Shown here: piece by piece, positions 1-64,000 of the stretch
How the letters are laid out: the number at the start of each line of letters is the position of its first letter
Numbering within the stretch: the first letter of the stretch is position 1
NCBI RefSeq assembly: GCF_006345805.1
Contig: NC_042997.1
Span: 38,564,001-38,628,000, forward strand
Reading direction: 5' to 3'
Length of the DNA stretch: 64,000 bases
Origin: Octopus sinensis
Taxonomy: Eukaryota
Notes under the pieces: generated by a model
Databases searched by the model: none
What the model saw: only the letters and a program-made list of their open reading frames with translations
What the model was told of the DNA's origin: nothing
Made by a program: the position numbers and the translations under genes

Positions 1-698
1 GGTGAAATAAGAGCTTCATTTTCCTATCGGGGAAGAGATGGAACTTCACGGGTGATAAATCTGGTGATTAAGGCGGATATGGAAGCGATACCATGTTGTT
101 TTGGCCGACAGAACTCACGGGTGATGAGAGCTTAGTTACAAAGTGCATTGTCCTCATGAAGAATGTAATTCTTCGCGCTCCATAGATCCAGATGCTTTCG
201 CTGAATATCCTTCCTCAAATGCTTTAAAAAGTCGTAGTAGAACTCTTGATTGACGTTCTGGCATTGCGAGTCGAATTCCCGATGCACAATACCATATTTC
301 TGGAGATGGCGCTCGTCTTCCAGCTCCATCGGTCTTCCAGATCGATCGTCAATTTCCAAAGACGTTCTTCCGCTTTTGAAGCGCCTGTGCCACTCGAAAC
401 ATGGTGTACGATCCATTGCCTCGTGTCCGAACTATGTTCAATAACTCTGTAGCAGTCTTCCCAATTTTAACGCAAAACTTCACGTTCGTTTTTGTTCCTG
501 TCCATTACAAAATCGCAAACTACAACATACACGTGATCACAGAAGAACAAATTTCAGAACTTGTGAAGTAACCACAGCAATGTCACTCGGCACATTGCCT
601 CCTGAAGGTCACTGTTATCTCACATTGCGCACCCAACCGTGTGCTGCCATCTGTTCGCGCGCTAAGAACTAGTCCGGGAACTTCTTGATACCACCTCA
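1..698 (-). mobile_element. Mariner/Tc1 DNA transposon, internally deleted, running off the window start
   Basis: Minus ORF 132-416 contains the mariner HTH motif FEWHRRFKSGRTSLEIDDRSGRP fused to catalytic-domain residues (GIVHREF...VNQEFY...LHEDNA). TIR-like end TGAGGTGGTATCAAGAAGTTCCCGGACT at 671-698 lies next to TA (699-700). Confidence 0.85.
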
Positions 699-1246
699 TA
701 TTTCTGTAGTATGATAATTTCTTCATAATTTGTGTATTACATTTTTTTAAATATACCAGCCATTGCCTCATGCACTCGTTTGCTCATTTTAATTCTAATT
801 GCAATGCCTGGTGAAATGGCTAGTGATTTGCATAATGTAACGCACGAACACTGAATAAATTACCATGCTTTTGAAATATATGTCGTATGTATTGTTCTGT
901 CATTTTCTATTCATTTCCAACTGTCAATTTTCTTTATCACATGACATTATACGCAGCTAATGTTAAGACTGAGATCTTATATATAGTTGGATGATGTTAA
1001 TATGTTTCTGATTGAATAGTCCAAATCACAAAGATCTCTAGTTGATATGGATATTTGATAATTTTAACCATGGAAAGCACTTTACACAGCACAGTATATC
1101 TGTATAAAAGAAGGCGCGGGAGAACCGTTTTGTTATACACTATATGCCACGAAGAAGCGCGCATTGTGATAACGCGTGTTTCCTCACAAAAACAAAGAGC
1201 ACTTAAATATAATGAGTTTTTGCATCCGGTTTGCAAGATTCATCAA

Positions 1247-1467
1247 GGCGACGAGATAGCAGAAACGTTAGCGCGTCGGGCGAAATGCTTAACGGTATTT
1301 CGTCTGCCGCTACGTTCTGAGTTCAAATTCCGCCAAGGTCGACTTTGCCTTTCATCCTTTCGGGGTCGATAAATTAAGTACCAGTTACGCACTGGGGTCG
1401 ATGTAATCGGCTTAATCCATTTGTCTGTCCTCTCTGTGTTTAGCCCCTTGTGGGTAGTAAAGAAATA
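1247..1467 (+). mobile_element. tRNA-derived SINE, family D (other copies 2930-3145 and 38290-38480 on minus)
   Basis: B-box-like GAGTTCAAATTCC; three dispersed copies; 14-bp target-site duplication GGTTTGCAAGATTC at 1228-1241 and 1468-1481. Confidence 0.85.
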
Positions 1468-1997
1468 GGTTTGCAAGATTCTTTATGAGAATTCGTGTGT
1501 TGAAACAAATTTTGTGTCTCGGGACAGTCATTATGCCAATATTACTAACACACGCACCGTGTTAGTGATATTGGTATAATGAGAGCGCATTCGTGACAAT
1601 CGTACTAAATAAGAGTATCTCGGAGTTGTTTGTAAAGCTTATGCCGTACACTCGTCAACTAGGCACGTAATGGATTTCTGTTGAACACAAACAAATTTGG
1701 GTTTTGCGGAAATCCTACCTACAAAGCCTTTCGGGATAAGAAAATATACTTACAAATGTATTGCCATTATTAAGAGTTAATAGGGCATGAGTAGTGATTC
1801 AGTTTTCAGAGTAGAAAACTTATATCTTCTGCTAGAGTCTAGAGATTGATTTCGGAAAAGAAATGAGAGCAATTTCCATAACGTGTGCATTTTATGAGTG
1901 TAATACTTGAGTTTACATGATAATCGTAGTCATGAGCATCGTTTCTTAATGATCGTCGTTAAACTCTGTGTGTATATATATATATATATATATAAAA

Positions 1998-2328
1998 GGG
2001 GTAAAGACCCCCTTCGGTCATGAATGACCATGGGATTGCACCTAGAAAGTTACCTTCCTAGATACAAGTCCGGGCAAGGTTGTTTATGGAAGGCCAGCAG
2101 TCGCCCATGCATACCAGCCTCCCCTCTCCACGCCACCAGTGTTATCCAAGGGAAAGACAAAGGTCGATACAGCACCTGTGACGTCGCAACTCATTTCTAC
2201 AGCTGAGTGAACTGGAGCAACGTGAAATAAAGTGCCTTGCTCGCGAACACAACACGCAGCCCGGTCCGGGATTCGAGCTCACAACCTCACGATCGTAAGC
2301 TCGACGCTCTAACCACTGCGCCATGCGC
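1998..2328 (-). mobile_element. tRNA-derived SINE, family C (copies 20045-20375 minus, partial 41395-41500 plus, 56300-56435 minus)
   Basis: Minus strand begins TGGCGCAGTGGTTAGAGCG (A box) ... GCTCGAATCCC (B box), followed by a conserved body GAGCAAGGCACTTTATTTCACGTTGCTCCAGTTCACTCAGCTG; near-identical second copy at 20045-20375. Confidence 0.85.
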
Positions 2329-2399
2329 ATATATATGCGTATATTCATGTGTGTGTGTGTGTGTGTGTGTGTTTGCATCAACAGTCCCATATTTTCTCA

Positions 2400-2812
2400 C
2401 AGGAGTGGCTGTGTGGTAAGTAGCTTGCTAACCAACCACATGGTTCCGGGTTCAGTCCCACTGCGTGGCATCTTGGGCAAGAGTCTTCTGCTATAGCCTC
2501 GGCCCGACCAAAGCCTTGTGAGTGGATTTGGTAGACGGAAACTGAAAGAAGCCTGTCGTATATATGTGTATATATATATGTATGTGTATGTGTGTGTGTT
2601 CGTGTGTGTGTGTGTTTGTCCCCCTAGCATTGCTTGACAACCGATGCTGGTGTATTTACGTGCCCGTCACTTAGCAGTTCGGCAAAAGAGATCGATAGAA
2701 TAAGTACTGGGCTTACAAAGAATAAGTCCCGGGGTCGATTTGCTCGACTAAAGGCGGTGCTCCAGCATGGCCGCAAGTCAAATGGCTGAAACAAGTAAAA
2801 TAGTAAAATAGT
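2400..2812 (+). mobile_element. Abundant ~400-bp SINE, family A, with internal (TA)n(TG)n and (GAGTAAAA)n tail
   Basis: Head GGAGTGGCTGTGTGGTAAG...GGTTCAGTCCC and CORE-like CTTGGGCAAGTGTCTT; highly similar copies at 5918-6333, 15475-15608, 16212-16610, 34655-35045(-), 36803-36980(-), 38813-39230, 50634-51050, 52468-52828 and 53897-54310. Confidence 0.9.
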
Positions 2813-2929
2813 AAAAATAGTATATCTTCAAGTATAAAAATCATGTAGAATGCATCTATGAAGTTGCTATTATGTATACAATTAATTGTATTTATTATGT
2901 CATTTGTTCTTTCATGCATGTATATCTAT

Positions 2930-3145
2930 TTCTTTATTGCCCACAGGGGGCTAAACATAGTAGAGGAGACAAACAAGGGGATTAAGTCGATTATATCGAC
3001 CTCAGTGATTTACTGGTACTTATTTAATCGACGCCGAAAGGATGAAAGGCAAAGTCGACCTCGGCCGAATTTGAACTCAGAATGTAGCGGCAGACGAATT
3101 ACGGCTGCGCATTTCGCCCGGCGTGCTAACGTTTCTGCCAACTCC
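2930..3145 (-). mobile_element. SINE family D copy
   Basis: Reverse complement of 1247-1467. Confidence 0.8.
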
Positions 3146-3369
3146 AACAGGCACATATGAGTGTTCTATGCACCATAATTATTTTTATGCATACATTTGA
3201 ATATCCGCTCATGTGTACACCCCATGTGTACGGGTATCGTACCTGTTATTTACCACGAGGTTTTGCGCCATTGTATATTTGTGTTTGTGCTTATGGAAAC
3301 ATGCACACTAGTATCCAGGTTTCAACAGCTCGTTTGTGTTTAATTCACGTATATATATATCAAATGTGT

Positions 3370-3668
3370 GGAGGCGCAATGGCCTAGTGGTTAGGGCAGC
3401 GGACTCGCAATCGCAGGATCGCGGTTTCGATTCCCAGACCGGGCGTTGTGTGTGTTTATTGAGCGAAAACACCTAAAAGCTCCACGAGGCTCCGGCTGGG
3501 GGTGGTGATCCCTGCTGTACTCTTTCACCACTCCTTCTCTTTCATCTGTTGGCCTGCTCGCTTAGCCAGCGGGGTGGCGTCATTCGAAGGCTAAAACAAT
3601 GCGAAGCGCATTGTGACCAGCGATGTGTAACAATATCTGATGGTCTGGTCGGTCACGTGATCACGTGA
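3370..3668 (+). mobile_element. tRNA-derived SINE, family B, tail type 1
   Basis: Head GGAGGCGCAATGGCCTAGTGGTTAGGGCAGCGG...GGTTTCGATTCCC shared with 4279-4666; ends in (TCACGTGA)2. Confidence 0.85.
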
Positions 3669-4278
3669 TATATATATGAAATGTATGAGCCTTTGTTATC
3701 CTACTTCCATATGCAAGTATATGAGTGACAGAATGAGTGAGTGTGTGTGTGTGTGTGTGTGCCTCTGGGTGTGCATTTTTTAGCCAGCAGTCTTATTTCA
3801 GTTGTTTGCACGTATATGTGTGTATAGGCGTGTATGTGAATGATGTTGTTTACAAACTGCTTGACGCGGTCACCGACCTGTCCAACCCTAAAACACTCCC
3901 TGTATATTAAAACTGATTATAAATTCCTCCAATTTCTTTTATCATTATGTTCTCGCCACTTCCAGCCTTACCCCTCTCCGTTCTCTCTTCAACTACAATT
4001 TCGCTCTCCAGCAATCTCTACCCGTACGCATGCACAACAACAAATTTACTACTAATTCCTTTTAATATTCCTGTGTTTCCGCACCCATTTCCGAAAACTG
4101 ACGTTGTATGAAACATCAAAAATTCTTCTCTAACGATTTACGTACGAACGTAAGAAATTACAGACTTTACGAAAAAATACAATTTCTGCCTCCATGGACC
4201 ACTAAATGGTCTCGCTGCATTTCGTTGTTTTACCCATCTACGTATGTGTACGTGTGTGTATAGATCTATATGTATGAA

Positions 4279-4666
4279 GGAGGCGCAATGGCCCATTGGT
4301 TAGGGCAGCGGACTCGCGGTCGTAGGATCGCGGTTTCGATTCCCAGACCGGGCGTTGTGAGTGTTTATTGAGCGAAAACACCTAAAAGCTCCACGAGGCT
4401 CCGGCAGGGGATGGTGGTGATCCCTGCTGTACTCTTTCACCACAACTTTCTCTCACTCTTACTTCCTGTTTCTGTTGTACCTGTATTTCAAAGGGCCGGC
4501 CTTGTCACTCTCTGTGTCACGCTGAATATCCCCGAGAACTACGTTAAGGGTACACGTGTCTGTGGAGTGCTCAGCCACTTACACGTTAATTTCACGAGCA
4601 GGCTGTTCCTTTGATTCGGATCAACCGGAACCCTCGTCGTCGTAAACCGACGGAGTGCTTCCATCC
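4279..4666 (+). mobile_element. tRNA-derived SINE, family B, tail type 2
   Basis: Same head as the 3370 copy; 11-bp TSD ATATGTATGAA (4268-4278 and 4667-4677); near-identical minus copy at 50016-50395. Confidence 0.88.
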
Positions 4667-5548
4667 ATATGTATGAACACACACACACATATACGTGTAT
4701 ACACGCATAATAGTGAAGGTCAAGCTAACATGAATATTTATGCGTCATTTAGATAAGCTCGCTATCTTCATGTACTGTCACAAAATTCTGTTAATTATTC
4801 CTTATCAAGGTATTAGGATGGTCAAGATCGCTATGCTATGACAGTCGAACAAAGAGTTGAAACTTTGCTTTCTATCTAATCCTGTTCCTTTCATTTGAGT
4901 TCGTCTGGTTTAGAGTTATACTTTCATTTCCCTCAGATCGGTCAACAATTTACAACTGTAATTAATATGTTACAAATTATTTATTCTCCTCCACATAACA
5001 TTGGTATTATTCTCAGTTGGTCATTATTATGTATAAGTATGAACGATACGTAGCCTCCCACAGAGAGAAAGTAATTGATTTCAATTCCATCGCTAATGCT
5101 TTTGAGGAAAAAACATGGATTTCAGCCCTGTTTCTTAATTCTATAAATGTTTTTCTCTGCTTAATCAAGGGATAAATCGGAGACAAATTGTCGGGGAAAT
5201 GTATAGAAAACCGTATATTAGATATGTACTTTTAAAAATAACTGTTTCCCCAATTGTTTCTTTCGCACGTTCACTTGGCTCAAAGACCGTCTGAGTATAC
5301 GAGAACTGAGCGAAGCTCTATCGTCTACATATATGTTCATGCATTAAAAATTCGTGAGATATATCGGTGTCGTAGATAGTTGCATGCAGCAGACATCGCA
5401 AAGCTTATATTTATAGAAATTGGTAAAATTTCATAGAAAATATAAATTGATTCTATCAGTTGTCGTCGTAGCGTTTTTTTTATCAACAAAAAATTACATC
5501 CACCAGACTACAGATGATTTATACTTGTTTCAAGTTCAGATACATTTG

Positions 5549-5592
<44 letters not shown>

Positions 5593-5607
5593 TTGTGTGT
5601 GTGTGTG

Positions 5608-5744
5608 CAAGAATTTTTTGCGTAATAAGATAAAAAAACCAAGGCTGTGTAGATATTAGAGCATTTATAGATAGACCTTCTATCTATAAATGCTCTAATA
5701 TCTATACAGCCTTGGTTTTTTATCTTATTACGCAAACAATTCTT
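5608..5744. repeat. Near-perfect palindrome (~67-bp arms, 3-nt spacer) next to (GT)n
   Basis: ...AGAGCATTTATAGATAGA-CCT-TCTATCTATAAATGCTCT...; arms extend out to AAGAATT/AATTCTT. Confidence 0.9.
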
Positions 5745-5883
5745 ATATACACACGCTGACATAGAACCAACGCTGAACCCTTTATTCGCAATATTACTGA
5801 ATCTGGAACTTAACTATGGTCTGTCTATAGCACTTATTCAGCATTACCTGACACCTTTGGGTCTCAATGACACCATTATCTTT

Positions 5884-5917
<34 letters not shown>

Positions 5918-6333
5918 GGCGCAGGAGTGGCTGTGTGGTAAGTAGCTTGCTAACCAACCACATGGTTGCGGGTTCAGTCCCACTGCGTGGCACCTTGGGC
6001 AAGTGTCTTCTGCTATAGCCCCGGGCCGACCAATGCCTTGTGAGTGGATTTGGTAGACGGAAACTGAAAGAAGCCTGTCGTATATATGTATATATATATA
6101 TATAAGTGTGTGTGTGTATATGTTTGTGTGTCTGTGTTTGTCCCCCTAGCATTGCTTGACAACCGATGCTGGTGTGTTTACGTCCCCGTCAATTAGCGGT
6201 TCGGCAAAAGAGACCGATAGAATAAGTACTGGGCTTACAAAGAATAAGTCCCGGGGTCGATTTGCTCGACTAAAGGCGGTGCTCCAGCATGGCCGCAGTC
6301 AAGTGACTGAAACAAGTAAAAGAGTAAAAGAGT
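5918..6333 (+). mobile_element. SINE family A copy
   Basis: Full-length match to 2400-2812, inserted in (TA)n. Confidence 0.9.
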
Positions 6334-6596
6334 ATATATATATATATATGCTGTGGCGTAAGACAGATAGTCTCGAGTTGTTTGTGTTTTATTAATTAAT
6401 GAATTATGTAACAGTCATTAATATGCACAATTGCTGTGACTCCACACATTTATATTTTATTGACGCGACGCTGTTTATGCCCTAATAAACCTTAGGTATG
6501 CACGAGCACATATACTGTGATATAAATAGATGATATTTGAACAAAAAAAAATTGTACATAAGACAACAAGCAAAAAATGAAAGATGAAGTTAATCA

Positions 6597-6980
6597 TCTC
6601 TCTCTATATAAACGGCAGTTTGTCTGTGCGTTTTCTGTGTGTCTGTTTTCTCGTACCCTCACTCTGACCACGGCTTTCAACCGATTCTGATGAAACTTGA
6701 CACACACATAGCCCAATGTCATAATTCAAAACTAACGCAGCGAAAATTTTGAAAAGTTCCCCCAGTTCTGAAAAAAATCGATAAATTCGACATGTGGTCG
6801 AGAATCAGAAACCCAAACCACAGACCGTCTAGGGGACGCAACTCCACCTTTTTTAACTCTCAAAAAAAAATTACCATCATTTTTTTTCCATTTTTTTGCT
6901 ATTTTTTGGCTATAACTCTCTAAAAATGCTTTATAGTTATTTCCCTTACAAACCTGAGCAACGCCGGGCGATACTGCTAG
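6597..6980 (+). mobile_element. Non-autonomous Helitron
   Basis: 5' TC start after a host A, 3' CTAG end before a host T, subterminal GC hairpin CCTGAGCAACGCCGGG, and no TSD. Confidence 0.8.
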
Positions 6981-7323
6981 TCTGAAATATTAATTGCTCT
7001 GAAAGAAAATTTTACTATGTAATCTTAAAAGTACATAACTGATTTAATGACGCAGTCTTTTATGTGGCTGAGATACATCATGTACCTTGAAATATGTGGG
7101 ACTTCCAAAATAATCTGCAACCATTTGTCAAGCTTAGAAAGAGCACAAGGTTTTATCGTTTACCAGAACTCCCTAGAATTTAACTTAGGATCGCAGCCAA
7201 TAGCAATATATTTCTTCAGCCAAATTTACCTTAGACAACTGCGACAAGTAATAAATCCCAATTCTAAGCGCCTGAAGTTAAAGGTGAAAGCTTAAAGGAT
7301 TAGAACGCTAGTCTAGTTGTTTT

Positions 7324-10300
7324 CAAATACCTGTAGTGTATATATTTCTTCATATAAAGCCACCGTTTTAGGTTTATCATACAAATACCTGTAGTGTATA
7401 TATTTCTTCATATAAAGCCACCGTTTTAGGTTTATCATACAAATACCTGTAGTGTATATATTTCTTCATATAAAGCCACCGTTTTAGGTTTATCATACAA
7501 ATACCTGTAGTGTATATATTTCTTCATATAAAGTGACCGTTTTAGGTTTATCATACAAATACCTGTAGTGTATATATTTCTTCATATAAAGCCACCGTTT
7601 TAGGTTTATCATACAAATACCTGTAGTGTATATATTTCTCATATAAAGCCACCGTTTTAGGTTTATCATACAATACCTGTAGTGTATATATTTCTTCATA
7701 TAAAGCCACCGTTTTAAGTTTATCATACAAATACCTGTAGTGTATATATTTCTTCATATAAGCCACCGTTTTAGGTTTATCATACAAATACCTGTAGTGT
7801 ATATATTTCTTCATATAAAGCCACCGTTTTAGGTTTATCATACAAATACCTGTAGTGTATATATTTCTTCATATAAAGCCACCGTTTTAGGTTTATCATA
7901 CAAATACCTGTAGTGTATATTTCTTCATATAAAGCCACCGTTTTAGGCTTATCATACAAATACCTGTAGTGTATATATTTCTTCATATAAAGCCACAGTT
8001 TTAGGTTTATCATACAAATACCTGTAGTGTATATATTTCTTCATATAAAGCCACCGTTTTAGGTTTATCATACAAATAGCTGTAGTGTATATATTTCTTC
8101 ATATAAAGCCACCGTTTTAGGTTTATCATACAAATACCTGTAGTGTATATATTTCTTCATATAAAGCCACCGTTTTAGGTTTATCATACAAATACCTGTA
8201 GTGTATATATTTCTTCATATAAAGCCACCGTTTTAGGTTTATCATACAAATACCTGTAGTGTATATATTTCTTCATATAAAGCCACCGTTTTAGGTTTAT
8301 CATACAAATACCTGTAGTGTATATATTTCTTCATATAAAGCCACCGTTTTAGGTTTATCATACAAATACCTGTAGTGTATATATTTCTTCATAAAAGCCA
8401 CCGTTTTAGGTTTATCATACAAATACCTGTAGTGTATATATTTCTTCATAAAAAGCCACCGTTTTAGGTTTATCATACAAATACCTGTAGTGTATATATT
8501 TCTTCATATAAAGCCACCATTTTAGGTTTATCATACAAATACCTGTAGTGTATATATTTCTTCATAAAAAGCCACCGTTTTAGGTTTATCATACAAATAC
8601 CTGTAGTGTATATATTTCTTCATATAAAGCCACCGTTTTAGGTTTATCATACAAATAGCTGTAGTGTATATATTTCTTCATATAAAGCCACCGTTTTAGG
8701 TTTATCATACAAATACCTGTAGTGTATATATTTCTTCATATAAAGCCACCGTTTTAGGTTTATCATACAAATACCTGTAGTGTATATATTTCTTCATATA
8801 AAGCCACCGTTTTAGGTTTATCATACAAATACCTGTAGTGTATATATTTCTTCATATAAAGCCACCGTTTTAGGTTTATCATACAAATACCTGTAGTGTA
8901 TATATTTCTTCATATAAAGCCACCGTTTTAGGCTTATCATACAAATACCTGTAGTGTATATATTTCTTCATATAAAGCCACCGTTTTAGGTTTATCATAC
9001 AAATACCTGTAGTGTATATATTTCTTCATATAAAGCCACCGTTTTAGGTTTATCATACAAATAGCTGTAGTGTATATATTTCTTCATATAAAGCCACCGT
9101 TTTAGGTTTATCATACAAATACCTGTAGTGTATATATTTCTTCATATAAAGCCACCGTTTTAGGTTTATCATACAAATACCTGTAGTGTATATATTTCTT
9201 CATAAAAGCCACCGTTTTAGGTTTATCATACAAATACCTGTAGTGTATATATTTCTTCATATAAAGCCACCGTTTTAGGTTTATCATACAAATACCTGTA
9301 GTGTATATATTTCTTCATATAAAGCCACCGTTTTAGGTTTATCATGCAAATACCTGTAGTGTATATATTTCTTCATATAAAGCCACCATTTTAGGTTATC
9401 ATACAAATACCTGTAGTGTATATATTTCTTCATAAAAAGCCACCGTTTTAGGTTTATCATACAAATACCTGTAGGTATATATTTCTTCATATAAAGCCAC
9501 GTTTTAGGTTTATCATACAAATAGCTGTAGTGTATATATTTCTTCATATAAAGCCACCGTTTTAGGTTTATCATACAAATACCTGTAGGTATATATTTCT
9601 TCATATAAAGCCACCGTTTTAGGTTTATCATACAAATACCTGTAGGTATATATTCTCATATAAAGCCACCGTTTTAGGTTTATCATACAAATACCTGTAG
9701 TGATATATTTCTTCATATAAAGCCACCGTTTTAGGTTTATCATACAAATACCTGTAGTGTATATTTCTTCATATAAAGCCACCGTTTTAGGTTTATCATA
9801 CAAATACTGTAGTGTATATATTTCTTCATATAAGCCACCGTTTTAGGTTTATCATACAATACCTGTAGTGTATATATTTCTTCATATAAAGCCACCGTTT
9901 TAGGTTTATCATACAAATAGCTGTAGTGTAATATTTCTTCATATAAAGCCACCGTTTTAGGTTTATCATACAAATACCTGTAGTGTATATATTTCTTCAT
10001 ATAAAGCCACCGTTTTAGGTTATCATACAAATACCTGTAGTGTATATATTTCTTCATATAAAGCCACCGTTTTAGGTTTATCATACAAATACCTGTAGTG
10101 TATATATTTCTTCATATAAAGCCACCGTTTTAGGTTATCATACAAATACCTGTAGTGTATATATTTCTTCATATAAAGCCACCGTTTTAGGTTTATCATG
10201 CAAATACCTGTAGTGTATATATTTCTTCATATAATGCCACCATTTTAGGTTTATCATACAAATACCTGTAGTGTATTATTTCTTCATATAAAGCCACCGT

Positions 10301-11809
10301 TTTAGGTTTATCATACAAATACCTGTAGTGTATATATTTCTTCATATAAAGCCACCGTTTTAGGCTTATCATACAAATACCTGTAGGTATATATTTCTTC
10401 ATATAAAGCCACAGTTTTAGGTTATCATACAAATACCTGTAGTGTATATATTTCTCTTCATATAAAGCCACCGTTTTAGGTTTATCATACAATACCTGTA
10501 GTGTATATATTTCTTCATATAAGCCACCGTTTTAGGTTATCATACAAATACCTGTAGTGTATATATTTCTTCATATAAAGCCACCGTTTTAGGTTTATCA
10601 TACAAATACCTGTAGTGTATAATTTCTTCATATAAAGCCACCGTTTTCGGTTTATCATACAAATAGCTGTAGTGTATATATTTCTTCATATAAAGCCACC
10701 GTTTTAGGTTTATCATACAAATACCTGTAGTGTATATATTTCTTCATATAAAGCCACCGTTTTAGGTTTATCATACAAATACTGTAGTGTATATATTTCT
10801 TCATATAAAGCCACCGTTTTAGGTTTATCATACAAATACCTGTAGTATGTATATATTTCTTCATATAAAGCCACCGTTTTAGGTTTATCATACAAATACC
10901 TGTAGTGTATATTTCTTCATATAAAGCCACCGTTTTAGGTTTATCATACAAATACCTGTAGTGTATATATTTCTTCATATAAGCCACCGTTTTAGGTTTA
11001 TCATACAAATACCTGTAGGTTATATATTCTTCATATAAGCCACCGTTTTAGGTTTATCATACAAATACCTGTAGTGTATATATTTCTCATATAAAGCCAC
11101 CGTTTTAGGTTTATCATACAAATAGCTGTAGTGTATATATTTCTTCATATAAAGCCACAGTTTTAGGTTTATCATACAAATACCTGTAGTGTATATTTCT
11201 TCATATAAAGCCACCGTTTTAGGTTTATCATACAAATCCTGTAGTGTATATATTTCTTCATATAAAGCCACGTTTTAGGTTTATCATACAAATACCTGTA
11301 GTGTATATATTTCTTCATATAAAGCCACCGTTTTAGGTTTATCATACAAATACCTGTAGTGTATATATTTCTTCATATAAAGCCACCGTTTTAGGTTTAT
11401 CATACAAATACCTGTAGTGTATATATTTCTTCATATAAAGCCACCGTTTTAGGTTTATCATACAAATACCTGTAGTGATATATTTCTTCATATAATGCCA
11501 CCGTTTTAGGTTTATCATACAAATACCTGTAGTGTATATATTTCTTCATAAAGCCACCGTTTTAGGCTTATCATACAAATACCTGTAGTGTATATATTTC
11601 TTCGTATAATGCCACCGTTTTAGGTTTATCATACAAATACCTGTAGTGTATATATTTCTTCATATAAAGCCACCGTTTTAGGTTTATCATACAAATACCT
11701 GTAGTGTATATATTTCTTCATATAAAGCCACCGTTTTAGGTTTATCATACAAATACCTGTAGTGTATATATTTCTTCATATAATGCCACCGTTTTAGGTT
11801 TATCATACA
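7324..11809. repeat. 58-bp tandem satellite, about 77-78 copies
   Basis: Unit CAAATACCTGTAGTGTATATATTTCTTCATATAAAGCCACCGTTTTAGGTTTATCATA starts at 7324, 7382, 7440, etc.; very homogeneous, with no unique spacers. Confidence 0.97.
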
Positions 11810-12184
11810 GATGATAAGCCAAAGAGAGACTTTCTGTGTAGCTGCTTTCCTTATTAGAAATATCAGCTGAATATGCTTCATATCATACAATAACGCCTTA
11901 AAGAAACGAATGACATATTGAATAGTGTAATTAATTATGTGTCCAAAGTAAATACAAATGCTTTTTATAATAGGGCTGTCTGCTCCGTGAAATCTGAGCT
12001 GCGACCAAACAAGCTTCAATCATCCACAGAGAAATCATTTTCGATCACTAATTGGATATCTTCCTGATGGGGCCAGAGTATAAAGGTGGGTGTCAACAAC
12101 ATATATAGGCATAGTGTTGGTTTTAGTGAGAATTTAGCTTTAGGGAGGATAGAAAAATATTAGACTTATAAGTCACTCCATTAT

Positions 12185-12258
12185 TGCCCACGTAGTGGTC
12201 AAGAGCGCGGGCTACTAATCCCAAGATTCCGAGTTCGATTCCAAGCAGTGACCTGAAC

Positions 12259-12329
<71 letters not shown>

Positions 12330-12572
12330 AGATGATGATGATGATGATCATAATAACAACAACAACAACAATAATAATAATAATAATAATAATAATGATA
12401 ATAATAATAATAAAAATAATAATAACAACATCGAAAAATACATTATGAATGTGAACTCAGGTTCGAAATTTCCCCAACACACCTGATGAGAGCTGGAGGG
12501 TATATCAGCCGAAACGTTGTGTTAATAACTAACAAGATGAGGACAAATATCCATCAAATGTAAATAATGTAA
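12185..12572 (+). mobile_element. tRNA(Ser)-like-headed SINE, family E, with internal (AAT)n and a hammerhead-bearing 3' part
   Basis: Head TAGTGGTCAAGAGCGCGGGCTACTAATCCC...GAGTTCGATTCC; (AAT)n at 12260-12428; second interrupted copy on minus at 19960-20030 plus 18545-18590. Confidence 0.75.
12479..12522 (+). ncRNA. Minimal type I hammerhead ribozyme motif
   Basis: ACAC-CTGATGA-G(A)GCTG...CAGCC-GAAA-CG-TT-GTGT: stem I ACAC/GTGT, stem II, palindromic minimal stem III AACGTT, predicted GUU cleavage after 12518. Confidence 0.8.
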
Positions 12573-12710
12573 TTCGACATTAATCTTCATGCTTTCCAAC
12601 GCCGTTGACGGTTCACTAATAGTTTAAGCTGTTTCTGAAAAAGGGGACATAAAATATCGTCAAATTTAGTCTGAACACACTGTATTTCCATTCTTTGCTA
12701 AAAACATTTT

Positions 12711-12753
<43 letters not shown>

Positions 12754-13493
12754 TTATTGATTGCAAGTTCTGGAATTTAATTTTCTTTCAGTACAAATAT
12801 ATAATGACTGGCGTTCTTTTTTTTTTTTTTTTCTTGTTGCTTCCAGATAACTTACTTTTACATACCCTCTCGAATAATAATAGTGCATATTTTAGAAAAC
12901 GACAAACAAGGAAATTTGTGATAATCATCACTAAAGAAATGTCTACTGAAAAGACACTCGACAATGAAATTACAAGATATTTATGATTTATCGAACGTAA
13001 TTTACAAAATTATTCTTAGATTGGAACCAATTCCACATTATATGAAGTAATTAGGAAAATTAAATGCTCGATCTGTCTTTTACAAAACTATAAGTTAAAG
13101 GAAATCCATGGCATCTTTCCTTTCTAAAGTCAGATCTAATAGAAAGCGTTTGGAATACAGATTGTGAATGTGCATGACACTTCAGAAATGTGTAACATAA
13201 GAATGCAGTAAATTTTTAAATCTACCATGAGTGATTTATGTTTTTCTTATGGTATTTTTTCTCGAGCATTGCGTGTTAATTCAGTTTCATTACATTCCCT
13301 AATTTTATCCGAGACAGTAATTTCGTTCTTTGGATTTCATTTTAATAAGATACAGTTTTGTGCTTGAGGAAAATCAACATATAAATAATACATAACTACG
13401 GACAAATTATCGTTTCTTGTTTAATTTAAAAGCAAGGAATTTAAAGAATATCATCTAAGATTATAAGGTTAAATATGATTTTGTATTTGTATT

Positions 13494-13711
13494 TGAGCGA
13501 TGGCTAGAAGTATATTGAGTTCTTCATAACCAGCTGATCTAGCAAGCGGGGCCTCATATCAGTGAGGGGGGCCGGTGCGCATTGATGCCGTCGAGAGGTA
13601 GGCCCCGAAACGGCGTGCATTCTCTCCTGATGACCCCATATACTTGCTAGCTTCCGATATACGGAACTTTTAACTGGTAGCACTTGCATGTGCAAGTTGT
13701 TTGCAAGATAT
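13494..13711 (+). mobile_element. GC-rich structured insert flanked by a 25-bp direct repeat (probable TSD)
   Basis: TTAAATATGATTTTGTATTTGTATT at 13469-13493 and 13712-13736; internal self-complementarity CTAGCAAG/CTTGCTAG, GGGGCCT/AGGCCCC, ATGCCGT/ACGGCGT and GAGAG/CTCTC. Confidence 0.7.
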
Positions 13712-13802
13712 TTAAATATGATTTTGTATTTGTATTATAGTGAATGATATTGAATAGATATTTAAGATTTCTGTTGATTAGTTATGAGAATTGGTTTCGA
13801 TC

Positions 13803-14126
13803 GCTTGTTTCAGTTCACTTACATGGATAATATCTTGAGAAAAGCATCATTGTCACAACACCTACACTGCTCATCAAGCTACAATATACCTCGTAAATCA
13901 ATTCAGTCGACGATATGTTTCCTTTAAATATGTGTATATCTGCATCAAAGTTTAGTAATGCATATTCTATAGTCAAATTCCTAACCATTATCCATTTCAA
14001 TGAATTCACTTTTCCACAATTCAATAAGGTACTCTTCAATTACTTACTTAGATTAAAAGAAATGTTAATACATCATTCGATAATCAGATTAGTTAGCTAT
14101 GCAGTGTGTGCGTATGTATGCGTGAG

Positions 14127-14201
<75 letters not shown>

Positions 14202-14470
14202 ATTTTACCTTTATGCCCGAATTTCATTATTGCCTTTTTATTATTACTATTAATTGCTATTTTGAAACAGACCATGATAGTATATCTAACAGGCTTTATT
14301 TTAAGAAATAAGCATAAAATATTCATTACTAAACATACACACATATTTAAAGGAATCATATAGTCGACTGAACTGATTTACAGTGTGTATTGTACTTTGA
14401 TGAGCAATGTGGACGTTGTGACAATCATGCTCTCTCGAAGTTATTATCCATAAGAGTGGACTGAAACAAG
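13803..14470. repeat. Diverged inverted repeat (~170-bp arms) around a (TA)n(TG)n tract
   Basis: The minus strand of 13803-13970 aligns to 14310-14470 (shared CACATATTTAAAGGAA, GTCGACTGAA, TTGATGAGCA, GTTGTGACAAT, TTATCCAT, ACTGAAACAAG). Confidence 0.75.
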
Positions 14471-16294
14471 ATATCAAAACCTTTTCGCGTAACTAATCGA
14501 CAGAAGTCTTAAATATCTATTCGATATCACTCACTGTAATCCAAATACAAAACCATATTTAAGCTTAGTCTTAGATGGAAGTAATTAACGTTTAGACAGC
14601 TTCAGCTGCACAGAGACGAGCCTGCATCATCGTAGCTTCAGTCATTTGTAGGTAGAGAAGAGAGAAAAACGCACTTTGTCAAAGTCACGTTGCTTAGGTT
14701 AAAAACTATCTTCTATTTTTTATTTCAGTTACTTTCTTGTGTCTTTCTTTCAATGAATATATGCTACATACATTGTTTTATAGCATGTTACATTTCATTG
14801 CCTGTTTTATGATATAGTGTATACATTTAGATGATAAATCAAATATAATATATTGTTAAATCAAATATACGCTGATAAAAATGTCTCATTTTTCTTTCCG
14901 TACAGACTTCCACATCATTTGGAGCATGGGTGACTTCTGTTAGATATTGTAGAGATGGGTTTTTCTATGCTGAGACATTAATATATCAATAAGATATGCC
15001 AACTGTATCAAGCAACCGATACCGAAAGAGTAGAAGATATATCAAAACCCGTTTGAGAAATTAATTCATCGTTCAATTTAGCTTACGTGTATTAAATAGT
15101 AAAGGCGATAGTTGTGAGAGCTAATGTGGTGCATTTTTCTTTAACTTTCATGAATTTAGAACTGTAAACTACCAAATATATTGTCATATATACTTGTAGC
15201 TGTATGGACCGAGCTGTTACGATTTACTATTAACGCAAGCAGAATCAGTGCTTTAAAATAAATCATTAACACGTTGGTCTGCAGACAAATTGTTCATATA
15301 AATGAATAAATCTGCAATAGTTCTATTATTGAAATGGTTGTTAAGTGACCGTGACAAAAACCATATCTAATTAATAATCCGGCTACTTTAATTGTGCGCA
15401 AAGATCTATATTCAAAATAGATAATATATAGAAAGTATAAATAGCATATGTTTTCAAACACTTAACAGCTTAAGTTCGGCAAAAGAGACCGATAGAATAA
15501 GTACTGGGCTTACAAAGAATAAGTTCCGGGGTCGATTTGCTCGACCAAAGGCGGTGCTCCAGCATGGCCGCAGTCAAATGACTGAAACAAGTAAAAGAGT
15601 AAAAGAGTATATTCATCGAAAATACATACCTTGTTTTGATCACCTCATGTTACTTTTCACTCTCTTGTTCATAAAAAGAGAATTGTTGGCTTATTTAATA
15701 CATGATTAGTTTATTCTGAAATCAAGCGATTTTCATGGAATCTTACAAGTTCAAAAGTTTTACTCGGAATAAACTAACATTTAGAGAGCAACTTCATAAT
15801 TGCCTATTTGTAATCACAAGAATTTGTAGTGTGTCGCAATTTTAAATTGACCGCATAACTCGATGAAGTAGGAAGAGCAATTAAGGTGATTTACAGAGAA
15901 ACCTTTACAAATCGAAAACTACAGATAAATGTGAGAATAACCCATAATTATCAGTATTCATTATAGACCAGAAATTAACAATTTAGATAGGTTCGTTTTG
16001 CCGTCTATGAATAGCTACATTGGCTAATAAATACAAATATATATCAAATAGATTCACACCCAGAGACAAGTACATAGACATTCATAAATTCATGCTCAAC
16101 TAAAGGTAGGTATACGTTGTGAGTGCATGTATGTTTTCCATGGATTTTCTCATGTTCTTGGATTTTCTTTATTTCTTTTATTATTAAAATGTTAAAAATC
16201 TTTAAAAAATTGGCAAGTGTCTTCTACTATAGCCTCAGGCTGGCCAAAGCCTTGTGAGTGGATTTGGTAGGTGGAAACCGAAAGAAACTCGTCG

Positions 16295-16339
<45 letters not shown>

Positions 16340-17168
16340 TGTGTGTGTGTGTGTGTGTGTTGTGTGTGTGTGTGTGTGGTGTGTGTGTGTGTGTGTGTGT
16401 ATGTCTTTGTGTCTATGGTTGTTACCCTACCGACGCTTGACAACCAATGTTGGTATGTTTATGTCCCTGAAACTTAGCGGTTCGGGAAAAAAGACCGATA
16501 GAATAAGTACCAAGCTTACAAAGAATAAGTTCTGGGGTCGATTTGTTCGACTAAAAGGCGATGGTCCAGTATGGCCCCAGTCAAATGGCTGAAACAAACA
16601 TAAGAATAAAAGAAACTGATGTGTTTTCTTCTATTAAAAGTACATTTACTGAGAATGGAAATTACATTTAAAAGTAAATTGAAGCTATTTTTTACTTTTA
16701 ATAAATATTTAAATATTTCCATAACGAACAAACATTGACATACTACAATTGAACATTTACGACAAAGAAGTCTTGACGTGTATAATCCCTAAATGCTTTG
16801 TATGTATATTCATTTCTTATAATTCGCTCATGCCATTGGAATAAATTTCAATCAGAAATGGATATTTAAAATGGATATTTAAAATAATACAGTATATAAG
16901 CTGTGGCCTCAGGTGAAACAGTCTTTGTCAAAAAGACATGTAAGTAATTTATTTATTACTGACATGTTTTTAAGTTACGAAACAATTTGTTGTTATTTTA
17001 AAATTTTTTTATTGTTAAATAAAATTTCGACTATTTATCTGCCATTTATGACTTTATACACTCCTTATCGTTTTCTCTTTGTCAAACTCTATATTGTATA
17101 TGGTTTGTAGAATGATACATTCAGGGGCTTTTTATGAGTACTTGAATCAATATATTGTGACTTAAATA

Positions 17169-17249
<81 letters not shown>

Positions 17250-17252
<3 letters not shown>

Positions 17253-17445
17253 AGAGTTTACGAAAACAACAATAAAAGACGAAGACAGGAGGTGTACAAA
17301 ACAAACAGATGTATTAGTATAACGCTCAGGAATAGAAAAAGTCTTTTACGTTTCGAGCCTACGCTCTTCTACAGAAAGGGACACAGAAAAAAGGAGGGAA
17401 ACAAGGAGAGAAAAATGTGTGCAGTGGCTAACGATCTATCATGGC
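17250..17445 (-). mobile_element. Short (TA)n-inserted Penelope-type non-autonomous element with a variant hammerhead (copies 30943-31120, 43887-44025, 48830-49080, partial 42578-42645 and 55535-55645)
   Basis: Dispersed copies abut (TA)n; minus strand 17378-17343 reads CTTT-CTGTAGAA-GAGC-GTAG-GCTC-GAAA-CG-TA-AAAG. Confidence 0.7.
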
Positions 17446-18229
17446 GTGTATATATATATATATAATGTGCATCAGCATGGCCGCAGCTCTGAGCTGAAAC
17501 TAAAAAAAAAATTTTATTTTAATGTATGTATATATGTATGTATGTGTTAGGTTATGATAATTTCAATAACGTTGATAGATTATTCATTTAGCATGCTAGA
17601 TTAAATAAAAACAATGATTATGCAACTTCATGCAATATTCTATGAATCCCAAGCCTGTCATTTCATCGACACTTTCGACCAACGTTATACAGGTCCACAT
17701 GGGTAAATACGGTTATAAATGCAATCAGTGGGAATGGTTTATAATGCTGTAGTGAGAAAGTAACCAAATTGGAGTACCCAGAGAAATGTACAGAGTAAAG
17801 CGTTCAAAAAGACAGAAGGACATGTATACCTCTAAATAAAATCGATTGTAACGCGCAAACCAATTAGCGTACATGAGATAAAAGACAGATAGTCTAGTAG
17901 GTTTTTTGCGAAAAGAGCAAATTTGAGAGAAATAAGCACAATGATATCCACAAAGGGGCATACAAGAGAGAAGAAAGAAGAGAATGAGAGAGAAACATGT
18001 AGTAAAATGTAAATGGATTACGAAGAATAGAAAAACAGAAGAATAGAAAATAGAAGTAAAGACGTACAATCAAGTGGGGGTGAGTAACATCCAATGAAAT
18101 AGAGTAGAATACTAAGTAAGCTCGGTCAAATTATAATAATACAATATTATAATACTATAATATATTGAAATAAAATAATTAGATAATCAAATCATTACAA
18201 TATACTGAATAAGTAAATAATTACAAAAT

Positions 18230-18500
18230 GGCTATTGACTTATTAAGTTCATCATCTTCTTTAAAGTCCCAAATAAATTTTGCTAATGATGTATTCCGTA
18301 ATTTGTGACTAGTACGCGATCACTTTATCTCGACATGAAGTTTGACACTGAAGCACCGATATAGTTGTATATTTTTTAGGGTGACAAATAGACTATACAA
18401 ATGGAACGGCTGTGTACTGTTTTTGTTCGGAGACGCTGGTTATTAAAAGGAAAATGATATCAACATCTATAGTTATACATATTATCAGGTTTGGCAGGTA
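18230..18500 (-). pseudogene. Decayed GIY-YIG endonuclease fragment of a Naiad/Penelope-like element
   Basis: Manual minus-strand translation across frameshifts gives YNYIGASVSNFMSR...HKLRNTSLAKFIWDFKE, resembling the endonuclease at 61920-62310. Confidence 0.5.
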
Positions 18501-18616
18501 ATAAAGGATTATTAGTTGTATTACAGTTCTAGATTTAAGACATGAGGAATTATGTACCTTATTTACATTTGACGGATAAATGTCCTCATTATTACTATTA
18601 TTATTATTATTATTAA

Positions 18617-18667
<51 letters not shown>

Positions 18668-18668
<1 letters not shown>

Positions 18669-19904
18669 TTTCCTTCTTCAAATTTTCTTCCGTTTCTCGC
18701 CAAGTGTTTTCCGTACACCTAGGGCAGAGAAGCTCATTGTATGCATTCCCAGATTACACACGCAAATTCACAGATAAAATATGTATTTAAAAAATTAAGG
18801 AATAATAAATTCATGGATGGATGTTGTTTTCACAGCGATAATGCTCTTCTCAGTACATGAGCCGTTCCAGTTAAGACGATTTTTTCATTTTCTGTAGGGA
18901 TGGTAAGCCTGGTATCATTTTCAAATAGGTTTCCGTACCTTTTTTTATCATTCCTAGAGATCCTACAATCACTGGTACTATAGTCGCCTTGAGATGCCAC
19001 ATTTTTTCCATTTCTATTAGCAAGTCTTTATATTTACTGATCTTGTCAAATTCTTTCGCCGCTATTTTGTGATCGCAAGGAATATTCATGTCAACTAATA
19101 AAAACATCTTTTTTGTCTGATCTTTTATAATAATATCCGGTTTATTGGCTTTTATCCTGTCGGTCTGCACGGGGAAGTCCCATAGAATCGACACATTTTC
19201 TTCTTCAGTCACAGCTTCAGGATGGTGTTTATACCATTTGTCAGTGGTTTTGATTTTATAATGCCGACATATTGTCCAGTGTAAATACTGGCTGACTCTG
19301 TCATGTCTTGCTTTGTATTCTACAGGTGCTAAGACTACACCCTGAGATTAGGTGATCTGTAGTTTTAATCTCATCGTTACAAAATCGGTATTTTGGGTCA
19401 GCTCCAATTCTTATCACATTGGCTTGGTAGCTTCGGATTAATAAGCTTCGGTCTTGAGCAGCTAATATGAAACCTTCACTCTCTGCTTTTAGCCCTGAGC
19501 TTCGTAAACATTGGTGCGTGTGTTTCTGGTCGACATCAGCTTGTTTGCTACGGGCCACATACTTGCCATGGAGAGGTTTCTGTTCCCATCTGCTAGCTAA
19601 CTTTTCATGTGCTTTTTTCTTTGCAATTAATTTTATTTTCTTTGCAGCAGCAGTTGGCGCATTTCCTTCAGCCTGATCAATCTGGTAGGTATCTAAGAGA
19701 TCAGTAGCGAATTTTTTGCTTTCTTTCAGCATAGAGTGAAATTTTTTCGGTCTTTCATTTTTTTCAACAAGTTTTAGCATCCAATTGTTGGTTGTTTCAA
19801 GGTATTTGGCCAGTCCGATTGTGGTGGTTTTGTATGTAAGTTCAAGCTGGATCAAACCTCGACCTCCCTGAGTTCTGGGAAGGTAAAGACGATCAACGTC
19901 TGCC

Positions 19905-19906
<2 letters not shown>
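18668..19906 (-). mobile_element. 5'-truncated R4/Dong-clade non-LTR retrotransposon (RT C-terminus + restriction-like endonuclease) inserted in (TAA)n
   Basis: ORFs 19301-19963 and 18871-19212 contain RLYLPRTQGGRGL, KPLHGKY, AAQD, ILWDFPVQTD..ANKPDII and KISKYKDL; (TAA)n lies on both sides. Confidence 0.9.
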
Positions 19907-19962
<56 letters not shown>

Positions 19963-20044
19963 AGTCACTGCCTATAATCGAACTCGCAATCTCGGGGTTA
20001 GTAGCCCGCGCTCTTAACTATTACACCATATGTATGGTGGTGGT

Positions 20045-20375
20045 GACCCCCTTCGGTCAGACACTGACCATGGGTTTGCACCTAGAGAGTTACCCTCTAA
20101 GGCACAAGTCTGGGCAAGGTTGTTTTATGGAAGACCAGCAGTCGCCCATGCATACCGGCCTCCCCTCTCCACGTCACCGATGTTGTCCAAGGGAAAGGCA
20201 AGGGCCGATACAGCTTGGCACCTGTACGTCGCAACTCATTTCTACAGCTGAGTGAACTGGAGCAACTTGAAATAAAGTGTCTTGCTCAAGAACACAACAC
20301 GCAGCCCGGTCCGGGATTCGAGCTCACAACCTCACGATCGTAAGCTCGACGCTCTAACCACTGAGCCACGCACCT
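20045..20375 (-). mobile_element. SINE family C copy
   Basis: Near-identical to 1998-2328. Confidence 0.85.
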
Positions 20376-20516
<141 letters not shown>

Positions 20517-20629
20517 TAGAGGGAAACCACTATGTGGACACCCTTATGCTAGAAATAGATCCGCTATGGTCTTACCACTAAGAAATGTTCTCAAGAAAAA
20601 TTTAGCAAAACAATCAAAATATAAATATA

Positions 20630-21911
20630 TCAGGTCATCCCATAAGTTCTGTCCGATTTTACCTTTTCTAAAAAATTTAATGAAATTTAATAGTCTTTTA
20701 GAATTCTAATGGAATTAAAAAATATTTTTATGCATTTGAGTACATTTAAACTAATTAAATATTACTTTACAAAATAATAGAATTAAAATTTCTTTGATTA
20801 AAACCCTTTCTAGCATGGAAGTATTCAAAGAGCATTTCAGGTACATAATTCTTTATGAATACAACAAAGGAAACTCTGCAGCCGAAGTGACTCGAAACAT
20901 ACACTCAGTTTATGGAAAAGAATGCTTCAATGAAAGAACTTGCAGAAGATGGTTTGCAGAATTCACAAGTGGAGATTTCAGCCTTGAAGATGAAGATTGA
21001 ACAGAATGTCCAGTTGAATTTGATGATAAGCTCCTTGAGGCATTACTTGAAGAAAATCCTGCATTATCAGTTGAAGAATTGGCAATAAAGCTTAGTTCAA
21101 ACCATACAACTGTTCATTGTCATCATCAACAACTTGGAAAGGTTCCTAAATTTGGAAAATGGGTGCCTCATAAATTGTCCGAAAGAAACCGCAAATTCCG
21201 AGTTGACATCTACTCTTCTCTCCATTCTCGCAAACTCATTTTCCCCCTTTTTGGATAGACTTGTGACGAAAAATGGATCTTCTATCGAAATATTAAACGT
21301 CATAAACAGTAGCTTGGTAAAAGGGAAAAAGCTCAACCACAACCGAGAAGGAAACTTCATGGGAATGGGTTCTTCTCCGTATCTGGTGGGGTTGCAACGG
21401 AGTAATTCACTTTGAATTGTTACTACCTAATGCAACAATTAATGCTGAAGTTTACTGTCAGCAATTACAGGGTTTGAACCAAACTTTGAAGAAAAAAGAC
21501 CCGCTTTAGTGAATCGAAAAGGAGTGATGTTACATCAGGACGATGCGTGACCCCGCACTACAAAGATCACATCACAGAAGATCGAAGAGCTTGATTGGGA
21601 AAAAAATTCCTCTTCCACCTTATTCTCTCGACCTTGCTCCTTCAGACTACCATTTGCTTCGTAGTTTACAGAATCATTTGGGGAACATAACTTTCGCAAG
21701 CCAGGAGGTGGTCGAAACTGACATTTCAGAGTTCTTCGCTTTGAAACCAAAAGAGTTTTGCATTGATGGGATGAAAAAGCTTGTAAATCGATGGAAGGAA
21801 GTCATAGATAATCAGGGAAAGTACATTGATGATTAAATTTCAATTAAATATAACATTTGATCACTTGTTTTCTTTATTCAAAATTCGGACAAAACTTATG
21901 GGATAACCTGA
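20630..21911 (+). mobile_element. Full-length (1.28 kb) mariner element with a disrupted transposase
   Basis: TIRs TCAGGTCATCCCATAAGTTCTGTCCGA / TCGGACAAAACTTATGGGATAACCTGA with TA on both sides; transposase 20815-21836 has WVPHKL and PPYSLDLAPSDYHL motifs and is broken by stops and frameshifts. Confidence 0.93.
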
Positions 21912-23667
21912 TATTAACACAACGACTAATTGGCATTGTTAAAAGAAAACATGCTTTCATCGCTTTCAGAGAAAAGGTCAATGCCTTTATTCGATATGTA
22001 TTACCAAAAATTATATATCTCGCGTTGATGTTTTCAATCTAATGAACAAATAAGAAAAAAAAATCACAAGAATTTGCATGCAATTTCCTCTTGAAAATGA
22101 AGTACCAAAAAGTACGTTTCCAGGAATTGATTTGTAATTGATTTGTTATTTATTCAGTACTTGTAATTCCTGTTGCTGCAAAAGTTTTATGGAATCATAA
22201 TAAATATAATGTTGGCTCTTTTTTGAGGTCATCTTGCCAAATTGTATTTCTTATTCTTTATTAACATCTAAAGACATGGTATTTTCTGAGACAGACTGAA
22301 TGTTTATTGTGGTAATTTTTTTTATATAATTTAACGCAACTAAAATCAAATCTATTGTATATTTCACAGAATACAATGGTTCTTTAATAGATATGTTCTT
22401 TTTATAGCATATTCACCTTATAGATGTAGACAGTGTTAACAGGTGGCGCTCATTTAACTGTAATAATCTATCATAATCTAAATATCAAGCTCTTATAAGC
22501 TAAATATCACGAACCAGTCTCGATTCAGTGCTAAAGTAATCTTAAAGCAAGAAAAACAAGACAAATGAATCGACAAATTATCGATTTCAAAAGACACCTG
22601 AATTACATAGTCATTGTGTTAGCGTGTAAATCACCGAATATTCCAGGTAAACATGTTTCCTTAATGTAATCATTAGGCAGAATCTGCGTGGCACTGTGTG
22701 TGACGTAACTTGCCTATTGGATAATTCGGCAGGTCTCTAAACAGATTCCTCCTACTGAAATTCATTCACAAGGCTTCGGTCGACCAGACAGAAAACACTC
22801 AATATACTACTCAAATGGATCGAATACAAAATTTCACTTTGTGACATAACCTTCTTAACATCTCGCCTATGCATTGAAACCAATGTAATACATCCAACAT
22901 CTTCTGAAAGGAACCACTATGACGCAATTACATTCCCTCATATCCGAAAACATTCTGGCATTTTACCAATTTCAAGTCGTCTATACATTTTACTTTATTT
23001 GAAATTCTTTCATGTTAGGTGGCCATATCTAGAATGCAGGACATAAGCGATCAAGTCCTACCAGAACACTCTCTTGTTTTCTATATTAAATTAAAAAACT
23101 GAATTTAAAAAACTGAAATTCAGTAAAACCTATTGATCTTCAAATTAAACTATATATGTTAATTATTTAAAATTGAATATAACTATATATTTAACTACAC
23201 ACTTGTGTGATGCCATTTCATGTAACATATTAGAATTCTGATACTATTATAGTATATAGAACAAAATTTCTAGTTTAAAAGACTAGATGAGATGCCTTTA
23301 GTGAATATAAACTTATGACCCATCGGCTAAAATGTGAATATTTTATCTTCTTTCTTAAAGCAATCGTACAACTATTATAATATGGCATTTATTCTGTGCA
23401 TAAGAACTATAAATCTGATTATCATATTATGAAATCCCTGGGGGTAAAAATTAAATATTTTCCAATGGAAAAAAATTATTTCCTTTGGAATAATTAAAAA
23501 TGTTGGAATTATTTACTTCATAAGTTACGTTTTATTTATTTTTTTATTTTCACATCAACCTGGCTAGTGAAAAGCTCAAACGGGTTCAATTGTACAAGTA
23601 TCTTAGAAACCAAATCTCTAATGAAGCCAAAATGTAAGAAAGAAATTAGGACATAGCTAGCCATGGT

Positions 23668-23942
23668 AAGCTCAACCACAACCGAGAAGGAAACTTCGTG
23701 GGAAAAGGTTCTTCTCTGTATCTGGTGGGATTGCAAAGGAGTAATTCACTTTGAATTGTTACCACCTAATGCAACAATTAATGCTGAAGTTTACTGTCAG
23801 CAATTACAGGGTTTGAACCAAACTTTGAAGAAAAAAAGTCCCGCTTTAGTGAATCGAAAAGGAGTGATGTTTCATCAGGACAATGCGTGACCCCGCACTA
23901 CAAAGATCACATCACAGAAGATCGAAGAGCTTGGTTGGGAAA
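23668..23942 (+). mobile_element. Internal fragment of the same mariner family
   Basis: Near-identical to 21330-21600 (KVLLCIWWDCKGVIHFELLP...FHQDNA). Confidence 0.88.
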
Positions 23943-23944
23943 AG

Positions 23945-24412
23945 AGCTTAATAACATCGGACCAGCAAAATTGTCCCAAGTTAAAAACAAGGCTAGCGCG
24001 AGCGATCATTTGGCCAGTAGGTGTTTATATTTACTAAGCATGGACTCTGAACAAATTTGAAGAAAACATAATCAAGCCGTTTGAAATAGGGATGTATAGA
24101 AGAATGTTATGAGTCTCTTACAAGGATCATCAAAGAAATGAATAGATGAAAGATAATTCCTGAACAATATGAACAAAAATACACATTTTTTTATGGTCAT
24201 ATTCGAAAAAGGAAAAGTTTGGAAAACATTATCATAGAAAGAACAGTAGATGACAGTTGATCAAGAGGCAAGAAAAGAACGCAATGGATGGACGGTGTCA
24301 AGACCTGGTTAGACAAGAGTGGCAAGGCAGCTGGAGCACTAGCGCCTGATCGGGAAGACTTTCGTTGTAGTTTTATTAATGCGCTGCTTGCGATACATGA
24401 CGACGGTGACTA
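23945..24412 (+). mobile_element. RTE-clade LINE 3' fragment, decayed
   Basis: Translation gives LKTRLARAIIWPV...AWTL...FEIGMYRRML...FYGHIRKR...IIEGTV...RG...WMDGVK, typical of the RTE C-terminus. Confidence 0.7.
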
Positions 24413-24894
24413 TTTTTCAATGAGATTCAAATGTAACATGTATATATTATGCATTCCAGTGCCACAGCCCAGTATCCCTCTGTTTATAAGTAACAATAGA
24501 TGTTTAAAGAGTGTCAGAGAACCTGGTGTTTTGTTACAGGCATTAACATAAAGAAGTTTGTTTCCAACTGGGCAACACCTTGAGTAAGTATCTTCTTGAC
24601 CCAAGCACTTTAAGAAAGTCACTTAAATGAACTGTACCTCTAATTTAAAAATCTAGTCTCATTTTCTAAGATGGGATTAATAGTTGTGTATAGCAGTACT
24701 AACTGAATATTCAAGCTCATAATCTATAATTCCATTTATTTGGACAAATTATCTTCAAAAGAATTCTGCTGAAGGAAAAGAAACAGAAAACTGATCATCG
24801 AAACTCACACATAAACCATATATGATTTTCGTTTCTTTTCTTCTCCATTTTCACTTCATTCCTAAGGACTGCGGTCATGCTGGGGCACCCCCGT

Positions 24895-27270
24895 TTACTT
24901 TGCTATACTTTCACTAAACTTCTTCTGATATGCGACATCTGGTGGATAAGGGAGTTTAATGTTGCTGCCCTCATCTGTTTTTCATGCTTTGAGGTAGGTT
25001 CATCTGGAACTCTTGAGGAGATCCGGTTTTGTTTTGAAAATGCCTACATCTAAGCCATGCAGATCTCTCAGGTTTTGTAGAAGGATATTGAAGAACTGTG
25101 GGCCTTTGAAACCTAAGTTGTTGCAGTATCTGGTCCTGCATCCTGATGGCAATGTTGGGATTTTTCATACTATGCAGTGGCTGTTTGTCCCGCTGTTTGT
25201 GTTACTGAAATGCCAAAGTTTGGTAAAAGTTTTTGTAGGACCATCATAGTTTCCCTTTCTCTCGTTTTATAAGTTTGAAGGAACCATCCAGCCAAGTGTC
25301 TGTACTTTAATATGCACCAGGAAAGATACATCATTACTCATGTTGATGCCCAGGCCACGTACTGATTTTGATTCAGAGATTGCATTCCCTCCAGGGCCAG
25401 TGTATCGTATCTGCTTTTCATTGAGCATTATGCGTTGGTAGTGCAGGCCGTGGAATTTTCCAACATTAAACTGCAAGTTATTTTCCTCAGCCCACCTGTA
25501 TATTGTGTCCAATTCACGTTGCAGATGCACAACGTCTCCGGAATTCTGTATCCTCTGAGAGACTTTTGTATCGTCTGAATAGCTGTCAAGGATGGCTACT
25601 TGAGCAGCTGAAGGCACATCAGAGAGGGCCACTATGAATAACAATGGCCCCAAGACAGTGCACTGTAGAATACCACTCAATATTTGTGTTTCCATGGAGG
25701 TAGCCCTGTTGGCCGCCACTACCTGAATTCTATCTTTTAGGAAGTCATGTAGCCATTCACCAAATTTTCCAACTATTCCAAATCATACAATTGACTGACT
25801 TTGTCAATGGCTTTTCCAAAGTCGTGGTATATCACGTCCACATTTGAGCTGTTAAGCAGCTGCTTTAGTACCCAGTCGCGATGCTGCAAGAGCTGTGTCA
25901 AGCAGCTTCTACCTGGTCAGAAATCGTGCTGGCTGTCAGTCAGAAAGTTATTCTCTTCAAGGAATGCAATTAATTTCCTTCGTACTATCCATGACTTTGC
26001 TGATGTGTGAGGTCAGAGAGATAGGCCTATAGGTTTTAGCATTTACTCTGCTTCCTCCTATATGAATAGGGCATAATATTCCCTCCTATAGTTTGTCCGG
26101 GAGCTTACCATTTGCGAGAAAGTTCCGAAAAAGAAGTTGCAGTGGTATTGCAAGGACCCCTTTGCATGACTTGAGAAGGCTTACTGGGAATCTATCGTGG
26201 CCAGTAGCTGAGTTTGTATCTACATCATTTATTGTCAGTATTACATCTTCTTCGATGTTGCTGTAATCAATTGTTACTGCCACCCACCCCCATTCAGCTT
26301 CTGTGGTGGTAAATACTTCTTCAGGTTTGCTAACTTGCATGTGCCATAAGGGTGGCGTGAAGACACTTTTGAGCTGGTCATACAGTGTTTCACTTATTCT
26401 CAGTGGGTTTCCCATGAGGGAGCCATTTTTTGGAGGAATGGCCCTACCCTGCAATGCACAGAGGCAGTCTCCTTGGCGTACCTAAAGAAGGCTTTATGAG
26501 CTGCTTGTATATTTCATCTAATCTAAGCTTCTCCATCTGCTCTTTCCGTCTTGGGGAGCGCTTCAGATGTTTCTCACTCTCCAGCAGTGCTGTTTCCAGG
26601 CGGGATTTCTAACTGCCGTTGAGTTCTCTGTTCAAGCGGTTTGCAATCTTTGTACACCATGTCATAATAACATTTTTCTCACTGGGAATTTGTTATTATG
26701 TACAATGGCCCTTCTCTCTGAGACAAAATTGTAGCATATGGCTTGCGTTTTTAATTTCATGTCTAAGCCGGGTGTAGAGAGACATTGGGACCAATCCCGT
26801 TTGGTGATCTCTTTCTCAATTGATTTCAAGTCTGTTTTGTGGTAGTTCAGATTGGATAGATTTTGGGTATTTCTCATAGGCTGCATATCTGTGGGTTCTT
26901 TTGATGCATACATGGTCAGCTCTATTATGTAATGATCCAAGACTAGCGTCGGTGTCTCTTTCACATTACGGATGAGATCTACATTGTTTGTGAAGTAAAG
27001 ATCGGGGATATTGTTTGCTCTGTCAGTATCATTTACGCCATGTATAACTTGGTGAGGTAAAGCAGAATTCCACATGACTTTATTCACATCGCATCATTCC
27101 TGATACGAAAAGAGGTCCTCAGGCCATTCCACATTGGGCAGTTTGAAGTCTACCGTGAGAAGTACACTGATATGCTCTTCTATTTTGGTTAAGACCTCTT
27201 CTATTCTTGCAAGGCTGTCTTCCACTCGGCCCGTGTGATTTGAGGCATCTGGTGGACGATATGTATGTTC
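24895..27270 (-). mobile_element. CR1/L2-group LINE ORF2 relic (AP endonuclease + RT)
   Basis: Fragments YRPPDAS...LLTVDFKLPNVEW and DLYFTN...LDHYII (endonuclease); SGILQCTVLGPLLF...SYSDDTKV...LQRELDTIYRWAEENNLQFN (RT); many stops. Confidence 0.85.
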
Positions 27271-27649
27271 ATGCAAGCTTATATATGAAAATATATTTCT
27301 TGATAAATAATGATCTTCATGCCACAAATTAAGAACACGTACGTCAAGAAGTGGTCCGTTGCAAACCTATTTCACTACAAAATTCCAAGCAATTCACAAA
27401 TACCTGAACTAAGGAAATAAACATACAGATAGATCGTAATGGTATCCTGCATTTAATGAGCGTGGGATAAATATATCAGTATTTGTAAACAAGACACCTC
27501 CTGAATCAATTCCAAAGGGATTTCAACCCAATATTTAGATGCTGTTATTAATGCTTTACATGTACATCGAGATCCAATTTCAAAATAGTTCTTCCCGGGT
27601 CCTTAAATATGTACAAATTCTTATGACTTTAACAAAATATATATATGTA

Positions 27650-27965
27650 TATATGTACGTATGTATGTATATGTAAGTATGTATGTATGTATGTATGTAT
27701 GTATGTATGTATGTATGTATGTATGTATGTATGTATGTATGTATGAATGTATGTATGTATGTATGTGTATGTATGTATGTATGTATATGTAAGTATGTAT
27801 ATGTAAGTATGTATGTATGTATGTGTGTGTATGTATGTATGTATATGTATGTATATGTATGTATGTGTATGTATGTATGTATGTATGTATATGTATGTAT
27901 GTATGAATATGTATGTATGTATATGTATGTATGTATGCATATGTATGTATGTATATGTGTGTATG

Positions 27966-27997
<32 letters not shown>

Positions 27998-28025
27998 TGT
28001 ATGTATGTATGTATGTATGTATGTA
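27650..28025. repeat. (TATG)n compound microsatellite
   Basis: Directly visible. Confidence 0.95.
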
Positions 28026-28302
28026 CAGGTGCAGAATGTCTGCGAGGTTAAGAAGTTTCTTTAGTTACTATATGATTCCGTGTTCAGTCACATTGTACGG
28101 CGTCTTCTGCAAAATCTTGTCAGTGAATTTGATATACAAATTCTGAGTGGAGCAAATAATTTACGAGAATAATAATTCACCAAAAAATAATTTGCGAAGA
28201 TATCATTGACTCTATTATTACCAACTGCGACAATTTAAAAATAATAATAACAAAATTAATAATATAGGCGTTTGCAGCCCCCACCCCAAAGCATTAAATA
28301 GC

Positions 28303-28603
28303 TGAAGGATTAAAATTAATCAAAGGACATACTAAGTATGACTTCCTGCTGGAAATAACAGTCAAAAGTCTTATTTAAATCGCCAAAATAAACTGACAAT
28401 AACTACAGAAACCAACCGTCCGAAAGGAAACATCCAAGTATTAAAACTCAAGTGGATCGGTTTCTGGACTGGCATAATAGTCTCACCTTCTTCAGCAGGC
28501 GTTATCATGATAGGGAGCCCCAAGGCGTCGTATTGAAGTTTGCGCTGCAACTGATTCGTTTTGTAGACATATTTATATTCCTTTGATTAATTTTAATCAT
28601 TCA
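28303..28603. mobile_element. ~300-bp element with 25-bp inverted termini and a decayed hammerhead-like core
   Basis: TGAAGGATTAAAATTAATCAAAGGA (28303-28327) matches the reverse complement of 28579-28603 at 24/25; the minus strand has CTGAAGA...AGTCCA-GAAA-CCGATC. Confidence 0.55.
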
Positions 28604-28619
28604 CCTCAAATATATATAT

Positions 28620-28653
<34 letters not shown>

Positions 28654-28911
28654 ACACAACAGGTGTGTGTGTGTTCTTAGATTGAAGGAACGATGATCAA
28701 AACGTGTTTCACATTTCTTAATATTCTCCCGCCTCTAACGAAGCTATAACGGATATGCTTTAATTCCTGAAATCAGCCATTTTTTCGATTGTATTTCATC
28801 CAGCAATTAATTTCGGCTTTAAAGATGAAAGTATTTTCTCAGTATTCTCAGTATTTTGATTTATAGAACTTTCATATGAGTTTTATTTCCTATCAGGACC
28901 GAATGGCATAT

Positions 28912-29319
28912 TCTTTGATCTAGGTATTCCATAACGTTGGCTTCCGAAGACAATCGAAGAACAAACGGATCATATAGTAAAATAGTGGTGAATTATATTC
29001 CCTTTCAACTTGAAACAAGAAACTAATAGTATGGAAAATTATAATCAGAAATAAACAAAATAAAAAGAAATTATGTTGATATCAGACAGTGCAAAGTTTT
29101 CGAATAATATATCTGATTTGGGAATCGATAGATAATAATTCGAAGTTGAATTTCGTGTATTCGCTCCAAGATTCATTCTACAAGACTATGTATGGTTGCC
29201 TATGGTGTCAGTGTTTTTCACAGAAATATGCTGTACTCAGTAAGTATACGTACATATATGTGTGTGTGTTTGTATGTATATATATATACATATATGTGTG
29301 TGGATGTATGTATATACAT

Positions 29320-29353
<34 letters not shown>

Positions 29354-29365
29354 GTATATATATAT

Positions 29366-29421
<56 letters not shown>

Positions 29422-29671
29422 GATAAGAAAGTTTGTTTGGTAAAGCAGTTATCTATCGATTCCCAATCAGATATATTATTCGAAAACTTTGCACTGTCTG
29501 ATATCAACATAATTTCTTTTTATTTTGTTTATTTCTGATTATAATTTTCCATACTATTAGTTTCTTGTTTCAAATTGAAAGGGAATATAATTCACCACTA
29601 TTTTACTATATGATCCGTTTGTTCTTCGATTGTCTTCGGAAGCCAACGTTATGGAATACCTAGATCAAAGA
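28912..29671. repeat. Inverted repeat with ~223-bp near-identical arms (28912-29135, 29449-29671)
   Basis: Direct reverse-complement match; the spacer contains (CA)n/(TA)n. Confidence 0.92.
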
Positions 29672-30107
29672 GTGAAAAAGCGACAGAAGGCTTAAATGTT
29701 AAAAAATATATATATTTGTGTCAAAATGTCTGGAGAATATTGGAAAAATTTTTTTCCTTTCCTTAAAATGACATAATTTAATAATTTTTAAAGATATACC
29801 GGTTTCGCGTGTAGCTTTTCAAATTTCTTGTGACGTTATGTTTATATTGCATGGAGTTATCGTTGTGTTTATTTTCAGGAGATTTGAAAATAATCTCCTG
29901 AAAATAAACACAACGATAACTCCATGCAATATAAACATAACGTCACAAGAAATTTGAAAAGCTACACGCGAAACCGGTATTTCTTTAAAAATTATTAAAT
30001 TATGTCATTTTAAGGAAAGGAAAAAAATTTTTCCAATATTCTCCAGACATTTTGACACAAATATATATTTTTTAACATTTAAGCCTTCTGTCGTTTTTTC
30101 ACTCTTT
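29667..30107. repeat. Palindrome with ~217-bp arms and a 7-nt spacer, carrying a hammerhead motif on each strand
   Basis: Arms 29667-29884 and 29892-30107; plus 29947-29985 reads AAGAAA-T-TTGAAAA-GC-TACAC-GC-GAAA-CCGG-TA-TTTCTT, with a mirror copy on minus at 29791-29829. Confidence 0.88.
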
Positions 30108-30115
30108 ACTATTTT

Positions 30116-30157
<42 letters not shown>

Positions 30158-30542
30158 GGTAAATAATGATTAATTTTAAAATTAATAATTTTTACCAAGG
30201 GGTTTCGGTATGGAAAGAGAACCATTATCGGTAGGAACTTTTACAAGAAGTTTATATATATATATAATTAGGGTTAAGCAACAAGTTGTCTATTTAATTC
30301 CTAAACAGTAAGCATGATGAAAGAAAATGCATTGACAAATTGTGATACGTGAAGGATATCAACAATCTATGATTATATATTCATTCCACGTGACATATGA
30401 AGGAAGGACGTAATTAGGTATCTCTCATCAATTTCTAATGTCTCATTAATGATTAAAGGGAGCTATCAAAGGGACGTTACACACACAAATACACATGTAT
30501 GTGTATCTGTCCGTATGCTATGGATATGTATTCATCTCCAAT

Positions 30543-30641
<99 letters not shown>

Positions 30642-30741
30642 ATAAACACACACATATATATACATAAATATGTGTATATACTCACATATATACACACACA
30701 CACACATTTATACATACACACACACACATATATATATATAT

Positions 30742-30819
30742 TCCTGAGCGTTATACTAATACATCTGTTTGTTTTGAACACCACCTGTCTTCGGCTTTTG
30801 TTTTTTCGTAAACTCTCCC

Positions 30820-30858
<39 letters not shown>

Positions 30859-31120
30859 AGAGTTTACGAAAAAAAACAAAAGCCGAAGACAGGTGGTGTT
30901 CAAAACAAACAGATGTATTAGTATATATATATATATATATATAGGGAGAGTTTACGAAAAAAAAACAGAAGCCGAAGACAGGTGGTGTTCAAAACAAACA
31001 GATGTATTAGTATAACGCTCAGGAATAGAAAAAGTCTTTTACGTTTCGTGCCTACGCTCTTCTACAGAAAGGGACACAGAAAAAACAAGAAGAGAAAAAA
31101 AATATGTGTAGTGGCTAAAG
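30742..31120 (-). mobile_element. Variant-hammerhead short element with extra inverted and tandem terminal copies separated by (TA)n
   Basis: 30742-30820 is the reverse complement of the terminal segment repeated at 30856-30925 and 30943-31023; HHR-like motif on minus at 31036-31071. Confidence 0.75.
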
Positions 31121-31598
31121 TACGTTAGGGGTTATGGGTGTAACCCACTAAGGGATAGTATTTATCCAATATGCTGTTGGTAAAGTACCCAGATTCTTAA
31201 TACATAAATGTTTTTAATCGCAATGCAATTAACTCATTTATCAAAAAAATTTGTTGAATTATTCTACGATACTATATTATTTGGACGGATATAAATATAA
31301 ACATAAGTATAATTTTAACTTTAACTTTGACGGAAAGAAAAAATACTCATTTGGATATTACACCTGAACTTGTTTGTATTAAGAGGATATATATACAGAA
31401 AACCATAGTCTAACTGTATGTCCTATATGTTTATATGCATGTATATTTGTATACATATATATATATGTATATTTATGTTTATTTGTATGGATTGTTGATT
31501 GTCTATCTTGTATCATAATATTTGATGTTAGAATCTATTATATGTATTGACAAGTGAAGATTACTATAAATATAATAATATTGTTATTATTGATAAAC

Positions 31599-31631
<33 letters not shown>

Positions 31632-31738
31632 TCAATAATAATAATAGTATTATTATTAATAATTGATTGTTATTTATCTAGTTATCTGGTTATCGTGTTA
31701 TAATGTTGTAATTGATAAGCATAATAATGATAATAATA

Positions 31739-31775
<37 letters not shown>

Positions 31776-31783
31776 TAATAATA

Positions 31784-33822
31784 AAGATCAACTAATGATT
31801 AATAAACCCGTAACTGAAGACAGCCACAGAAAGAAGAAAGGCCTCAGTATGGCCTGGATTGACTACAAAAAGGCGTTTGATAGCATCCCCCACACATGGA
31901 TCCTTGAAACACTAGCCATTAACAAAGTAGCACCAACAATCATAAAATTCATAGAGCACTCTATGAATAAATGGCAAACAGTCCTACATCTCCAAACAAA
32001 AGAGGGACTCATGAAAACCAAAGACATCCCCATCAAAAGAGGAATATTCCAGGGAGACACGCTCTCTCCACTCCTTTTCTGCTTGGCACTGTCACCTCTA
32101 TCTGATATGCTAAATAGAACTGGATACGGATATAAATGTTACGGCAAAACGATCAACCACCTTTTATATATGGATGACCTAAAACTATACGCTGCAAATG
32201 ACAAACAGCTGGAAACACTATTAAAGACAGTTCATGGATTTACCAAAGAAATAGATATGAAATTTGGATTAGAAAAATGCGCCAAAGTAACCATGAAAAG
32301 AGGAAAACTAGTTAAAAGTAACAACATCACACTAGATAAAACCAATGAAATAAAAGAATTAGACCAAAGCCAAACTTACAAATACTTAGGAATCCATGAA
32401 CTAGATAAGACACAACACACACAAATGAAAGAGAAAATAAAAAAAGAATATTATAGACGAGTTAGATCAATACTAAAAACAGAGCTTAATGCTAAAAACA
32501 AGATAATAGGTATCAACACTTTAGCTGTCCCAGTTATAAGTTACAGCTACAATATCCTTAACTGGACACGAAATGAACTGTCCAAAATAGATAGGAAAAC
32601 AAGAAAAATACTGACAGGATCTAGGATGCATCACCCAAAATCTGACATAGAAAGACTATATATACAACGTATAGAAGGTGGTAGAGGCCTTATACAGCTG
32701 GAAAACTACTATAAAATAACCACCATAGGACTGCAAAAATACCTACTTCAGAAGGAAGGAAAACTGATCCAGATAGCAGCAAAACACGAGCAAAACAAAA
32801 AACTGTTCTCAGTATTTAAGGAAGCTGACAAATACAAACAAGAAATCATACCACCTAATAACACGAAGAAGAAGAAGAAGATGATGAAGAAACAACAAAA
32901 GCTATAAAACAAATTAAATCCAAACTAAAAATAGAACAGCAACGAACCATGATACAACGATGGCAAGAAAAGCCCCTTCATGGTAAATACTGCACTAAAC
33001 TAAACGCAAAAGAAATAGACAAAGAAAAATCCAAGCAATGGTTGAGAAGCTCAGGACTCAAAGCAGAAACAGAGGGATTTTTAATTGCAGCACAAGACCA
33101 AAGCCTCCCCACCAGAAATTACCAAAAACATGTAATGAAAAGAATATTACAAGTAACTGCAGAATATGTGGAGATGGACAAGAAACAATAAATCATATTA
33201 TCTCTAGCTGCCCAGTCCTGGCTAAGAAGGGATATATTCACAGACATGACAGAGTTGGAACCTACATACACTGGAAGCTATGCCAACATTATGGAATAAC
33301 AACAGAAAAAAGATGGTATAGGCACACACCAGAAAAGGTTACAGAAAACGAGAAAGCAACCATACTCTGGGATATGCCGATACACACAGATAGAGAAATT
33401 AAGGCCAACAGACCAGATATAGTTGTCAGAGATCATGAAGAAAAAAAAATGCTTTCTAATTGATGTATCAATACCGGCAGATGACAACGTGTCTCTAAAA
33501 GAAATGGAGAAACCCTCAAAATACAAAGACCTGGAAATAGAGGTAACTAGAATGTGGAATCTGAAAACAGAAACAATTCCTATCATAGTAGGTGCATTAG
33601 GCGTGATAAAAAAATATTCAGACAAATACATAACAAAAACACCAGGACTTACAAACACATATATCATACAGAAAATTGCACTACTAGGCACTGCACACAT
33701 CCTACGCAGAGCACCTTCCATACAATAACCATCAGAGCATCACAACAAATCACATCACATACCCAAAGCACACAGAGCTGCGCTCGGTAGTGAAGTGAAC
33801 GCACGCTATAAAAATAAAACTA

Positions 33823-33826
<4 letters not shown>
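31784..33826 (+). mobile_element. R4/Dong-clade non-LTR retrotransposon, 5'-truncated (RT + CCHC + restriction-like endonuclease), frameshifted
   Basis: ORF 31663-32907 has WIDYKKAFDS, RGIFQGDTLSPLLF and HLLYMDDLKL; downstream frames have CRICGDGQETINHIISSC, RHD, NRPDIV and KYKDL; flanked by (AAT)n. Confidence 0.93.
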
Positions 33827-33898
<72 letters not shown>

Positions 33899-33900
<2 letters not shown>

Positions 33901-34365
33901 GTTTGCTTATTGATCGACATGAGCATCCCCTGTGATCATAATATCTCAGCGAAAGAGTTTGACAAGCTCAGAAAATATAAAGACCTACTCATTGAGATTG
34001 AGAAAATGTGGCATCTCAAGGCGGTTACAATACCAGTGATCGTAGGAGCACTAGGAATGATCAAGAAGGGAACCGAAAATTATATGAGAATGATCCCTGG
34101 CTTACCATCCCTGCAAGAAGTGCAAAAGATTGTCTTAACTGGTACATCACACGTATTGAGAAGAGCATTGTCGATGTGAGAACTATTGCTGCTCATGTAT
34201 TTTAATTTAACTTTATAAAAAAAAAAAATTTTTTTTTTTTAAAATGAACGAACTACTGAGTTTGGTTTAATGGCCTACCAAAGTATACTATGAGTTTCTT
34301 TGCCCTAGGAGTCGGGAAGACACTCGGCAAGAAATGGAAGCAAATTTGAAAGAAGAAAAAAAAAG
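33899..34365 (+). mobile_element. 3' end of a second Dong-like family inserted in (AAT)n
   Basis: ORF 33910-34179 (IDMSIPCD...KLRKYKDL...IPVIVGALG) plus 3' UTR, ending in (AAT)n. Confidence 0.88.
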
Positions 34366-34391
34366 TAATAATAATAATAATAATAATAATA

Positions 34392-34590
34392 AGAGCTCTG
34401 AGATAGTGCTCTTCGCTGTGAAAATAACATCCATCCATGAATTTATTTATTTATTAATTTTTAAATACATATTTTATCTGTGAATTTGTGCGTGTGATCT
34501 GGGAATGCATACAATGCCCTTCTCTGCCCTAGGTGTATGGAAAACACTCGGCGAGAAACGGAAGAAAATCTGAAGAAAGAAGAAAAAAAC
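34392..34590 (+). mobile_element. 3' UTR of the Dong-like family seen at 18668-19906
   Basis: Matches the reverse complement of 18668-18850 (CTGGGAATGCATACAATG...CCCTAGGTGTA...GAGAAACGGAAGAAAAT). Confidence 0.85.
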
Positions 34591-34654
34591 ATAATAATGA
34601 TAATATTAATTGATTATTATTTATCTGGTCATAAGCATAGACGTGTTTATATCT

Positions 34655-35045
34655 CTTTCTCTCTTTTACTTGTTTCAGTCATTTGACTGCGGCCATGCTG
34701 GAGCACCGCCTTTAATCGAGCAACTCGACCCCGGGACTTATTCTTTGTAAGCCCAGTACTTATTCTATCGGTCTCTTTTGCCAAACCGCTAAGTGACGGG
34801 AACATAAATACACCAGCAATGCTAGTGGGACAAACACAGACACACAAACACACACATACATATATATATATACATATATACGAGGGGCTTCTTTCAGTTT
34901 CCGTCTACCAAATCCACTCACAAGGCTTTGGTCGACCCGAGGCTATAGTAGAAGACACTTGCCCAAGGTGCCACGCGGTGGGACTGAACCCGGAACCATG
35001 TGGTTGGTAAACAAGCTACTTACCACACAGCCACTCCTGCGCCTA
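34655..35045 (-). mobile_element. SINE family A copy
   Basis: Reverse complement of 5918-6333. Confidence 0.9.
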
Positions 35046-35055
35046 TATGTTCCAA

Positions 35056-35104
<49 letters not shown>

Positions 35105-35369
35105 TATGACGTATGGTATATCTACTTGAACCTATCGTTTAATTGTGTTTATTTATGTATTTTACGCATGTAAAAGTATATACACTCTACTTATGTATGT
35201 ATATGTGTATATATGTATTTATATATGTCTATATGGATATTTGTTCATTTTTTTATATATATTAAATAATACGTGTATCATGTTTAAAGAATTAATATTA
35301 ATATGTTTGAAGTTCCTTATAACCTCTGACGAGGTCTATGGTTATATATATAAGTACCCTATTTTTAAA

Positions 35370-36720
35370 TCCCTACAGCCTCATTTGGTTTTCTCTTCTT
35401 CCTTTGGAGTTGTTAGTGGTGGTGATGATGATGGTGTTGCTTCTGTTCTTGGTGACGCTAGTGGTGGTGTCGTTTGGTTGGGCTGGCTTGTTGGTTGCTG
35501 ATGTCCGTTCATTTGTTTGTAGATCTGTTTAATTAGTTATGCATATGGCGGTGTGGCTAGCAGTGATAGTTTTTGGTTTTCTTGTGGTTGTTGTTGTTTT
35601 TTGTGATCTTGCTGTTGTCGTTGTTGTTACTATTGTTGTTGTTTCTGTGCTAGTGGGCAATTAACTTTTAAGTGTGCTTTGCTACCACAAACGTAGCAAT
35701 GTGGCTTTCTGTCTTCGACGGCTACATGCAAACTCGAATCGTCTGTCAATTTGATTAGATGTGGAATTTTTTCAAAATTCATTGGATCAATTTGAGCAAG
35801 GATTTCTACTCCTTGGCCAATCCAGTTTTGCTGGTCCAGGACAGCTATTTCCAAGATAAAGATTTCATCCTTGATATCATAACAAATAGCAGACACAAGC
35901 CATTGCATTTCTATCTCAGGGGGTACGTTTTTTTTATTTTTATTTTTGTGACCCTATGACCAAGGTATGTCAGGATCATCAGTAAGTTTTCACATTGAAA
36001 GGACTTTGTGGAGAGATCCTTGACTCTTTCTTCATAGTCGAATCTAACTTCGATAGTGTCAAATCTGTTTCCCCTCGTGTTGTAGTCTTTAAAAGCACAT
36101 ATGGGTCTCAAACATTTTTCTACATTTTCTTGGGTGGCCCTTTCGTATAGCTTTGTTTTTAGGTTGTGTGTCTTGTAAACAATTGGGGGGGGGACTTTTG
36201 CGATTTTTTTCTGTGATGTTCTGTGGTGTCTCTAGTTATATGGTGAGTTCGTCTTTTTTAAACATTGCTTTGCAGGCAAGCAGTTCTTCCTTCGAAAAGC
36301 ACATGATTTTTTTAGCTTTGAAGTTACGGCAAAATTATTTTGAGTATTCGTGTTTGTTGTGGTGTTGATGGCTGTAGTGGTGGTATCAGTGGTGCAGGCA
36401 GTGTATATAGTTTGTAAACGTATTCACTTCTTTGTTCGTATTTGATTTCAGCTTCCATCGCCTCTGACTTTGGTAGAGGCGGGAAGTCGGCTTTATGGTT
36501 TGGCTTAGCCGTTTTCGTTGAGAAATATGGCAAGAAAACCGAAGAAAACTTTTTAAAGTTTTGGAAATTCGCCTCAAGTGGAGTGGTTTCCTATTACAAG
36601 ATTTACTGAGGTTGAAGAAGATGGTTTTAAAAATCTCTTTCACAAAAAAACATTTCACAAATAAAACGTCTTTCTACACAAAAAAGCCATATTACTTGGA
36701 GCCGATTTTTCTACCGTCCA
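35370..36720 (-). mobile_element. LINE ORF1/gag-like relic with a CCHC zinc knuckle (L1/Tx1-like)
   Basis: Minus ORFs 36324-36533, 35911-36111 and 35630-35908 end in KPHCYVCGSKAHLKVNCP, followed by a Q/T-rich tail; the 5' end abuts (ATAG)n at 36727-36802. Confidence 0.6.
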
Positions 36721-36725
36721 TGCAC

Positions 36726-36803
<78 letters not shown>

Positions 36804-37892
36804 TGTTTCAGTCATTCTACTGCTTTAAGGAATTTTTAGTCAACTGAATCGACCCCAGTACTTATTTTCTATTTTCTTAAGCTTTGTACTTATTCTATCG
36901 GTTTCTTCTCCCGAGCGGTGAAATTACAGGAATGTAAATACGCCAACACCGGTTGTCCAGCGGTAATGGGAAACAAACACACACACACACACATATATGT
37001 GTATATATAAATATATGTATGTCTGTGTTTGTGTGTATGTGTGTGCGTGTGCGTCTGTATATAAACTATATCTCAATATTTCAAAAATTTTAATGCTATC
37101 TGTATTTTTTCAACAACCACTTCTCCCACACTAATTCGTTGCCATACGCTGAGTTAAATTTTCTACGACTGTTGAAATATTTTCATGAAACTTGAAGCAT
37201 GAACTCTAAATATGAACTACGAAAAGGAGATTTACAGTGTAAAATTATTGTGTTCCTCAGATTAGTTGACATCCACATACCTCCTAAAACAGTTTTAAGT
37301 TTCAATTGTCTTTATTTAACCGCATTTCTTCAATCCGTGATGAACGCGCTAAAAATATCTCAAGTTGTGCTGTGGTTTGTTCATATAACTTGCAAGCTTA
37401 AAAGATATATATATATATATGAATAGAAAGAAAAACATAAAGAATACAGTATACAAATAAAGTAGAAAAGTTATATCAAGCAGCAGGTTTATTTTAAAGA
37501 ATATGTAAATAACATATTTACTCATTGCTGTTTGAGAGTTCTAAAATATTTTGAGTTATGTGATCTCAATCTTCTCTTTCACGATTGTGTTCACGTGTAT
37601 TTCTTTACAAAACTTTGAAACATTTTAAAATACTTCCCTGGTAGATGTGCAAACCTTGTTTAACCGCAATCAAACCTTTGTAATTACAATTTTGTGTTCT
37701 ACCGTTCTTATAAATCATATTTCTTTTCTTTACGAGCTCTTTGAGGAATACTTATGCAGCCTGTCATATCGTAATCTTCTGGCTAATTAAATTCTCTTTT
37801 CCGTGAAAGCCTTATCAGTTTTTGATCTCTACCGGTGATCTTTGAAGCCTTCAGCTATCTCTATGTTCGTGCTTCAGCACTTGATTTACAAG

Positions 37893-37934
<42 letters not shown>

Positions 37935-37935
37935 T

Positions 37936-37976
<41 letters not shown>

Positions 37977-37986
37977 CAGATATAAG

Positions 37987-38021
<35 letters not shown>

Positions 38022-38812
38022 TCATATGGACAGGCAGACAGGCAGACTGACAGGCAGACTGACAGGCAGCAAAATAGCCATATAGATAAAGATATGTAAT
38101 GATAAGGAAGAATTTTGAAGTACTTAACCCAAATAACTATCAAGATGCAAGTAAAAATAATCCAAATTTAAGGCTAGCAGCATGTAACCAGTGTGAAAGT
38201 AGGACAATATAAGACAATTAGTGAGGAATAAGTGCAGTAAACAAAAAGCTTACAACAGCTGCCTTTTAGATGATGAGCATATATTTTTTTCTACTCTTGG
38301 CACAAAGCCCAAAATTTGGTGGTAGGAGGCCAGTCGATTTGATCGATCCTAGTACGTAACTGGTACTTGATTTATCGACCCCGAAAGGATGAAAAGGCAA
38401 AATCGACCTCAAAAGGATGAAAAGGCAAAGTCGACCTCGGCGGAATTTGAACTCAGAACGTAAACACAGACGAAGTACCGTAAAGACAGACGAAATACAA
38501 GATGAGCGTATATTACTATGACTCGACATAAATTTTGCTGTTTGGCACCAGGTCAACATTATCAAGCTGGTCGAAGAATTTCCAGTATGATCATCCCCTT
38601 TTGGTTTTCTTTTTTCTTTTACTTTTTCAAACATAGTTTTTCTTGAACTACAGTGTATGAACTACAGTGTATCCTTCATATTTCTTGCAAAACTATAAGG
38701 CAGAGTTAACAAAGGTTAAAGTATATTTAGTCATTATTTTAGCAGGTCGAAGTGAAGCCCTATCCTTGATTCGACAACATATTGAAGACGAATTACAGCG
38801 CATGGAAACATA

Positions 38813-39230
38813 GGCGTAGGAGTGGCTGTGTGGTACGTAGCTTTTTTACCAGCCACATGGTTCCGGGTTCAGTCCCACTGCATGGCACCTTGGGCTAGTG
38901 TCTTCTACTATAGCCTCGGGCCGACCAAAAGCCTTGTGAGTGGATTTGGTAGACGGAAACTCAAAGAAGCCCGTCGTATATATGTATATATATATATGCG
39001 TGTGTGTGTTTGTGTGTCTGTGCTTGTCCCCCTAGCATTGCTTGACAACCGATGCTGGTGTGTTTATGTCCCCGTTACTTAGCGGTTCGGCAAAAAAAGA
39101 GACCGATAGAATAAGTACTGGGCTTACAAAAGAATAAGTCCCGGGGTCGAGTTGCTTGATTAGAGGTAGTGCTCCAGCATGGCCGCAGTCAAATGACTGA
39201 AACAAGTAAAAGAGTAAAAGAGAAAAGAGA
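38813..39230 (+). mobile_element. SINE family A copy
   Basis: Full-length match to other family A copies. Confidence 0.9.
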
Positions 39231-39429
39231 GAGAATAACACCTTCATACGAGAATTGTAATTTAGTCACGAATATTATTCTCCCAATCTGTAAAAATAGA
39301 TTTATAAATTATTTAAGGATTAATTAATTCAACCTCTATCATGCGTATAAATCAGTCATATTTATTCTTGATTTACTATCAGTTTTCATGTCATCTCTTT
39401 TCACTTTCTCACTCTTAGTATCTCAAGGT

Positions 39430-39900
39430 TTTTCTTCTTTTTTTTCTCACTCACCTTGTCTCTCTCTCTTACTCTCTTCCTCCCTCTTTCTCCCTTTCCT
39501 TCCCTCTTTATCCTTCTTTTTCTTTCCCCACTCCTCTCTCTCTCTCTCTCCTCCTCCTCTTGCTTTCCCGAAGTCTTTGGTGTTTACCTCACCCTTAGTC
39601 CAAATGTTCGTTCTCCCTTTCCCTCATTCTTATCATACTATTTCTACTTCAATCCAAAATCTTGCTACTGTTTCTTGTTTTCCTTCTTCCTTCCCTTCAT
39701 TCTTTCTTTCTTTCTCCCTAGCTTGCTTTCCTTTCTTCTTTCTTTTCTTCTCCTCTCTCTCTCCTCTCTCTCCCTCTTTCTTTCTCTCTCCTCTCTCTCT
39801 CTCACACTGTTTGTCTCTCTCCCTCTCTTTCACTCTGTGTCTCTCTCCACTCCTTTTTCCATTCGTTTCTCTCTCTCTCTTTTTCTCTTTCTCTCTCATG
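39430..39900. repeat. CT-rich polypyrimidine low-complexity tract
   Basis: Directly visible. Confidence 0.85.
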
Positions 39901-41081
39901 ATTACATAGTCATGAGAAGATTATAATTGTGTAAGCTAGTAGCAAATTTTCTTGCGTAGTAAAATCAACTTCCTCAAAACCTTGGATATTGTATTCATTA
40001 TACAAAACCCCTTTCTAAAGACAGACTCAATAATATATGTATGCAAAGCATCTCGTGTTACAGAAACTCGTTTTACAGAATCTTGCACATACGGAAATTC
40101 TAAGATATGATCACTAATTTCGGGATACGTTCTATAATTTCGCACTCCAGAAATTTGGGTAAATAATAGTAATTTTAAATGCAAGCAATGTTTCAATTGT
40201 CACTCGAACGTACGCATTTTCTCTTCAAATTCTCCATTTGTTCGCACACCAGCTCCATGGATCTTAGTCTTTCCACTAATTTTGATCAAACATAAATTCC
40301 TCCCACACACACCTACCCATTCACTCTTCTTCACCCTTGACTTTCAAAGTGCATTTACGACCCAAGTAATAATACGACTCATTTCCTTAGGACGTAGAAC
40401 ATTGCTACTTTCCTTGGCTTCCAATTTCTGGAGGATTACTTGCTTGTTACTGCTTCTGTTGTATTTAACTCTTGATGCTTTGGAAACAGTATTGTATATG
40501 ACAATAAAAAAATATCAGCTAAAAGTGAAGGCAGTATTACTGAAAGGGATTTTTTCAAAGAGTTGCGCTGGGATTCAAACATGATGCTTTAGAAAAGTTT
40601 GAAACGGAAAATACAACCATATTGCAAAGTCTATAGTAGGAATAATACACGATAATAAAAAAAGTTATGCCGTATACTCAAGAAACTACGACGTTAGATG
40701 CCCAAATATTGTTTTTCATACATTTGAGTATGTGGATTGACGGCTTTTGAGTGTGTGGATTGATGATTAGATTGGATGTAATGTGCGAATAAACACGATG
40801 GTCATACAAGACAAAGTTCAAGGTCTGTAAGGCAATTTCCAAACAGAAAAATGGAAAATTATGCAAAACCATTTTCTTGAAAGTTAAAGCTAGTTTATTT
40901 TTAAGAGGTCTCTTAATTTGTATGCCGTTGAAATTACCAGTGACGCTACCATTGTTGAAACAGTGACGGCCGTTAATTATCTGCTTGTGAAAATTATTAC
41001 TGAATGAAGATAAGTGTGTGTGTGAGAGAGTGTATGCGTGTGTGTGTGTGTGTGTGTGTGTGTGGTTGAGAAACCTCAATC

Positions 41082-41127
41082 AAAACTGTCCAACGAACGG
41101 TATCGTGAAACTCTGAGTAGCAGTTTT
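41082..41127 (+). ncRNA. Hammerhead-fold motif with a mutated core
   Basis: AAAACTGT-CCAACGA-ACG-GTAT-CGT-GAAA-CTC-T-GAG-TA-GCAGTTTT: all three stems are intact, but the core deviates from CUGANGA at positions 4-5. Confidence 0.6.
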
Positions 41128-41175
41128 TTTTTATGTCTTTGCAGCTTTATTAATAAAACCATATATAAACAAACT

Positions 41176-41207
<32 letters not shown>

Positions 41208-41306
41208 AATATATATATATACACACACACATATATATATATATATAGTAGAGTAGTAAAGTTTTATGAAGCATTGTCTCATATATATAACCTTATGATT
41301 ATAGTT

Positions 41307-41375
<69 letters not shown>

Positions 41376-42278
41376 GTGTGTGTAAAATAGAAGGCAGTGC
41401 ATGGCCTAGTGGTAAGGGTATTGCACTCATGATGCAGTGACCGTGGCTTCAATTCCTGGACCGGGTAGTGCGTTGTGTTCCTGGGCAAAACATTTCACCT
41501 CAGATCGCTCTGCCATCATTTCGAGACCTTACACCGTGCACCTGTTCAAACAACGTCAATTCGATGCATGGAGTAAGCTAATGTACAAACACATACAGCT
41601 AATTATTATAAACAAATCATTTTGAAGTTTGTTTGGCAAAGAATTTTTGAGCTAGCGAACAGCTGCCGCGTCGCATTCTTTTGAATTTTCTCGGCGTCTT
41701 GAAATCTTGTTGGTGTTTTCAACTGCGAAGGCTGAACCTCGGTTCTTGGGTCGTAGCCATAGACCCACGATCAGTCACCTGTTTTGACCGATTTCAAAAG
41801 CGATGCCGAAATCCTATCTACTCTTTGAGACAACCACACTCTATGCACTTTACTTCAAAGCACTGCCCTAAGCAACAGGAGTGAGTGAGACAGTTATAAC
41901 CAAGTGCGCATGTGCAACAGAGTTCAAGGTCAATCTGTGCCAAGGGTATTCACTCTGTGTACTTTATTTCCGTTACCATCGCAACAGTCCCGATACTTTT
42001 TGATTATACCTCGTATATGTATGTATTGATGTTTGCTTTCACATCGAATGTCAATACAAACAATTTAATGGTAAGCTGACGGATTATTTAATACATTTTC
42101 TGGAGTAAATATTTATTAAACACTTACGAGAATATTAGCGACAGTGAATTCCAACTTTCGGTTTGCTAAAATCTTGAACTTTGAATTCTCTCTCGTTATT
42201 ATCTTGTAAATGTATTACATATATATATATATATATATAATATATATATTCACACGCATAATACATATAGACATTATA

Positions 42279-42362
42279 CCGAAAAAAAGACAAAACGTTT
42301 CAATAACCATTATAATTTATAATGGTTATAACGGTATTGAAAAGTTTTGTCTTTTTTTTCGG
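42279..42362. repeat. Short imperfect palindrome between (TA)n tracts
   Basis: CCGAAAAAAAGACAAAAC...CCATTATAA-T-TTATAATGG...GTTTTGTCTTTTTTTTCGG. Confidence 0.75.
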
Positions 42363-42503
42363 CATATTTGGCATTAATAATTTTTCTTTTGCCCTTATCT
42401 TGTAAATTATTTATAAATTTAACCTTTAAAGGTATTTTTTGATATGCTGGCCATTGATAACATTTTTTTCCCGAAAAAATTTTATCCTACATTAGTTATA
42501 TAC

Positions 42504-42562
<59 letters not shown>

Positions 42563-42654
42563 TATAATATATATATACTAATACAATTGTTCGTTTGTTT
42601 TCCACCTGCCTTCGTCTTTTGTTTATTTTCATAAGCTTCCCGTTATATATATAT

Positions 42655-42689
<35 letters not shown>

Positions 42690-42695
<6 letters not shown>

Positions 42696-43222
42696 TCAAT
42701 ATCAGGGTAGCAAAAAATTCAAGATACATTTTTTTCGCCCCCAGCGGTCCAGTGAGAAAGAAAATAGTCAACAGATGATATAATGTACATTCAACAATAT
42801 TAAGGAATGGCCTTGATAGGCCATTCGACCCACTAGAAAGAGCAGCTAAACTCAAACCGCTAAGTAGTTGTAATTCAGAAACCAAAGGAAAATAAAAACA
42901 TTTAGCCTTATCATCTTTAGACTATGCATAGTTTCGACATACATCTTGGCAAAGCGATCTAATTAAATTAAATTAAATCTATTTGCCACTGGCCTGTCTC
43001 GTCAGCAAAGAAGCCAGGGAAATATATATTCACGTGGCGACAGCATCGACGCCTTGAAATATATATTCTGAATTTTCAAAATCTACCGTCACTGCGCCAC
43101 CTTATTAGCAGCAAATATAAACTGCTGATTTAATTTCAGAATTAGTCAAAAAAATCATTAATTAATCAATATCCGTTTGGTTTCTGAATTACAACTACTT
43201 AGCGGTTTGAGTCTAGCTGTTA
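42690..43222 (-). mobile_element. (TA)n-flanked non-coding element with 44-bp inverted arms enclosing a hammerhead
   Basis: Arms 42843-42886 and 43176-43219 are reverse complements; (TA)n lies on both sides. Confidence 0.75.
42914..43011 (-). ncRNA. Canonical type I hammerhead ribozyme with an extended stem II
   Basis: Minus strand reads TCTTTG-CTGACGA-GACA...TGTC-GAAA-CTATGCATAG-TC-TAAAGA; stem III is the palindrome ACTATGCATAGT; GUC cleavage site. Confidence 0.88.
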
Positions 43223-43241
43223 TATAATATATATATATATT

Positions 43242-43277
<36 letters not shown>

Positions 43278-44047
43278 GATCTACTACATATGTGGGTGGA
43301 AACTTCTGTCTTGGGTGTGTTTGTGGAGTTGTTGCTTACACTCCTCCTACATCGTGTTATTGATTCTGATTAAACTTTACACGTGAGTAGAACACATGTC
43401 TGGAAACCTCATGGCATACTCAGATTGTTGAAAAATTGTTGAAACAATGCTTATTTCTTAGCATTTGAACTGTTAGTATTATTCTCGCAATTTATCCAGT
43501 ACAACCCCTGAACAAGTAAATAGTATTTTCCTAAATAATAGATCCACTTATTTCGGTTAGTGACTTATTCACGAATATACCAACACTAGCGTCACTAAGA
43601 GTAATATTCTCTGGGAACGCGCAAAACCCCTTTCAGAGTTATTTACTTTGAATTGTTATCTTATATCTGATTAGCCTGTTATTACGTAACATGCTTCGCG
43701 ATTTTAGCACACATACCTTGTTAGTACTTTCTCCTAAGGTCTATATACTCTGGGAACGCATTAAATACTTTTTCAGGGCTAAATATTTTTGTATTGTTGA
43801 GAACGGAACCAAGGGATCATTCCCGCTTTCCTGAGAATTACTGTGTACGTCAGCTAGTGTATATATATATATATATATATATATAGGGGAGAGTTCACGA
43901 AAACACAAAAGTCGAAGACAGGTGGTGTACAAAGCAAACAGATGTATTAGTATAAGGCTCAAGAATAGACAAAGTCTTTTACGTTTCGAGCCTACACCTC
44001 TTCTACAGAAAGGGACACAGAAAAATTTATATATATCTATTATATAT

Positions 44048-44123
<76 letters not shown>

Positions 44124-44129
44124 GAGATC

Positions 44130-44184
<55 letters not shown>

Positions 44185-44869
44185 GTATCATATATATACA
44201 TCGTAATATAAGAGGGTAAAATATAAGGTATCTATTAAGTATTGCACGCATTACCTGAAATAGAAATCGGTGCACTGGGTAGACTGAATAAATATCTTCA
44301 TTACATCACAATTTGATATTCTACTCAGGTTTTCATACCAGACTAGGTTGCTGAAGAATGTCGTGAACAGTCCATCCCAGTGGGTAACTCTGAAGGACCT
44401 CTCCAACGTTGACATAAACATATATCCACTCAATATAGTGAATTCAGTTTTACGTCAGATAATGTTCTAACTAATTAGAATGCATACTTGATAATTTACA
44501 ACTTTTATATTACCTGGTGTGTGTGTGTGTGTATGTTTGCGAATGCGCATGTGTTTCGGTGAAGTATTCAGTGACGTTATGTGAAACGTGAATTGAAATT
44601 AAAGCAATTACAACATGGAAGATATACATTAGCAATTCAGAAGTATAATAGCTGTTAATTTCGCTTAATCATTTATTATTTGGTGTCCAAATTTTTCGTC
44701 GCATTATCTGCGACCTGCTTGCTGATACACTTCAACTGTAAGCAAGAACAGTGTCGGTGAAGAGACTGCAGATAGGACGTTGAAAATTTTGACACCAAAT
44801 AATAAATGATTAAGTAAATGTGACGGTTTTTGCGAAAATCTGTTCAGATCTTTACATTAGTTTACGACT

Positions 44870-44908
44870 GTCCTAATGAACCTTGCCGGGGTGAAACTCT
44901 GAGTAGAC
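44870..44908 (+). ncRNA. Hammerhead motif with a G5A core change
   Basis: GTC-CTAATGA-ACC-TTGCCGG-GGT-GAAA-CTC-T-GAG-TA-GAC; lies just downstream of the inverted repeat 44664-44712/44768-44814. Confidence 0.65.
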
Positions 44909-44977
44909 TTTCGAGTACGTGTGTGCGTGTACGTATGGGCGCGCTGTATGTTATATATATTTTTTTTTCTACGAGCA

Positions 44978-45175
44978 GATCTGAGTTTGATTCGTTAAAA
45001 AATTGAAGACGTTTTTCTTCCGTGGTCAAACTTGTCGTTCTGCTTGGTTGGTTTCCTTACAGGATACAGTTATGGGTCAGAGCTGATTTTGATTCGTTAA
45101 AAAATTGATGACGTTTTTCTTCCGCGGTCAAGCTTGTCGTTCTACTTGGTTGGTTTCCTTACAGGATACAGTTGG
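44978..45175. repeat. Tandem duplication of a ~100-bp segment
   Basis: TTTGATTCGTTAAAAAATTGA...GGTTTCCTTACAGGATACAGTT is present twice. Confidence 0.85.
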
Positions 45176-45617
45176 GGGTCTTTACCTTGTATTCGTTGAA
45201 GTTTGGTTTTGATTGGTTTGGAATTATGTGACGTCAGTGAACAGTGCCAGTGAACCCACCACTTTTTGCGGCTCCGATCAACAGTCAACCCCAACCACCA
45301 CCAAGGTTGCCAAAATTACGACCAACTACTACGACCAAAAATCACTACTGTTGCTACCATTGGAACACAAAGTAACAAAAAAGCGGTTCCTTTTAATACC
45401 AGTAAGAAACAATAATGGACTTCTTCAATACACTCAACAGGTATATAGCGATTAACTGTAAGAAACGATTATGAACTTTTCAATTTTCACTTTGTATAAT
45501 ATTTTTGATAAGGTTCGAGACCAGTTAGAATTTCTCCATTAAGGTTCGAGACCGATTATGAATTTCTCCATTACACTTTTCTTCTCCATTACACTTTTTA
45601 TGATATTTTTCAATAAT

Positions 45618-45662
45618 ATTTTTGATAAGGTTCGTTTTTTCAAGAACCGAAACATGTAAAAT
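45618..45662 (+). ncRNA. Minimal hammerhead motif with a U3-A8 covariant core
   Basis: ATTT-TTGATAA-GGTTC...GAACC-GAAA-CATG-TA-AAAT; palindromic stem III ACATGT; weak stem I. Confidence 0.6.
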
Positions 45663-45718
45663 TCATAAGAAAATTAAAATTTATCTAATATAGTGGCGTT
45701 TTCAAACTTCTTTTTTAC

Positions 45719-45760
<42 letters not shown>

Positions 45761-47684
45761 GTATGTATTATATATGATACACACTTTTAGTTCAAATGTG
45801 CATCATTAAAAAGTTTATGTTTCTCTCTCTCTATTCCTTTACATTTCTCCCCCCTCCACTCTCTCTTTCTCTCTTTGTTTTTCTGTCACATGACCTTTTA
45901 AAGTATCACATCCCACATGGATGAATGTGTTATTTTTTATGCAGCTGTTAGTCTTGTTCAGTGTATTCAAATCAATCATTTTTTCATGTATAATTTTGGG
46001 CGTATACATGTGGGCATCTGTGTGTAAGGGTGCAAGTGCATTTGAACAGATGTATACCTTCAAGAACACATAACAGTACTAAAGAAGAGAAATGTTTTCT
46101 GTCGAGATCCTACATCTGCTTGGAAAGTATTTTAACTTTAGTGAATCAAAATCGATGGGAATAAAAGTAGAAACTAATACCGCATCATTAATCTCATCTT
46201 ACTTCGTTTCGTGCCTTAAATTACTAAATATACACAACAATTTTCCTGTATTATTTACAAAGAAAATAAAATAATAAATAATTTAATAATAAACAAAATT
46301 TCGCAAAATTCTCTCGGCTCGCTGTCAATAGAGAAACACACTAATGGCTAAGCGCATGAAATATAATAGCAGCACCCTTAAGTGAGAGCTCTTAATGATG
46401 TTAGGAAAGCAAACAAATATCAAATGACACCATTGTTTCAAAATCAATTTATGGAGCTAAATGTTTGGAATAGTGTGCTCAAACGAATAACCAGAAGTGG
46501 AAATACGCTTGGATTTGAACACCTTTCATTTATCACTCTGAATCTGTTCCAAAACATTTATGAGTCTGAATGTGTTCCAATATCGTAAAGGATATTCGAA
46601 GTATAGGTCAACATTCGGTATTCCCGCTTCTGAATATCAGAACTTCGATCACTCAACAAAAAGAAATCGATAGTTTTTAACTTGTTTTTGCTTTGTTCGT
46701 TTATTTTTGTATCCTTCATATATTTACTTCATGTATTACATTCACAAGTGGGATGTTTTAAGAAGAGACAGCGTCGCTATTCATAAAGTGTATTATTCCT
46801 AGTATAACTAAAATTTTGAGGGAGACGTGAAAATAACGATGCGATCCTACAATACAAGCATTAATGTTTTGTAGTTGCACAGCTAGTTTAACAAGGCCAT
46901 AAGTGTTATCGACCTCTCGACTAATCCCAATGTCATTCCTTTATCGTAAACTGTCGAATCTTTGGCTATTTATTCGTTATCGATTCAATACCAAATCGCT
47001 TATCTGCAGCATTCAATGTCACCACATCCAATTATTTCTATGAACTAAAAATTAAATACCTATCTAATAACAAATCACTATGAAGTAATTGCCCATGTTA
47101 TGGATAATGGTGTTGGTTTTAATGTCGTTCTTCTTTTTATAGAAAACTAATCTTCCATTTGTTTTCTTATGCCAAAAATATTCTAGACGGCCAATCACTG
47201 TAAGCTTCCAGCGAACGATTTCTAATTATATTGTCCCGCAGAAATGATTCTTTCAGTAATTTCGGCCATAAATTTAGTAAGAGAAATTTTACTTTCCCGA
47301 ATACTATTTTCGAGAATATTCTTCCATGTTTCCTGAAATAATTGAATTCTACAGTATTAATTTTTTGTTGGGAAGTCTTTCTGTTTTTCAATAATCCAAC
47401 GACTGATGCGAAAATGATTTTCCATTAACTAGTGGTTTAAATTGGGAATCATAACTTCTATTTCACACGACACGCAAAAACACGTACACACGCATAAAAT
47501 CAGTGACGAAGGAAGAGGAAATTATGCAATGAAATTCCTTAGCTCACAGATGTTTCTGCTATGAGATGCAGTGTACTCAGAACCGAGTGCTTATGCTTCA
47601 CCTCCTAGCTTCCTCAGAGATTCTAAAATGAAATGCAACTTGATTTGGGATAGCATTTATGTATATAGAAAAAATATATATACA

Positions 47685-47718
<34 letters not shown>

Positions 47719-47945
47719 CATCGATGATCTGGCTATATCTTCGATCATAGGGAGCTGTTCCCCCTTGTTAGTTCATGAGAATAGTGCTTTTTATTGGCTA
47801 TTGAGTTGTTTTGACTCTTATTTCTAGCAATATTGGTGCTGATTAGTGCCTTTGTTCACCTTAGTGACGTATGTATTTTTGCCTTTAGGTTGTAAAATTG
47901 CGAATTAGCTACCCATATTATTTATAAACACACACACACACACAA

Positions 47946-48030
<85 letters not shown>

Positions 48031-50015
48031 GGATAACCTTCTTTGCGTATTTATGCAAACATATGTGCCTTTATATATTTATATATGTAGTTATATAAGT
48101 GAGTGCGCGTATATAATTATATGAAAAACACGTGTGCGTATACAACATGTGTGCTCATGTACGTGCGTGTATATATATATATGAGTATATATTTTTTCTT
48201 TTGTTCTGCGTGTGGATGAATATGAACTTGTTTTCGACACTGAACGCAAAAAATAATTGTTCTCGTTCATTATGTAGATTACGATCGATTTGATAAATTG
48301 GAAACAAATTATCTTGAAAAAAAAATCAATGCTAAATGTTTATTGCATGCTTTCCAGTAGAAGATTCGAAAAGCATAACGTCAAGTATACGATCGACATA
48401 AAAGAAATGAACCTAAAAATATCATCTAACACGAATCTAAAGGAAAAGAAAATCACTTCTAAAGTATTATCAGTTATTTCTGCCAACTACAGAGCATCAC
48501 AACAGGCTTTTGCTTCATCCTTAAATTTTCCTACTTGAATTTTCCAGGAAATTTCTCAAGTTTGTCTTTATTAAATAACTCATAATAATGATAAAAACGT
48601 ATAAGATAGAGTAATACCAAGGTGAATCACTAACACACGCCATTCTCACATACACATACACACTTGCCCACCTTCTTTTCTTGAAATCACTAGCACTTTA
48701 TTATCTCCCTTTTATTCAATCTACCTTCTTTTTATCCTTTTCTTCCTTTCTTTCAGCCTCTTTTTTTTTCCCAATCGTTCGCCAGGCTGGACCGTTAAAA
48801 TCTACAAGTATTTTTTTGCTTTGTTTTGTTTTGATTTTTCTTCATTTCCTCTCTGTTTATTTCCTTTTCTTCCTTTCTGTTCCAGAGCGTAGGATCGAAA
48901 AGTAAAAAACTTTTTCATTCTTTCCTAGCGTCAAACTAATATACTTGTTTGTTGTTCATACACCTGTCTTCACTTTTTGTTTTTCTATAAATTTCAACTA
49001 TATATATATATATATATATATAATTGTTCGTTTGTTTTCCACCTGCCTTCGTCTTTTGTTTATTTTCATAAAGCTTCCCGTTATATATATATATATATAT
49101 ATAATGCTTATACGTGCCGCAATGCGTGCATTGCATTAAACAGTACAATAGATTACTTAGTTGACCATTACAATGCAACTTAACCAATATGGATTTTTCA
49201 AATGGCATACGTCTGACTATTATCTGAAAAATTAAGATTTGAAAAATCCGTGCAGATATGGTCGATTAATTTATCCGTTATACTCTTCAACGCACATGTA
49301 TTCGACAATGGTATTGATTTCCCTTTGCACTTGTATACCTTTATACATGCATATATACATAATATGTGCGCTTGTATATATATATTATATATATATATTG
49401 AGAAAGAGAGAGAGATTTAGCTGTCTAACGATAATTTTCGTAGACTCAAATGTAATTTCATTTCCTTTCTCAAGAAATTCAGTAAAACTACCAGGTGCAA
49501 CACTATTCATTCGATTTATATGCAAAAGAAGAGAAAATTTACAACAGCATATGCAAAAATTCTATGGACAGCTAAAGTCTATTTATATCACTTTGCAACA
49601 CGTTTTAATGATTTCGTTTTTGATTTATCCTTATAAATAACTTCATCGTTTTGTAGAAGCTTCGTTTCTACAACTTCCTGATCTCTGTGTCTTTCCCCTC
49701 TCTTTTATCTCTCTCACTCTCTCTTCCCCTTCTCTCTTGTTTCTCTCCATTTTTGTCCACCTTTTACCACCTACGAATCTACATCCTATTCACCTTTACT
49801 TTTGTTGTTCTTGAATCTTCACTTACCTTGTCCTGCAGTCGTAGGATGGATGTGGGCGTGCGAACGCACTCGGAATACTTGTTTTGTCCCTTCCTGATAG
49901 CCACATTTTGTAGTCTCCGTTTCAGCTGTGCATATTACATTCTTACATCCTTTATAGTGTTTACAGATATATCGAACAACTGTCACGATATCAGCATTTT
50001 GATAGCTGACACGAA

Positions 50016-50395
50016 GGGAAGCACTCCGTCGATTACCACGACGAGGGTCCCGGTTGATCCGAATCAACGGAACAGCCTGCTCGTGAAATTAACGTGTAAG
50101 TGGCTGAGCACTCCACAGACACGTGTACCCTTAACGTAGTTCTCGGGGATATTCAGCGTTACACAGAGAGTGACAAGGCCGGCCTCTTGAAATACAGGTA
50201 CAACAGAAACAGGAAGTAAGAGAAAGTTGTGGTGAAAGAGTACAGCAGGGATCACCACCATCCCCTGCCGGAGCCTCGTGGAGCTTTTAGGTGTTTTCGC
50301 TCAATAAACACTCACAACGCCCAGTCTGGGAATCGAAACCGAGATCCTATGGCCGCGAGTCCGCTGCCCTAACTACTGGGCCATTGCGCTACCAC
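50016..50395 (-). mobile_element. SINE family B (tail type 2) copy
   Basis: Reverse complement of 4279-4666; 12-bp TSD AGCTGACACGAA (50004-50015, 50396-50407). Confidence 0.9.
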
Positions 50396-50633
50396 AGCTG
50401 ACACGAATCATCATAACACAAGTAACTCTTTTCCAATATTCAGATGATTTTTAATCCTCCACATGAGCAAGCTTTTTCTCAACTATAACTTTAATTTTTA
50501 TGCCCTCCAACGTCGTTGACTGTTCCCCCAATGCGTTGAGCTGTTCCTAAAAAGAGGGAGCCATAAAAATTCGTTAAATCTGAGACCAAACACTCCGTTT
50601 ATAAAGAAAACTTACGAAGAGTATACACATATA

Positions 50634-51050
50634 GGCGCAGGAATAGCTGTGTGGTAAGTAGCTTGCTAACCAGCCACATGGTTCCGAGTTCAGTCCCACT
50701 GCGTGGCATCTTGGGCAAGTGTCTTCTGCTATAGCCCCGGGCCGACCAATGTCTTGTGAGTGGATTTGGTAGACGGAAACTGAAAGAAGCTTGTCGTATA
50801 TATGTATATATTATATGTATGTGTGTGTGTTTGTGTGTCTGTGTTTTGTCCCCCTAGCATTGCTTGACAACCGATGCTGGGTGTTTTACGTCCCCGTCAC
50901 TTGCGGTTCGGCAAAAGAGACCGCGATAGAATAAGTACTGGGCTTACAAAGAATAAGTCCCGGGGTCGAGTTGCTCGACTAAAGGCGGTGCTCCAGCATG
51001 GCCGCAGTCAAATGACTGAAACAAGTAAAAGAGTAAAAGAGTAAAAGAGT
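50634..51050 (+). mobile_element. SINE family A copy
   Basis: Full-length match to other family A copies. Confidence 0.9.
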
Positions 51051-51243
51051 ATATATGTATAGATGTATAATTTTGGTTTCATTATTTTTATATTTATGTT
51101 TATATTGGTTATAGTATATACTTCCTTTTCTCTTTATGTGAATGTGTTTATATATTACTTGTTTTTTCATTCCTTTATATATGCATCATTGTTACATATC
51201 CGTTAGCATTCACTGTTTTCGTAAGTTTGACTTTATAAGATCA

Positions 51244-51636
51244 CTAGCAGTATCACCCTGCGTTGCTCAGGTTTGTTTCGACCTTTTAGAATTGGAATTT
51301 TTGAAAAGTAAAAATTATCCATTATGTAGCTTGTTATTCTCTTTAAGTGAACGTTTTTCTGGTTGAAATACACCGAAAAATGGCGAAACAGCAGTCAAAA
51401 GATCGTAAAAAATAGAGATTTTCATAGAAAAAAAAGCATCTTTTTGATTTAAATGAGTTTTGGTGTTAACATGGTCCGATTTGAATTTTTTCTTCTACGG
51501 AATGCAGAGCAAGCCTTCTTCTATCATACTCTCAAATTTGATCAACTTGTGCCGCAGGGTCTCGGAGGAGATAGTGTTAGTTGAAGGCTACCAAACCTGC
51601 CATACACAGGCAACTTCAGCTTTATATATAAAGAGA
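51244..51636 (-). mobile_element. Non-autonomous Helitron
   Basis: Minus strand starts TCTCTTTATATATAAA and ends CCTGAGCAACGCAGGGTGATACTGCTAG, inserted between A and T; the 3' end is shared with 6597-6980. Confidence 0.8.
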
Positions 51637-52302
51637 TTTATCTTAACAACCGCGCCTAATCGCGTATTATTTGTTTTATTCTTTATCTATACTCTTGCCA
51701 CCCTGGCACCGGAATTTCAACTTCATTACTTCGTAAGGAAGGCTTTCATTTCATTTGCTACCTCCACTCCTTTCCCCCGTACCTATTTTCTTTCTTTAAA
51801 AAAAAATACCCGCGTTAAAACACACCATTTCCTCTCTAATGAAGTTTGCTGGAAATGAAATTCAATGGTCACTTAACCAAACTTTGCATCCACCCATCAT
51901 TCTTCCGTGGCTGGAGTTAATAAATTCTTCATTTTTCTCCTTGCCACAATAATTTGTGTACCACAGATAACGGTACCTGAACAAAACTCAAGCTAAATAA
52001 ATTGGTTTTGCCTATCACATGTCAGCTTTTCTAAGAAACATATGTAATACGAGTTTACCTTATCCATTCCCTACACCTGTCAATTTATAATCACATAATT
52101 AGGAATTTTTGTTGTTAAACAGTGAATTGTATTACTGTAGTCATCTTGAAATCTTCATCCAATTCGATATGGGACGAAGTGTATAACATGGTGATAGATA
52201 AACATTTTTAACCGAGTATCATTTACTTTATATCATCTATACAAACAACATATATGCTTGATGTTAGCGGCTTCTATACCAAGAAGGTCATTTTGAATCG
52301 CA

Positions 52303-52387
<85 letters not shown>

Positions 52388-52467
52388 ATGTATATATATA
52401 TAAATTATATACACGTTATATGAATGTATATGTATGTATAATATATATATATATATATATGTATATA

Positions 52468-52828
52468 TGTAAGTAGCTTGTTTACCAACCACATGGTTCA
52501 GGTTCAGTCCCACTGCGTGGCACCGGGGCAAGTGTCTTCTACTATAGCCTCGGGCCGACCAAAGCCTTGTGAGTGGATTTGGTAGATGGAAACTGAAAAG
52601 AAGCCCGTCATATATATATATATATATATATGTATATATGCGTTTGTGTGTCTGTGTTTGTCCCCATAGCGTTACTTAGCGGTTTGGCAAAATGAGACCG
52701 ATAGAATAAGTACTGGGCTTACAAAAGAATAAGTCCCGGGGTCGAGTTGCTCGATTAAAAAAGGCGGTGCTCCAGCATGGCCGCAGTCAAATGACTGAAA
52801 CAAGTAAAAGAGTAAAAGAGTAAAGAGT
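52468..52828 (+). mobile_element. SINE family A copy (5'-truncated, internally deleted)
   Basis: Match to family A. Confidence 0.85.
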
Positions 52829-53179
52829 ATATATATATACATATGTATTATATGCATGCATGCAAGCATACGTACTTACATATATGTATATACACAGGCA
52901 TACACATACATATCATAGCCACGTATATATGTGTGATTGTTTGCCAACAGGGGATGGAAAATTTACCGATTGAATGAACAAATGCTGACAACAGTCAAAT
53001 TTATTGTAGAATTTGTCTTGTCTGCGTTTACATATTTCATCTTACTTATTATCCAATTAGTCTGATTCTATAAGACATCTGGCGATGCATAAGCCGTGAA
53101 ATCCCAATTAATATGAAGTTTATCACGTTTGTACATGCACGTGCGTGCGGCGCGCGCGCCCGTACATGTGTTGCGAGTG

Positions 53180-53529
<350 letters not shown>

Positions 53530-53896
53530 TTTATTATAGTGAGGTTTTGAATAAGCAAATGAAGTTCCTGCCGGCCATAGAGTAATGATGCTGTTTAATA
53601 AAGCTCCTGTTGGCCTTCTAATGATGCTGACTGATGAGCCAGTTGTTTGGGGGTTTCATCGAGTTGTACCGATATAATGTAGGATAAATGTAATAATGAT
53701 AACAGTAATTCTTGGATGGAATTCATAAACATTTACTGCTTCGCTCCGTGCGTTTCCGAAACTCACGTGTCACTTAAGATGACACGCCGTGTTCCTAGTA
53801 TGATGATGATATTGTAGTCCATTGTATGCTTGGGTACTTGGTTGCTCACCTTTGAGGGTTCATTTCTTCGGGCTATATAATATTCATGGATGTATA

Positions 53897-54310
53897 GGCG
53901 CAGAGTGGCTGTGTGGTAAGTAGCTTGCTAACCAACCACATGGTTCCGGGTTCAGTCCCACTCTGTGGCACCTTGGGCAAGTGTCTTCTACTATAGCCTC
54001 GGGCTGACCAATGCCTTGTGAGTGGATTTGGTAGACGGAAACTGAAAGAAGCCTGTTGTATATATGTATATATATATGTGTGTATGTGTGTGTGTTTGTG
54101 TGTCTGTGTTTATCCCCCTAGCATTGCTTGACAACCGATGCTGGTGTGTTTACGGTCCCCCTTCACTTAGGGTTCGGCAAAAGAACCGATAGAATAAGTA
54201 CTGGCTTACAAAGAATAAGTCCTGGGGTCGATTTGCTCGATTAAAGGCGGTGCTCCAGCATGGCCGCAGTCAATGACGGAAGCAAGTAAAAGAGTAAAAG
54301 AGTAAAGAGT
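53897..54310 (+). mobile_element. SINE family A copy
   Basis: Full-length match to other family A copies. Confidence 0.9.
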
Positions 54311-54810
54311 ACAACAGAGAGATACTTGCCCCTTTTGACCAGTATAAAGGTTGACTGAATTATATGACTCAGTCAAACTTCATACAGGTCAAAAGGAATA
54401 AGCGTCCCTCGGTTGTACATCCATTAATGTTATATCGCCTGAAGAAATTAATCCATGAATGTGATCAGCCCAATGCCCATAGATACAACGGAGTACATTG
54501 TAATCATTCCAGGAATACGGACAGTGGTTTTAAGAGACATGTGATTTGTAGAAACGCGCATAGCGATACATTAAATGTTTATAAATTCCATCACAGGATG
54601 ATTATTATCATTATTACTGTTGTTGCTGTTGATGTTGTTGCTGCTGCTGCTGCTGTTGTTGTTGTTGTTATTATTATTATTATTATCATTGTCTTTGCAC
54701 AGATTCTAACGCTGGAGATGTACTGCAATGTCAGCTGTTCACTACCAGTGAACAAAGATAACTCCCCTTATTTTTTACATACAATGCAATGTGGTTTTCT
54801 TCTGCTCTAA

Positions 54811-55330
54811 TTCTGTCTTCGCATCCAATCTGTCCTCTTCATTCTCTTTTTCGTGGTGCATAGAGTCTGCCTGCTTCACTTTTTGGGTGGAGTATCCCAC
54901 ATCTAGTCATCAACTTCCTTGTCTTTCTGTCTAAGCTGTTTAGTTCGTCCAGTGTCCATGTCATTACCCCTGCTCCATATCTAAGGAACGAAACTGCGTA
55001 GGTGTTGATAGCTTCAATCTTATTCCGTCTGTTTAATTTCGACTTAAGGATCAGTCTTGGTCTGCGTAAGTATCTTAAATTTTTCTGTAATTTCTTTCTC
55101 CATCAATTTATCCATTTCCAAAATCCCCAAGTACTTATAGCCCGTCTCTTCTATCTGCTTCATAACCTCCCTCGACGGTATCACTAGCCCGTCCATACGT
55201 TTAATTTTGCCTCTCTTCACAACTAACACACCACACTATTTCAGTCCGAACTCCATTCTGATATCAGCACTAAAAGTATACACCGTATCAACGAGGGAAC
55301 TGACAAAGTTTGAGGTCATCCATCAATAAC
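54811..55330 (-). mobile_element. Decayed R4/Dong-like RT fragment near (TAA)n
   Basis: Minus translation gives DIRMEFGLK*CGVLVVKRGK...GYKYLGILE...ILKSKLNRRNKIEAINTYAV...LDRKTRKLMT; (TTA)n at 55368-55508. Confidence 0.75.
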
Positions 55331-55374
55331 AAGTGGTTGAATGTTTGCTGGCGGCTCTTGAATACGTATTATTA

Positions 55375-55415
<41 letters not shown>

Positions 55416-55420
55416 TATCA

Positions 55421-55471
<51 letters not shown>

Positions 55472-55642
55472 CATTAATATTATTATTATTATTATCATTA
55501 TTATTATTACATGTTAGGTCACTGAACTCAACAGACTTTTCTTTTCTATTTTTTCTTATCCCTTTCTGTCGAGCGTCAAACTAATACACTTGTTTGTGGA
55601 TCCTACACCTGCCTTCGTCTTCATTTTTCTATAACTTTGAAC

Positions 55643-55673
<31 letters not shown>

Positions 55674-56441
55674 ATATATACAGAGAGAGAGAGAGTGAGA
55701 GCATATTCTCAATATAAAATAGTGTACATTTAAACACAAGAGAAAACTACCTTTAACAGGTAATTTTTACATCAATTTATATCGAGAATATGTTGTCTAT
55801 TGACTTTTATACATGCTAGGCCACTGGTGGTGAAATTTCTAAAACTATTCTCCACCCTATATACATTTCACGTGTGTGTATTTATATATATATATATATA
55901 CACATACACACACATGACAGAAGTAAATAGACACGCTTATAATCATTAAAATATATTTAAACCTTAAATTATACATTCAAATTATTTATCTATTGTTATA
56001 ATGTGAATATTTAATATATAGTAGGTCTGCCCATTACATTTTACTGTGTTACTAATCAGAAGAAGAATATTCTCTTGCGGAATTTCCTTCCGCGTTTCAT
56101 ACAGTATTGTCAAAAGTTCTGGCTTCGAAGATGCTTTCTTGTACTTTTTGTGAACTACCTGTTCATTATGACCCAGAACAACGGAACAACCTGCTCGTGA
56201 AATTAATGGATATGTGGCTGAGCACTCCACAGACTTAGTTCTCAGGGAGATTCAGCGACACAGAATGTGACATGACTGACCCTTTGAAATACAAGTACTC
56301 CACATTTTGCCCAACTGAGTGGACTGAAGCAACGTGAAATAAAGTGTCTTGCTCAAGGATACAAAGCGCCATCGGGAATCGAACTCACGACCTTACGATT
56401 ATGAGCCGACTGTTCTAACCACCAAACTATACGCCTTCACT

Positions 56442-57063
56442 CATACATACATACATACATACATACATACATACATACATACATACATACATACATACAT
56501 ACATACGTACGTAGATACATACATACATACATACATACATACATACATACATACATACATACATACACACGTACGTACATACATACATACATGCGTACAT
56601 ACGTACATACGTACACACGTACATACATACATACATACATACATACATACATACATACATACATACGTACGCACGCACGTACGTACATACATACATACAT
56701 ACATACATACATACGTACATACGTACATACATACATACCTACATACATACATACATACATACATACATACGTACATACGTAGATACATACATACATACAC
56801 ACGTACGTACATACATACATACATACATGCGTACATACGTACATACGTACACACGTACATACATACATACATACATACATACATACGTACGTACGTACGT
56901 ACGTACGTACGTACATACATACATACATACATACATACATACATACATACATACATACATGCATACATACATACGTACGTACGTACATACATACATACAT
57001 ACATACATACATACATACATACATACATACATACATACATACATACGTACATACGTACATACA

Positions 57064-57093
<30 letters not shown>
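56442..57093. repeat. (CATA)n/(CGTA)n compound microsatellite
   Basis: Directly visible. Confidence 0.95.
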
Positions 57094-57096
<3 letters not shown>

Positions 57097-57249
57097 GCGT
57101 GTCACCTACATCAGCAGCAACTGCCCCAAAATGTCTACGAGTTACTACCTACTCCTGAGCTATGATATACTTCCAAAGAGTATTTACAATGCTGTCAGCA
57201 AGAAGGCTTTGCTCTTACGTATATATCAAAGTCATGTCGGAACCATCAG

Positions 57250-57650
57250 GTATTAACAATTATAAATAAACAAGGAATACTAGTGGAACACCTCAATGAA
57301 AACATCATAGCAGCCCTGATTTTGTTCTGTTGGAGACAGAGAGCAAAAGTTATGCAATGTTGTAGTGGTTAGCTGCATAGTAGATGTGAATGTGCAACCA
57401 AAAGTCCAGGAAAAAGAGAACATTTACGGTAAATTAATGCAAAACTTACGATTATTGTACCCTATGAATTTTCATTTTACCAATCATCATGGGTGCATTA
57501 GGTTATGTACCAACAAATTTACACAAAAACCTAGAAATACTCGGTTTCACGGAGTAAGAGCAAAACAAACATACACTATTCTCCAAATCCAACTTATTAG
57601 TGGCACGATAAAGATTTGTAAGACGTTCAAAAAATTTTCTATCAGAAATT
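57250..57650 (+). mobile_element. Decayed restriction-like-endonuclease LINE C-terminal fragment
   Basis: PDFVL...EKENIYGKLMQNLRLLYP...PIIMGALGYV...SGTIKICKTF across frameshifts. Confidence 0.6.
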
Positions 57651-58345
57651 CTTATGTGAACAGTTACACACATTTGGGTGTATGCATCGACAGTTCACCC
57701 AATATACCAACCCAACTACATATTTACAAACTCCGGGAACTCTCTTAACCTAAAATGTCTTGTCGCTTTGTAAGCGACCGGCTTGAAAAATTCTCAAGAA
57801 CTTAAATAAACCATATGAGATGCATGTACGTGTAAGTCATAAAATAAGAATTATAGATTTCACGGCGATATTTTATATATAGTACATATATTATCTGATA
57901 TAGAACGCAATAGGCTCGATACATTTGGATAGATGTTGATATTACATCAAATATTGAGAGTTTGGTCTTTGGTTGTTCACGACGGGTAATAAACAGCCAA
58001 GAATAGACTGTTTACTTCTGTCATAGTAAATATATAATCTAAGTTTAGAAATAGAATTTAAAATATCGAGTTACGTGGAGCGACACTGAAAATAGCATGT
58101 TTAAGATTAACTTTTACTTTGTTTGATAGACATCTTTAAAAAGGAAATTTCGGTCATTTTTAAATTTTATGACTTCATACTTCATGAAACAAACACACAG
58201 AAGCAGAGACACATCGGTCAGACCCGGCATGTCTACACACCAGTACACCTACATGCATTCATGCACACACACACACACACGCACGCACAAACACACACAC
58301 AAAACAACGCACACACACACACGTACACACCCACACTTTTATATA

Positions 58346-58376
<31 letters not shown>

Positions 58377-58532
58377 GAGTGTGTGTGTATGTCTGTGTGT
58401 GCTTTATTTTTCATTCCCTTCGAAATTTTATCCCTAATAGTGGTTTGGAATTTAACTGTCCTCTCTAGCGTACAGGTAGTCCTATTATGGATACCTCTTA
58501 TGTGTTTAAATGTAAACTGTATTTATATATAT

Positions 58533-58564
<32 letters not shown>

Positions 58565-58590
58565 CATACATGTATACATACATATATACA

Positions 58591-58911
58591 CCCAATGTAT
58601 CCAGCGTAGCATATACAATTGTTCGCTCTTCATACATCTATGTAAAAGGCGGGCTTTTTTCGAATTGCATCTCGGTACAACGTGTTTATTCGGAATAAAA
58701 ATTCAGTACTGGATATACTCCAGTTAAATTTACATTTTTAAAAATAGGATAAAATCTTTATAAGATTTGTAAATTTAACCGAAGTATATTCAGTACTGAA
58801 TTTTTATTCCGAATAAACACGTTGTGCCGAGATGCAATTCGAAAAAAGCCCGCCTTTTACATAGATGTATAAAGGGTGAAGAATTCTATATGCTACGCTG
58901 GGTACATTGGG
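58591..58911. repeat. Inverted repeat with ~144-bp arms (58591-58734, 58768-58911) at the start of a (TA)n-flanked element
   Basis: Direct reverse-complement match; a degenerate HHR-like motif follows at 58967-59021. Confidence 0.88.
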
Positions 58912-59259
58912 AGTTCATCTGGTATCTTGATTTTTGTTCATTCGTTGTGAATCTTGGATTATGCTTGCACTGAAGATTAAGAAGTGCATTTCTGCACGAA
59001 TTATGAAATAATCTGGTTTGCGGCTAAATTCTGTTTTTAAAGGGCTCGCTTCGAGAGTTGCATTCCCTCACATTCGATACTACGTGTTTATTTATTTTGG
59101 TAGTTTTGACTTTAAGAGTCCCTCCTAGCGTGTGGCATTTATGTATAGTAATGCCCTCAATATAATACAAATAAATATATTTAAGAGAAAAATTGATGGA
59201 TTTTTCTCTTCTGAGGTTTTTCACGCTAACTACTTGATAAATTCTTATAAAGATTTCAT

Positions 59260-59347
<88 letters not shown>

Positions 59348-59499
59348 CAAAGAGCAATAAAGATTCAAGTTAATTTTAAAAAATTTACTTGAATATGGTA
59401 CCTAACTTAGATGCACCAAAAAAAAAAACTATACTGATTTAACAATACAGTAATGTGGGGTGATTATAAGCGAGAAAGAAGCAACAAGAATGGATAGGT

Positions 59500-59590
59500 T
59501 TTTAGTACGATCGTTTCATACAAGGACAGGTTTTATTAAAAGTTGCAAAGATTACAGCATATAAACGAGTCCCGTACTCATCAGCTAAAA
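59500..59590 (-). ncRNA. Type I hammerhead ribozyme in the left pseudo-LTR
   Basis: Minus strand reads TTTTAG-CTGATGA-GTAC...GTAT-GAAA-CGATCG-TA-CTAAAA; palindromic stem III ACGATCGT; long stem II insertion. Confidence 0.85.
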
Positions 59591-60511
59591 TACATGTAAG
59601 TTCTCTAGACATCCTAGTGTTTGAGGCTATACTCATGAAAAATAATGTAGATATTAAACAATTTCTAAAGTTCATTAAAGTTCTTTAAAGATGATGTACA
59701 GTCTTATCACAAATTTTAAAAAAGTTTTGATAGCATCACAGAGAAGGTGACCTAATCCATATGAATTTCCATAGATATGATGAGGGATTATATACTCACA
59801 GAAGACAAATTTATCCATTGTTAATTACAACGAGGTGGGTCTCAATTCCTGCTTATTAGCATTACAGAGAGGGAGAATTAATCCTTTGTATATATGCACA
59901 GATTCCAATGGTGTAGATGTAAATTTCCAGAGAAATGGAGATGAATTTCATATTCACAGGCGATAAATTTCACAATGGTTGAACACAATGAGGTAGGTAT
60001 CAATCCTTGTTATATGATTAGGTATTTGCCACATTAATCACATTACTGCTATTCACAAGAGGCAGTAGCTATTTAACTCTTAAAGGCTGAAGGGCTTACT
60101 AGATCGGCCAAGAATAGAGAAGGGAATAGAAGAAAAGAGAGAAATAATGGAGGAGGGAGCAAAAAGGGGGGGGAGGAAAGGGGGACTAAAAGAGAAGAGA
60201 AAAGGAAACAGAGAATAAGAAGAAAAAAGAAAAAGAGAAAAGAAAAGAAATAGGGAAAGAAGGGAAAAAAGAAAAAGAAAAAAAGAGGGTTCTAGTTATA
60301 CAGAAGAGTTAGTAGACTGTAAGTCTGGTTTTAATCAACAGACATCTAGGAACTAGAGGAGAATATTATTCTTTGACCAGTAAACCGTTAATTTATTGCT
60401 GTTGAAATCAGCTATGAGTTTAAAGAGAATCTAAAGAGATAACATAGTCAGGGGTTAAGGGGTCAGATGCTAAAATCACCAGAAAATACATTAGGAAAAT
60501 CTAAGTATAAT

Positions 60512-62315
60512 CTTAGGCGCATATCTATTAAAATGCATAAGCAAGGATATCCCAGAAATACAGGGGGGTCTATATAGGGATGATGCTCTGTTTGTTATCC
60601 CTAGTAATAATAAATCTGTTATAGAAAGGATTAGAAAGAAAATTAATAAGTTCTTTAAGGATTTCAACCTCAGTATAACGTATGAACCGGGCACTAAAAT
60701 AGCTAATTTCCTAGATATTACCCTAGACCTTAACTCCAAGCTACATTACCCATTTAGAAAGGAAGGCGAAGTCACGAATTACGTAAATAAATTATCAATC
60801 ATCCCCCAATATAATAGAATCTTTAGTAAGAAATATTTCATTAAGAATTTCAAAATTATCATCCAATAAGGATATATTTAACTCCCATTCTGAGCATTAT
60901 AATGCGGCGTTTAACTAAGGCTGGATACAACCAAAAGATTACATTCGTTGATAAGGAGAACTCACGTATTCCTAATAATGAAGTTATCAGTAATCACGTA
61001 AGCAGCAAAAAAGACCAAGCCCGAAATAAAAGTAGAATTAAATTAACGGTAAACGCTAATCTAGAGTACAGGCCCAACAATTCAAATAGAAGCATTGACC
61101 AGAACATAGGTAACTCGGATAAGATTGAAGTAGATAACCTAAGATGCACACCAATAAGAATAAAAATAATGGTAATAAATACAATACTCCGGTGAGATGA
61201 ATAGTAGTAATTCTACGAACCCTAAATTTTATAAAAAAGATATATTATGGCTGAATATTCCTTTCAACTGTGCGATACAATCGGATATACAGAACAAATT
61301 CAAAGTGATTCTGGAAAAAAATTTTCCCTATCTCTCATAGATATCATAGAATTATTTCTAGGAAAACAGTTAGGATTTCTTATTCAACCCTCCCAAATAT
61401 GTCCACTTTAATAGCTAAAATTAATAATAACAACATTAAACTACCAGGAAAGATAGAAATAAAATAATAATATCAGAATGAATACCAATAGCAATAACAA
61501 TAATACACCAACAATAAAACAGCAATAGGAACTATCAAAACATAGGTGAAATTAGTAACCACAGAATGACTAATAACATTAACATTAATAGTATAATAAC
61601 AATGCCGATATTAATAGAAGTAATATTGTTAATAATAGAAATAATAGAAATAAGGCTAATGGAGAAAATAGGGAGAATGAAAATATCTGTGATATCTATA
61701 CAATAATATACAGTTGGATAAAAGACTAACAATAATAATAACATTACGAATAATATAAGAAATCTTGGTAGGACTTTACACCTAATGATGAAACAGAAGG
61801 ATCAATAAATAATAACAATACTTAGATATCAGCACCAACTATAGAAATGATAATCAAAATAATAGGAACCTTAAACATCTACCCAGGAATAATCCAAGGC
61901 CTGAAGTTGTTCCTCCTGTGTGTAAGTGTAGAATAAAATCAAAATGCCCGGCACCTGGTCTATGTAGGGAAAATAATGTAATCTATAAATGTACCATATC
62001 CACGGAGAATAACAAATATTTTTACATTGGCTGTACAATTAATTTTTAGCCAGAGTTAGAAATCACATCTCGACTTTAAATTACGTCATAAAGCTGGTAC
62101 CACCACACTTTCAAACAAAATTGGGACTCAAAAATAATAATAAAATTATACCCTTAATTGGGAAATAGTTAGGAGAGCAATTCCGTATAAAAATAGTAGG
62201 GTTGGTTGTCAACTATGCTCCATGGAGACGTACGAAATTCTAAAGCATAGTAAACATAGAAATTATTGAATAACCATATCGAACTAGGTCAAGTTTGTGT
62301 CCACGCTAATTGAAG
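60512..62315 (+). pseudogene. Penelope-like RT C-terminal half + zinc finger + GIY-YIG endonuclease (frameshifted)
   Basis: Manual translation gives GGLYRDDALF...NFLDITLDL...YNAA; KKDILWLNIPFN...RISYSTLPNM; CKCRIKSKCPAPGLCRENNVIYKC...YFYIGCT; WEIVRRAIPY...CQLCSME...LLN. Confidence 0.88.
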
Positions 62316-63769
62316 ACTTTAAAATATTTTAATGATTGGAATATTCATAACTAGATAGATAGATATAACTTGATTTCTACTAGTATAGCACTGCTTTAAG
62401 TAGATAACTAAGAGTTCTCACATTACATTTATCTTTATCTTTTTCCTTATATCTGCATCAGTTTTTTGAGAACAGGGAAATGAATAGTACTTATTCGCTA
62501 CTTAATTGAGGCTTTATTTAATTTCAAACTCACAATTTTTAAATTCTTAATTTTAAATCTTAATTGTAATATTTAATTTTAATTCCTAACTTAATCTAAT
62601 TTAAATAGCATAACTCTAATAAATTATAATTAGTTACTGTAGCCCCATAATTCTATTTCATAATTAAATAAATAAGGCTATTCCCTCGGTGATAATATGA
62701 TTATCTTCATTATGATAGACAATCCCCTAACACCTTGTAAATGATCTTATAAGATTTGACCTGTAGTCAGTCAATGTATGAATAATAACGACAACTCCTT
62801 AAGACAATAAAATGAATAAATTAAATAAGTAAATTTTTAATGACTTTTTGATAAGATTATACTTAGATTTTCCTAATGTATTTTCTGGTGATTTTAGCAT
62901 CTGACCCCTTAACCCCTGACTATTTATCTCTTTAGATTCTCTTTAAACTCATAGCTGATTTCAACAGCAATAATTAACGGTTTACTGGTCAAAGAATAAT
63001 ATCCTCCTCTAGTTCCTAGATGCCTGTTGATTAAAAAGACTTACAGTCTACTAACTCTTCTGTATAACTAGAACCCTCTTTTTTTTTTCTTTCTTTTTTC
63101 CCTTCTTTCCCTATTTCTTTCTCTTTTCTCTTTTTCTTTTTCTTCTTCTTATTCTCTGTTTCCTTTTCTTCTTCTCTTTTAGTCCCCCTTTCCCCCCCCC
63201 CTTTTTGCTCCCTCCTCCATTATTTCTCTCTTTTCTTCTATTCCCTTCTCTATTCTTGGCCGATCTAGTAAGCCCTTCAGCCTTAAGAGTTAAATAGCTA
63301 CTGCCTCTTGTGAATAGCAGTAATGTGATTAATGTGGCAAATACCTAATCATATAACAAGGATTGATACCTACCTCATTGTGTTCAACCATTGTGAAATT
63401 TATCGCCTGTGAATATGAAATTCATCTCCATTTCTCTGGAAATTCATCTACACCATTGGAATCTGTGCATATATACAAAGGATTAATTCTCCCTCTCTGT
63501 AATGCTAATAAGCAGGAATTGAGACCCACCCGTTGTAATTCATGGAATAAATTTGTCTTCTGTGAGTATATAATCCCTCATCATATCTATGGAAATTCAT
63601 ATGGATTAGGTCACCTTCTCTGTGATGCTATCAAAACTTTTTTAAATTCTGTGATAAGACTGTACATCATCTTTAAAGAACTTTAATGAACTTTAGAAAT
63701 CTGTTTAATTATCTACATTACTTCATGAGTATAGCCTCAACACTAGGATGTCTAGAGAACTTACATGTA

Positions 63770-63857
63770 TTTTAGCTGATGAGTACGGACTCGTTCTATG
63801 CTGTAATCTTTGCAACTTTTAATAAAACCTGTCCTTGTATGAACGATCGTACTAAAA
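63770..63857 (+). ncRNA. Hammerhead ribozyme in the right pseudo-LTR (one A missing from GAAA)
   Basis: TTTTAG-CTGATGA-GTAC...GTAT-GAA-CGATCG-TA-CTAAAA; mirror of 59500-59590. Confidence 0.75.
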
Positions 63858-63887
63858 ACCTATCCATTCTTGTTGCTTCTTTCTCGC

Positions 63888-63928
<41 letters not shown>

Positions 63929-64000
63929 TGTATATATATATACATATATGGATGTATTGGTGTATATATATATATGTGTGTATTGGTGTATTTATGTATA

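Follow-up and report, generated by a model that had tools for sequence, protein, structure and literature searches.

A conserved hammerhead variant, apparently undescribed, in a HERO-like retrotransposon of Octopus sinensis and its predicted role in copying from end-joined RNA

The window analyzed here, a 64,000-nucleotide stretch of Octopus sinensis contig NC_042997.1, carries on its forward strand a 218-bp insert (13494-13711) that is a 5'-truncated tail copy of a HERO-like non-LTR retrotransposon (LINE) with its core intact. The insert consists of eight final codons, a stop and the 3' UTR of a 3.7-kb element, and spans u3512-3729 of the 3729-nt unit. From the truncation point at 13494 (u3512) it reads through the end of the ORF, ERWLEVY, to a TGA stop at 13516-13518 (the segment 13494-13518), and then through the 3' UTR (13519-13711) up to the usual 3' end of the insertions, which is the priming site; in 5'-complete copies this UTR continues directly into the 5' UTR. 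Two exact 25-bp direct repeats, a target site duplication (TSD), lie on either side (13469-13493 and 13712-13736). The repeats had already been pointed out in the initial annotation, as had the GC-rich island (G+C is 50% in the insert and 60% in 13539-13650, against 28-30% in the flanks) and the retroposed nature of the insert, which is indeed a truncated LINE copy with a real TSD. What had been taken for a free retrozyme or viroid-like circle of 220-245 nt is instead the end of a protein-coding element; the insert is a dead copy, an ordinary truncated insertion of a HERO-like LINE. Its TSD is atypical for the family, as a non-simple duplication of at least 8 bp was found in 4 of 84 unbiased copies (control, 2 of 420), and the 25 bp seen here is the longest.

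Other repeats were noted in the window. A 58-bp tandem repeat is present in 78 copies with 96% matches (7324-11809), an interspersed repeat of about 420-470 bp occurs at least seven times (2400-2825, 5884-6352, 34634-35083, 38810-39226, 50622-51061, 52429-52838, 53874-54306), and further retroelement ORF fragments with RT-like motifs lie at 18871-20017, 25267-27093, 31663-33463 and 60495-60869. A 66-bp inverted repeat (13874-13939 and 14335-14400, 85% complementary and 395 bp apart) possibly represents MITE ends.

A search of the octopus's own genome (2.7 Gb) for other copies returned 2214 candidates, with an identity of 97-100% in the 40 that were scored, and the 945 occurrences of a 19-mer from the 3' end set the copy number at 945 or more. 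The copies share a common 3' end and have variable 5' ends. The 3729-nt unit is coding, its single ORF holding an N-terminal zinc finger, a reverse transcriptase (RT), a CCHC knuckle and a PD-(D/E)xK-type domain and ending in ERWLEVY and a stop; Pfam names only RVT_1, and the RLE motifs were taken from alignment. Judged by eye in the supplementary alignment of PMC7650587, the RT resembles the HERO-1_BF and HEROTn rows and is much closer to them than to the R4 row shown there. We call the element HERO-like on this placement by eye against reference RT rows, rather than on a reference tree. Homologues with about 37-43% identity were found in fish and lancelets, the protein identity of the relatives across lineages is 31-48%, and viral contigs gave no relative. 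Among the matches listed, four runs under other organism codes held the element and a second subfamily, with no usable covariation. An older subfamily (L250-L269, with a 22-mer that has 347 exact matches) differs in its UTR on both sides of the ribozyme and has the same helices; its non-CpG divergence is 2.2% in the ribozyme compared with 3.9% and 5.5% in the adjoining UTR, in copies that are not independent of each other.

Several loci (L143, L144, L160, L162, L164, L307) are internally deleted derivatives of 1.0-1.5 kb that retain both UTRs. Independent insertions of such derivatives, differing in their tails, were found repeatedly (L143, L162), and the derivatives are likely to be non-autonomous, retrozyme-like partners of the full element. 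In the 5' UTR just past the junction we noted purine-rich repeats of GGAAAGAC spaced by about 20-60 nt (L100:1125-1300), which are also found in the spacers of L186, L200, L207, L221, L227 and L230 and are thus conserved among distant lineages. These repeats are strand-biased, with 42 forward and 7 reverse occurrences in 271 kb, and are candidates for a promoter, a protein-binding site or a translation signal. In L100:1140-1390 about 75 codons of open frame precede the first Met of the ORF, as though a non-AUG start were possible. One HERO copy contains a nested 5.1-kb APE-type LINE with an 8-bp duplication (L372:4400-9485, G000:C18 family; also L369-L371); the same LINE occurs at a dozen loci, on C18 or unplaced, and in three daughter insertions with differing internal deletions. 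An apparent truncation hot spot at u3370 and an apparent 5' transduction were considered and rejected, the shared "flank" being this nested LINE; the transduction counts neither for nor against.

The 3' UTR of the insert holds the hammerhead core (CUGAnGA, GAAA, and NUH with A15.1-U16.1) in three blocks that follow one another as cleavage site, GAAA and CUGAUGA, an order designated S-G-C. The S block (13585-13598, with ATGCCG-TC-GAGAG at 13585-13597) contributes one strand of stem III, the GUC triplet and one strand of stem I, and cleavage is predicted, by analogy, after C13592. The G block (13601-13615, with GGCCCC-GAAA-CGGCGT at 13601-13616) supplies the 3' strand of stem II, the GAAA at 13607-13610 and the second strand of stem III, while the C block (13621-13637, with CTCTC-CTGATGA-CCCC at 13622-13637) supplies the second strand of stem I, the CUGAUGA at 13627-13633 and the CCCC of helix Pb. 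The remaining partners lie on one gapless upstream strand, which reads GGGG (Pb), hairpin Pc, GGGGCC (stem II) and GGTGCGC (helix I'). The GGGG of Pb (13548-13551) pairs with the CCCC at 13634-13637, directly 3' of CUGAUGA; Pc (13552-13567) is the second added arm of a four-way junction; the 5' strand of stem II (13568-13573), which is upstream of the cleavage strand, starts with G13568 as G10.1; and the 5' strand of helix I' (13574-13580) pairs with 13615-13621, joining the distal ends of stems I and II. Pb is extended by an outer helix, P0 (13539-13546 with 13643-13650), with a pair probability of 0.92-1.0. A bulge of 4-6 nt follows the 5' strand of I' at the window locus, at the place where most relatives show a k-turn pattern.

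All motif blocks, including the G-runs at 13548-13553 and 13564-13573, stand where the initial annotation had put them. Its proposals that the pairing of stems III and I around GUC keeps the hammerhead register, that the block order is non-canonical (S-G-C and not that of types I-III) and pseudoknotted, and that the upstream G-runs could partner the CCCC and GGCCCC strands were all upheld, the G-runs being the missing halves of Pb and stem II; of the arrangements that it had offered, the four-way one is the one that covaries among relatives. The suggestion that the insert folds largely as a rod was abandoned, the stability of the + strand being no better than that of shuffled sequences (z -0.33; z -2.79 for the - strand), and the ATCAG/CTGAT pairing on which it drew is outside the conserved fold. 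A hammerhead on the minus strand was likewise rejected after folding of both strands and a window-wide run of the core descriptor, which has a single match in the 64 kb, both strands included. It had also been suggested that the linker after stem III looks too short for a simple fold in cis, so that a dimer might be needed. This linker is itself one strand (13615-13621) of helix I', cleavage in cis by monomers is described for SGC ribozymes with a 0-nt link after stem III in the available text of PMC10085705, and relatives bend the arm with a k-turn pattern, all of which makes a dimer unnecessary. Nested folding, in a model that excludes pseudoknots, favours an inactive form lacking stems I and II (-42.9 compared with -33 to -35 kcal/mol for nested subsets of the fold). 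In Rfam searches the insert matched nothing at E up to 10, the window nothing at gathering score and 13 loci nothing relevant, with no match to a hammerhead model; the S-G-C order is also not among the circularly permuted orders of hammerhead types I, II and III.

A small retrozyme or viroid-like circle of 220-245 nt, acting through a dimeric hammerhead, is in our view very improbable. The copy does have a TSD and a 243-bp repeat spacing, and the internally deleted derivatives of 1.0-1.5 kb exist and move, which such a circle would accommodate. Nevertheless, the 5' end of the insert is only one of many truncation points, its first 25 bp are ORF, a tandem 243-bp unit was not seen, and the partners of a monomer fold are complete and covarying.

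The fold was followed in 79 metagenome loci that had been chosen by protein alone, the core being sought within 500 nt of the ORF end. An S-G-C core was present in 49 of the 79 relatives, in none of the 79 reverse strands and in none of 79 coding stretches. Stem II in the canonical SGC position (at least 3 bp) was found in 0 of 50 sequences (the 49 relatives and the window), and an upstream stem II of at least 4 bp in 46 of the same 50. Among 48 sequences, the closing 10.1-11.1 pair of stem II beside GAAA joins the upstream G to C in 41, to U in 6 and is A-U in 1, so that the position of G13568 is occupied by G in 47; the cleavage triplets are GUC (20), GUU (17), GUA (10) and AUC (1), and helix I' has at least 4 bp in 38. 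Since the helix searches themselves require pairing, counts of junctions and helices have meaning only against shuffle and swap controls. When near-identical rows were merged at 85%, leaving 35 lineages that are mutually related, a perfect four-way junction was found in 25 of 35 compared with 17 of 1050 shuffles and 29 of 1190 lineage swaps; L180 (atypical fit, and so out of the junction and k-turn counts) and L231 and L243 (no upstream stem II by strict search) were left out. Five pairs were formed by stems III and I in 94% and 91% of native sequences, respectively, and in 21% and 6% of swaps, and both stems covary, with 2-6 pair types per variable position; every helix has several pair types across lineages. 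It is therefore very probable, from comparison of these sequences, that the fold is conserved with compensatory changes, and cleavage of the monomer in cis is predicted with good confidence.

In a standard k-turn, a 3-nt bulge followed by tandem GA/AG pairs lies between two helices. That pattern, placed after stem III, is seen in 22 of the 35 lineages, against 0-5 when other bulge lengths are asked for; in a quick tree, the clade of the window locus was found to lack the standard k-turn and to carry a bulge on the opposite strand instead. A sharp bend at this point would bring the III-I' arm back to the tops of stems I and II.

The other 30 relatives comprise 17 with truncated or decayed blocks (by eye), 5 with less than 90 nt of 3' sequence and 8 with no motif. 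Six of the eight motif-less relatives form one clade in the quick tree, which was midpoint-rooted and built with no reference HERO sequences; L179, tagged "noHHR" in it, does have a degenerate motif. In this clade (L174, L195, L205, L214, L215, L217) several members have repeated GGATTA/TAATCC pairs 3' of the ORF, and the near-identical L205 and L214 continue into the 5'-UTR repeats about 170 nt past the stop. The clade may hold another structured RNA, and an Rfam search of five of its members at E up to 1 returned nothing relevant.

Genome copies offer evidence on the template that is copied. Loci were retrieved for 39 of 41 matches of one search and 30 of 40 of another, and all 17 distinct insertions among them that reach the first base of the unit have a piece of their own tail immediately upstream. 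These tails measure 6-975 bp, all share one junction sequence, and 12 of the 17 cross the predicted cut; three tails are just 6, 7 and 26 nt long, and two of those three are within an AT microsatellite. Arrays of two or more full units were not seen in the octopus genome, where the longest array has 1.26 units (L111). In an unbiased sample of 100 copies taken in genome order, 91 cross the predicted cut. Of 98 non-tandem copies in that sample, 18 have 3' ends that continue 3-7 nt into the unit start, with about 2 (~1.8%) expected, and in 4 of 13 long copies the last bases are CTA or more, as though the template had continued into the unit start. The order ORF end, UTR, ORF start was met in 12 of the 79 metagenome contigs. 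In run X1 a 1283-nt contig (depth 76) and a 35-nt contig overlap into a closed loop of about 1258 nt, similar in size to the 1.0-1.5-kb derivatives, which passes through the cut as well as the junction and has no branch leading out into flanks; that X1 is RNA is no more than a guess, and such a contig loop looks the same for a circle and a tandem transcript. Three other such runs gave no loop. Taken together, the genome copies and the X1 loop call for a template that runs unbroken through the cut and the 3'/5' junction and on which priming is internal. A ligated circle explains every one of these template observations; most of them would also follow from a precise jump on a nicked unit or from an uncut read-through RNA.

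The first of these alternatives would have the ribozyme cut and the unit stay linear, with the knotted fold keeping the 5' and 3' ends together so that the RT jumps the nick, much as in an R2-like template jump. The cut would then chiefly define the 5' end, perhaps for cap-independent translation, an idea that fits with the ORF frame being open well upstream of the first Met and with the ties between self-cleavage and translation described for viral hammerheads and retrotransposon HDV-like ribozymes in the accessible part of PMC13725137. Such a jump predicts the same tail-before-head pattern in the genome, and stems I, III and I' do bridge the cut. A head-to-head fold-back, L336 (G000:C2:10643160-10643344), has as one arm an exact cut-to-3'-end fragment and so breaks at the predicted cut, although it is a single case, and one deletion (L125) ends there too; other deletions cluster 13-48 nt upstream of the cut, between repeated G-runs. 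The 5' ends, however, do not pile up at the cut, as only 2 of the 100 copies end within 4 nt of it. Jumps by R2 usually leave gained or lost bases, yet small indels at the cut are absent from all 178 copies that cover it, and the X1 contig is unbroken across it. We therefore hold a linear unit to be unlikely.

An even less likely reading is that the fold is a structural element (a binding site for the ORF protein or a signal for internal priming) or a slow ribozyme, the templates being uncut read-through RNA of partial-tandem masters, as has been proposed for a Penelope-like element in partial tandem with internal priming (PMC11167929, in the part available). Nearly all copies cross the site intact, as the 91 of 100 above indicate, and a stable nested fold can form with no stems I and II, both of which would suit this reading. 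A plain binding site has no need of the catalytic positions, all of which are conserved across lineages of only 31-48% protein identity. Moreover, under linear read-through the upstream tail could only become shorter, whereas tails of up to 975 bp are found in young copies, and the long copies ending in CTA or more also speak against uncut read-through.

Returning to the end-joined template, we consider it reasonably probable that the element replicates by self-cleavage to unit length, end-joining (probably circular) and internally primed reverse transcription round the circle, the cleavage being predicted. A promoter of the host or of the element would read through a "tail + unit" copy and yield an RNA with two ribozymes, each of which would fold as a monomer, the four-way junction of Pb and Pc placing the upstream G on C11.1 and the bent III-I' arm clamping stems I and II. 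Cleavage would release a 3.7-kb unit with 5'-OH and cyclic-phosphate ends, and these might be closed by the reverse reaction or by a host ligase. The RLE endonuclease would nick AT-rich DNA, and the RT would prime about 119 nt downstream of the joint, helped by 0-7 nt of pairing with CTAAGAC, cross the joint and mostly drop off early, as it may have done after 218 nt in the insert; occasionally it would exceed one full turn and so rebuild the upstream ribozyme. That a covalent circle is the main template we take as the fairly probable case. With slightly better than even confidence, HERO may be an autonomous, protein-coding LINE clade replicating through a ribozyme-made 3.7-kb circle, with a core split at A9/G10.1, a four-way junction and a kinked arm, by rolling target-primed reverse transcription, the circle possibly serving as mRNA too.

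The motif is real and conserved, a hammerhead variant that appears to be undescribed, in a known retrotransposon clade. No description of it was found in the literature searched, in which only the SGC paper has this block order (Repbase reports, Fell et al. 2025 (Nature), most subscription papers and picture-only supplementary figures lay outside that scope), and copying from an end-joined, circle-like RNA, the likely route here, is undescribed for this element class in the same literature. If true, the fold breaks the stated rule that CUGAnGA and stem II are inseparable, and places a hammerhead that is not circularly permuted in animal genomes, in thousands of copies invisible to Rfam. Should the circle prove real, the retrozyme or viroid mode of replication would be shared by an R2-related LINE clade that encodes its own enzyme, and the long-proposed RT copying of a ribozyme-made circle into the genome becomes testable with one protein and one RNA. 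The findings are also relevant to gene-insertion tools based on RLE retrotransposons.

The closest known ribozymes are the type-SGC hammerheads (HRIMA-1 and variants; Eckert et al. 2023), with the order site, GAAA, CUGAnGA (PMC10085705). As far as the available text of that paper goes, the two share the block order, all core nucleotides, a short linker between stems I and II (2-3 nt in the HERO-like fold, "typically three" in SGC) and an extra helix that links the distal ends of stems I and II and is directly joined to stem III. The same text notes the geometric puzzle of how the arm returns to the tops of stems I and II. In the published ribozymes CUGAnGA adjoins its stem II strand, as an explicit assumption, whereas in the HERO-like fold that strand lies upstream, the gap is filled by the four-way junction (Pb, Pc), and the III-I' arm is a bent duplex, with a k-turn pattern in 22 of the 35 lineages; the examples given there come from metatranscriptomes, none from the genomes of known organisms. 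We thus regard the HERO-like fold as one that works like SGC and do not class it as a member, as its stem II strand is not directly 3' of CUGAnGA (0 of 50).

With the HERO clade, as far as it is covered in the available parts of PMC4640811 and PMC7650587, the element shares a single ORF with an N-terminal zinc finger, RT, CCHC and PD-(D/E)xK-type domain, and also the weak target specificity with many AT-microsatellite flanks (PMC4640811). A HERO ribozyme, partial-tandem structure or circular intermediate was not found in the literature searched, with Repbase reports outside its scope. Like the Penelope-like elements (PLEs) treated in the accessible text of PMC11167929 and PMC7229834, the element is autonomous and has a hammerhead in a repeated tail, partial tandems and internal initiation by the RT. 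PLEs have a telomerase-like RT, a GIY-YIG nuclease and minimal type I hammerheads according to the same sources, whereas the HERO-like element has an R2-like RT, an RLE-type nuclease and a full-size knotted core. The cycle proposed for animal non-LTR retrozymes, from hammerhead cut to monomer, circle and retro-insertion (PMC7229834 and bioRxiv 10.64898/2026.07.22.740005, in part), is similar to the one predicted here; the preprint, in its available part, contains 0 matches for "Hero". Those retrozymes are described in PMC7229834, as far as its available text goes, as non-coding tandem repeats of 170-400 nt with type I hammerheads, likely mobilized by PLEs, while the HERO-like unit is neither short nor non-coding, has 3729 nt and a coding function, and lacks a type I hammerhead. 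Finally, R2 and other LINEs with 5' HDV-like ribozymes are, in the parts of PMC13580325 and PMC13725137 at hand, alike in that an RLE element frees its RNA from read-through transcripts by self-cleavage. Their ribozyme belongs to another class and the R2 cut sets the genomic 5' end, whereas the predicted cut of the HERO-like element lies inside the inserted DNA, where the RT reads across it.
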